Of a stretch of DNA of 64,000 nt, positions 1 through 64,000 are shown piece after piece; position 1 is the stretch's first letter; each line of letters opens with the position of its first letter. Origin of the DNA: Podarcis gaigeae. Lineage: Eukaryota. The notes under the pieces were generated by a model, which was not told where the DNA came from, did not search any database, and worked only from the letters and a program-made list of their open reading frames with translations. The stretch lies in assembly GCA_964106915.2 (NCBI GenBank), contig OZ066920.1; one strand, given 5' to 3'. The position numbers and the translations under genes were made by a program.

Positions 1-230
1 ACTAAGCCACTTCTGGCGAAGCAGAGCAGCATACAGAAACATTGTTTACCTTCCCGCCGGAGCGGTACCTATTTATCTACTTGCACTTTGACATGCTTTC
101 GAACTGCTAGGTTGGCAGGAGCAGGGACCGAGAAACAGAAGCTCACCCCGTCGCAGGGATTCAAACCGCCGACCTTCTAATCAGCAAGTCCTAGGCTCTG
201 TGATTTAACCCACAGCACCACCCACGTCCC
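1..230 (-). mobile_element. Sauria SINE (Squam1), cut by the window start
   Basis: The reverse complement reads gggacgtgggtggtgctgtgggttaaatcacagagcctagg...aacctagcagttcgaaagcatgtcaaagtgcaagtagataaataggtaccgctccggcgggaaggtaaac, the Sauria SINE head and core. Confidence 0.93.
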
Positions 231-439
231 TCTCCTTCCCCACATGCATCCCCTAAATCTACTCTGGGGCTTCTGTTTTCTTTGGAAGGTCCCAGTGAAT
301 CTCCTTATTCAACCTGTCCAGTACTGGTTTCTTTCCCTATACAGTATTCTCCCGGTATAGTTGGTTCCATGTTTATTTCTTAGGTTGTAAAACAGCGTGC
401 TCTAGATGTGATTGCAAGCGTGGGTTTCTGAGAAGATTC

Positions 440-793
440 ATGACAGAAAAAAGAAAGCATTTCTTCACACAGTTAAACTCTGAGGACTGCTACCGTAAGA
501 GGTAGTGACAGTCACCAAATTGGGTGGTTTTAAAAGGGGGTTAGTTAAATTCATGAAGGATACAGCTATACTGTATAAGTGTATATGGTTCTAGCCATGA
601 TGCTGTGATCCACCTCCACTGTCAAAAGCAGTATGCTTCTGAATACCATTTACTACAGTTCAAGAGAATGCCGTTACACTCGGATTCTACTAGCGGGGTT
701 CCCATGGACACATGGCTGATCACTGTGAGAACAAAATCCTGGACTAGATGGGTCTTTGTCCTGATCCTGTGGGACTCTTCTTTCTGTTCTTAT
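440..793 (+). mobile_element. Degenerate CR1 LINE 3' end
   Basis: Motifs aagcatttcttcacaca, ttttaaaagggggttagttaaattcatgaag and ggactagatgggtctttgtcctgatcc...ttcttat resemble the reptilian CR1 ORF2 end and 3' UTR. Boundaries approximate. Confidence 0.65.
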
Positions 794-808
794 ATGAACC
801 CACACCCT

Positions 809-949
809 GGGATAGCTCAGTCAGTAGAGCATGAGACTGTTAATCCCAAGGTCATGGGTTTGAGCCCCACACTGGGCACAATATTCCTGCATTGCAGGGG
901 GTTGGACTAGATGATCCTTGTGGTCCCTTCCAGCTTTACAATTCTATGA
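809..949 (+). mobile_element. Squam3-type tRNA-derived SINE with CR1-like tail
   Basis: tRNA-like head gggatagctcagtcagtagagcatgagactgttaatcccaaggtcatgggtttgagcccc followed by ttcctgcattgcaggggg ttggactagatga...cccttccagctttacaattctatga. Confidence 0.85.
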
Positions 950-1077
950 ACTTGCATTGTTCATAGAATCCTCCACCTTGAAAACTTCCACACTTTTCAC
1001 TAACTGAAGTTGGAGAATAAAAAGTATCCCTTTATTTATTGTCTCCCCATTTTCCTGTGATTTTTAAAATATATATA

Positions 1078-1303
1078 CAGTGGTACCTCGGGTTAAGTAC
1101 TTAATTCGTTCTGGAGGTCCATTCTTAACCTGAAACTGTTCTTAACCTGAAGCACCACTTTAGCTAATGGGGCCTCCTGCTGTCGCCGCGCCGCCAGAGC
1201 ACGATTTCTGTCCTTATCCTGAAGCAAAGTTCTTAATCCAAGGTACTATTTCTGGGTTAGCGGAGTCTGTAACCTGAAGCGTATGTAACCCGAGGTACCA
1301 CTG
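1078..1303. mobile_element. Tc1/mariner (Tigger/pogo-like) MITE
   Basis: Terminal inverted repeats cagtggtacctcgggtta...taacccgaggtaccactg flanked by TA. Same family as 24054-24295. Confidence 0.9.
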
Positions 1304-2243
1304 TATATAGATATATATAAAACCTTCAACAAACAATTTTCATTAAAACGTACACTGCCGCCTGAGACTTATGAATGACCCTGCCAGGCCAAGCTGTCAA
1401 CAGAGTGGCAATTTATATTATTACATCTGTTCAGCTAGAATACATTGCAGAAGAGTGTCTCAGCAAGTTGTATTGGAGACTGGTCAGCCAGTGACAGCAA
1501 AGCCCTCTTGATCCTGGGCCAGTGGCTTAATGAGACAGACCATCCGAAGCCAAGCTCCTGTTTCATATCCTCCCCTCCTTTCTCCAATGACCTCTGCGAG
1601 GCTTTTAGCTGTTTAGCAAACTGGCAAAGGCACTGTCCCTGACATGGTAGTGTCAATACTGTCTGAAACAGATAACCCTCCAATTGTAGAATTATTAAAG
1701 GTCTTTTGTCTCAGTTTCCCCTATTTTTAAACCACCTCAAATGCTTACCTCTATAAATGCACTGTGAGCATGCTACTAAATGGATGTTCACAGGAAGTTT
1801 GTCATTGGCCTCCAAATGGCTTCCAGTGACGATCTTTCACTTAAGAGGATTGCTTGCTAATGGTCACGGCTGACCAGCTGATATTCTTTTCAGTGGCAGC
1901 TAATGACTGGAAATGCCCCCCTATTGGGCAGTCCAACTGGATTCAACAAATGAGTCCCATTAGCAGAAGCCAGCCAGCACAATGTGGCTTCCCCCACCTG
2001 CTCCTCTCCTTGCACCTTCAAAAATGAGCTCTGGGAGGGTTGGGAGAACCCCCGTGACAGCGCTTGGAGGCAGGAGAGGGGATCATTCCATCTGGCAAGC
2101 TGAAAAGTTTGCACTGACAGATCGACTGCTATAGCACTATGTTGAATTTATCCCTCAATCTGCAAGGTGTTCCTGTATGAAACTCTCACCATCTTATTCG
2201 GCTGTGAATGAGATTTTATCACCATTTCATGACAGGATGTTTG

Positions 2244-2579
2244 TGTCATGAAGTCCATGAAGTGGGACTATTGTCCTTTGTTCTTTTCTCTTTTTGCTGT
2301 CTGATGAGAAAGAGGCAGGAGCTAAGTCAGAATGCTCCAAGTGTATTATATGTAAATAAAGTAGATTAGCCAAAATTCTGTGCTATTGGTTCTGTTACGC
2401 AAACTGCGAACACTCTGTGGATCTCTAAGTGTTCTGATGCCTTTTGGCATCAGTCGCTGTAATGTTCGAGCAGAAGAATGCTTTTGTAGCTCCCGAACGA
2501 TCGACCGGGAGGGAGAGAACATGCCAGTCGGGCATGTGTCTCTCCCAGGCTCCTACACGAGAGTAGGACACTCCTAACA
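2244..2579 (+). mobile_element. Possible LTR fragment
   Basis: Ends in cctaaca, has an internal aataaa and is CpG-richer than its flanks. No target-site duplication found and the 5' boundary is uncertain. Confidence 0.3.
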
Positions 2580-3543
2580 CCATATACCATCCTGGCTGTA
2601 AGTGCTGGCAGGGCCCTGACTGACTCTAGCTACAAAAGTTGAGTCTGCTAAACAGCCCCTTGAACTAGGATGTTGTTTGGGGATTTTTGCTGGAAGGATT
2701 GTTTTTTTATATATTTACTTTAGATCTGGATGTGCCTTATATGGAAACTGTTCAGCTTGGTTGCATATTTTTTACAAGTTTTAGTTATTATTACTATGTT
2801 TGTTATGTTGCAGTTATGTGTTTTTTCGCATGCTGCAAGCTTCCTTGAACATGGTTTGAATTATGGGAAGGTGGCACACTTTATCTAATGATGTATGTAT
2901 GTATCTTGAACTCCTTAGTGGGAAAGCAAGGTATATAAACCTTTTTTAAAACATAAAAACAACCTTCAGCCCCCTCATTCCCATCTGCAATATGAGAAAT
3001 CTAATACTGAGCTACTATATAGGATTATCATAAAGATTACTGAGGTAATGAATATGAATTGCTTTGGATACTCACTGCGCAAATGCAAATTATTGTTTTA
3101 AGTCTTGAATGTAATTTATTTCTAGAACAAAATCTTCAGAAAGGCTCAAAATGCCATGGCATATTTTAATGTTGTAAGGATATAAATGAAAATATATTTG
3201 CATTGTTAATTTATTATGGAGTTTTTGACCTATAGACAAGAAAGGATTTTTCTCTCTCTATGAAAAGCAGCTTGACATGCAAGCTTGTTAATTCTCTTGA
3301 TGTACAGCATCGCTGCCCTTTACAAATACAACCACTTTACCTTGTAGCTTATGATAATTATCTGATCAGATAGCAAACACAAACGGTTGCCATGTTCTGT
3401 ATGAAATGTCTTAAGACACAGAAAAGGGGAAGAGAGAGAAGTTTCTTTGCTAAAGTTGATTTGCTGCTCTAAGGAAACTCACATCATCCTTAAACTCGAC
3501 GCAAACCGTCTGCAGGAGCACAATAAAATTCACAAAGAAAACA

Positions 3544-3638
3544 CGGGGGCTCCGCCTTAGCCCCCCGTGCCCCACGGTCGCGAGGCTCCCCGCCGGCGGG
3601 GCCTCGGGCCGGGCCAAGCGCCCGGACGGTGGGGGGAA
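3544..3638 (+). mobile_element. Short GC-rich structured insertion with 19-bp target-site duplication, source unknown
   Basis: aaaattcacaaagaaaaca occurs at 3525-3543 and 3639-3657. The insert has 79 G/C in 93 nt (3544-3636), 14 CpGs and several inverted repeats. Confidence 0.8.
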
Positions 3639-4042
3639 AAAATTCACAAAGAAAACAGGAAAATACAATCACTTTGGAGCAAGCAAGATATCCAAGTTTC
3701 TGATAGACAGGAAAATCTCAGCAACACAGAGCAGGACACACAATTAGGCAAACAGATGGACTGTGTTATAATATTGATTTGAGTGATTGCACCAGATACC
3801 ACTAACGTAGCACAGCTACTGCCAGATAGGTAGGCAGCTGAGCCTGAAATCCTGTAGTCATTTGTACAGTATTAGTATTTTGGCTTTATGGAGAGGACCT
3901 GTGTCGTCTAGGCATGAGGCCGGCTAATTTTGCAGGGCTGCGCAGTAAATCAATGTGCTGCAAGGATAACACAGAGATAATAGGTTGTCAAACCAAGGCC
4001 CTGTGAAAAAGAATGCACACATTGCATCTGGAAGGACACAGG

Positions 4043-4045
<3 letters not shown>

Positions 4046-4083
<38 letters not shown>
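4046..4083. repeat. (GT)n microsatellite
   Basis: Seen directly. Confidence 0.97.
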
Positions 4084-4084
<1 letters not shown>

Positions 4085-5195
4085 GTTTTATTTTGTTCTG
4101 GCAACGCCTCCTGGATGACTTCTCTTTGCACACCAGCTCCATGGCATCCCTCCAAGGTAATTTGTGAACCTTGGTTCACACCATTTTCAAAGTAGGTCAT
4201 ACACGGTAATCTCAGTTGAGGAGAGATACCCCTGTCAGCAGCAGTCACTAGAGGATGCAGGGAGGACGGCAGCCTCGACCAATCACAAAGCTGGTATAAA
4301 TAAATAGCATGAGAGCTGTGGAACTGCACACGCTCCAAGGCCAGCAGCATCAAGGTGTTTGCCTTGTTCAAACAGCTGACAGACATGCTCTAACAGACCC
4401 AGAGCTCCCTCCCTCCCTCCCTCTGCCATTTATAGACGTACAAGGACCAACTGTTCTGCTGAGCACACCAGCGGCAGGGCTTAAATATTAACCATAATGA
4501 AAATACAGAATAAAGAGAAATCTAACCTTTACTCAGAGCCAGAATCTCAGCTAATGCTGACATATAAGATTTCCAGGAAAAGAAGTTACTATGGGCTTCA
4601 TATTACCATGCCTTAATGAGCCTCACTTAAGCATTCCTCGTTCCTATGTGAATCACTGCACATGTTATACACTTTGTAAATCAGAAATGCAGAACAGTGC
4701 ACATTCTTACAGAATGTAACATTTGCTATAAAGTTTCGCTAGGAGTTTAGGATATAAAGAACATGGGTTTATAAAGAATGTAGTAGGCTATTAACATCTA
4801 CATATGTATTAGGATAATAACACTTTATCAATTTGTAGAAGAATGTAAGGGAGTATATTACATTGCATTTTTGTGTATATTTTTTTCCTCTTTCTTATAC
4901 ACATCTTTGTTCTCCCCCCTCACATCCCTTCTTTTTTTCTCTGTATCACTTTATTTCTTTATAATTGAGATTTTTTAAAAATAAAAATATTAATGTTTTT
5001 AAAAGACATATAGGTCTGACATCTCATTTTAAGATTAAAGTTATAATTAAATCCCAACATTTACTAAACCCAGGTGTATAGAACCCTCAATCTTACAACA
5101 ATATAGATTTCTATGTGCAGAGAGTTTATATATATTTACTGTATATACTACATTCAGTTCTCCAACTGAATGGTTCAAAATTGTACAATCTAGAC

Positions 5196-5996
5196 CACGG
5201 GTGTCAAACACAAGGTCCGCGGGCCGAATTCGGCCCGCCAGACCTCGTCATGTGGCCCGTGTAGCCGCCGGCAGCCTTCACCTTTTATTCTCGCTTTTTT
5301 TTTTTTGGACACAAGAAAGCCGCCTCTTCAGCGCATGCGTGGCAGCCTACAAGCCAGAGAACGTCTGCCCTCTAGCGGCGCTGGCCGTTCTACACAGGAA
5401 ACCTCCACTTTACATGCATTCAGGAAACCTCCACTTGTTTTTATATTGAGCGCATGCCATCCTGTGATGTGACAGATCCAATGGCTGCCTGAACCCTTCT
5501 CTCCTGTACTGTAAGTACATATGATGTATGTGGGGGGGGGAGGGGGGTCTGCTTATTAGGGGGGGTCTGCTTATTATTCTGCTTAAAAGTCTGAGCGGTA
5601 AACTTTGGATATACTGACCACTTCCGTGTCACTTTACAGTAGTATAGGGACCATAAACTACAATCAAATAACCCAAAAATGTCCAAGAAAAGAAAAGTTG
5701 ATGCAGAGGGAAGGCAATTTCAGGAGAGATGGGAAAGTGAATACATGTTTGTGATTAATGGAGACAATAATTGTACAATAATTGTACATTTGAATATCTA
5801 CTTGCCATTATTCTATGTTTCTGCTTTCAGAGCTAGTTATTACTTACATTATTACAAAAAACAGTAATAATTGAATGCAGCGACAATAATTTATGATAAT
5901 AAAGAGTGGACACATAGTCCTACAGATACAACCGGCCCTTTGAGGGTGACCAAACTGCTGATGCGGCCCCCGATGAATTTGAGTTTGACACCCCTG
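5196..5996 (+). mobile_element. Internally deleted hAT (Charlie/OC1-like) DNA transposon
   Basis: TIRs cacgggtgtcaaac...gtttgacacccctg with a perfect 8-bp TSD atctagac (5188-5195, 5997-6004). ORF 5679 starts MSKKRKVDAEGRQFQERWESEYMFV, like Charlie/GTF2IRD2-type transposase N-termini, then leaves transposase-like sequence. Confidence 0.85.
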
Positions 5997-6443
5997 ATCT
6001 AGACAGATGATTCCCATCTAATATGCTATTTGACTGTAACTGAAAACTAGGAGATAGGCTTTGTTCAAATGAGTAACCATGTAAGAAAGTCTTAGGTCAC
6101 AGGGAGTAACTGTTGCTGGCACTTAGAAATCTGTGGGTGCTCCCTGCCCAGGGAGTAAGAATCCGTAGGGGTCAAAGGTGTCATATTGTCTAGTTTCACT
6201 TACCATCTTTATAGTTCTACTTTTGTCCAGCCAGACCCTGCCCTGTTTCCAATATCATTTTCACCCTCTTATGCTGGGTGTCTTCCAACTCATTCCACTG
6301 GTGACTTAGGATAAAACTATACCAAGCTTGGTGATGCATTGTTTGAGAGAGTGAGTGGTCAGCATATGTGGAGAGGCACAAAGGTGGCCAACATGGAAGT
6401 TGCCGGCACACACGTACACAGGTCTTCCCTGATCCATCTAGGA

Positions 6444-6579
6444 CAGGCTTCCTCAACCTCGGCCCTCCAGATGTTTTTGGCCTACAACTCCCACCATCCC
6501 TAACTAACAGGACCAGTGGTCAGGGATGATGGGAATTGTAGTCCCAAAACATCTGGAGGGCCAAGTTTGGCCATGCCTG
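6444..6579. mobile_element. hAT-type MITE (ctacaactccc family)
   Basis: caggc...gcctg ends, internal fold-back ccctccagatgt/acatctggaggg and a tctag target site. Related copies lie at about 10455-10592, 13185-13290, 33281-33416, 38620-38730, 52240-52325, 52866-52980 and 60930-61065. Confidence 0.75.
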
Positions 6580-7222
6580 GTCTAGAGTGTCCCATAAAGG
6601 TTGACCAACAGTTTTCTGGCAATGTCGTCACAAGGAGTACTTAATGCAATGATGTACTTACTCAGTGAACAGCCTACAATTAACTAGTGAATCAACACTA
6701 GTTGATGTGGGGGGGGGGAGCTGATGGAGATGCACACTGAGGAAAGTCATGATGACACAGTAAGAGTCTATCCCTTTACCTTTTACCTGTAAATGTTGGG
6801 TGATCACCATTCACAACCAATATGGGAGACTATTCTCCTGAGCAGCAGGGTGTTCCTGCCAGTGACATAAATATAAGAATGTACTTTTGTGGGTGATGCA
6901 AGGAAAAGGTCTAACCTTGATGGGCTAGAACTGGCTACAAGAACTGAGATTGGATTGGCAGCACATTTGTTTACTCTGCTTGAGGTCATTGGAAGAACTC
7001 TTGGAGCAAGCAGATCTTTACTCCAGTACTGGGAATACAAGATGGGGTGGCAGCCAAGATCCACATGAGTCCAGATGTAGATCTTCAGTTTTTGTTCAGT
7101 TCCTACTAGTGCTGCATGAGACTGTACAATGAAGTAGAAAAGGAGATATATAGTATCTGGAGAAAGAAGGCATTCTGGAACCAGTCTGATTTTCTCACTA
7201 GACCACTCAGATTGCACCAGTG

Positions 7223-7447
7223 TTCCAGTTACAGATAGGTAGCCGTGTTGGTCTGCCATAGTCAAAACAAAAAAAATTTCCTTCCAGTAGCACCTTAAAG
7301 ACCAACTAAGTTAGTTCTTGGTATGAGCTTTCATGTGCGTGCATGCATGGTATCTGAAGAAGTATGCATGCACACGAAAGCTCATACCAAGAACTAACTT
7401 AGTTGGTCTTTAAGGTGCTACTGGAAGGATTTTTTTTTGTTTTGACT
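7223..7447. mobile_element. Penelope-like element terminal fragment in inverted (fold-back) arrangement
   Basis: gttacagataggtagccgtgttggtctg followed by an inverted repeat of about 90 bp (7258-7345 vs 7362-7449) containing ttggtctttaaggtgctactgg. Flanked by the direct repeat attgcaccagtg (7211-7222, 7448-7459). Confidence 0.8.
7348..7389 (+). ncRNA. Minimal type I hammerhead ribozyme motif (Penelope-associated)
   Basis: UGGUAU-CUGAAGA-A-GUAUGCAUGCACAC-GAAA-GC-UC-AUACCA gives stem I UGGUAU/AUACCA, core CUGANGA...GAAA, an imperfect stem II, a palindromic AGCU helix III and a UC cleavage site at 7382-7383. Confidence 0.7.
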
Positions 7448-7861
7448 ATTGCACCAGTGGTTAAGGGAAATAAATTTGTCAAGGTTTGCAGAGATAACTA
7501 AGGGACTGCTATTCAAGATCACAAAGCTGAATTTATATTCCCTGTCCCAAAATTATTTGCCTTCTCAACTGAGTAGACAGTGTTCTCCAAACTATAGCTT
7601 CATACACAATATACCTTTAAAGCACACTGGAAGTGCATTCTTTGCCTCAAAGAATTTTGGGCACTGTTGTCTGTTAAGGGTTTATGGGAATTGTAACTAT
7701 GTGAGGGGTAAACTACAGTGCCCACAACTCCTTCAAGAAGGACTTTAAAGGTATAGGATGTGTACATAGCCTTCATAGTAGTTGAACTTATCAACAACTG
7801 CTTCTTGATGAGGAACTACTAAATGGAGTGTTATTTAGTTATATCAGCTTCCAGTTTGAAA

Positions 7862-7946
7862 TAACAGAATCAGAGAATTATAGAGTTGGAAGTGAACCAA
7901 GGGTCATCTAGTCCAACCCCCTGCAATGCAAGAATCTCAGCTAAAG
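7862..7946 (-). mobile_element. Squam3/CR1 3' tail fragment
   Basis: agaatcagagaattatagagttggaag...ggtcatctagtccaacc...tgcaatgca is the reverse complement of the tail seen at 880-949. Confidence 0.7.
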
Positions 7947-7949
7947 TAA

Positions 7950-8728
7950 ACAAGCATTTTGGTTTCCCTTTAAATGTCCCGGTCCTCAAACACTCTGCAT
8001 TTCAATAGGAAGAAAACTGCCCTTGCAGAGCTCAGGCGATGTTGGATTTCAGCATCAATATTGGCCCCTGTGAAAATATAAATGCCCAGTGATTGACACT
8101 TTCCAACGTTACACCATTGAGTTGCAGAGGGGTTGTTTTGTGCTTGTTGGTGCAGCACTTTGGTTTTTTGGATGTTGAATGATAGGCCAAGCTTTTCATA
8201 AGCTTCTGCAAATATATTTAGGATGGTTTGGAGGTCATCCTCTGATTGTGCACACACTATGTTGTCATCAGCATACTGAAGCTCTATGACAGAAGTCATC
8301 ACAACCTTACTCTTTGCTTTCAGCCTACTCAGATTAAAGAGCTTTCCATCTGTTCAATATACAATTTCTACCCTGGTGAGGAGTTTCCCTTTTACACAGC
8401 AATGAAAATAATAAATAGATTGGGACGATAACACAACCCTGTTTAACACCTGATCCCACTGTGAAAGGTTCACTTTGAGAGTCATTGTTGTCTGTGGTTG
8501 TTGCTGTCATATTATCATGGAGGAGCCAAAGGATGTTCACAAATTTATCTGGGCAACCAATTTTCAGAAGGACAGTCCACAGGGCATTACAATTTACAGT
8601 GTCAAAGGCCTTAGTCAGGTAAATAAATGCCATATACAGGGGTTGGTTTTGCTCTCTACATTTTTCTTGAAGCTGTTGAGCGGAGAAAATCATGTCCACT
8701 GTCCCCGTAGAAGGTAAAAAACCATTTT
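7950..8728 (-). mobile_element. RTE-clade LINE reverse transcriptase fragment (frameshifted)
   Basis: ORFs 8334-8834 and 7970-8302 give QNGF...TVDMIFSAQQLQEKCREQNQPLYMAFIYLTKAFDTV...SEPFTVGSGVKQGCVI and ELQYADD...LGLSFNIQKTKVL, which are RTE RT motifs. Confidence 0.92.
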
Positions 8729-8816
8729 GCTTCTGCGCATGTGGCGAAACCTGGTAAAATACTTCCGGGTTTGCCGCGTGCACATCCTGAAGTTTACATA
8801 AACAGAGGTATGACTG
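8729..8816. mobile_element. Partial Tigger-like MITE (one end)
   Basis: cttctgcgcatg...acttccgggtt...gaggtatgactg|ta resembles the right end of the cagtggtacc family elements. Confidence 0.55.
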
Positions 8817-10775
8817 TATTGCAACTGAGAACATTGATCCTTACCTTAAGACAGTGGGAGCCAGTGCCACTGGTAGTATTTATAACTTGCACTCATCAAA
8901 AATAGAAGGTTTTTTACTATGGGGTAAGCAAAGCCTTTTCGCTATGGGGCTACCTAGCTATTGAACATGAACTTTCAAAGAGAAGTTTGTTTTGCAGTGA
9001 AGAAGATCAGAAAAGGAAAGCTTTAAAATAGATTGGTCTGTTTTAGAATGCCTGGATTATATTTAGCTAAATCCTACTTTGAGTAGACCCATTCAAATTA
9101 ATGAAACTATGTCAGTTATGTTTATTAACTTCAGTGGGTCTACTCTGAATTGGACTAGCATTGAATACCATCTTTTGTCACTGTGCTGGTTACATTTTGT
9201 TTTTTTTGTTTTTAGACATCCAGTAAGGAAATACCTTTATAAGGACTAATAAAAAGTAACTGCAGGACTCTTCATGCTCAATGTTATGTCAAACAAAAAT
9301 AGCAAAAGTAGGATGAACCATGGTGTATTTTAAGAAACGTCAAAAATGTAATTTCAGAATTAAAATAGAAACTTTTCTTTCATGACTCATGAGGTTGTAT
9401 ACGTGCAATAGGAACATAGTATGTGTGGGGGAGGCAGCCTGTGTTACAAGTTTGTACTAGGCACAAAAATATGGTGTTTGGGCCTTGCTTGCATTCGCCC
9501 ACATAGCCATCGCTCTTCCACCTACCCACCCACCCCACTGCATCAAAACCCTGTTCCATTGATACTCCGGGAAAAGGGAGAGCACTGTGCTATATTTCCC
9601 TGCCTCTGTTTCTTTATTATTACCCAGAGGATCCCAACATGGCTGTTGAAAGAACTGCGGACTTTTTCTGGCCTTGAGGAACCTTCTATCTTCAAATGTT
9701 GCACTTTCTTCTTAAACATTTTTGTAAGGAGTAAAAAAACATAAAAAACATAAAAACCACAGCAGGTTTAGGAATACTTATAATAGTTGCACTTTTGCTT
9801 TTGACTGAGTCAGCAGGTAAATCTGTTTCCTTTTAGAACTTCATAAATATCTAACAAAACCTACTGAGAGTAAGGTATCAGAGACAAATGTAAATGCCTC
9901 TTTTTTAAAATAGCATTCTCAATCACTGTAATTATACCATGAGTATGTTTTTTAAAAGCATAGACATTTTGAATAATGTTCCAAATGCAGTTTCAAAGAT
10001 TCCTGCGGGGGGCAAAATTGGCTTTCTTTCACCTCTGAAGGGGGAAAAAAAACAAACCTGGAGCGCTAGATTTCATGGAAAGAGACAGATGTACTTTAGT
10101 TTGGTGTATATAATAGCAAGATAATATATTGTTTTGTACTGATTAAATGAAAGCATAAATAGCATTCATATTTCCCCGGTTTGTGTGTTTGGGAGGGAAA
10201 GCACATTACATTCTTGATCATGTAATGGATGGGGAAGGAAGTTTTGCTTCAAAAGCATAGCTATTTGCTACTGAAAAACAACATTTGCTTCTTTCGTACC
10301 AGTTTTAGAGAGGAGTGCAGAACTAAAGAAAACACATTTAAAAGATGCCAACAGTTAAATAATCTAGTGGTGTCTTGTTAGTGTATTACACCTTGGGGTG
10401 GGTGGGGAGGCTGGATGAGCTACCCACCAGAAGAGGTAGTGCTCAGTCTCTAAGCAGGGATGAGTAACCTGTGGCCCTTGAGATGTTGATGGGCTCCAGC
10501 TTCCATCAGTCCAAGCCAGTATGGCCAATGGCCAGGGATGATGGGAGTTGTAGTCCAACAACATAAGGAGCATTGCAGGTTCCCCATTCCTGCTCTAAGC
10601 TAATTTAAAAGGTCATACAATGGTTAGTGTAAATCATGTGTGATTTACAAAGGGGCCTCAAGCCTCTGCCCATGAATCAGGAGACACTCAGAGCGGTGGC
10701 GAGACCTTGTGTTTCCATCATGAGTTTCTACACCTTGGGCTCTCACCCATCAAGATCAGTACCTGAACCATTTAA

Positions 10776-10860
10776 TCACAGAATCATAGAACTGAAGAGT
10801 TGGAAGAAACCCTGAGAATCTTCTAGTCTAGTCCAACACCATACAATACAGGAATATGCA
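10776..10860 (-). mobile_element. Squam3/CR1 3' tail fragment
   Basis: cacagaatcatagaactgaagagttggaag...ctagtccaac...caggaatatgca. Confidence 0.6.
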
Positions 10861-10924
10861 GGGTTTTCCCCTGTTCTCCCTACCCCCCCCCCACAATCCC
10901 CAAATTTGCTCTGGATGGTTAGGG

Positions 10925-11049
10925 TAAGGTTACCAGATGTCTCCGTTTCCCGGGGACAGTCACCGGATTTACAAATCAGTCCCCATACAAAATCCATTGA
11001 AGTTCAAAAGTTTCCCCGGATTCATTGGGGGGAAAATCTGGTAACCTTA
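10925..11049. mobile_element. hAT (Tip100-like) MITE
   Basis: TIRs taaggttaccagat...atctggtaacctta with a perfect 8-bp TSD ggttaggg (10917-10924, 11050-11057). Confidence 0.85.
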
Positions 11050-11160
11050 GGTTAGGGGAACCCCTAGAACAAATTTAAGGGATGCTTGAAGGGAGATGAG
11101 GGAGGAAATACTGTATTGCACAAAAAGAAATCCCCACACTGACAAATGTGGTATGCAGCC

Positions 11161-11288
11161 CAGGGCTTCTTTTCAGCTGGAACTCACTGGAACTCATTTC
11201 CAGCGCCTGTTAGGTGGGCTATTATGAGAGAACACGGGAGGCGTACATGGTGAGTTCTGGCACCTCCTTTTCTAGAAAAATAGCACTG
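11161..11288. mobile_element. Probable hAT-type MITE
   Basis: Imperfect TIRs cagggcttctttt...aaaaatagcactg and an internal ggaactca/tgagttc fold-back. A related end lies at about 22340-22393. Confidence 0.5.
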
Positions 11289-12540
11289 CCCGTGGTATAT
11301 ACACAAGCTTAGTATGTGCTGAGTTAGGCTGAGGGACTGTGAGCTTCATGGCTATGTAGAGATTTGAATTCTGGTCTCCCAGGGCCTAGTCCAACACTAC
11401 TGCAGCACCTCACACTAAACACATAGTGGATATCTGGAATGACTGGCTTTGAATATCATGCCCCCTTGGACTGTAAAATCTTCATTTCTCTGGTACCCAT
11501 AAACACCAGGAACTGGTGGGCTTTGCCACAGGCGCTTCATGCAACACATTACCTTGCTTTAAAAAATACAGCTGTTTTCTACATTAGAAAAACTAAATAT
11601 AGTCCTGGTCCTGGCAGACTTTCCCTTTTAAAATGTCTGTATTCTAGTCAAGCTTCTTGCCTGAATGTCCTTTTACCTTTCTGTACTTTTCTGGATATTC
11701 ACCAAATAGGAAGCAAATATTGACAAGGAAGGTTACGGATTTTCCAAAAAATGTTGCTGGAGCCTTCTGCCTTCTGCCATGCACTACCTCCCTCATTTAT
11801 CCAAGCCCACTATTTATCTAAACTAGATGCATGCCTCCTCCCTATCCAGATACATGATCCATTCAAGTATCAGCAATCTATAATTAGCGTGAACGGAGGA
11901 CTGCAAGAGTTATTTAGCATGTGTGAGGGCAGCTTGTTGGAAAGTATTCTAAAGCTGATAGCGCCCTCCAACTCCAGCTGCCCAGTCAAAGTCACAGCCA
12001 TAACAGTGGTTATGTACTGGGTCTGCAGATGCATGACTAGCATGAGTGTGCGGTTTCTTTAGATCCATAACTCTCTTCTGTTTCTGCATGCAATAACCTT
12101 GAGGTCTCTTTCTAAGGCCTAATAATACATTGCTCTCCCTTTGGGTTGCTATAGTGCTGATGGTTTCCATTTTCAATGTTTTTAAATTGTTGCACACACC
12201 TCAATCCCAAAGCAGGGGTGTCTGATTTTTTATTTTATTTGCACAGATATACAACCTGAGCAAAAGATAGAAGAACTAAAAGCATTAACACTCCAACAGA
12301 TCTTGCTTCCCCATTAGCTGTTGGGGAGACAGGTCCCAAAGCCATAACTTTGGATTCAGCACACATAGCAAATTAAATTTCCATGTCTCTTTCCAGCTTC
12401 CTGTTCATAATAGACAAAACAAAAGAATAGACTTTGGCCTATTGGTCTCCTTCTTAGAGTCTGGTGAAGGGCTGGAATTATCCCATTCTTCTGGAAGCAC
12501 CATAAGCTAGTTGTTCCTACAGCAACATGGTCAATTCTTT

Positions 12541-12837
12541 AGAGCCAGTGTGGTGTGGTGGTTAAGAGCGGTAGATTCGTAATCTGATGAACCGGGTTCG
12601 TGTCTCCGCTCCTCCACATGCAGCTGCTGGATGACCTTGGGCTAGTCACACTTCTTTGAAGTCTCTTAGCCCCACTCACCTCACAGAGTGTTTGTTGTGG
12701 GGGAGGAAGGGAAAGGAGAATGTTAGCCGCTTTGAGACTCCTTCGGGTAGTGATAAAGCGGGATATCAAATCCAAACTACTCCTCCTCCTCCTCCTCTTC
12801 TTCTTCTTCTTCTTCTTCTTCTTCTTCTTCTTCTTCT
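12541..12837 (+). mobile_element. Squam2-type tRNA-derived SINE with (TCT)n tail
   Basis: agagccagtgtggtgtggtggttaagagcggtag...gggttcg (A/B-box-like)...cacctcacagagtgtttgttgtgg...gttagccgctttgagactccttcggg...aaagcgggatatcaaatccaaac followed by a tcc/tct microsatellite tail. Confidence 0.85.
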
Positions 12838-12875
12838 GTCATGCAGATAGGGTGCTTGTCCAGCTAAAGCCATTA

Positions 12876-12904
12876 GTCAGTCAGTCAGTCAGTCAGTCAG
12901 TCAG
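12876..12904. repeat. (AGTC)n microsatellite
   Basis: Seen directly. Confidence 0.95.
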
Positions 12905-14139
12905 GCTAATGCCATTAACTTAGCAAAGGCACTGGTTTGACCACTTCAGCAGTCCCTTCTACTATAAACTACAGTCATAGAGGTATAAAATCACAGGCTT
13001 GACTGAGACCCAAAGGCATAATCCAAACCAACCTCCCAATCCAATAACATTCTTATTTTATTTTTAAGTAATAGAAATATATGGTTAGGATAGAGTTGAT
13101 TGCACCTCAGTTTCTAATACTGGATTTATTGGTAATTTTTGTTTAAATAAAAACAGAAGGTTGTATGCTATTCAATTTATAGCTAGGATGGGGAGCCTAT
13201 GGCCATCCAGATTTTGCTGGACTACAACTCCCATCACCCTTGATCATTGGCCATTCCGACTAGAGATGATGGGAACTGGAATCCAACAAAATCCCCAACA
13301 AAAGCTTTTAGGTACATCAAACGGTACTTTTTATGTCCCCAACCTAAATTTATAATCATCTAATACTATACTTTTCTCATTGGCCTTGGTTAGTTTGGCT
13401 CTGCTTTATTCCCATTGGCTTTGGATTGTTTCTTTTAAATCATGGTGCATCTCTGTATTTCCAGCAACTGACAGAAAGTAGAAGACTAAATATGAAAATG
13501 TTGAGAAAGGACATACAGTGTGCCTAACTCAGCTTAAGTCAGGAAATAGTAGAATTCCCTCTGGGAGAACTGCTATGTCTGATATTTCCACACTAAAGGC
13601 AACTGGATAAACAGTAGAGATGACACAGACTACTGAACATTTAGTGGACATATATAGACACTACTTGCTTTATTTCTGCTGCGGGATGGGTTATCTGATT
13701 AATTTAAATAAGGGACTCTTCATGGAAACACCCACCCACCAGATAATCTGCATCTTTCCTGATGCCGATGAAAGTAATTGAAGAGGGCAACAATTATTCT
13801 AAGTATGCTGTCTTAAAGCACAGTTACTTAGAGGTAAACCTAGTAAAATTAACGGAATGTCATTCCAAGGAATTGTTTAAGGATCAGGCTATCAAATACA
13901 GAACTAAAGGAAGGTACCTAGATAAGAAAATTGCAATTATTTTATTGAGAATGTTCAGTACCTCAAAAGATTCACCTTGCCGTATACATAACAGTAACTA
14001 TTAATTCCAGGACCATTTGGTCATCAAAAGTCCATCATAGTCTTATTATCATAAATTCTAACTTATTTTATGTTAAAAATTGTACAGTTTGGATGTTTTG
14101 TTTTTAATAGGTCTGTGACTGCAGAATACATTTGATTGA

Positions 14140-14679
14140 TGTAATGGTTCTAGGGGTTGCTCGTGCGTAAGCCGGTGCCAACACCTGGTTGGGTTGCCTG
14201 AGTGAACCTTTTCTGTCCGGACAGCCACTCACCTGTGGCTGTCTCAATCGCTGGCAGAATCCGTCAGTGGGCGTTTCTTAAACTTATTCCAGCAAAGAAG
14301 CTCTTTGACGCCTAGTCTCCTCCTACTCTCCCTGCGCGGAAGCCTTCTGCGCAAGAAGGGCATAGGCAGCGGAGGACCCTTACTCTCCCCGCTGGTCCCC
14401 GGCAAGGAGTCATGGGACCGCCTCGCCGATTCCCCCATCTGCCCCCCTTCTCCACTGGTGCTACGCTGATTCTCTTCCCCAGAAGCTGGGCTGCCTCTCC
14501 CCATCCCGGAATGCTCTCTGGAATCCCTCTGGAGCGTGCTCTCTCCCTCCGGCACTGATGGCAGTTCCCTGACAATTGATGAATCGATTGACTGCCTTTG
14601 CTGGGGTCCTTCCCTCGGGACAAGGAAATTGGGTGGGTGGGTGAGAGAGAGATGCAGCAAACTCCACAAGGGCATCACA
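14140..14679. mobile_element. Putative solo LTR (Gypsy-like)
   Basis: A 540-bp GC/CpG-rich block in AT-rich flanks with near-inverted termini tgtaatg...catcaca (TG...CA). The TSD is only weak (attga/atggg). Confidence 0.5.
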
Positions 14680-15889
14680 ATGGGCAGACTAATTCTGCTG
14701 CTCTATACCTTATTGCCAACATCCATAGATGAATCCTGAGAAGACCAGTCAGAACATTTTCTCCATCTTCATCACTTGACCTGTCAGGGCTTTGTGTCTT
14801 GTTCCTTATACCAGCCACTATCACTATCTCAGTCTAGAACTACTCTCACCCAAGATTCTCATAAAAGTCTTTCTGTAATGTGGTTTTCCTACTTCAGACA
14901 GACAATTCTCTAGCAATCCTCACATTTTAATCACTTCAAAAATCTCCAGTGTGTGTGTGTTTATAATCTGTTTGCTACACTGAAATCACAACCAACCTCC
15001 AAAGACTCAGAGCAGTTTTAGCCTTGTTCCAGACTACTGAAATGGATTTACTATTTTTTAAAAAAAATAGTTCTCTGGTAGTTCATAAAACTTGAATAAA
15101 CATATTTACCACTTACTTATGCCTACTACACAAAACTAAGAACTGAATATTTATTTAGCTTAATTCTATATGGTGTAAACCTATATAAATTTATACTGTG
15201 CTAATTTATGGAATGCAGTACAGAAGGCTGAGAGCAAGTTGTGTTGCCTTTCTTCCCACGTTTTTGCTGAAATATTCATCTCCAGGTTCTCCACCCCACC
15301 CCCACCATTTATTCCTATGTTTTCTTTAGCACTGCCACAGATGTTTGGGCAGCTTGTGTTAGAAGATATTATGTCTTACCAGAGTGCATTTGTACATTTG
15401 CGGCATGTAGGTGATCAACATTCCAACTTGAGCAAGTGGCTGTACCTCAGTACAATTAATGCTCTTTGTGAATAGCCGTTACAGGTTTATCCTAGGCAAG
15501 CTGAAGAACAGCCAGGCATTGCATCACTCCACCTTTGAGACAGACATCCTCTGTATACCAAACAGCTGCATCAGAGACTGTGAACATTGTGCACTTCAGA
15601 AACACTATAATCATGGCAGATGATGGATGGGTGCCACTACATTTTATTTATTTTTAAATTTATTTATATCCAGCACCTTCAGCCCTAAAAAGGATATTCA
15701 GAACAGCTAACAAAACATATACAAAAGCAACAGTTCATATTAAAGCACCACACCACAACTAGTAGACTTCATAACTTGATCCTGCACCTGGGTAGGAAGA
15801 AACAGGAATGTGTAACATTTATCCAGTTCTTCATATTCATATTTCATTCAAAAGAACCAAGAACTATTTCATCATATTTTTATCTTAGC

Positions 15890-16690
15890 AATCAAAGCAG
15901 GTTGCTCACCCATAACTGTGGTTCTTTGAGTGGCTGTTGATACGGTTCTATAAGTGTGTGTGTTTGTGCACCTGTGCAAAGTATGGAAACTTCTAGAGTG
16001 GGGTGTTTAAAAGTTTTGGTGGGAAGTCTGCTCCCATCCCTCACGACACATGCGCAAAAGCTGTAGCATTCACCTTCCCGCCCAGTTCCTAAAAGATCAT
16101 TTTAGCAGCTATATAAGAAAGCACTCAAGCGAAAGCTAGTCATAATGGCCTCCTCAACAGGGAAGGAGGGTGAGTTGTGTGACTATATGGATCACTGCTT
16201 GAAGGACCACGGTAAGGAACCGGTTTTTCTTCTTCACAATCTCTGTGCAGTCCCACATATGGAAGAATAGCAAGCTGAGAGGCAGGACACATGACATTGG
16301 GTGACCACTGAGCTCAACACAGCCTATCCAAAAAGGCATCCACTCAGGACAAAATATACAAAGAATAGTGGCTGACAAATGTCAATGACCATACAGCATC
16401 ACAACATGCCTGAGATTCCTCTTAGGAAGTGTGTTCTCACCTTGGTGAGGGGTCAAGAAAATGTTTAACTGAAAAGCCAGGCCCACCTTATAGAGAAATG
16501 ACACCTCTCGATTGAACATCACAGCATCCCTACTAAGTATGGTAGGTCCAAGCAAAAAGTACAAAGTTCACTAGCTTATGTTGTAGACATGATGGGCAGT
16601 TAATTTTCTTGTACTAATCTTCTGTAAAGGGCATTCAGGCACCAAGCACTGTCAACTGCAGTATTGCTTAATTTAGGGCCATTGTGTAAG
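15890..16690 (-). mobile_element. Degenerate DIRS-like retroelement (tyrosine recombinase remnant and terminal region)
   Basis: Minus-strand translations IMSTT*ASELCT and PTILSRDAVMFNREVSFLYKVGLAFQLNIFLTPHQGENTL resemble DIRS recombinase motifs (ITSARRVSEL.., ..FLPKVVS.FHLN..FFP.PH..E..LH) as recalled. caggttgctcacc..taactgtggttctttgagtgg resembles reptile DIRS termini. Confidence 0.55.
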
Positions 16691-19276
16691 GATAAATATC
16701 TGAGTAAGGATATTTATTTCCTTACTTTTTTATACCACCCATTAACAATATGGTTTCTGGGCAGCGTAATTTTTTTTTTTAAAAAAAACACCATTGGAAA
16801 TAAAAATACAAAAGAAGAAAAAGTTAAAACAACATCAGAATAAAACCACCAGCAGAGAAAACAATAGCATCCAAGTACTATTCACTATTCTTCAAGAGTT
16901 TAAGATGCACACATAGATCTTGTTCGTCTTACCCACATTCAGTTGATACAGATTTTATGCTGCCCTTTTGAAAATCCTGTTCCTGGGATTTTGTGACCAG
17001 GCACGGGTACAAATCCTCCTCATGTTTCATTGGTCACAGGGTGAGTAGCCTGCGTACCTTGGAAAGCAGCCCTGACTAATGTCATAAGATGAAGGAGTAT
17101 AAAGACCGAGCTCCTTTGGCCAGGACTGAGGATGCCTCAGATTTGCATGTTGCTGCCCAATGTGGTAAGCTATCAGGATGCCAGGGTTGGGCATTGGGCG
17201 GCAGTCTGAGATGAGCCAGCAGCCATGGAGCAAACCAATAATCAAGTCAGGACCAAAGTAAAACCAAGAGGCAGGGTTGAGGAAGAAGCCATGATTCAGC
17301 CAAAGGATATAGGAATGAACCAGGGCTCAAGAAAGCCTTGCTCCTCTGCTAAGGCCTAACAAAAGCAGGAAACACTTTTATACTCTTTTCTGTCTGAGAA
17401 GATCTAATAGTCAACCTGGAATGGCAGGGTTAGTCCAGTGCCTAACGATACTACACTCCCACATCCAAATTCAGTGGCTCACCACATGGGGCAGCCACAC
17501 ACAAACCCAAAGGCTCTCAGATTATGCCTCAGTATTTCCTGACATATGGCACAGATCCTCGGGCAGTGATGTGGCCTACCGTTTGATTTGCCTTTGTCCA
17601 CCCTGGCAGTTCATTGGCTTCCTCCCCACCCCTCAAGCTTCCCAGAGCAAGCTGGGACTTGTGCCTGGTTAACAACAGCCTCTCATGTGTTTGTCCCTTG
17701 CCTCTTGGCACAGGCTTGTAATTTACTGAGTGTCAGCTTTGATAAAGGTAGACAGGAGGCTCCAGAGGGTCAGTTCCCAACCAGAGTCCACATAGCTGGA
17801 ACACTATGACTGATACAACCTGGCAAAGATATCAATGCCCTAATCTCATCCTTAAGTAACAAGAACATCTTACAAAGTAATATTTCTTTGGGAGAAGGTT
17901 ATATGTTTCAGCAGGAAGAGCGAAGAGGTAATCCTCAGTGAGTGTGTCCTATTTGCTAACTGAGAATTAGCAAAAACTAGCAGTGTGAGAGTCAAGTGTC
18001 TGCAGGGGATTAATTTGGGATGTGCCATGTGTATTGACAAAGGAAATAAACAGGGAGAGGCATATCTTGAAACCCCACAAAGAGCCTTTGCCTTGTAGCA
18101 TACAAGACAAAACGTAAAGCAAAGCAAAACAAGCTGAACATAAAATGTACTTTCTTGTTAAACTTCTTCATAACACAAAGTTTGAAACCACACATACAAC
18201 AGAATGGAAACTGAATTTATAAAAAATGTGAGATTAAGCTACAGCATTTCGAGACATGTGGCATCCTTCTCAGCGAAGTTAGTCATGTCACACATTCCCT
18301 CCCCCCCCCCTACTGAGGCATGTCACAACCCAGAGAAGAAGTCACAGCCAAAACTCAAACTTCTATCGTGCTCTTTGTTAAACCAAGGCATGGCTGCATA
18401 TGTCAAAAAAAGCAAATCCTCAATCCTTAGATGCTAAGACTTTTCCAAACTTTATTGGCCCAGAGTGTATGCAAGCAAGAGTCTAGAATACAAGAACACA
18501 ACAATATGCCATGAGATAGAACTGGCAGCTGGAATTCCTAATTAACAGCTTGGATCCTCCAAAAGCTCAAATGGCAAGAGCCCTGTGATGCAACGGCAAG
18601 ATTGCAGCATTTCACTTTTAAAAGAAGATGCCTCCTTGGGATCACTCGTGTATATTAATAGAATGCCATCTGTGTGGGATGGCCTTGCTTGCATTTCACC
18701 CTTCCCAACTCAATCACCAGATGGAGGTTGGGTCAGTGTGGTGAAGCTGCATTTTGTACAGATTATAGGGTTTTCAAAAAAAGATTATTTGTTGGCAACA
18801 AAAATGATACATGGAAATCAAAATCATGTAGCGCAACGGAATGATGGTTTGTGCTGATGCACACTGGAGCAGGCTAATGATAAAGCTGATGTGCTTTAGC
18901 ACACCTTGCCTTAGAATCCACCTCACTCCTTCTGGGTTAGGAGAGGGTCTCCCCTTTAATGCAGGTAGTAGTGATGGGAGTAGGACTGGTCTGGGTATGT
19001 CTGGGCTGTTTCATGAGTAGCATCCTGTGATTTTCATAGATAAGGAAGAACTCTTCTGGAGAAGGGTGTTGGCATGTGCTCACTCTTTCAGCTGATTCTG
19101 TGGATGGGCTAAATTAGTCATGGTTAATATTTGCCTCTTATCATGAATGTCAGGTAGTAATGAAGATGGCACGTTTAATACCAGATCTCAGTTCTTGTCA
19201 CAGCACTAACCAGGCTAATCACACGCCTAAAACCAGCTGCACCAAAATGGTCCTCTTGACTTCAGTTACTCTAGAG

Positions 19277-19503
19277 CAGAGATGTGCAACCTGGGCACAT
19301 GTGATCCTTAAGTCTAATTCCAGGCAGGTGACCTGGAGGGAGAAAAACAAGAAGAAAAGTGGGGGGGGGGGCAGAGAGAAAGGAGGGTGGCTCCAACCCC
19401 ACCTACCTTTCATTCCAACACTACTAATTTCTGCCATGAGCCTCTTGGAAGGTTACCCCCAAAGGAATGCAGGCCCCAAAAGTAAAAAGTTTGTTCACCC
19501 CTG
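19277..19503. mobile_element. hAT-type MITE
   Basis: cagagatgtgcaac...gttcacccctg ends with 8-bp TSD ctctagag/ctctagaa. Confidence 0.65.
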
Positions 19504-21889
19504 CTCTAGAATAACTGATTAAAAGTATTGTTGCTGGGAAAATGGTCAGACTAAGGCTTCAGAAGCCGCACAAATAGAAGGGGTGGCTCAAATAACCGCT
19601 CTCTTTTTCTGAAAGCTGTATTTGATAATGCCATTTTGACTAAATCAAGGCCAGCACTCAAGAGAACACTGTATCAATATCAGTATATATCAAAGGTGGG
19701 GAAACGTTTTCAGTCTAAGGAAGAAGTGGGCAGGGCAACAAATTAAACAAACATTTTTAATACAATAGGCAAGTTTATGCACACATTCACATGCCTCTCT
19801 CTATCCTCCATACAAAAACATCACCAGAGTTCAATGACACATTCCAGCCAGGCTTGGGGTGTGAAGTAGCAGTGTGATCTGAGGAAGGCAGGGGTAACCT
19901 GGGAAGGGTTCCAGGGGCCAGACAGAGATGCCTAGAGGGCCACATTTGGCAGCTAGGCCTGATGGTCTCCATCCCTGCTCTATATGATAGTAATAAATAA
20001 TATGCTAATAAATGACTGTCCATAATTCTCAATGCCTGCAACACAGAGCATGAAGGATCTGAAATGTCCTGCCCCAGCGACTAAATTTAGAGTGTGGTCA
20101 AGTGCTTGCACTTTCCCTGGAGCTATCAGGAACACAGCACACGAAATGGCTTATCACTAACTCTTGGGATTCTTCATAGCTCATTTACTCAATATACCCA
20201 GAAGCTTTCTGTTGGTAGAGCGGAATCAAACCCTTGAAAGGTCAGGCTTACTCAGGGCCTTATAAGCTCTGGCTTAATGTGAGGCATAGGTAGCCAGTGT
20301 TCAGTCTTGACACTAGGACTTAGGCCATGAGAAATATTGTTTAATGAATTCCATGTGTACATTTTTCAAGGTGGCCTGCATAGCTCATATCCAGCCACTG
20401 ATATGAATCAGACCTACTTCAGAAAGGTTTCTGGATCGTGTTCCTGCAGATCATAACTGTGGTTCATAACAATGAAGACAATTCCATTAAGCATCTGCCA
20501 TGATGCAGTGGTTCCTCCCCCCCATTCCAATATCTGGCCAAGCCAGATACCAGAACTTGTTGTGAATGTCTGAGTCCAGTCCTGGAATGTGTGAGATAAA
20601 GTGACTGCTCTGAGCACGTATAAAACGTGCTTCCCTCACTGCTGCAGATGTAATACCCAGTTTCCATATTTATGAGATTACACATCTGGGATTTGTGTGA
20701 AATGGAGTGAGGACCCCTTGGTCAAAAGATGTGATTTCTAGGAATGCCTGATTCAGGCTGGCACCTCTCATTTTGAAAATGGAACATTAGTATAAGTACA
20801 TCTCAGTGATATGAAAAGCTCATTGTTTTTGCAAAGCAGTCCAGAAGTCACTTTCTGGCCTTGCTTGGATTTAGTTCATTAGGGGACACCGTGGTAATTG
20901 TATAAAAGCTGTGAAAAGACGTGGATAAATTTACCCAGCACCTTTCTTCCTCAATGGTTTCTTTATTCTGATGTCAAATATTTGATTTTCTTCTATTTCA
21001 AAGTATAATAATATTCTGTTAACATTTTTTTTACTGTTAATTTAAGTGCCATTAGAAACTTGAGAGCTTGCCTTTTGAAGGAATTCACGTCAAGGCTTTT
21101 TGATAACTTACTCTGGATGTGACAAGCCTAGGAATCATTCATGGTGCGCTTGCTCCTGAGTGCTTACTGTAGCGTCTGTGTTTTGCTACAATCTCCCTGG
21201 GTTTCTTCTCGGCTTACCCATTGTGGTGTGTCTCTCACATATGAACACAGTTCGCTGGCTACCTAATGGGACGGTCATCAGCCACAAAATGGCTACATTT
21301 GTACTTAATACTAAACCAAGTTTTAGAATTACATGCATGCATAGGAAGGAGCTGCCACAAGGCTCAAGCTTCCATACTCCCCCATCTCCTCCTCCTTGTG
21401 CAGCCACAATTGCTGGTTTGCATGTAACAAACCAGTTTTTGTGGGAACTGAAACTAAACCCTGCTGCATGGGAAGATGAGGAGGGCATGCAGGAGCCAAA
21501 GATCTATGGTGACTCCTTCCTGCTTGTGCCCACAGTGCTAATCCATGGTTTAGTGTTACATGCAAATGTGGCCATTAACAATAAAGGAAAATATTACAGC
21601 AATGCATTGCAACAAAAAGTTTATTCATAATAAGGAGAGAAGGGACATGGAAAATGATGTACAAACATCCTTTATTGCTTTTGCATTGTACTAGTGAGCA
21701 ACTGGGAAGATGTAACTAATTGTCTAGCAGCCAACAGTGTGATGCCCTCAGTTTACTCCCAGTTTACTCTGGTTTAGTACACTTATTAGCAGTTATTTAG
21801 AGTGAAAATCCTTTATAAACCGGAAGCATTGCTGTACAACATACAAGGCCAAAAGGTCCGTGCAAATTCATGTTTGGCTTTTAATCCAT

Positions 21890-22330
21890 GGGCTAGAGCT
21901 GGCAAAACTAAACTGACAATTGGCTTCATATATGCCCCAAACTCAAAGCAATTAGAATTCATCCAGAAAACACTAACAAAAATCCTCTCCTTCTATGCAG
22001 GGGAAGCAATCTTGGAAGGTGATTTCAACCTAAATCTGAGAGATATTCCACCTACAACCCCATGGGCTACCTTCCTCCAAAAGATACCCCAAACGACTAG
22101 AGATTCTTAGAAATTACTAAAAATGCTAAAACATAGGCCTATATGACATCTGAAGCAAAAAAACAACAACCAGGAGACACCAGCCACACATTCCAGGCAC
22201 CATGGCACAACGCCCAAACTGGATAGCATTCTGCTCATGCAAGTCCTGATCCTTTTGGTTGAAACAACAAACATTGGTAACATTAAGGTAACAGACCACA
22301 AACACCTCCCTTGTTCTCTTATAATGGCAA
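21890..22330 (+). mobile_element. L1/Tx1 LINE AP-endonuclease fragment
   Basis: ORF 21802 contains KLTIGFIYAPNSKQLEFIQKTL...EAILEGDFNLNL, matching the L1 endonuclease motifs IYAPN and GDFN. Confidence 0.75.
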
Positions 22331-23479
22331 TGGCACGCACTTGAGAGGTGCCATAACTGAGTTCCAGAGAGTTCTGAGTGAAAAAAAGTGCTGCCTGTAT
22401 ATTTGGGGTTTCTGTGGCAAATGCTTACAGCAGTTCAAGGATCTGTTAGAATCATAATCAACTTCTATATGTGCATTGATGTTTACTTTCACCATTAAAC
22501 GTTTTCACATTATGTAAACACAGGCCTCGTATATGCTCTGATACCCGTCTATCCTTGGAAGAAGAGACTGACAGGCCCTAAGTGCTGTGGGATTTTCTTG
22601 TCAGTCTGACTGACAGCTTTCAAGGAGACAGCAGTTCATTCGACTTTCAGATGTCATCTACATGAATAATATGAAAAACAACTCAGCTTTTTGTATTTCC
22701 CTAATACTTTCTCTTGGATTTTAGTGACAGCTATAAAACTCCAGTGCTTTGGGTGAGGGAAAATACTTCCACCAACTCTCCAAGCTCTAAAGCTCACAAT
22801 ATACAAAAGCTTTACAGCTCAAGACCTTGCAATTGTTTTTCTTTTATCATTCAGGCACACAACACAAATCTCTGCAATGTTTTAAAACATACTACAATAT
22901 ACTTTTAACGCCTCAGATGCATTACACTCTTTTGACAGCAGCTGGCATTTCACCACTGATATTATTTTAGTCATTTGACCATAATACATGCACAACAACT
23001 TCTACAGAGATTTCCACGTGATCGCATACCACTGGTGAATAGGCAACAGCATCAGCGGTTTGAAGGGCTTAAACCATTATAGGATTTAAGATTACAGACA
23101 TGCTTATTCCACCACAAGGATGCAATAAATAATCCAATCTATATGTCTATGTAGGGGGGATGTCCCTGCCCCCTCATCTCATAAAACACTTCCACAGATC
23201 ATCTGCCTTTCTGCAATCCAAGTCAGAGTTGCTCCCACTTGAATCAGTCCCTGATCCACCTGTGATCAAAAGTGTCCAGCCAACTTTTGCTCAAATGTGG
23301 TTTCAAAAGAGCCTTTTCTGTCACCATTTAGGCAGAGGTGAAATGCAGTCCATTGGGTAGTGAATATTCTTCATGCCAGTTCTGGAGCAGTCTGAACAGG
23401 GCTCCATGGTTTGTTTTGCTCCATTAAAAAGATTTTCTTACCAGTATTTGACAAGTGCTATCACATCTTCTCCAGGCAA

Positions 23480-24800
23480 AACATACATGGTTACTTCAAA
23501 CTTTCTTTTCTAACGCCATCTTGTTGTCATCCTCTTGAGCTGTCGTCTGCATTGTTCTTAAAAGTGGCGCTCAAAACTGGACATAGAACTCCATATAAGG
23601 TCTGACTGATGCAGAATAAAGAGGAAATGTTTCTTACGACTTGGAAGCTACAGTTCTATAAATGAAGCTGACTCATGTACAGCTTATGTTTAACTAAATC
23701 CTGTTGCTTTTTACACAAGTATTACTACCAAGAGAAGTATCCCCCAACCTGTACCTACACATGTGATTCCTCTCACCTGCCACCCATTTTAGTGTAGAAC
23801 TTTAGTTTGGTCACTGCAGGTCAAGTCTTCCATTCAATCAAGGTCATTTTCATTTTTATTCTTATCTTCCATGGTGCTAGTTATCCCTCCTGGTATTGTG
23901 TCATCTATGAACTCAATAAGGATCTCCTCCACTCCTTCATTTATTTATTTATTATTTCATTAAATTTATACATAGCTTGATAATTATTCTGAAAAATCCC
24001 AAAACAGCTTATGAAGAGAATGAAACAATAAAATTATAAAACAACTTTAAATACAGTGGTACCTCAGGTTACATACACTTCAGGTTACATACGCTTCAGG
24101 TTACAGACTCCGCTAACCCTGAAATAGTGCTTCAGGTTAAGAACTTTGCTTCAGGATGAGAACAGAAATTGGGCTCCGGCGGCTCGGTGGCAGCAGGAGG
24201 CCCCATTAGCTAAAGTGGTGCTTCAGGTTAAGTACAGTTTCAGGTTAAGAACGGACCTCCGGAACAAATTAAGTACTTAACCTGAGGTACCACTGTAATT
24301 CAAAATTAACAGTAAAACAGAACACATTCTACACATCTTGACAAGCTTGTATAAACAAAACTGTTTTTAGCAGGTGCCAAAAAGAATACAATGAAGATGC
24401 CTTCATGATGTCAATAGGCAGGCAGTTCCACAGTGAAGGTGCTGCCACACATATAAGAATGATTGATTTAAAAATGTTGAAGAAGAGTATTGGGCCTAGA
24501 TCAGAGGTCTGTGACACCTACTCAAAACCTCTTTCCAGTCTGATGAAGAACCATTTTTGAATGCCCTTTTAGTGTGGTTTTCCAATCAGCTGCATATCTG
24601 CTGAGAGTATTAACGTCTAGGCCTCATTTAGCCAGCTTGCCAACCAAAATATAATGGGGAAAATTCACAAATGCTTTGCTGAAATCAAGATAAATTACAT
24701 CCACAGCATCCCCACAATCCATTAGGCCAGTAAGCCAATTAAACAGAGAGAATATTAATCTGGGATGGTTTTTTTAAAAAAATAAAACCATACTGACCTC
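23480..24800 (-). mobile_element. Old fragmented CR1 ORF2 interrupted by younger insertions
   Basis: The minus strand has LDFSKAF (caaatgctttgctgaaatcaaga, about 24668-24690) and other CR1-like pieces. It is interrupted by the MITE at 24054-24295 and an L2-like piece at about 24330-24450. Boundaries approximate. Confidence 0.5.
24054..24295. mobile_element. Tc1/mariner (Tigger-like) MITE, opposite orientation to 1078-1303
   Basis: TIRs cagtggtacctcaggtta...taacctgaggtaccactg with TA flanks and a tandem caggttacatac(a/g)ctt subrepeat. Confidence 0.9.
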
Positions 24801-25239
24801 TACATTGCTTGAAACTAGAGCCTAAGCAACTTCTTATAGGCAATATGCAAGAACTGTGCAGTCTTTTCAGAATTATTTGTTGTAGCTCAACTCTTCAGTC
24901 ATGTTTACATGATTTCTTTAATAACTATTACTGCTAGAAACTGACTTTGTTTAAAGTGAGATCCAGGAAAAAGTGCCTAACAGCATACATACCATATGGC
25001 AAGCACACCTGTTTTGTGTACAAAGTTATGCCACTGAAAGGGAAGAATAATATTTGAAACATACAGTACCTGAATGTCTCTTTTTCTGATCCTAGTTTTG
25101 CTGTTTTCAGTACAGTATTGATTCTTTGGCCCTTGTGCACCAATTAGATAATACCCTTTGATTGCTCTGATTGTTGCATTTATTTCTAGGTACCGGTAAT
25201 TGCAACTTTAACTCTCAAGTCGTTATGGAAAGGAAAACA

Positions 25240-25770
25240 AATCCAATGATGAAAGTTTAAAGGAATTGGGTAGGTTTGGCCTGGAAAGAGCTGAGTGGGT
25301 GTCCATGACAGCACTCTTCAAATGCCTGGAAGTCTGTCACACAGAGGAGGGAAAAGACTTGTTCTCTGCCGCCCCACAGGGCAGGATTTAATCTAATGCA
25401 ATGAAGTCACAGGAAGTGTAGAGTTGCATTAGGTGACATGTCTTGATGGAAAGAGAAGCACAACAATGGAACTAATCACCTAGAGGGGTGCTGGGTCCTC
25501 TTCTCATTGGGGGGCAATGTGCACACTATACATTTCAAGCACATGACTTCCCCCAAAGAGTTGATACAATTCCCAGTGTGCTCAATAAACTACAGTTCCC
25601 AGAATTCTTTGGGGGAAGTCATGTGCTTGAAATGTATGGTGTGTACACAGACAAGGTATTCAAGCAGAGGCTGTATGGTCATCTGTTGGGGATGCTCCAG
25701 CACTGTGTTACACTGAGCAGGATATTAGATGGCTTACAAGGTTCTTTTCATCTCTGTGATTCAATGAAAT
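25240..25770 (+). mobile_element. Old CR1 3' end containing a palindromic MITE (about 25519-25647)
   Basis: CR1-like ttaaaggaattgggtaggtttggcctggaaag...gacttgttctc...ttcaagcagaggctg. The inner inverted repeat is tacatttcaagcacatgacttcccccaaaga / tctttgggggaagtcatgtgcttgaaatgta. Confidence 0.6.
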
Positions 25771-26739
25771 TCTGCCCGTTGTGTCGAAGCAATTTATCTG
25801 TCAGCAGCCCCCACACTGCTGGGAGAATGTCTGAATGATCTAAACACAAAGGTGGTGCACTGATTACATAGACCTGCAGACTGCCCCGTTCCGAGGAGCA
25901 AATGTGCAAAGGGCAATACGGAAAAAACCTAAGGCCTAAGTTGGTTCAGGGGAGAAAGGCCTTTCTAAGTCCAGGATTCTCTTCCTCAGAGTGGCGGGTG
26001 AGAAAGCCCACCACAATATGTACAAGACATGTAAATACATTCACATGTCTTGCTGAGTCATTTAATTTTTTCTTCTAGCCACACAGGACGGAGCTGCTTC
26101 TGGAGAGAGAGTCCCTTGTGGCTGAGAGAACTTAAAAGCTCTTCAATTCCAAAGCAGGGTGGGAGGGGGGATTCCAGGCTTGCTGACTGCCAAAGCCAGC
26201 CACCCTTCATCCCCTGCTTTGTATCCAGGTGCTAGACACATAGCAACAGCATCCTAATCTCATCTGTGCTGAGAACCATTGAGCAGCAGCTGCATGAAAG
26301 GTATAAGCAGCTATTTTCCTGACTCGGGTGAGTATTTTCCTGGCTTAGGACCAAATTGGTGGCTGTGGCATGCCTTTTTCTTTTTCTAGTTGGCTTGAGA
26401 ACAACGTGATGAGCATGCCATTTAATTTTTCTGGCCTGAGTTCATGTCGTTGAGCAAGCTGAGTGTCTAGAAGTTGTATTGAATGCCTTTTGTTCTCTCT
26501 CCATTCCTCTTTGTAATAACTCCTTTGCAAGACTGTTTGCGAGCAAAACCCATAGGTTTTTGTTTTTGAAAGCACTCAGGAGGTGCCCGAGTGAGACATA
26601 ATAAAAAGTTTCTTCTTCAGTCACAGTGGGATGTAAACTACATTTTCTTTTAAAAAAAATAAAAATAAATCAAAGATCCTTACAGATATTTTGCTGCCTC
26701 AAAATATTTGGCTACAGGCCTTGGGGTAATAAAATGTTA

Positions 26740-27044
26740 AAGGTAAAGGTACCACTGCCCGTTCGGGCCAGTCTTGCCAGACTCTAGGGTTGTGCGCACA
26801 TCTCACTCTATAGGCCGGGAGCCAGAGCTGTCCGCAGACACTTCCGGGTCACGTGGCCAGCATGACAAGCTGTATCTGGCGAGCCAGCGCAGCCCACGGA
26901 ACGCCGTTTATCTTCCCACTGGTAAGCGGTCCCTATTTATCTACTTGCACCCAGAGGTGCTTTCGTAACTGCTAGGTTGGCAGGCGCTGGGACCAAACAA
27001 CGGGAGCGCACCCCGCCACGGGGATTCGAACCGCCGACCTTGCG
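26740..27044 (-). mobile_element. 5'-truncated Sauria SINE
   Basis: aggtaaaggt tail, Sauria core, and an 11-bp TSD ataaaatgtta (26729-26739, 27045-27055). Confidence 0.93.
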
Positions 27045-28724
27045 ATAAAATGTTACGTTTATGCAAAAAGACAGTGGAATAAAGAGCAGACGAGAGTTGA
27101 AATTATGAGCTGTGTCCAGTGTGGGACCAGTGGGCATTCACCGGAACATTATTACCATTTCATCAACTCCCACTGTGCACCCCCAAAATTTGCCCCAGGG
27201 GGTCCCCAAATCCTCTGGATCTGATTTGAAGAGTCAGGGGGCAAGAGAGCATAGAAGGAGAACAGAAAGCCCCACTGCACACATGTATGCCTGCTGCACC
27301 AGCAGAGCTGCAGCAGTGGATAAGGCCCTTTGTCATTTGGAAAATCTTAGCTCAGATGTGAATCTGACACACATCTTGGGAAGCTTCATGTCTCAGGTGA
27401 ATTTTACCAGGTTTCACATGTTTATATCCTGAAACAATATTTGAACCTGAGTCAAAGATCTGCTGAGCTGTTTGTAGGATCTGGGTTTGATTTCTGGTGT
27501 TCGCTACACACACCTTTAAAACCAGGGCTTGCAACTCTGTGCTGAGCTCACTATTTATTTATTATATTTCTATCCCACCCTTTCTCTCAAAGGAGCCTAG
27601 GGCAGGAAACACACAAGGAATAAAGCAAAACATCTTAAAAAAACAATTCTAATACAGATGTAGGCCGGGAAAGAGCTCTACTTAAAAGACTTGTTAAAAG
27701 AAGGTCTTCGGCTTGTGCCCAAAAGACAACAGAGAAATGCCTGTCTAATATTTAACAGGAGGGAATTCCAAACACTGGCCCAACTATATTAATAACCATG
27801 CAGTAATTTGAAGTTTGCAGCAGTGAATCCAATTGTAACATAATTTTCCAAAGTAAAATGATGTGCTTGTTTTGGAATGGATTAACAAGCTTGCTTCTGT
27901 AAAGAAAGTTAAATAATGTGTGACTTTTAAAATACAAATGAATACTACTAGTGCTTGTGTAGTTTCAGTATAGCTACCACTCTGATATTTGTTGGTAGAA
28001 TACAGATTCCTGAGATGATGTTGGCATTGTGAGACCATTCTAAACCTCCTGAGAGTCTGGGCAGGGAGGGGGATAAGTAAATGTATGTTTAAGATTCTAA
28101 GAAAGCTGAAGTCTGATGATAACAAAGATGTGGGAACTCTTGACACTACTCCAGCTGAAGCAAACTTTCAGCAAACTCTAGAGAGTTTCATTCAACAGGA
28201 TGAGCTTACCAAGAAAACAGTCATTTCTGGCTAGGTCTCCAATACTAGCAACAGCTGTGAGTTCAGCTGGTAAACAGTTTTGTTTTCTGCTTGTCAGTGA
28301 GCTTCTAGAACAGATGCGGAACGCATAAAAAATAGGTCACTGAAATATAAAAAGGAATGCACCAAGCTGAAAAGCTTGTAGTGCTCGGATATTGCTGCAG
28401 AGCTCGTAATGTCAAATTGTACACTGCATGTGGTTGTACTATACATCAGACTGTCTTCAAATGATAGGATTACCTAGAAATTTCACCAATTGCAGCAAGA
28501 AAGCTTATCAGCAAATAACGTAGGTGAGCTCCAATTCTTACGTTTTGGAAGCCACATAGTTTCTGCCCTTTATTATATTGATCCCACACTACAAAGCAGG
28601 ACAGAAAGGAAGAGAACCAGCAACTCATCCTCCAAGCCATTGTTGCCCCTCCCACCCACCTCTGGGCAAAGGAACACTGGCACGGAAGTAACTACATCAC
28701 CAGTCCCTCCTATTGGCACACAAA

Positions 28725-28795
28725 TGATTCCTAGAATTGTAGAGTTGGAGCTCAAACCCATGACCCTGAGATTAAGAATCTCAGCTGAGCAAACT
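28725..28795 (-). mobile_element. Internally deleted Squam3 SINE
   Basis: Tail ctagaattgtagagttgga is joined directly to head gctcaaacccatgaccctgagattaagaatctca...gctgagc. Confidence 0.6.
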
Positions 28796-31553
28796 GATGG
28801 GTTGCTTAAAATGGTACAAATAGGCAGAGAAAGGGCTTGTAATAGGCACAGTGTACGACCTTCAACTTCACAGCAAAGCATGTGCAATAGTTGTGCTCGG
28901 TGGAGAAATAATCACTGTTTCCCTGTAACTACAGTTATAGACTACTCATTCTCACTCAGAAATGTGCATAACCTCAAAATTATTGTGACAAAAGTGTATC
29001 ATACACCAAAACACCTAGGAAGCCCAACTCAATCATGTACAAAACAGTCTCCCAGAATCAGCCCCGGGGAAATTACCCACACCTCTTTTATAGTGTTTTC
29101 CATGCTTTGTTTTGTGTTTTGGAATATATGGCAATCTTACAATAGTATATTTTTTATTTCTGATAGCAGTTATTGACCATTTATGTACTTTTGAATTTTG
29201 GTATGTTTTGTGTCAAACATAATCCAGTTAGGCTCTTGACATATTTATCTAAACAAAAAGGAGTATTAGCATGCCTGTTAGCATGCATGTGTGATATCAT
29301 TCATTATGAATTCATCTAACTATCCAAGGGATGGGGGGAAGTCTATGGGTGAATGACTTTTCCTTCATTATTTCCGAGGAAAGTCATTGCTAGGGTTATG
29401 TTTTACATATCAAAATGTGCAAAGAAAAAACACGCTCTGTGAGTTTTGTTCAGAGACGTAATATCTAAAACAATTCTATGGCATTCTATGTCAGTGCTCA
29501 AACTCTGATCTTTATTTTGAGAGATACTGCATTACACACAAAGAGTGGGTAGGGAAACACACTTCTGTTTCAATAATATCTGTTTCAATAATATCTTAAG
29601 TGGATCTCCACTTAAAAACATAAGAAGGACAAGCCGGATCAGGCCAAAGGCCCACCTAGTCCAACATCTTGTTCTCATAGTGGCCTGAGGGAAACCTGCA
29701 AGCAGGATTTTAACCCCAAGGGCAATCTCCCCGCCTGTGGTATTCACAGAAGCATTGTCATCAGTAGCCCTTTACACATTCACTTTTCACACAGCAAACC
29801 AAAGTTGGAAGACCATGACAATTAATCCACCCATCAAGCTGAGGAGAACAATTTTCTTCATTTGTCCCATTTGTTCAACTCAACACCCTTTTTCCAGGAA
29901 CCTCTCCCACACAACTTTGCACGCAGGTACATCCTTACTCGGAAAATTGCTGGTGTGCACCAGTCTACACTGGTGAGGGAAAAGGCAGCCTAAATGGTAG
30001 AGATAGTTCCCGGCTCTCCATATATACAGCCTGCTGGATATTAGCCCTGCTGCTATATATATATGACCACATGAAGGGCTCTGACAGTGTCATCTGACCT
30101 GACCTGACCTGGGTCTACCAATGATGACTCAGAGGAGAGACAAGAGGATCTGCAGAAAGTGATGTGTGGTGGCTGGTGCCCATTGCGACTGGCAGGGCAG
30201 GAGGGAGGGAGACCAACGGTAGACGCATGACAAACAGAGTCACCCGCTGACTGGTGGTGAGTCAAAAGGCAGCCAAGTGGAAGGAATGGGGGTCAGGCTG
30301 AGGTTTGTGGGGCACTGCCCCAATTGCCCTAAGAGACCAGCTTAATGACCACAACAGAGGCACCAAATTAAAAATTCTAAAATGTCCTTCCTAATCCAGT
30401 TCTCTTTTTCAATCCATGTGGCTGTTGTCATCTATACATACAGAAATTGGGGTTGTGGTGGAGGAATTGGGTTGGATATAGTCCCTCCCTGCTCTGCTCC
30501 TCTTCTCACCAAGGATACAAAACACAGAGCTGATGCGCCATGGAGCCCCTAATCAATGGCCTGCGTTAAAAAGTGCAATGCTGTAATAAAACATTATTAA
30601 GCTACATTAAAAAGCAGGTTGTCAAATGAAAATGCTCACTAAAAACTATTGGCAAACGGATCTATAAAAGGCATTGGACTATTTCCCCTCCAAAAGGGGA
30701 AATTTTTCACACGACGGCTTTCTATGTTGTCTGTGGTCGCAACAGTGAAAGAGGTCCATCTGCTGGCAGAGGTTAGAAAGCTCTTTTCAATGTATTGGTT
30801 CCTCTACCCCCCGTACCACGTTTATAAATGTCTTCTCAACTTATGTGCATGATTTTATTTCACAAAAAATACTTTTACTGCAAGAGAGGTTGGAGGAGGC
30901 ACTATATAAAGTTATCATTAGACAAATTGGATAGCTTGTATTATACCTAACTTCATGCAGTGGAACTGACATTTCAAATGGCCTGTATTTTCTCACTAGA
31001 ATTGCCACCCTTTTGTATAGATCATGACAAACCTACTTATTATATGGGAAAAAATTGCCTTTGAAAGCCAAGCAACATGAAGTCAAAGCACTATACAGTT
31101 TGCTTCAGGGCACATGTAACCGCAATCACAACGTGATGAAATTTCACTAACAAAACCAAGGCCTGCATCTGCTCCACACATTTAAAGCAATATCATACCA
31201 CTTTAAACAGTGGTGGCTTCCCCAAATCACTTTTCCCCTCACGGAATTATAATTATCAGAGTGATTTAACAGTCAATTCCTCTTCCCAAAGAACTCTGGG
31301 AATTGTAGCTGCGTGAAGCAAAGTGGGATCTCCTAACAGCTTTCAGCATGCTTAACAGATTTATGAGAGAGGTTTTGAATATTCGCACAATTCAAATAGC
31401 ATTCTTAGCTTTCAGCCTTTCACATGTGAATGTTGCCATTCTGCAAATTTGGAGCATTCAGTGCCCCATCACTATATATTGGCTACTAAATATTTCTAAA
31501 GTGCCACTCAGTGCCACTCTCCATGTGCTGAGTCTTTAATGAACCTTTAACCA

Positions 31554-31839
31554 GGTGCTCACTGGAAGGACAGATCGTGAAGCTGAGGCTCCAATACTTT
31601 GGCCACCGCATGAGAAGAGAAGACTCCCTGGAAAAGAGCCTGATGTTGGGAACGATTGAGGGCACAAGAAGAAGGGGATGACAGAGGAGTGCCTGGCATG
31701 CTCAGGTCCATGGGGTCACAAAGCTACTAACATGAGTTTGACCAACTTGTGGGAGGCAGTGGAAGACAGGAGTGCCTGGCGTGCTCAGGTCCATGGGGTC
31801 ACAAAGAGTCGGACATGACTAAACAACAACAACAACAAC
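31554..31839 (+). mobile_element. BovB (RTE) LINE 3' end with (CAA)n tail and an internal duplication
   Basis: tcactggaaggacagatcgtgaagctgaggctccaatactttggccac (SLEGQIVKLRLQYFGH)...ggtccatggggtcacaaagagtcggacatgactaaacaacaac. Confidence 0.9.
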
Positions 31840-33280
31840 GTGAACCATTCAGCTGCTCCTTACCTTAAGTACAGTTAAGAGTAAGTTGCAATGCTACCTC
31901 TCAAGTATTTGAATACCAGGAAACATGGGATTTGCCCATTTATCCTATGCCTTGAACTCTAGCTTAGTTTTGTAGCCTTTGTCCTAATACACAGAAAAGT
32001 GGAGATGGGACTTGTCAGCCATCAGAACAATTGCATGTGCCATTTGAAAGGTAACATTCCCTGACAGATTGAAGTAATCAGTTTGACTATGCCTCAGAGT
32101 CTGAATTTGTCAAATGAAGGTCAGGGAGGGCACATGATGTAAATACAGTGAATATAATTTATCCTTATCACAGCAAACCTCTGCTATATGTTTCTTTCTG
32201 CTGGAAATGTCCCTTTTGCAGAGGGCATTTTGAATATTTCTTTTAGAAGAGAAAGGAGAATAAGGCTTCAATCCTAACTACATCTACTAAGAAATGAAAT
32301 CCTACTGTACAAAGGGCTTCCTCACAGGTAAGTGAAGCTAGGATTGCAAGGTGTTGTGGTTTTTTTAATGTATTAATTTTTTAACCAACATCTGTTCCAG
32401 CGAGCATTTACTCCTCACACAAGAGCTTATAAAATCCTAGTGGGGTGCAAAAAAAACTGAGGTGGTGGAGTGTTTGGAGAGGGGGACTTTGACTAAGTTC
32501 ACATCTGCACTCAAGCCACTCTGGACCAATCAGTTTCTCTCAGCCTAACCTACCTCACAGGGGCGTTGGGAAAATAAAATGGGAACAGTATGCCGCCATA
32601 AGATATAATGTATTGGGGCGTCCTCAGGTACTGTAGGAACATAGAAAGCTGCATTTTACTGAGCTAATTGGTCCATCTAGCTAAGTATTGTTTGCACTGA
32701 ACAGCAGCAACGCTTCAAAGTCTTGAGCCTGTGGGCACACCTGGAATTTTGAGCATGTGCTGTAGACATTGCCCACCTCTAACCCCAAGAGCAGCTAAAA
32801 ATGAAAAGGAAGTATGCATGCATATACATATACACACACACCATTTGCTTTAGCCAGTAATGGACGCAGATAATCTTGAACATGCATGTTTTCACACAGA
32901 ACCCCTGGCCCCCCCTCAAACCATCTCCAAACTAAACATAACCTTGGTAGACTGCCCAGTTAAAAATCACAGATCCAGTAATTGCTGGCATTGCAAAAAC
33001 ATCACTCCAAGGCACAGATCCTTGTGGAACTTGGTGATTTTTAGATGAGGTGCCAGGAAAAGTGCCAACAAACAATGTGACACATCTCTGAGCATAGTGG
33101 TGGCTTATGTTTTTTTATGGTGGCTTTAAAGGAGTCCCTGTAAAAATTATGAGGATCCATAAGGATCACAGTTTTGGCACCATGGCCGTGCTGGGTCGGA
33201 AATCTTTATGACTCAGTTAATATGTGATTTATGGTGGTTAGGGAACCCCTGAGCGCGGGGGGGGGGGGTAATTTCTAGAG

Positions 33281-33416
33281 CAGGCTTCGACAACCTCGGC
33301 CCTCCAGATGTTTTGAGGCTACAATTCCCATCATCCCTGACCACTGGTCCTGCTAGCTAGGGATCATGGGAGTTGTAGGCCAAAAACATCTGGAGGGCTG
33401 AGGTTGAGGAAGCCTG
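33281..33416. mobile_element. hAT-type MITE
   Basis: TIRs caggcttc..caacctc / gaggttgaggaagcctg with a perfect 8-bp TSD ttctagag. Confidence 0.85.
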
Positions 33417-33768
33417 TTCTAGAGGATCATTTATACTGGCTCCAACTTGTTTGTGTATGCTTCCCACATGATTTTCTCTCCCCAACTTTCACTCTTGGCT
33501 TCTTAAGTCACCCCATTTTCTTTTAAATTGCCTATCTGAGCCTTGAAAAGGACACAGAGCTGAAAAAAGACATGGGAAAGTGTGTTGCACTTCCAGCTCT
33601 ATGTACTTTTGAAAAGGGGTGGGAAGACAACCAACACTTTGTGACAAAAGGCGCTGGGGGTGTCCTTGGAACAAAAATAAGATCCGTTGTAAATACTAGG
33701 CAGTTTTTGTTTTCCCTTTTCAGTTATTCAGCTCAATGGAGATTTGAATTTTCTGGTTGCTTATGCTC

Positions 33769-33918
33769 NNNNNNNNNNNNNNNNNNNNNNNNNNNNNNNN
33801 NNNNNNNNNNNNNNNNNNNNNNNNNNNNNNNNNNNNNNNNNNNNNNNNNNNNNNNNNNNNNNNNNNNNNNNNNNNNNNNNNNNNNNNNNNNNNNNNNNNN
33901 NNNNNNNNNNNNNNNNNN
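33769..33918. other. Assembly gap (150 N)
   Basis: Run of N seen directly. Confidence 0.99.
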
Positions 33919-34384
33919 ATTATCTGCTGGCATGCATCCTTATTGGCTTGCAATTCTGTTTCTAGTTATGTTCATTTAATGATTTCCCGAGGGGTTTTCA
34001 GAAACGGGGCTACAAATTAACGTTTACTATTGGCAGCAGGATCTTACACTAAATGTGTAGCTTTCACCAATTTATGCAAAAACAAGAACTGAGAAATTTG
34101 CTATGCTGCAGATGTCAATGAGAACAAAGGTACGTTTAACCATAGATAAATAAATATGGGTAGCACATATGGTCTGGTCTTTGATCAGCGATTTTAATCG
34201 CTAATGTACAGTTACTCGGGAAAATAAAATTCAAGCATGTTCAAACATCAAGTTTGGAGTTTGGCTAGAAATAAAGCTGGATAAAATAAACCCAGCATGT
34301 TTACTAAATTTTGTTTCCAGTTTTACTAACAATTACTCTTGTGTTGGCTCTCTGGCTTACAAGGCTTCTGCAAAGCCCAAATAG

Positions 34385-34746
34385 GTAAAGGTAAAGGTAC
34401 CCCTGCCCGTACGGGCCAGTCTTGACAGACTCTGGGGTTGGTGCGCCCATCTCACTTAAGAGGCCAGGGGCCAGCGCTGTCCGGAGACACTTCCGGGTCA
34501 CGTGGCCAGCGTGACAAAGCTGCATCTGGTGAGCCAGCGCAGCACACGGAAACGCCATTTACCTTCCCGCAAGTAAGCGGTCCCTATTTATCTACTTGCA
34601 CCCGGGGGTGCTTTCGAACTGCTAGGTTGGCAGGCGCTGGGACCAAGCAGCGGGAGCGCACCCCGCCGCGGGGATTTGAACCGCCGACCTTTCGATCAGC
34701 AAGCCCTAGGCGCTGAGGCTTTTACCCACAGCGCCACCTGCGTCCC
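34385..34746 (-). mobile_element. Full-length Sauria SINE
   Basis: (aaaggt)n tail through to cagcgccacctgcgtccc head, CpG-rich, with ccaaatag near both ends. Confidence 0.95.
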
Positions 34747-37700
34747 TAATAGTCCAAATAGTCCTGGAGAAATGCCCTGCAGTCTAGTTATTGTACTGAA
34801 TTATTTCAGTGCTGCACCTCCAGGGAATTGTGTAACTTGAATCACTCTAAGCAGAGCCAGTATCTGAAATGTAACTGATCTCTGAGCCTGAATGTGAGTC
34901 TCAGCTAGGTCTCGATGAGGCTTGGCATATATATATGACAAAGCCTAATGAGCACTTAGTCACCTGAAAACTTCTGTTGATTTTAAAGATTAAATTTTTC
35001 AGTAAAATATATAATCTCACAATGTTTTATTATCCCAAAATGCTATGGAAGGGGGAAAGTTTTGTACTTGCTCTGTTGAAAGGATTCAATGAGTTTTCCA
35101 AACTATGTTCTAGGTTTTGGAGGCAGGCAAGTGTAGCGCTAGTGACTCTCCCCAGCTAAGGCTGAGTCTGATGTCTCAATACCATGGGCTAAGGAAAATC
35201 TCATCACGACCAGACAATAGAAGTCTATCTCTACATGGGATGTGAAGTAATATCATACATAAAGGCAAAAGAAGGGGCTTGCAAAAAGCCAATAATATAG
35301 ATCTCAGTATGCCCTTCAGTAGAGTGAGAATCGGCCCTGAATTAAAGCAAAATGTGTTAAAATTATATTCAGAGACATGAGTAGAACGCCGAGGTATGAT
35401 GTACCAGGATTATATAAAAGGGCTGCAGTGATGTCAGAAGAGTCAATTAATCAGATTTGTAGGAGCTGACTATGAATATTTATAAACACATGCCTAATAT
35501 GAATCATAGTACAGATTAATACTATATGCGGGTTTTCTACTTAATCACTTGTAGGAGTCTTCTCCCCCACCCCTAAAGTAAAACATATTTAGCCATTTAC
35601 TCATGGCTGCTATTTTTATCCAAGCCTTTTTCAGATTCAGTATTAAAATACACATCTTTCAAAGGAACTGTGCAGCTTTCTGTACTTCAATGTCAGGAGC
35701 CCTTTATAAACTGTGCACCTGAATATGGCATGTTGACAGCTTTCAGTTTTAGAACCAGGGGGTTGATTAATAGAGTTAGTCGGCTTGCCATTGTACCACC
35801 CTTCCATATTAATGAGGTAATTTGGGGATTTAGATCAATTTAGGTGCAGGATAGTGAATATATGTGAAGCAGCTACCATCCTAATCCCATTTACTTGGGA
35901 GTAAACCCCATTGAATTCAGTAGGGCTTGCTTCTGAGAAGACATGGTGAGGATGGCAGCCTAAAACCCTGAAGATTGTTGCTGTCCCCTTGGAACACTCC
36001 AACAAGGAAGAAACAAGTGGGAAAGGTGTGTAACACCAGGTTATGCATGTCCAGCCCCCAAGTCGTTAAAACAAGCAGCAGCAACAGAGAAGAGCAAGGT
36101 ATGACCACAGGGTGATATTTTTGGGAGGGGCGACAGAATGTTGAAGGACAGGTACAAAGACCTTCTACCTGTGAGCAAGTATGCTGGTGGCTAATGTAGT
36201 TTTGGTGTGTTTTTTTCCCCATTGATGGGGAAGCTGGTGCTCACACCACTGTGTTCCTTTCTTTTGTTTTTTGTACTTTTGGATGTGGCAGCCATTTTGT
36301 GACTGGTACCACGGCACTTTCTGAAAATTCCAAATGGGCCCACTGGCCCAAAAGGTTTGCAGCCCTGTTGTATTAATTCCTGTTTGGCATGATAAGCTTT
36401 CAGCTGGGTACACACAGAACAGAATCTGTAAAAAGGATAACTGTCTTCTGAAAGGAAAGAAGAGTTGGGGTGGGGGGAGTATCCTGCAAGCGGTTAACAG
36501 AGATGAGACTGAAAATTTTCATAGAGTTCCCTGGGAAAGAAAGCCATTTTAAAAATCTATCGTTTTATTGACATGTTCATTTTTATGGGATAACTAGGCT
36601 AAAATGAAGCTTAGAGTACATGACCTCCAGATTAAGGTGCCTTGACTCAGATGGGTGCAAAGAGTATTGCTTTACAATTCAAATAATGGATTATGTATTT
36701 AGAGTTGTATTTTCAGATTTCACTGTGGATGCAAGCTTGAATCATAGTCTGTTCTGAGCTGAATTGCCTACTGGGTTTAAGGTTGCTACTTCCTCAGCAA
36801 GAGGTTGAGATATTCATAGCCATATGACATGCAGTGATTCAGTGGGTACAGATATTATATGAGAGCTCAGATACGGGCTTAGCATTGTGTATGAAAATGG
36901 CATAAGAAGTTATTAACATCAGTTGCTTTCTCCTTTTCAGGGGTGGGTGGGTATGAATTCTCTTCTTCCCCCACTTGCAATTACTTTAGGATGCAATCCT
37001 TCTTATCAGGGGTGGGCAGGTGGAAATTTCATGTTGGGAAACCACCTGTTGAATTTCTGCCTGCTATGTTTGTTAAAGGTCCAAAGCCGGTGTCGAGGGG
37101 TGGGGGGATCTGGCAGTTCTGTTACTAACCAAAAGCTCAGAAACATAGTTTCTTCTGCTTACAAAAGAATTAGTGTGTTAACAGATTGTATCGAAATACT
37201 ACTTATTTGTTAATGAGCAAATGGAATGCAAGAAGTAGAGGTTTTATATTTAAACTGCATATTTGCCTTCTACTTATTTTCATTTGCAATGGTAACAGAC
37301 TGTTCTTTCTCTCTTGAACACACACACTGCTTTTTACCAATAAGTGCACTTGCAAAATCTGTAGTGTAGACAAAACATGAGTCAAATTATCATTACATGA
37401 GCACAGAAGTAATTCAGAAGACTGAAAACATTTCAAGTCTTAAATAATCCTCTGTGGACATTTAGAAACTATTTTTTATAAAAATATTTTTATTATAACA
37501 TTTCAGTGTAGGAGCTCCACTAGAAAAATAAAGCATATAGTTCTTCAAAGAGAGGTGTGACATAATTCATGCAATGAGTAATTGTGTGATTTTCAAAGCT
37601 GTAAATAGTAGCTGTAGGGAGCCCTGAATTAGGACTATGTCATGTAAAGAGAAAGCCTTAACCCTTTGTCCCTGTTACAATACTGATCCAGATTCTTCAT

Positions 37701-37889
37701 TGCCACTGCACTAGTACCTGCTCTTTGCATTGGGTAAGAAGTTATCGTTGGCAACAACTGAAGCTTCTCTTTCAAAGCAAATAGCAGAGAGGAGGGGCAT
37801 GTCAGGGCAAATGGTTAAATTCCCTCCAACCTCCCTCAAAAATGATCCTGATCTAGATCAGTATTCCATTGCTTCTACTTATTTTTTAA

Positions 37890-38560
37890 ATACTAAATAC
37901 GATTGCTTCCCTTGACTTGGACACTATACTTCTGTTGATGCAGCCTAGAATAGCACTAGCTTTTTTGCTGCTGCATCACACTGTTGACTCATGTGAAGTT
38001 CATGGTCTATGAGGATCCCTAGATCCTTTTCACATGTACTACTAGCAAGCCAGGTGTTCCCCTGTTCCATCAATCTTGTAATTCTATCTGGCATGACTTG
38101 TTTTTGAGAAACCCATACTGGGTCTTAGTAACCACTGCATCCTTTTCTAAGTGCTCATACACCAACTATTTAATTATCTGTTCGAGGACCTTTCCTGGTT
38201 TCTAGTTGGTAGTTACCTGGGTCTTCTTTTCCCTGACTTCTGAAGATAGCAACAACATTTGCCTGCCTCAAACCCACAGGGACCTCACCTATTCTCCAAG
38301 AATTGTCCAAGATTACACACAGAGGCTCTGAGATTACATCTGCAAGCGCCTTTAGTGCCCTTGGGTGCAGCTTATCAGGTCCTAGAAATCTGAATTCATT
38401 TAAAGTAGCTAGGTGTTCCTTTGCCACCTCTTTTCCTATCTCGGACTGCAGCTCCCTCCTTGGATACTTTATTCCGTTATCACCAGGTTGACCAGTGCTT
38501 TCCTTTTGGGTGAAGCCAGACACAAAGTGGTTTTTGAGCACTTACACCTTCTCTTTGTCA
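37890..38560 (-). mobile_element. CR1 LINE ORF2 fragments
   Basis: ORF 38170-38541 gives EHLATLNEFRFLGPDKLHPRALKALADVISEPLCVILDNSWRIGEVP...ANVVAIF...KEDPGNY, the characteristic CR1 ORF2 pre-RT region. Confidence 0.88.
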
Positions 38561-39862
38561 CCCAGTAGCATTTCTCCTCTATGCAGAGGACCTACTACAC
38601 ACAGGACACCACAGGGATAGCCAGTGTGGTGCCATTTAGATTTTGTAGTCCAACTCCCACCATACCTGATCATTGGCTGAAGCAGGTGATGGGAGCTGTA
38701 GACCACCATCTGCAGTAAAGCACATTGGCTACCAGTGCCATAGCACTTAAGACACTGGAAACCAAACATTCTGGTTGAGAAGTCAGCACTGTCTATTATA
38801 TGTACTGCTAAGACACCAGCTGTTTACTGAAAAGATCAGATATGCTAGAAAGCTCATGTGATCCCCTAAATCAGCACCATCTGGAAGTTCCCCAACTCTC
38901 TCTTATTAATGTGTTTGTAGTGTTGTTGTATCTGATTTTTTTCTGACCGTTACTCAGCATAGTCTCTTTTGTCTCCTATTTCAAGATGATTCAGACTCCT
39001 ATTCCTTTTTTTTTTATCTGATCCCCAACTACTCTGATCAGTCATTTGGAAACATGTTTCAGATGCAGTTGCTGTGAAATGTTGCTGTGGGATTTAAAAA
39101 TAGCCACCGCCTTCCATGCTAGAGGCGGATGCTTTTCAGAGGGGGGAAAAGCAAACTGATTTCTCTTCTCTCTATGTATAGAACAGCATTGTACAGTTGT
39201 ACCTGCCTACTCACCCTGGTTGAAATTCACATTTGTGCACAAAGGCACTCTATTCCTTCAATATTTTGTCCTTTCAGGCTTTTTATTTTGGTGTTTCCAT
39301 AGTGCTTTATATGCTGCCTCAATTTTTTGCTCCATTTCAAGGTTGTGAAGTCTCTCTTATTTAAAAAACAGATTCTGCTTTCAGGTATTTTTTTTTAATA
39401 TATAAGGGATACCCAGGGAGTCTTGGGTGATGTATGCTGGATTGCATTCCATTTAAATTTCTATCAAGTTGTTCAGGCTAAGATGGAAGGGCCTCTCCAA
39501 GGCATCCTACCAGAGAAGGCACTACATGGCTCAGTGGAAAGCTAAACTCATACAAGAAACATCTCCAGTAATAACAAATGACTGTTCCATGAGACAAACA
39601 GAAGCCATTCAACAATTGGGAGTGCAGAAAACTGACTTTATGATTTGTATCCACTAAGGCATCTTCAAAGTAGACCCATTGGCCATGGCAAAATTAAGTC
39701 AAACTGACTTCAATGTGTCTACCCTGCAAATGGCTTAGTGGGAGGTAACCCTTTGGTTGAGATCCAATGTGTTTAGTGCAAGACGATCGAAAATAGGCCT
39801 TGTTGTGCACTAGCACAGAAGCTTAACTGTCACCTGCTGTAATAATAGCCATGGTTTGCTAG

Positions 39863-40103
39863 GACGACAGGGAGAAACATGCTAAGAGGAAGGCACGCTT
39901 GGCAAACCCTCACCATGATCAACTCCCGCCTGGAAACCTATGTCCCCACTGTGGAAGGATGTGCGGATCCAGAACTGGTCTCCACAGTCACTTACGGACT
40001 CACTGCTAAAACCCTGTTTTGGAAGACAATTTTACTCAGCTACAAGTGATCGCCAAAGAAGAAGAAGAAGAAGAAGAAGAAGAAGAAGAAGAAGAAGAAG
40101 AAG
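39863..40103 (+). mobile_element. RTE-clade LINE 3' end with (GAA)n tail
   Basis: Translates REKHAKRKARLANPHHDQLPPGNLCPHCGRMCGSRTGLHSHLRTHC* (C-terminal C2H2-like motif, stop at 40007-40009), then a short 3' UTR and a gaa repeat tail. Confidence 0.8.
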
Positions 40104-40318
40104 CAACAGCAGCTAGGGGTTGTGAAACATCTTTTGCAAGTACAAGACAATGATTGGATTTGCCTGTTGCAGCACATTAAGAACAAGGCTTTTGGTAGTG
40201 GAATGGGTGCTGTATGAGAAAACTTTCCTAATGACAACTCTTATGTTTTGAAAGAGCTTTAATAGCAAATTTTAAATCTTATTATTGTGCAGGGACCTAG
40301 CTAAAAAACTATCTAGAG

Positions 40319-40483
40319 CAGGGGTTCCCAATTAGCTAAGTACTGCAGACCCCATTTTTCAAAAGCCAAGCCATGGATCCCCTACTTTTGAAAATTTTGA
40401 TAAATATATGGTGGATGTTGTTATGTGAATGGTCCCGCAGACCAACTGGGTGTGCTAAGCAAGCCCCCAATTGGGAATCACTG
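40319..40483. mobile_element. hAT-type MITE
   Basis: TIRs caggggttcccaatt...aattgggaatcactg with TSD atctagag/atctagaa. Confidence 0.75.
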
Positions 40484-43222
40484 ATCTAGAACATAAATGT
40501 TGTATGTATTGTGATTAATTAATAATAATAAAAACTTGTCATAGTAATCCCATTGTATCTAATTACTATGGGAGTATGGGACAGTCTTGCATGTGGAACT
40601 CTTAATCTCCAGTTGACACCAAACAATGACCCAATCCCAGGATGAATTAGCCAGAGACAATGCAAATTCTTCACCAGGACCAGATTAGGAGCATGCAACC
40701 CAGGCAACAGCCAGAGACGCTCAAATTGAGTTTAATCCAACAGCAGAAATTGGGGGGGGGGGGGAGGCCCAGTTCGTCTTCTCTAAAAGAGTAGTAGTAT
40801 TTATACTGGTCAACTCAATGTTGGGGCAACGTCCAGGAGCTTGATATGACATTTCACTTGTTCTTAAAATTGAAAAAGATTCTAGGAACTTTGAATAAAC
40901 AATTTGGTTTTTAACTGCTTATATATTATTTATGTTTATATAAATTATTTACAACCTGCTCTTCGTGGTTCACACAATCCCAGAGAGGGAAAAAACATCA
41001 ACCTACAGTAACACAATGATTCATTTAAATACAACTTAATATAAAACTAGTCAATATGCTAGAAAGATAAATACATCTGCCAAGCAAGAGGCGCCACTTT
41101 AGTCCAATGCTTGGCTGAATATCCATGTTTCTACCACTTGTCAAAATATGAATAAATACAGATTTACAAACTGATTATTTTATATGACACGGATAACACC
41201 TGCCTGTAAAGAACACAACTAAGTCATGAAATGGGTTCCCATGGGGAATAAAAAACCAACATGTTCAAAAATTATAGAAATTGAGACAATGCTGAAGCTG
41301 CTCTTAATCTGGGGTGTCATTTCATCATGGTAGCCCTGAGTCTAGATTCCCATCAGCCCTAGAGTTTTATGAAGCATCCAAAGCTAAGAGGTGACTTAAG
41401 AAAGTTGCCATTAGCATCAGAGGCTCACCCTGACGAACAAAAGAGAGTAACTTTTATAAGAGATTTACATTCCAGTTTCATAAAGTACCCTGAATCTGTT
41501 AGAAATTCACCAGCAAACATTTGCCTGTACTTGACATGAATGGGAGCTCAAATTGTGTTTTAGAAACCACAAAGCTTTTGTCATAGTTCTCTGCTAGTGA
41601 ATATCTGTTGATATCTTGGAAGATGAAACTGCACATTTCTATCTGAATGGGGATGTGCTTAAATGTATTTTTAAGCATTCAATCAGATGTATTATTTATG
41701 CATTTTAAAAACCCAATACATGGCATCAGGGTTACCCAACCCTCTTTTTAATATTACGCTTATTCCAATATAATGGGCAAAATTACTATGTGACATAAAC
41801 AGCACAGTAGTGCAATTGTTAACATAATTGCAGTGCAATTCTTGTTATTATTTTCCAACGAGATACTGTTGCCCTCTGCTGGCTTTTATTATGTATGCAG
41901 ACATTAAAATAATCAGAAAAGGCCTAGCAAAAAAAAGTCTGTATTCATATCTCAGTATCACAGATAGATAGGATGTTCATGTCACTGATTATCCATGAGC
42001 AACACACCCTCCTAGTCTTTGGCTACTGCAAAAGAACTATTACTATTCCCCACAATACTAGAACCCCTTAATGCATGCAATAAATCCTTTCTTCCTGGAA
42101 ATAATTGTGTGTGGGGTGGTGGAGAATGGTCTATTGGTATGAATTTAGCCCTTGTTTTATTTTCCCAGCATTCTGCTATTCTGAGATCAGCTTGGGTAAC
42201 ATTCTTCTTTTGGTAGTTCTGAATCTCTGGGCTGGTTTAAGGTTAGGCAGAGAGTTCTCAATAAAACTCTGGTATTTTCCATAGCAACAGGGCTTACAGG
42301 AACATAGTATCTTTTAGATTTCAGATGAAGACATGTGCTTGCAGCCAGCAGGAGATCTGCACACTCTCCCATACAAAGCACTGTTATGTTCTGCCACAGG
42401 GATGAGAAATCAGTGGCCTCCCACATATTGTTGTGACTCCCCCTGCTGTGAAGCACCCAGAGCAGGGGAATCGGTTTAGCTACCCTAAAACCACCTCTGT
42501 AGGAGTCCTGTCCTCATTTTCACATGGACACCCAACATGAAAATCGGGGAAATAATAGTCTCAGGCCAAACAGCAGCTAACTGATCATACTTAGGGGATA
42601 ACTGCCAGCCACTTCAAGTCAACAAACAGCTAGCTTGTAAAAACATTACACTTCAAGAAAACTAATGTATTGGGGAAGCAATTTTATATGATTTTCCTTT
42701 CCTTTTCTGTAATTTCATGTTTTGCATGACTGGAGCAAGAAATTGAGTTTTCTTTTCTTTTTTTAATGTATGGAGAACAATTAGCAAAGGAGGGTGCTAT
42801 GTGAAACTCATTGTAAGAACTGGTTTACACACATGCATTTTAAAAAGCTTCCCTAGCAGTTGTTGTTGTCTAATCCCCTCATGTATTTAGGGTTTCTGTC
42901 TCTGATGTTTTATACCAATGGAAACCTAGACAGCTGCACTCTCTTGATGGACTTTCCATCGTTCTTAAAAATGTTGTTACCATTATTCTGCAGCTACAGC
43001 AAAGGAACGGGATGCAAGCTGATGCAGGAAAAGGGTCAGCGTAAAAATGTTCCTTCCCTCCATAACTGGGAAGAATCTACCAATATTTCTTGCTGCCTTT
43101 CCGCTGTTCACATCTGACCTGAGGCAATTGTCCATGCTTAGGCAGGGTCACCCAGGCTAAGTGCAGAGTGCTACAGTGTGCTAAACGCTAGACAAAAGCA
43201 CTTTGCTGGGCGTGATTTATTG

Positions 43223-43242
43223 TAGCAACAGGCCTTGGCAAC
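43223..43242 (+). promoter_or_regulatory. Candidate RFX X-box half-sites upstream of STMND1
   Basis: tagcaac (43223-43229) and caggccttggcaac (43229-43242, 10/14 match to GTTGCCATGGCAAC) lie about 85-100 bp before the ATG. Confidence 0.35.
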
Positions 43243-43325
43243 AGCTTAAGTCCATAGTGATGGTTTCTGTGAAAAACAGGAGGCTGAGCTCACTGTTCTG
43301 CTTCCAAAGAAGCACTTGTCACAAC

Positions 43326-43409
43326 ATGGGTTGCAGCACTTCCAGCAGGGCAACTGTCAAGGAACCATCATCCAATAATCCACATCAGAGCAGAGAAGTC
43401 AAAAAGCAG
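43326..43409 (+). CDS. STMND1: Stathmin domain-containing protein 1, coding exon 1
   Basis: acaacATGG start, MGCSTSSRATVKEPSSNNPHQSREVKKQ with an MGCxxS acylation motif as in STMND1 N-termini, donor CAG|gtaata, phase 0. Confidence 0.85.
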
Positions 43410-44997
43410 GTAATATGTTGCTTAGATTTCTCTACTTCTACAAATGGTTACTTTCCAAGATCAGTGTTGCCACGCTTTGCTTCCTTTAGACGGGAGATCA
43501 CTAGAGAATGGTGGTATCTCTACAATGTCTGCCTTATTTACACATACAGTGTAGCACAATGGAAGCAAATGGACTCCTGTAGGAGGCAGCAAAATCTCAA
43601 GGACCACCTCTACCCACATGAACAAGTCCAGGCCCTGACTTCAGTCTTCATCAGAGGCCCTTTCCCACGTGCCTCATCTCACGTGCAGAGGTGGCAACAT
43701 GAAAATGGGCTTTTACAATGGTGGCCCCCCCACCCATTTATCCCTTTACTGTGCCACTCATCTTTTTATTGGGGTTGGGTAGGATTTGTCCTTTTTGTTG
43801 CATTGCTAGATTAGCACTTTAGGAAATTTTGGTGTTGTACTTGATTTTTTTCTTCAGCTTTTAAATTGATGCTACCTGTTTGCAGTATATCTTGTTAAGT
43901 CACACGATTGCTTTATACATTAAATGTCTCAAACAATGATAGTAAACAAACACCTCTCCTGCATCAGCAGTAGAAGAGAGATTGGTTTGCCTCTATTCTC
44001 TCTCACGGTGCAGGCTGAAGCCCAGTGCTGCCAATTACAGCACTGATCAACACTGAATTAAAATGGATTTACCCAACACAGCTGATTTGAATCACCTGTG
44101 CTGAAAATGTATAGAACACAATGCAGGTGCTACAGGAAGTTATGTTTAACATAAGAACATGAGAAGTGCTCCATTGGAACAGACCAAAGGCCTGTCTATT
44201 CTAGGATTCAGTTTCCCCCAGTGACTAAACAGATGCTATGGGAAGCACAAATGCAGGATGTAAAAGGGATAAAAGTTCCTAGTTAATGTAACAAAAACTG
44301 ATTTTGGAGAAATGAACCCTGTAACCATGATCATGGTTGCTATCATGTGTTAGGCATGGTGATCCATTTTTCTAGCCTCCTTTACTTCCAGTATTTTCCT
44401 GCATCCCCTCCCCCAACTTGGTCTTTTCTTATTTTTCCTACTGAGGGGAATGTGGGGACAGAGCAATGGACTGTTATGCAGCGTTGCATGTAATCACTGT
44501 ACAAATTTGTGCAGGTCTCTGCAAAAAAAAAAAAAGGCAGCAGTGCAGCAATGGCAAGACTAACGAGCAAAACCTATGTCAATAGGAGCTGGGTTTGCCT
44601 GTGTGGCTTGGAAGAATCTACTGCTGCATCAGCACATTTAATTTAGCTGCAATATATGGTCAGAGACAATGCTCTGCTATCCAGTGCGATGCACGTTTGC
44701 AGTGCAAGCAAACCAAGGGTGATGAGATGCAAAGCAGGCCAGGATTAGTGAACGGGGGCTGCAGTGAAGCAGCCAAGTTTACAACAACCTTGATTACTTT
44801 TACAACTATCACCACTGTCATACCAGGGCAGGGGGCGCTAATCTTCCTCAGCCCTTCTCTCCCTCCGTGGCAAGCTTCAGGAAAACAGAATAGACTTAAA
44901 CAATTGAGCAAAGAACACCAGTAAACTCAACAACTGGAGTTTGTTCTATACTGTATAAATTTTGTGCAAATAAATGCTAATATCAATTTTTCCCCAG

Positions 44998-45133
44998 GCT
45001 GAAAATGATCCACTTACTGGAACAGTTAACACTGTCTCCCAAGGTGGGTCAGGTGCTGAAGATTATTCAAGTGAAGGAAGGCTGCCAGACAGCGGTACAG
45101 GAAAGTTACCACCAGCTAATGAACAAAATACAG
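44998..45133 (+). CDS. STMND1: STMND1 coding exon 2
   Basis: Acceptor tttttccccag|, open frame AENDPLTGTVNTVSQGGSGAEDYSSEGRLPDSGTGKLPPANEQNT, donor CAG|gtgtga. Its 136 nt give phase 1, matching exon 3. Confidence 0.8.
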
Positions 45134-45183
45134 GTGTGAATTACTAGCATTTGAATAACATAAAGCAGTGTTTTATGTTCAGT

Positions 45184-45537
45184 AGCAGGTAGAGAATGGC
45201 TAAAAGCCACAGAGCCTAGGGCTTGCCGATCAGAAGGTCGGTGGTTCGAATCCCCGTGATGGGGTGAGCTCCCATTGCTTGGTCCCTACTCCTGTTAACC
45301 TAGCAGTTCGAAAGCACACCAAAAAGTGCAAGTAGATAAATAGGTACCACTCCGGTGGGAAGGTAAACGGTGTTTCCGTACGCTGCTCTGGTTCGCCAGA
45401 AGCAGCTTAGTCATGCTGGCCACATGACCCAGAAGCTGTCTGCAGACAAACGCCAGCTCCCTCGGCCAGTAAAGCGAGATGAGTGCCGCAACCCCAGTCG
45501 TCCGCGACTGGACTCAACGGTCAGGGGTCCCTTTACC
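45184..45537 (+). mobile_element. Sauria SINE in STMND1 intron 2
   Basis: ccacagagcctagggcttgccgatcagaagg...ggtcaggggtccctttacc with a 12-bp TSD tttatgttcagt (45172-45183, 45538-45549). Confidence 0.92.
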
Positions 45538-45664
45538 TTTATGTTCAGTGCACATATGCATTGTGTCCACTGATTTTTTAAAAAGGCCAGTTCTTGCCTA
45601 GATGTTTCATCTGTTTATTTTCTTTCTGGTTTACTTCTTTTTGCTCGCACTCTTCATGCATATA

Positions 45665-45917
45665 CAGTGGTACCTTGTCTAGCGTCCGCCTTGTCGAGCA
45701 CCCGTTCCGTTGAACATCCACGGCAAACCCGGAAGTACCGGAATGGGCTACTTCCGGGTGCGCCGCTCACGCATGTACAGAAGCGCTAAATCATGCTTTG
45801 TGCATGCACAGAAGCGCAAACCGCTCCATGCACAGATGTGGTGCTTTGTCCAGTGTCCTTTTCAGCCAGTGACTGGGGCTCCGGAATGAATCCCAGTCAC
45901 AAAACGAGGTACTACTG
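45665..45917. mobile_element. Tigger-like MITE in STMND1 intron 2
   Basis: ta|cagtggtacct...aggtactactg|ta. Confidence 0.8.
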
Positions 45918-47670
45918 TACAGCCCACTGTAGCAAGGAGCTGCTCATGGATATGATTATGAACACTGAAAGCTGCCTTCTACCAATTCAGACCATTGGTC
46001 TAGACTCTATCTAGCTTAGTACTGTCAACACTGATTGGTTGTGGCTCTCCCCAGGGTCAGACCAAGAAACTGTGCTGCCCGAGACAAAGGACAAGATGGT
46101 CCCCTTTCCCATTTTCATGTATAGAAACCAATATGATAGTGTCTTTCACCACACCAGAGGCCCCAGGAAAGGCCATGTGGCAACAGAGGGAAATGGCTGA
46201 GAGACATGGGAAGAACTGTAAAGGGCTGCTGCTACTACCCAACAGCCTTCTGAAGTGCTTTCCTCATTGTGCCCAACAGTAGGGCCAGTCCTGAGCTCCC
46301 CAGGGTTTTAGTGTAGAGTCTTTCCCAGCCTTACTTGGAGAAACCATGGTTTGAACTTGGGACCTTTTGCATGAAAGCATGTGTTCCTATTCCAGCATGC
46401 TTATTGAAATGACCACTGGAAACAATTGGGAGTGCCTAGCTGTCAGTATTGCTGAGATGAACAGTTTGTGTATAAACTGAAAAATTCAGAAAGAGGAACA
46501 ATGGGGGGGACTGAAAAGAAATCAGTCAAGGAACAGTGATGTGGGCACTAGTTGAAATATGCAGCAGGCTGAACACATTCCCATTTGAACCAAGGTCTAT
46601 GGCATAACATCATATCCTGAGATGTTTTGCCGTACAAACCATGCTGATTGGAATGGGACCCAGGACAGGAACTTAGGATAACAATTATGTTTATAATCAT
46701 GTCTTGTCTGTAGAACCTAATAGGCATCTGATTGACCAATGTGAGAACAGGATGCTAGACTAGGTCTGCTGATCTGACTCAGCAAAGAGCGCTCTTCTTG
46801 TGTTCAGATATAACAAGGGGTACTAGAAGCAGGAAAATGGAAGCTGATTCAAAGTATGGCAGATTTTCCTCTTGCTTAAATTTAATAGAAGCCCATTTCA
46901 AAGGAAGCCAAGATAAACTATAAATAGTTTAAGAGGATCTATAGATAGAATATGAGTCCACAGAAATTGAATACCATGTGCAGGCTAAATATTTTTGGCT
47001 GGTTGAAGATGGTGTGAATGATGCTGACTTTTTACTGTTATAACAGAGTTGCGCTAAAGTTTCTAGATACATGCAGTTCCCACTTCACTATGCGAAAATT
47101 CACTTATCTGAAATGAGGAATTAGTACTCAAAACTCACCATACATACCATAGATTCAGCTATCTGAACAGAGAGCATTTTTTACTTTCTCGCTTGCCTTT
47201 CACTGGTTGGTGGTGAGGGCAGGAATGGAGGAGGGAAATGATTAGACAAATCAGAGAGCATTTTTTCTGGATTTTCCCAAGGGTATTTTGGCTTTTGAGG
47301 GTCAACATTCCATGGTTGGGGACGCATTTGAAATTTTCCCATGCGAATCAATGGAAATTGTCAACTCATTATACGAACACTCACCTAATGAACGATTTCC
47401 AGAGAAGATACTGCGTTCAGTATTTTGCTTTAGCAGATTTAGGTTATCGTGCACAATTCTCCCCTCCCCCAGCTTGACTCCCCTGTTTTTCATATTATGG
47501 ACCTTATAAAACAAAAATATGAATTAATTCAGAGGACTGAAACTTAACAATGACGTTTAAAGAAATGCCCTTGTGTTGCTTTTTATTATGATTCTAAAAA
47601 TAAAAAACCTAATTTAAAAAACTGCCGTCATATCAAAAAAATTAATAATTTACCATTTATGTTTGTGAAG

Positions 47671-47822
47671 ACATACATAGAGGTGGACTTTCCAAGAAAC
47701 CAGTGAGCTTAACAGAAAGAGAAAGACAGACATCATCAGACATATTGGAGGAGCTTCGGATGCAAGGAATAATCAAGACCTCAAGTGCAAACTCTAATAA
47801 CAAAGCAGCAGATGATGCCACA
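47671..47822 (+). CDS. STMND1: STMND1 coding exon 3
   Basis: (D)IHRGGLSKKPVSLTERERQTSSDILEELRMQGIIKTSSANSNNKAADDAT matches the recalled STMND1 motif RERQKSSDILEELIVQGII. Acceptor aag|, donor ACA|gtaagt, 152 nt, phase 1 to 0. Confidence 0.92.
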
Positions 47823-47971
47823 GTAAGTAAATGTCAAAACTAACAGAAATACACTTTCCAGTCTGAGCTGATATTTCTGCAGTGAACTATGGGTTACTCC
47901 TGCAATGGCTCTTTCTTGTGGAATTGAGAATTGATTTAATTAAGCTGTTTATGTCATGTATGAGAAATTTA

Positions 47972-48058
47972 TATTATTATATTATATTATATTATATTAT
48001 ATTATATTATATTATATTATATTATATTATATTATATTATATTATATTATATTATTAT
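47972..48058. repeat. (TATTA)n microsatellite
   Basis: Seen directly. Confidence 0.95.
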
Positions 48059-48419
48059 AGTAAACATCCCTGTGACTATCTCTGGTGAAGGTTGGTATAA
48101 AAAATCTCTACATAAATAAATACATTTATTATATTTATTTCAATCAATTTATTTCTGAAGGTCTCCTAATCTTTGCTGCCCCTTATATCCAAAACTCCTT
48201 CCCAAAACACCCTCAAACGGGGCTTCTTGTAATGATTAGTCAGTTTTTTCTTTTCAAAAAATGAACTCAAATTGACTTGCAAAAGACACAAGATGAGAAA
48301 ATAAATATAAAACAAGAATTAAAGCAACCTAAAATACAACAAATATACAAATCCAACTCAACCCCATGCCCCTAAAATATGCAGAGAACTAAATTCCAGA
48401 AACATGAGTGAATAAAAAT

Positions 48420-48630
48420 GTTTTTACTCAGCACCTAAAAACAGATAGTGAAGGCACCAGGTGTGCCTCTCTGAGGAGAGCATTCCACAACCGGGGAGCC
48501 ACCACTGAGAAGGCTTGTTCTCATGTTGCCACCCTCTGCACCTCCCTTGAAGAGGGCACACAGTGAGGGACCTAAGATGAAGAATGCAGGGTCCAGTTGG
48601 TTCATGTGAGGAAACATGGCACTTGAGGTA
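48420..48630 (-). mobile_element. L2-like LINE 3' fragment
   Basis: ggagagcattccacaaccggggagccaccactgagaaggc is the reverse complement of an L2-like AFSVVAPRLWNAL segment. A similar + strand copy lies at about 56495-56880. Confidence 0.6.
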
Positions 48631-49054
48631 TTAGGGTATATTTTTTCTGTTTGGCATTTTAATCCAAATTAGCTTTCATTGACAAAAGAAACACTCTGTA
48701 TAAAGTTGACATGAACTGAAAAAATGCAACAGATGGAATATAAGATTCAAAAATAGTAGCAAACAAGTTAAATCCTAACATCGGAGATAACATTAGCAGG
48801 ACTCTGAAAACTGTATGTACAAAAGTAACCTAAACACAATTAAGTAACTATGCATGACTACTCTGAAGTATATTGTAATGTGTTAAAATAGATTTTCATT
48901 ATTTCTCTTTCTATTTGTTCGGTTCTTTTCAACATTATTTCAAATACTGTGATTTAATTTATTCACATGCATGCACAGAGTAGAATAAAGTAATTCCCCT
49001 TTGAAAAACAAGACTTCCTTCACGGACATACATAAAATTTTACTATTTCTACAG

Positions 49055-49180
49055 TTGATAGATACAGGAAATCCACCAAAGAAACCACCAGCCAAACTGG
49101 AAAAGCTCGAAATCAAAAGGAAGCACATAATTTAACAATAGAGGACTCTGAAAACAAGCCATGTGTTGAAAAGAGAAGAA
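49055..49180 (+). pseudogene. STMND1: STMND1 exon 4, disrupted (frameshift and missing donor)
   Basis: Acceptor tttctacag|. Frame 0 reads LIDTGNPPKKPPAKLEKLEIKRKHII* (TAA 49133-49135). The -1 frame continues KEAHNLTIEDSENKPCVEKRR, aligning to recalled STMND1 [23 protein letters not shown]. There is no GT after the RR codons. Confidence 0.75.
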
Positions 49181-49412
49181 TCCACTAATCTGACTACATC
49201 ATTCTAGTATCTGAATACCTAACAATCAATAATGTATGTAACATCACAACGTATCTTTGAATTAGGAAAGCTTCTGTTCCCCATGTTACTACTGAACTTG
49301 GCTCTTACTGGACGAGGTGTTTCTAAACAAGTTTACTGACAGAGGCTAAAACAACTTTGAAATTTTCTGCCTTCCTGCCTTCCTTCCATCCTATGATCTG
49401 ATTAAATTCAAC

Positions 49413-49500
49413 ATGCATCCAGTGAAATAGACTCTAGTCCCAAAATGTAGTGCCACAGTAAGTGTTAGGTCATTAAGGTGCCACAAGGCTTTTTGTTGTT
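49413..49500 (+). mobile_element. Degenerate Penelope-like terminal fragment
   Basis: gttaggtcattaaggtgccacaaggctttttgttg resembles ttggtctttaaggtgctac of the element at 7223-7447. It is preceded by a possible decayed hammerhead remnant (gactctagtc). Confidence 0.4.
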
Positions 49501-49521
49501 CCTGCTTCAGCATGCAATGTA

Positions 49522-49712
49522 CAGTCATAAATTGGCTTTCGAACAGCTTAATTCACGAACAACTTGGAACTCGAACGTCGCAAACCTGGAAGTAGGTGTT
49601 CCGGTTTGCGAACTTTGCCTCAGAAGCCAAACAAGCAGTGCAACTTCTGCAGCTTCCGATTGGCTGCAGGACGCTCCTACACACATTCTGTTCGAAAACC
49701 AAGGTACAACTG
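49522..49712. mobile_element. Tigger-like MITE in STMND1 intron 4
   Basis: ta|cagtcataaattggctttcgaac...gttcgaaaaccaaggtacaactg, imperfect TIRs. Confidence 0.65.
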
Positions 49713-50598
49713 CACTGATAGAGCTGTAACTCTGACAGGAAGGTCAACAGCTTCTAACATCTGTCTTACTCAGATAGTCTTAACGTGGGTAAAACTCATG
49801 CATGGGGTTGGGGAAATCAATATTGCTATGGTTGACCATGACCTTCACATATTCAAAGTGGTTTTTTTCATGCTGAGCATGCATGCATACAAGTTCTATG
49901 CACATAGGCTGTCTCCATGCACCCTTCAAAATAAAGGGTCCTGGATTATATATACAGGGTCTATGCACCTATAAACAGCGTTTGAAACTCCGATTGTTCT
50001 AGGCACGTTTTGTGACAAGGAATTTCATTAACGCTAGCAGTTTCTGAGCTCTAGGCGCAGTACTGAGCCTAAGATTTCAGATTAAAATTGCCACTGCTGT
50101 AAGAAAAGGACAACCTTTTTCTGCCTCCCCACTTCCAGCCACTCTGACTAGAAAAGGGACCCTCATAAGACTATTAGGGGAGCGGGCACGGGAAGTATGG
50201 CTTTGTTTTTGCAGTCGTCAGATGAGGACTAGACCATGTGAAAAATGAACATAATATTTTTGCTGCAGTTCATTCATTTTCCGCTTTGTATTCTGGTTAT
50301 GAAAAAGTGCGCCTAGTAAACACTCCTTTGTGGCGCCCATAACCTAGGTTTAAGGTGCCATTTACCTCCTAGCTTTCATATCTCTGTTTCTATAAATTGT
50401 ATGCCTGCAAGCTCTGTGCTAAAAGCAATGATGAGCACATTGAGGTAAGGGCAGGGCCTACCTTTGCAATAGCCATCTCTCCCCTCCACATGTTAAGTAT
50501 ATTCACATTAAGAATTTGTTTGTGGTGCTAGCCTATGCGTATGCATGTCTCTACAAATGTTGTATCCCTACCCCATTTAAAGAGGCGTCTCTTTTCAG

Positions 50599-50868
50599 AC
50601 AAGAGAAGAGCAACTGAAAAAGGAATTGCTGACTGACAGACCATCACCACTAACCTCCCATGAAAGCAGAACTACAGGGAGTGACATAGACTGTTTAGCT
50701 TCTGAAGTTGAAAAAACTTCTAATACTTTTCAGTTGCTTTCCTTAAATCTGGGTTCAGGAAGCTGGATAGAGAAAGAAGATTGGGATGATAATGTAAAGG
50801 ACAATTTTGAAGGTTTCAGTATGGTGGAGTCAGATGTCACTTATAATATGGTAAATGAAGCATTTTAA
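50599..50868 (+). CDS. STMND1: STMND1 terminal coding exon 5
   Basis: Acceptor ctcttttcag|, 89 open codons TREEQLKKELLTDRPSP...DNFEGFSMVESDVTYNMVNEAF*. These match the recalled STMND1 TKEEEIRKRLRSDR and C-terminal FGVVESDMSYN motifs. Phase 0. Confidence 0.88.
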   Translation, partial: TREEQLKKELLTDRPSPLTSHESRTTGSDIDCLASEVEKTSNTFQLLSLNLGSGSWIEKEDWDDNVKDNFEGFSMVESDVTYNMVNEAF

Positions 50869-50931
50869 ACAGTACAATTTCTTTCAAAGATATTTGAGCT
50901 ATGGAAGTTAAATCTCTAGGTTTTCACCTGC

Positions 50932-50942
50932 ATTAAAATAAA
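50932..50942 (+). terminator. Candidate STMND1 polyadenylation signal
   Basis: Overlapping ATTAAA/AATAAA about 65 nt after the stop. A second AATAAA lies at 51100-51105. Confidence 0.4.
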
Positions 50943-53065
50943 TGTACTAAAAACCAAATGAAAACATTTGATTATGGTTTAATTTGATAGGATATTTTCA
51001 ATTTCTTTCCCCACAGACAAATAAGAATATGATGTAACTCATTCTAGCAGGATTGTTTATTATTTTCAAATACGAAGCAATTGATACAGTTTGTAAGTGA
51101 ATAAATATTCAGAATTCATGAAGAAGAATAACAAACTTGAAATAGACCTTTAAAATGGTCTCATTATTGACTGTTTCCACTTTAGAGCAAAAGAAAACTT
51201 TGCCATCCTAATCACTGAGGTATTGATATAAGGAGGGATAAACAGTGCAATCCTACGTATGTCCACTCAGTCAGAAATAATTGTATTGTTGCAGTGTTAG
51301 CACTAGGGCCACCAATGAACTATGTGCCGAAACATCAGTTAAACAATTTAGATTTTAAAAAGATAAATTTGCTGGGACCCCCGGAGGAGAGACAGCGAAA
51401 TGAACCGATAGAGCAGTCTTTCCCATTTGTACATAACTGTTAGCTCCATTATTAGCATAATCAGCCTTACTTCATGTCCACTGGTGGCTACATTAACAGA
51501 AGCTATCCAACAGTTGGCTGTTCCCAGATTGAACGTTCTAGAATTCAACGTGAAAGCAGGCAAGCCAGTAGTGTTGATCCAGCAAGGGCAATGCCTAGGA
51601 GGACACAGGCCTCTCTACCCCCTTATTGTCCTTCTTGATGCAGCCTTGCTTCTACAAGGGAGTGGGAGGTGAACATCTGTAGTATCCAGGATAGCATGTC
51701 CAGCATACACTGCTAAATAAAGATGTGCTGCTGTCAGCAGTGCCAGGACCAGTCATGGTTTGCTGAAATTGGGAGATTTGTTCCTTTCACAATACCAGAA
51801 TTGTGTTGTTTTTTGACATGGGTGTGTGTGTGTGTCCGTCCCCACTACCTGAAACATCCCCATTACACCATGGATATTACTTAAAATGCAAACATGTTAC
51901 ACCCTTAACATTTTCCTGAAAAATAATGCTGACGGACTTGTGAATGTTTTGTAACTTTTATGCTTCAGAAATAAATCTCTCAAGCAATAAATACATGCAA
52001 ACATGTTAGCCCAAAACAGCCATGCAATTTCACACCTTGCATCGGCAATCTGGGATCGTCAGGAGGTGGTAGAAGGAAGCAAAAGTGGCACAGTGAAAGA
52101 AAAGGAAACTTCCGTGAGTGTTCATGCAGTTTATTGCAGAGAACAGTAGATGGAGCCCTGGTGAGCGTCAGCACTGAAAAGCTTACACTCAAGTCAAAAC
52201 TGGAGCACCAAAGATGTCAGGGAGTAGATGCAGTAACAGCCTGCACCAACCTGGTCCCTCCAGATGTTTTTGACTACCATTTCCATCAACCCCGGACACT
52301 GGGGGGCACTAGGTTGGCAAAACCTCCTACATAACATTCCATACTCACATTGCACTGTCTTGAAGCTCAACATTTTTGAAGGATTAGTTTCAGGTTTTTG
52401 TGAGTGCTGGATAAAAAGCAAGAGGGTTCTTTTTCTATCTAAAGGTGCTTGGATATGAATCTCTGATCTTGCCCCCCACTGCCACATAACTAATTATTGG
52501 GCCGCCAGATCCTTCAACGAAACAAATATAATAATAATAATTTATTATTTGTAGCCTACCCATCTCACTGGGTTGCTCCAGCCACTCTGGGCAGCTTATA
52601 TGGTTTATAACTGTTACTGACACATACTGACACCCATTTCTGACTCCTGCCAGTGACCCACCAGCATAATGTGGCCTGATGCTGTGAAAAATGTATAGGA
52701 TCAAAAGGTATGTTCAGATTAGGGCTGAGAGACAAATCACAACCGTCCTTTGAAATTTGTGCAACTTTAAATCTTGCCATGCAGTTCTCTAACAGAGCAA
52801 TGTGTCCAAAAACACTTATAATGAGCTGAAGAGCAGCTTCATCAACGAAAATAGCACGCAACACAATGGGGATCCTGTGGCCCTCCAGATGTTCCTGGAC
52901 TACAATTACCATCATCCCTAATCTGCTGTCTGGGGCTGGTGGGAAATGGAGTCCAATCAATGTATGGAAGCAGCAGGTTCTTGACATACAACAATGTAAT
53001 GTATTAGTGGGAAATACATTGGAAAAAAGGAGAAATTTGCACGAACATGCTGCTAAATTTTCAGG

Positions 53066-53429
53066 TAAAGGTAAAGGTAAAGATACCCCTGCCCGTAGGG
53101 GCCAGTCGTGTCCGACTCTAGGGTTGTGCGCCCATCTCACTCTAGAGGCCAGCGCTGTCCGGAGACACTTCCGGGTCACGTGGCCAGTGTGACATTGCTG
53201 CTCTGGTGAGCCAGCACCAGCACAGCACACGGAAACGCCGTTTACCTTCCCGCTATAAAGCGGTACCTATTTATCTACTTGCACTTTAGGGGTGCTTTCG
53301 AACTGCTAGGTGGGCAGGAGCTGGGACTGTTTGACGGGAGCTCACCCCGCTGCAGGGATTCGAACCGCCGACCATGCGATCGGCAAGCCCTAGGTGCTGA
53401 GGATTTACCCACAGCGCCACCTGCGTCCC
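53066..53429 (-). mobile_element. Full-length Sauria SINE
   Basis: (aaaggt)n tail through to gcgccacctgcgtccc head with an 11-bp TSD aaattttcagg (53055-53065, 53430-53440). Confidence 0.95.
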
Positions 53430-53667
53430 AAATTTTCAGGACAGCTTATAAAAACAAATTTCCAATATGGAGAACAGAATTTAAGATTGGAAGAATTAGA
53501 AACTGAGAGAAACCAAAACCCACACCTAGTTCAGGTACAATGGAATTCAAACCAGGATCCTTGCTTCTTTGCCCACTGCACTACCGAGATTGCTGGTCAG
53601 AAGTAGGTATTGGTGAGTTAGGATCAAGATGCATCACCAGAGTCCTGAATCCCCCAGCCTTAAAAAT

Positions 53668-53993
53668 GGGGGTCAGCAAACTTTTTCAGCAGGGGGCTAG
53701 TCCCATGTCCCTCAGACTTTGGGGGGGGGCAGACTATATTTTGGGGGGAGAGAAAAAAAAGAAGAAATTCCTATGCCCCACAAATAACCCAGAGATGCAT
53801 TTTAAATAAAAGCACACATTCTGCTCACGTAAAAACACCAGGCAGGCCCTACAAATAACCCAGAGATTCATTTGAAATAAAAGGGCACATTCTACTCATG
53901 TAAAAACATGCTGATTCCCGGACCGTCCACAGGCGGGATTTAGAAGGCGATTGGGCTGGATCCGGCCCCCGGGCCTTAGTTTGCCTACCCATG
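53668..53993. mobile_element. hAT-type non-autonomous element with an internal direct repeat
   Basis: gggtcagcaaact...agtttgcctaccc ends and two copies of acaaataacccagagat..att..aaataaaag...cacattct.ctca.gtaaaaaca. Confidence 0.65.
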
Positions 53994-56249
53994 CTTAAGA
54001 ATAAGGTGACCATCACAGAGCCAATCCCTGCAGACACCCCTTGTGACTAAGCAACAGAGGAACAGATGAGTTTGTCTGTTTCTGATATATTCTTTATGCC
54101 GCTATGGTTAACAGATCTCCCGAAGTGAGTTTCTTGTTCTTTCATGCTATTATAACGTATTACACCTTCAATTTGTGATGTCATTAGACAGATTTATCAT
54201 GCACCTAATGCTTCTAAATTATAAACTAACTAAGCAAAAGTAGTTGTTTCACCATCATTACACTGCATTCTGAAATAGCTACCAGGGGAGGGGAATCTAT
54301 GGTTGAAAGTAGGCGTGCGGAACCTTTCACAGACCAAGGCCACATTGCCATCCAGGTGACCTTCCAGGAGATACATCCCAGTGATTTGCAGGGCCGGAGG
54401 GAAAAGCAAACCAAGAACTGTGGGTAAATTTTACCTTTCTATAGCAGTCTGGTTTCTACACACATTCACACCCCTTCTCTATCCTTGATTCAGGCAACTG
54501 AGAGGTATTATAAGAGTCCAAGGACACATTCAAGCCAGGCTTCAGTACCTGCATCAGATTTCAGTTAGAGTTTATTTGCTGGTGCTTTTAAAGCAGCAGT
54601 CCAACAAAAGCTTTATACTTGAAAAGTAGCTAAGTTATGTCTTGCATATTGCACATTTTGTTTGGCAGATAAGGCAGGACTCCTACAATCTGTGCATTTC
54701 TAGTCTGCACTAATTCCAAAATATGGATTTCCAGCCTGACTTAAAAATAGACGTACAAGAATGCTTGAAATAGTCTACATTCCTATCAACAAGTGATAAC
54801 CAACTAACCTTGTGGTGTTAAAGCTCAGGCAGAACACTGGTCTAGAAAGGAAGACATTAGATTACTGTGCCTTCGGTGCCTTCGGTTGCATCCATACTTA
54901 GTTACAATTACTGCCCCATATTGCTAAAGCATGGGGCCTTTAGGAACCAATCTTGGAAGGTCAGTATGATTCCAGCTAAAAGCCAACATGGTCCCTTGCT
55001 TGGGAAGGGAATAGTTTTTTAATAAAAAAATAGAATGAGTAGGGCAGTTTTGAAGTTCAGGTGGAAGAAAAATGAAGACTGAGAACCTTGTGTAAGCCAC
55101 ACAAATCACATCTGAGCATCAGGATCTGTCCTACTCAAGTGTTCAGTCTAGCAATCCTTTCAATGTGCTTGTGATGCAGGACAAGCTTTTATTAGCTACA
55201 CAACGTGCATTTAAAAAGCACAATATCTAATCCTGAACAGAGGGAAAGAGGGCACTGTGACATAACATTTTCCAACAGCTGCCATAACAACATGCTCTTG
55301 CCAGACAACTGCAGAATGCTGGAGACAGGCCTGCACATTTCCAGCTCCAAGTCTAGCTACTATGTTTGAAATATAAGCCACCACACCAGTCTACACTGCA
55401 ACATATCCTTTTCCGACTCTGTCAAACCACAATAATGCTTCAAAACGTTATTTTGGTGGCTAAAAGGGGTGTTCCTGGGTTTTAATCAGCACTGTAGCAG
55501 GGAAAGGGGCAACATATTACCAGAGCATGGGGATAGTAGAAGCTGAACGCAGAGGACCTCTTGTCATACTTCTGCTAAAGAAATTTATATGCCTGGGTAA
55601 CTAATGTTTGGCCTGTTTTAGGCAAGAGTTGCACTTGTTTACATACCAGAAGAGGGGATAGAGCCATCTTGGTCACTAAAGCAACTACTGGCATGTATCT
55701 GTGTACAAAGTGCCCTCCATCAGCTGAGACCGGTGTGTCAAGCTACAACCCCTCTAAGACAGAGATAATCTGTCCACAAATATCCATAAGCCAGACTAGG
55801 CTACTACTATTGTATTATGTAGGGCTGCCGTTGAAGGCTTCTCAAAACTTCATCAAAATATTGCTTCGAGCCTACGAAATGAAATTCATCAACAGGAATA
55901 TGTCTCACAGCTTCAACAACCATACTGACTCCCTTTTCCAAACAAGATTCAAAGTATGGGGTTTACCTTCAAAGCTACATGTGGCTTTGGACTGGTGTGC
56001 CTGAAGGAGTGCTTCTCATGCACAAACCTGCCTTCTTCAGGTGTTCCCAACTAAGTAGCAGCCAATGAAATATATTTTATCAATTATGGCATAGGACCTT
56101 TGAAATGCTTCCCTCCCCAGAGGCCCACTTAGTACCTGCTCAAAGGTATTTTTGGCATCACACAAAGGCTTTTTAAATTTTCCTGGGCCCTTTACCATAT
56201 TGGTCAAATTGGGTTTTATTCTGTTCCAGTGGTGTGCCTATTGTTTCTG

Positions 56250-56250
<1 letters not shown>

Positions 56251-56289
<39 letters not shown>
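56251..56289. repeat. (ATT)n microsatellite
   Basis: Seen directly. Confidence 0.95.
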
Positions 56290-56494
56290 GACAGTACTAA
56301 CTTACATTCATGAATTTCAATGGGTCAACTCTGAATAAAGAGTCAGACACAACCCCTAATTGTTCTTATTTATTCATAAGAGCTTGGGTTTAGAGGTTGC
56401 TATTCACAGAACAGTGGGGCAGTTTTTGCCCATGACCTCTGCAGCCTGTACTGTCTCATTTCTCATGCTGTTCAATCCTCAACTTCATGTGTTC

Positions 56495-56880
56495 TCCAAC
56501 CATTAAAGACCGCTCCTCCATATATGAACCAACCCAGACCTTGCAATTATCATCTGAGGCCTTCTTCGTGTGTCCCCTCTCCCAGAGGTCCAGAAGGTGG
56601 CAACAAACGAACAGGCCTTTTCTGCGGTGGCTCTCCGTTTGTGGAATGCTCTCCCCAGGGATGCTTGCCCGGTGCCTTCATTAAATACTTTTACATTGGA
56701 ATGCCAAAACATTTCTCTGTAACCAGGCCTTGGGCTGATTAAACAACTATGGCTTTTGAAATGTGTTTGTAGGAGGGAGGTTATTGGTCTTACTTTGTTA
56801 GTTTTTTGTTATGTATTTTGTGTTCTTACTCGTAATTTTATGTTGTGGACATCTTTGGATGAAGGGTGGCATAATTTAAT
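56495..56880 (+). mobile_element. L2-like LINE 3' end
   Basis: aggccttttctgcggtggctctccgtttgtggaatgctctcccc (RAFSAVALRLWNALP) followed by a T-rich 3' UTR and an aat-rich tail. Confidence 0.6.
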
Positions 56881-59800
56881 AAACAATAATAATTATAATA
56901 ACAACCCTCTGGAGCAGATTTTCAGAGGTGGTGGTAGAAATTGGGGAAATTCACCTCTCCCTGTCCCTTCTATAACATTCAGTGAGTGGAGTTCCACTCA
57001 CAGGATTTCTGGATTCAATACTTTGAAAAATATTGTACTTGGTGCTTATATAACATTTCTCTTCAGTGCTCCTGGCATGTTATATTCATTATCACACACA
57101 AAACAAGTCCTTACAATACCACAACACTGTATGCTGATATTATAATGCCCACATGGCAAAGGGTGATTTGAGGTGGGGGAGAGAGCTGTTCAGTCATTCT
57201 TCTGAACACACATTGGGGCAGGGAGGAGAGCAGGATTGCACCCACTCTGGGCCCTAGCTTGCCTCCTATGCACTTTCTGTGCAAAAGAGCCTATACTCAT
57301 ACAAACTGAATGCATGCAAGCTCTGCTTATTATACAATCAGGCATCCTGCCTACTCAGCATTTCCCAATTGTGCTGATGGAGCCTATGTGCATAGCTGGA
57401 ATAGTGCTAATGACTTGCCTAAGATCTCCCACTGGGTTCATAGTTGAACTGAGATTTAAAGTAAAGCACTTTCTAGCACATTTGCATTACAAACCAAACT
57501 AAAGCAAGAGCCCTTTTAAACCTCATCTATGAAAACTCCATTAATTACATGGCTACTCTCTCCTTTCAGCCAATAATTCTAGTATTCGGTTCAGAAGAGG
57601 ATACTCATTATTTCTTCCAATAGTCAAACCTTCTTAAATAATTCACCCCTTGCATTATAATCTGTAACTTTTGCTTGTATTAAATATTGAAGCACCATAA
57701 TTCCTTGTAAGTTTATAAAGAAAGAAGGCTGAAGGACAATAAAGTGTAAATTCAGTTGTCACAAAATCCAAATGGCACACTTGAGAACTAAGTAGACTCC
57801 AGTTCATTCCTAAAATCTAGTATTCGCAAAGATGCCATCAATAAATAAACACCATCTAGTATACAGTTGCCTTTGTTCAGTTTATTCCTGCTGATTTATT
57901 AATGGCTGTATCCTATTTCCGAATTCAGTTTCACAAGTGAAATTGTAGATTAAAAGAATAGAAATCAACAAGAAAAGAGTATTGTCATGTACACAGGTCT
58001 TATTCTCATGTAAGTGTGCATAAGACTGTAGCCTAAAGCTGCAGCCCTAAGTGCACATATGTGATAGCACACCCCATTGAACTTAATAGAACTTAATTTC
58101 AAATAAACGTGTATAAGATAAGGCTGCATAATTAGGACATAACTCAGTGAAGTTTTCTACATTTTACTATGCTTCTCTTTGTACAAAAATATCAAAGTGC
58201 TCACACCTGTTAGGGATTCCATGTGTGCTCAGCTCTAAATAGCTTTCAAATTAAATTTGCTGTCATATATCAGTGTTAAACTTGTCCAATTATCAACAGG
58301 TGCCCATGAGCTATACTCTTTATGTTTACTACCTTGATAGCATATCATTTCGGACGACTTTAAAGTCTCTATAGCAGGCACTGTCTTTATTTTTGTCATG
58401 TAAAATGCCAAGAAGAACATCTGTGCATTATCATGTTACGCTTACTATCTCAATCTTGGCTGTGACAGAGCGGATCTGTTTTCCTTAGGCCTGAAGGAAT
58501 CTCTCTCGGAATAAAACTAGTCTTGGTGATACTACGGTCTGCTCCTGAAGCATGCAATGTATTTTCTGGAGTACTTCACTCTTAGCATACTCAGGACCCA
58601 GAAAAGGTCGTCAAAAAGGGAGACAGGCACATTATACAATCAGCAATACATGATAAGCACTATGGCAAGAGATGTAAGAGTATTTAGGGTTTTCCAGTAG
58701 GAAGTCAAATGATACCCCATATAAGGTATGCCTATTTCAAGTATTTCATTAAGAAAACTTTGCTCAGAGTGCAACCATTAGCTAATAAAGCATTTTCTAA
58801 GAGCGCACAATTCCAAGCCTTGTTGAAATCACATCAAAAATGCAGCTCTCAGGAGCCAAAATTGTTTTTAATAGAAAAACAGATTATTTAATGTGTTTGT
58901 TTTTATCCCAGCATGTGAACTGAAAGCTTTCTGATAGCTCCATCTTCATTTCAAATATCAGAAATACAGTGCCGGACTAAACCCTGTGGAGACCCTGTAG
59001 GCAGTCGAAATATCTCCTAATACGTTTTTGTAATTTCCTTCAAAATCAAATCAATATTATTTTGATCTGTTGTCGCAGGGCCCCTAAAAGGCTTGGGCCT
59101 TTTTGCTAATCCAGCACTGCAGAAGTAACCTCGATTTAGGCTAGAGATGTATACACACTTACTGAGGAGTTAAGTCCCATGGACCTCAGTAGGGCTTGCT
59201 TCCGAGTAGACATGTATAGGATTGTGCTGTTGCTGAAGTCACAATACTCCCCTTCCAAATGCCTTCTGGGTCATTATCATATGCTGAAATAAACCATTGG
59301 GAGGAATAAATAGAGTGGAATATAATCGGTAGGCCTTTGTTGTCTTCAGCAGCCTGCTGAATGACTACATGACATCCCCTGCTCTCTGACATGACAGACA
59401 TCTGGTGCGTATAAATAAATAAAAAGACTGACAATACTGTTAATGTTAATACCACTGAATTCAGTAGCAATCGGTAAGCTGGCAAGCTGTCTGCTCACTG
59501 CTACCCCTGACAGGAAGACTATAATAAAATGCATCAGTTAAAACTATTCATTGTAAGTGATAGTCTGCTTCAGGGAGGCTATATTATAGTATCCCCAAAA
59601 GACACACAGGATGGTCTTCCAATTTATATTCTTTATGGACACTGATAATTTATTTAAAAGTGCAGTAGGAAATAATCCTTATTCCTTACACTGCAGCATT
59701 TATATGAAAGCCCTTAACAACGCAATGAGAAATGACTTGGGTTACTTAGGAAGTCCTAGATAAGTTTGCGGCATTTCAGAAACACTTGAAATCTCAACCT

Positions 59801-61867
59801 GTCAGAATTCAGTTTTTTATTGTAACGATGACTGTCAATAACCAAAATCTCTGTCTAATCTGTTGGGAACTAACTGTACAACTTCTGACAATAGAAGCTG
59901 TTATTTCTTAGTGCTGCCTTTTTAAAGCACACTTGACAAGTACATTACTCTCTGGTGTTTTGGTCACTGAAAAACTAAATACTTGGCCTCATACTACCAT
60001 GCTCATGTTGACATCAGAATTGTGAAGGTACTTCCACAGCAGATAGAAAGCCAGAATCTAGTGCACAAAGAGTCCAATATACCCTGATTTCTTTTTTAAA
60101 AAAATCTGAAAAGAGAATTTTTCTTTACCTCTGTCTTGAAACTCAGGACATGAAGGTGCATCAGAAGTCACAAACACTCCAGGGCAGAATAAGTCAAGGT
60201 ACACGCAGGACCAACACTGAGCTTCAGAAAGTCCGTAATTGAAGCACCCTCAAGACTGTGGGAGACAGGATTTGCAGTGGAAATTAGTAATATAAATATG
60301 AAAATGGGACAAGCCGTACATGTGTGATGCTTCCTCAATCACAAGCTTTAAAAATCCAGAGTTTAGAAAAAGGGGGATTTGGAATAGCACCTATTTAAAT
60401 ATATGCATGTTTTCAAGAATGCATGTTATATTTACAAATGGGGCACATTTGATAAAAATGTCAATCTTGATCAAGGATAGCCAGCTAGTTAGCTGCCTGT
60501 GAGCCAGATGTGGTCCTAGACCTCCACCCCAAATTTTTGGATTTTCACTCTAGGCCGTCTACTTGTGAAGATGCAAGTAAAAGCATGCAAGCAGTGAATG
60601 CTCATAAATGTCACCCTGCTCTCCAGTGTGCTGGCCAATGCATGAGATAAGTAGCTACCAGTACGCCTGTATGTTTAATTGCATGAAATCAAATTGCCCT
60701 GCTCCTTTAAGTCATCCTACCACAAATGTCCAAGCAACAGGCCTGTCCTAGACAAATCTTAAACAAGTTATGGCTAAGGGTTTGCTCAAAGGACCAATGC
60801 AATCCTAGGCTTGCCTACTAAGTCCCATTGCGTTCAGTGAGCAGCAATCATGAAACTAGTAAATATAAATGAACTCAGATGGACTTCTGAGAAAACAAGG
60901 CAAGGACAGCACTATGACATAATCTACAATGGGGGTAGCTAATTTATGGTCCTCCAGATGTTGCTGAACTGTAACTCTCATCACCCCCAAGTATTGAGCA
61001 TGCTGCCTGAGACTGAGGGTTCTGTACTACAGCAACATACTGAGGACCACAGTTTCCCCATCCTGAATCTAAATCATTACATTTCTCTAATATCCCAGTT
61101 ATCTGCCTGAAAAGGTTCATGTTCCAATGTAATCATTCTGTATTTTTAAAATCAAATGCTGTAGATGCTATACAATCATTTCCAACACAGCACATTAATA
61201 CAATTAAATACAATAGCAACCTACAAAGAAGTCTAAATAAGAGCATAGTATGCTGTATTAAATAACACTTTATGGCTTAAATGAATATTACAAGGGATGT
61301 TCTATAGGTTATGTGTGGGAGGGATATAATTTAATAAACAGAGCAAAAACAACCTGATAAAATACCAAATTAAATCTGCAGCATTGACACCAGACTCATC
61401 AAATGTTAGAAATCTGGGGAAATAAAATATTTAAACTCCAAAACATTCAACTATAATAATGCATATAAACTTCAGCTTTCTTTCTAGTCAGGATTAGCAG
61501 ATATCCAGTATCCCTGGATCCATCTACCTTTTTCTTGACATAGCACAAGAGTACTTTTTTGTTTTGACCACAGAGGTCCTTCATTGATGGCTGGTTGGCA
61601 AGAATGGTTGGCATCTGTTTCCTATTACTTACGGTAAGTAGAGCAGCACATACAGTTACACAACTTAAAGGTCATAAACAATTGCCTTTTGACACTTAAA
61701 ACATTGTGCCACCAGTTGTGCAGTAGCTAACACTAAACAGCCAGCTTTACTATTGTGGGGAGCAATTATAATGTAAATATAGTGGATATGAACCTTATTG
61801 ATTACATAAAAAAGCAGTGATGCAAAATAAGTGTTCCACTAGTAACTAGCTCAATGCACTAGCACCA

Positions 61868-61940
61868 TAAATAATATAATATAATATAACATTATATTAT
61901 ATAATAATATAATAAATATAATATAATATAATATAATATT
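61868..61940. repeat. AT-rich (ATAAT)n-like low-complexity repeat
   Basis: Seen directly. Confidence 0.85.
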
Positions 61941-62040
61941 GTGGGTTTGAGCCCCACATTGAGCAAAAGATTCCTGCATTGTAGGGGGTTGGACTAGATG
62001 ACCCTTGGGGTCCTTTCCAACTCTACAATTTTATGATTCT
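61941..62040 (+). mobile_element. 5'-truncated Squam3 SINE
   Basis: gtgggtttgagccccacattgagcaaaagattcctgcattgtagggggttggactagatgacc...ttccaactctacaattttatgattct, same family as 809-949. Confidence 0.85.
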
Positions 62041-62767
62041 CAAATACTCAAATACTAATTGCTAGAGATCAATAATGGGAGGGTGTTATTGCAATCAGGC
62101 CCTGCTTGTAGAGTTTCCGTAGGCATTTGATTGACCACCGTGAGAACAGAATGTTGGATCAGATGGGGCTTTTATACGATCCAGGAATCTTTTTTTTGTG
62201 TGTGTGTATGCATTTCTTAAGTTGGAACACGGCTTTCATCTGTCCATCACAGATAATTTGTGCACTAGATGTTTGCTCTAAGATGCCTTGAAGCTGACCT
62301 CATAAAGCCAAGTGATTGTGTTGTTTAATGGTGATTTAATTTCAAAAGAACAATTTTATGCAGCGAAGCAAAAACTTCAGAATAAATATCCGAACCCATG
62401 TTTTCCCTTAGGACACTGAGAGCAAAGTAAAATGTGCTGGTGAAACACACGTTCTGTTTCAGCAAGTGCATACCGTGTAACACTCCATAAAGTATGGTTT
62501 TGCAAGCCACACTGGGTGAACAAACGACAAACAGTTTCACGTACTGTGACATCCAAACCTGGGATTGTGGTTTAGTTAATCCTAACAAACCATGAATGCT
62601 AGCCAGTTTTATTTGCTTAGCAATCATGGTTTGTTAGGGTGAAACAAAAGTACAATCCTGGGCTTGGACATCGTGCTAATCCAAAACCTTTGTGGTTTGT
62701 CTTTTTGTTCATGCACTCAGACTGTGTGCACATTATGGTGTATTAAACCATACTTTATGCCTTATAG

Positions 62768-63119
62768 GGTAAAGGTAAAGGGACCCCTGACCATTAGGTC
62801 CAGTTGTGGCCAACTCTGGGGTTGCGGCGCTCATCTCACTTTATTAGCCGAGGGAGCTGGCATACAGCTTCCGGGTCATGTGGCCAGCATGACTAAGCCG
62901 CTTCTGGTGAAACCAGAGCAGCACACGGGAACACTGTTTACCTTCCCACCGGAGCGGTACCTATTTATCTACTTGCACTTTGACATGCTTTTGAACTGCT
63001 AGGTTGGCAGGAGCAGGGACCAAGCGATGGGAGCTCACCCCGTCATGGGGATTCAAACCACCAACCTTCTGATCAGCAAGTCTTAGGCTCTGTAATTTAA
63101 CCCATGGCGCCACCCACAT
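62768..63119 (-). mobile_element. Sauria SINE
   Basis: ggtaaaggtaaagggacccctgaccattagg tail through to ggcgccacccac head. Confidence 0.93.
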
Positions 63120-64000
63120 AATACCATGAAACTTTATGGCTCTTGCTCTCAGATAAGTGGCTTCAACTAAGATTAGGTTTCTCATATAGAAAAACTGGAG
63201 TTCTAAGGGGAAAATATTTTTAAGCCCTATAGGTAAATTTTGAGAGAATTTTCACTTAAGCTTAAAGTGCAGTTAAAAGGAGGGTGTTTGTTCCTAGCAG
63301 TGGGGAAGACTTGGCATGGCAAAGAAAGTAGCAAGGCTTGAACCTGAATCAGGGAGTAAAGTTATTTGATCTATACTGGTTGAATAATCTTTATAACTCA
63401 ATTCAAGGTGCTGACTCTAACGAGCTTTCCAGACGGGTGGGTTTTTTTTGCAAATGTATTCTGCAACATGTTCCTGACACAATAATATTATGTTAATGAT
63501 GGATTTATTCTGCTTTAGTTTGTTCTGCAATGTTTCTTCAGGGCTACCACATTATTGCTGTCCACAGGGGCTGTAGTGCAATGAAAGTGAGACACTAATA
63601 AACCAGAACATTTATGGTATAAAAAGTTACAAGATTTCAGCAAGAAGCTATGAGGCATGCAATGACTGAAAATAAAGAAGGGTAACCACCCCAAAACTTC
63701 TGCAGGCGCAAGCAGGATTAAAGGGGGGACCTGCGTGTGACCAACCTGATAAAATCACAAGCACAAATCACAATGAATGCACAATTTTAAAAGGCCATCT
63801 AGAGCCCCAAAGGACATGAAAACAAACTCTAGTAATCACCCTCCATCTCTGAGATGTGTGGCACTGAGTATTGGTAAAGCAGTATTTGTTAGAAGTATGG
63901 CTGTTATAGCTTTGAATCATTTGTCTGCCCTCTCACACTGGGGCAGGGAGAGCCGTACCTGCTTGTATACTTTCTTTGGAGAAAAAGAGCTCAGCATGCT

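Follow-up and report, generated by a model that had tools for sequence, protein, structure and literature searches.

Can a gene related to the stathmins lose the segment with which it binds tubulin and still be kept? The question is raised by the STMND1 locus of the lizard Podarcis gaigeae, in which exon 4, expected to encode the start of the stathmin helix, carries a premature stop. The locus lies in a 64,000-nucleotide stretch of contig OZ066920.1 (assembly GCA_964106915.2), called the window below. A first, sequence-only reading had proposed that two separate lesions in exon 4 removed the tubulin-binding module in this lineage.

In the sections of Deng et al. (2024; PMC11238091) considered here, the stathmin-like domain of human STMND1 binds tubulin with a KD of 0.4–0.6 µM and the protein is proposed to be a sensor of soluble tubulin, in which tubulin binding masks a nuclear localization signal (NLS) within the domain; the effector function is left open. 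The NLS consensus given in those sections fits the first half of exon 4, and the knockout described in the legends of supplement 1 removed the exon 4/intron 4 boundary. A tubulin-free function has been argued for membrane-bound stathmins in the part considered here of 10.1101/2025.02.27.640326. In the main text of PMC11238091 none of the words reptile, lizard or bird is used, and six genus names are absent from its four text supplements. No earlier report of STMND1 exon-4 loss in lizards was found in the literature on STMND1 and on the stathmin domain combined with lizard; as far as we could find, breakage of exon 4 in lacertids was previously unreported.

The STMND1 locus and its fourth exon

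The gene in the window is the single STMND1 orthologue of a Podarcis-type lacertid lizard. Searches with exon 3 retrieved proteins named STMND1, the best being that of Podarcis raffonei (96%), and all named homologues in the protein searches were either STMND1 or RBM24 read-through fusions, which bears out the gene identity and exon assignment first made from the sequence. A second STMND1 copy was sought across the genome and only this one locus was found; four canonical stathmin loci, matching Pfam PF00836 above cut-off, lie elsewhere in the genome. RBM24 adjoins STMND1 on the same strand; it starts about 2 kb past the window end (from genome coordinate C16:61322149 onward), about 15 kb after the STMND1 stop, a distance that makes read-through transcripts plausible. 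Fusion models indicate that the two genes are neighbours in other species as well. In snake models, exon 4 of STMND1 is fused to exon 2 of RBM24, and for Hemicordylus the STMND1 protein is recorded as an isoform of RBM24.

The first codons carry a putative dual-lipidation motif, MGC (43326–43334). An upstream in-frame ATG at 43260 (43260–43325) would add 22 residues before this motif, and similar N-terminal extensions are present in Podarcis, Pogona and Sceloporus models; if this ATG were used, N-myristoylation at the glycine would be blocked. Intron 3 contains a (TATAT)n microsatellite of about 90 bases (about 47967–48057). The open frames at 8334–8840 (minus strand) and 52565–53266 are presumably LINE reverse transcriptase-like fragments or other repeats. 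Features of the gene are collected in Table 1.

Table 1. Features of the STMND1 gene in the window (positions are those of the window).
Feature	Position	Strand	Observation
Exon 1, coding part	43326..43409	+	starts with MGC lipidation motif (putative); phase 0 GT donor
Exon 2	44998..45133	+	open; AG/GT intact
Exon 3	47671..47822	+	open; near-invariant SSDILEEL...QGII motif; phase 0 end at GTAAGT donor
Exon 4 acceptor	49053..49054	+	intact; used, contigs of 4/4 RNA-type runs starting at 49054/49055
Exon 4, translated part	49055..49135	+	26 codons, then premature TAA at 49133-49135
NLS-like stretch (putative)	49073..49123	+	fits NLS consensus in the sections of PMC11238091 considered; 20/23 identical to Rhineura
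Frameshift site	49118..49125	+	purine-rich run; net -4 bases relative to squamate norm; frame switch by tblastn
Start of stathmin helix, remnant out of frame	49120..49158	+	13 codons ending ENK
Squamate exon-4 donor position	49159..49160	+	reads CC, donor lost; unchanged in 4/4 DNA runs
Probable relic of ancestral helix end, PCVEKRRIH	49159..49185	+	ancestral donor would fall at 49183, which reads CA
Cryptic GT donor	49234..49235	+	gives a 179-nt exon 4; best-scoring donor near the exon; used in relatives
Exon 5	50599..50868	+	89 open codons and stop; phase 0; translatable only with exon 4 skipped

As the sequence-only reading had it, the frame that enters exon 4 from exon 3 runs into the premature TAA, and a helix-like peptide, KEAHNLTIEDSENKPCVEKRR, lies in a shifted frame at 49117–49179. 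Its homology to the first stathmin helix is supported by Xenopus STMND1, residues 128–194 of which align in register to residues 15–75 of RB3, albeit weakly (E 0.2). Within the window, 49117–49158 is identical to Hemicordylus at 12 of 14 residues. The loss of one A at 49115–49118, to which the shift had been ascribed, does not fit the codon counts: from the LExK motif to the end of ENK there are 15 codons (45 nt) in 16 of 17 squamate proteins, 17 codons in Rhineura, and 41 nt in the window. A net loss of four bases near 49118–49125 is more parsimonious, and the one-base deletion was rejected on these counts. Sceloporus is frameshifted within the same purine-rich run by a different length, which suggests a separate event. 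The putative NLS, upstream of the stop, is retained in the truncated product and is absent from a product that skips exon 4. At the exon 3/4 border (47805–47825, 49055–49060), the Xenopus motif that aligns to the RB3 hairpin is unrecognisable in squamates, a further sign of domain erosion.

The lesion was compared with read data. Four DNA runs were used, out of 14 that contained at least half of the sampled words; they come from four studies and bear four organism labels, and one of them (X3) may be the assembly's own source, the other three being labelled differently. All four are free of indels in 49055–49202, and the three donor positions are unchanged; the sole change in the coding part of exon 4 is at 49109, in one run. 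Four RNA-type runs (of six with a share of at least 0.14; the RNA type is a guess) represent relatives, with organism labels other than that of the window, and their exon-4 contigs show no gap inside the exon; none of the RNA-type runs listed carries the label of the window, which has no bearing on its expression. In addition, the annotated proteins of P. lilfordi (CAI5779968.1) and P. raffonei (isoform X2, XP_053252822.1) end with the identical 26 residues. The lesions are thus common to at least three Podarcis assemblies and to seven further organism labels in the read data. Five A's in the run together with a GT donor had been named as signs of an assembly error; contigs show four A's and no GT. 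The agreement between DNA runs, RNA-type runs and two other annotations indicates that the lesion is real.

Donor sites and splicing of exon 4

In protein models of 12 squamate species, ENK or its equivalent is joined directly to exon 5 (nine snakes, the gecko Eublepharis, the cordylid Hemicordylus and the amphisbaenian Rhineura), and python read-through models go on with V after ENK, consistent with a GT. Since squamates end exon 4 after ENK, the donor lost in the lineage of the window is the one at 49159–49160, and not, as had been thought, one following the AGA AGA codons. The latter position marks an older donor. Amphibian and mammalian proteins have nine additional residues beyond ENK, and according to the platypus and bird read-through models the old donor lay one codon past the arginine pair, at 49183 in the window. 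The observation that no GT follows AGA AGA holds (none at 49180 or 49183). The agamid read-through likewise has no GT-type codon at the ancestral position, and early squamates had probably already lost this older donor.

The GT at 49165, described as weak, is very weak (-6.3 on a rough donor matrix with approximate frequencies). It was rejected as a rescue donor, being located downstream of the stop and showing no joint in RNA contigs.

The nine codons that follow ENK are most plausibly a relic of the former end of the helix, which would have become intronic in early squamates. When a gap of one codon is allowed, PCVEKRR of the window aligns to the read-through tail of Pogona; agamid and amphibian tails are longer by one residue, in agreement with the missing residue noted earlier. 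Scores against nine tails were compared with those of 20,000 random 9-codon translations of the window. Six tails gave low empirical p values (Phrynocephalus 0.002, Pogona 0.011, three amphibians 0.003–0.006, one mammal 0.017), and the remaining three gave no match (a second mammal 0.07, a skink-like protein 0.2, python 0.7). The first codon after ENK encodes V in pythons, T in agamids, A in the skink-like protein and P in the window, each one base change away from an alanine-type codon; judging from protein models, early squamates may therefore have used a weak GC donor.

STMND1 is transcribed in four organism labels, all of relatives. In two of the four RNA-type runs (X15 and X20), exon 4 ends at the cryptic donor, with a joint from 49233 to 50599 across a GT..AG intron, and each of these runs has one differing letter in exon 4, at 49224. 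The X15 contig has 377 more letters upstream, near the 372 coding bases of exons 1–3. The X20 exon contig is 239 nt long, that is, the 179-nt exon with 30 letters on each side, as a cassette exon would probably look in an assembly graph. In runs X16 and X17 the contig extends into intron 4, to 49554 and 49564, respectively. These intron-reading contigs break within 49519–49680, an interspersed repeat with many genome copies at 82–88% identity. Two further changes, a 6-base insertion that keeps the frame of exon 5 (50800–50801) and a 1-base deletion in the 3' UTR (50893), are common to runs X17 and X20 and mark a more distant lineage with the same exon-4 frameshift.

Nonsense-mediated decay acts on transcripts in which the stop lies more than 50–55 nt upstream of the last junction. 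In the cryptic isoform seen in RNA contigs of relatives this distance is 98 nt; the isoform is thus a predicted decay target, with its stop placed as in a poison exon. Exon 4 is symmetric, since exons 3 and 5 are both in phase 0, so that its skipping preserves the frame, and exon 3 is joined to exon 5 in the RefSeq models of P. raffonei (X1) and P. muralis. We infer from these models and from the phase that exon 4 is skipped in the species of the window, and its splicing from that of the relatives. Transcription with a cryptic donor and the possibility of in-frame skipping had both gone unnoticed in the sequence-only reading. An in-frame joint between exons 4 and 5 had been named as evidence against loss; none was seen in the RNA contigs of relatives. 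No product, whether cryptically spliced, intron-reading or skipped, can keep the helix, which is out of frame and split by the lost donors, as the sequence-only reading had concluded.

The stathmin helix across vertebrates

The comparisons below use predicted protein models, of which some are ab initio or of low quality (Rhineura). In a hand-picked panel searched with PF00836 at E up to 1, all six amphibian and mammalian proteins matched (three above cut-off) and none of 19 from reptiles and birds did; at the same threshold there was no match in four Podarcis proteins or in three pieces of the window. A regular expression for the full-length helix found it in 19/21 amphibian, 10/14 mammalian and 0/67 reptile and bird species entries, 22 of the last being squamates; fish and unnamed records were excluded from these tallies, and true cases were missed (crocodilians, Vipera, several mammals, birds), so that counts of NLS plus exon 5 are lower bounds. 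Read in this way, the NLS and exon 5 are separated by 28 residues in 20/21 amphibian entries, by 27 in 10/14 mammalian entries, by 25 in 11/13 turtles and by 19 in 10/22 squamate entries. Every squamate examined lacks nine helix residues in the spliced product, and turtles and birds lack three. Manis pentadactyla and Sus scrofa models diverge after exon 4 and are probably annotation variants.

In gene models of lizards, exon 4 is often not joined to exon 5. Among 13 named species, only three (Rhineura, Hemicordylus and Eublepharis) have a model in which exon 4 continues into exon 5. For the other 10 (three Podarcis, Pogona, Phrynocephalus, Sceloporus, Phrynosoma, Lerista, Paroedura and Sphaerodactylus), every model either skips exon 4 or terminates within it, and the lesions differ. 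Pogona and Paroedura each have one skipped and one exon-4-terminal model. Exon 4 is also skipped in models of chicken, pheasant (X1), swan, goose and Oxyura. In nine of 11 snake entries the shortened exon 4 is still in frame, the other two being RBM24 fusions, so that exon 4 is not dispensable everywhere.

The named matches of the protein searches included no STMND1 of Lacerta, Zootoca, Anolis, Varanus or tuatara. No STMND1 protein from another lacertid genus was found among these matches or among the 10 new representatives of a further search that were looked up by name, and a search for short exon-4 proteins of other lacertids gave no candidate. In conclusion, the gene models suggest a recurrent, clade-wide loss of the stathmin domain from a retained gene in lizards and birds.

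Explanations for a broken exon, and known systems

Exon 4 carries a frameshift shared among relatives, a premature stop and no in-frame donor, and we consider it fairly probable that STMND1 survives through products that lack the tubulin-binding helix. With similar confidence, on comparison of sequences and models, the breakage in lacertids would complete a helix erosion that had started earlier and that recurs in reptiles and birds. First, early squamates would have shifted the exon-4 donor 27 bases upstream, cutting nine helix residues and leaving their relic in the intron. Second, tubulin binding was likely already weak or gone, and selection on exon 4 would have been relaxed. Third, the lacertid line would have lost the 49159 donor and taken the net 4-base deletion. 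The same relaxation likely explains the separate losses of exon 4 in other lizards and in birds. Three products are predicted: an exon-skipped protein of 212 residues, with the lipid anchor and neither NLS nor helix; a truncated protein of 150 residues, with anchor and NLS; and a cryptically spliced RNA that would likely be removed by nonsense-mediated decay. The order of events, the decay of the cryptic form and the loss of tubulin binding in lizard STMND1 are each deduced from sequence.

Simple decay of the exon does not predict one observation, its near invariance in the RNA-type runs. Run X20 differs at 1/179 positions in exon 4 and at 17/327 in exon 5 plus UTR (p 0.005), and run X15 at 1/179 and 16/367 (p 0.016). 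Among the at least 40 differences listed for the RNA-type runs, which were chosen for words common to this stretch and have 73 further difference rows outside the list, none falls in 49055–49223 (169 positions) and 21 sites fall in 49224–49462 (239 positions; p 1e-5). This is the basis for a different reading, in which selection would keep the broken exon 4 as a switch, either because it yields a short protein that bears the NLS and is functional, or because it adjusts the output of STMND1 by decay, as a poison exon does. In its full form, STMND1 of reptiles and birds would have given up tubulin binding and would persist because of a role without tubulin, borne by its lipid anchor and its exon-3 and C-terminal motifs; exon 4 of lacertids would have become, under selection, a switch with three outcomes, namely a protein found at membranes only, a short protein that has the NLS and has escaped gating by tubulin, and decay of the RNA. 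The use of the acceptor in all four RNA-type runs and of a defined cryptic donor in two fits such a role, as do the paired skipped and exon-4-terminal models of Pogona and Paroedura and the identity of the NLS part to Rhineura (20/23 residues, compared with 37/47 in exon 3 and 66/89 in exon 5). However, leaky splicing of a dying exon yields the same transcripts. Moreover, if the unlisted differences lay inside the exon, the signal would vanish for two runs (p 0.48 and 0.80), and the DNA runs show no excess conservation (4/169 against 14/482, p 1.0). We regard a selected switch, in either form, as unlikely.

It is distinctly doubtful that the whole of STMND1 is slowly becoming a pseudogene in lacertids, exon 4 being merely the first part to break. 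The residues that differ between the window and three Podarcis species (0/28 in exon 1, 1–3/45 in exon 2, 2/50 in exon 3 and 5–6/89 in exon 5) are numerous in exons 2 and 5 when nearby DNA of other relatives differs by about 1.3%; P. lilfordi has a substitution within the conserved exon-3 motif, and the absence of an STMND1 protein from any other lacertid genus in our searches points in the same direction. However, a unitary pseudogene has no intact frame or no expression, whereas here exons 1, 2, 3 and 5 are open and in phase with intact splice sites, and transcripts are present in four organism labels. Even though it can be translated only by skipping exon 4, exon 5 has stayed open, and the only coding indel seen in it is the in-frame gain of six bases in two more distant relatives.

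The original proposal, that two lineage-specific lesions removed a tubulin-binding helix intact until then, is very improbable. On present data the frameshift and the loss of the 49159 donor are indeed specific to lacertids, the relic still resembles the helix end of three amphibians (p 0.003–0.006), and the long exon could have persisted in lacertids and agamids beyond what parsimony estimates. However, the full helix is found in none of the 22 squamate entries, Rhineura, the closest outgroup found, ends exon 4 at ENK, and the agamid read-through has no GT-type codon at the ancestral donor. All squamates examined lack nine helix residues, and parallel losses of exon 4 appear in agamid, phrynosomatid, gecko, skink and galloanserine bird models, so that the loss is not confined to one lineage. 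Finally, an assembly or homopolymer error, a natural suspicion for an indel in a purine-rich run, is refuted by the identical state of the four DNA runs, the four RNA-type runs and two independent Podarcis annotations.

STMND1 is a cilia gene, and lizards and birds appear to offer natural separation-of-function alleles of it. After a stepwise erosion the helix was discarded many times, while the lipid anchor and the exon-3 and C-terminal motifs were retained, which points to these motifs as the carriers of a tubulin-independent function. The pattern also narrows the extent to which tubulin sensing can be called a conserved property of the STMND1 clade.

The mechanism of loss itself is ordinary, consisting of frameshift, donor loss and in-frame skipping. 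Loss of a domain at the level of an exon, by frameshift and exon skipping, is a known kind of event, as are poison exons coupled to nonsense-mediated decay. Like these, exon 4 is symmetric in phase 0, can be skipped, and places a stop more than 50–55 nt upstream of the last junction when it is included. In contrast to them, it is a former core coding exon lost repeatedly across a whole vertebrate clade, and its regulatory role is putative. Compared with STMN1-4, which are the canonical stathmins (PF00836), exon 4 and the beginning of exon 5 are the counterpart of RB3's first helix, as present in tubulin complexes (e.g. 4i4t_E); four loci of this genome match PF00836 and the STMND1 locus does not, nor is the first helix continuous in its translated product. 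Compared with STMND1 as described in the sections of PMC11238091 considered here, the lizard gene likewise has the MGC motif, the exon-3 motif, an NLS-like stretch and the C-terminal motif. However, the human NLS lies inside a tubulin-binding domain, whereas the predicted lizard products have no helix and never combine the NLS and the C-terminus in one protein.
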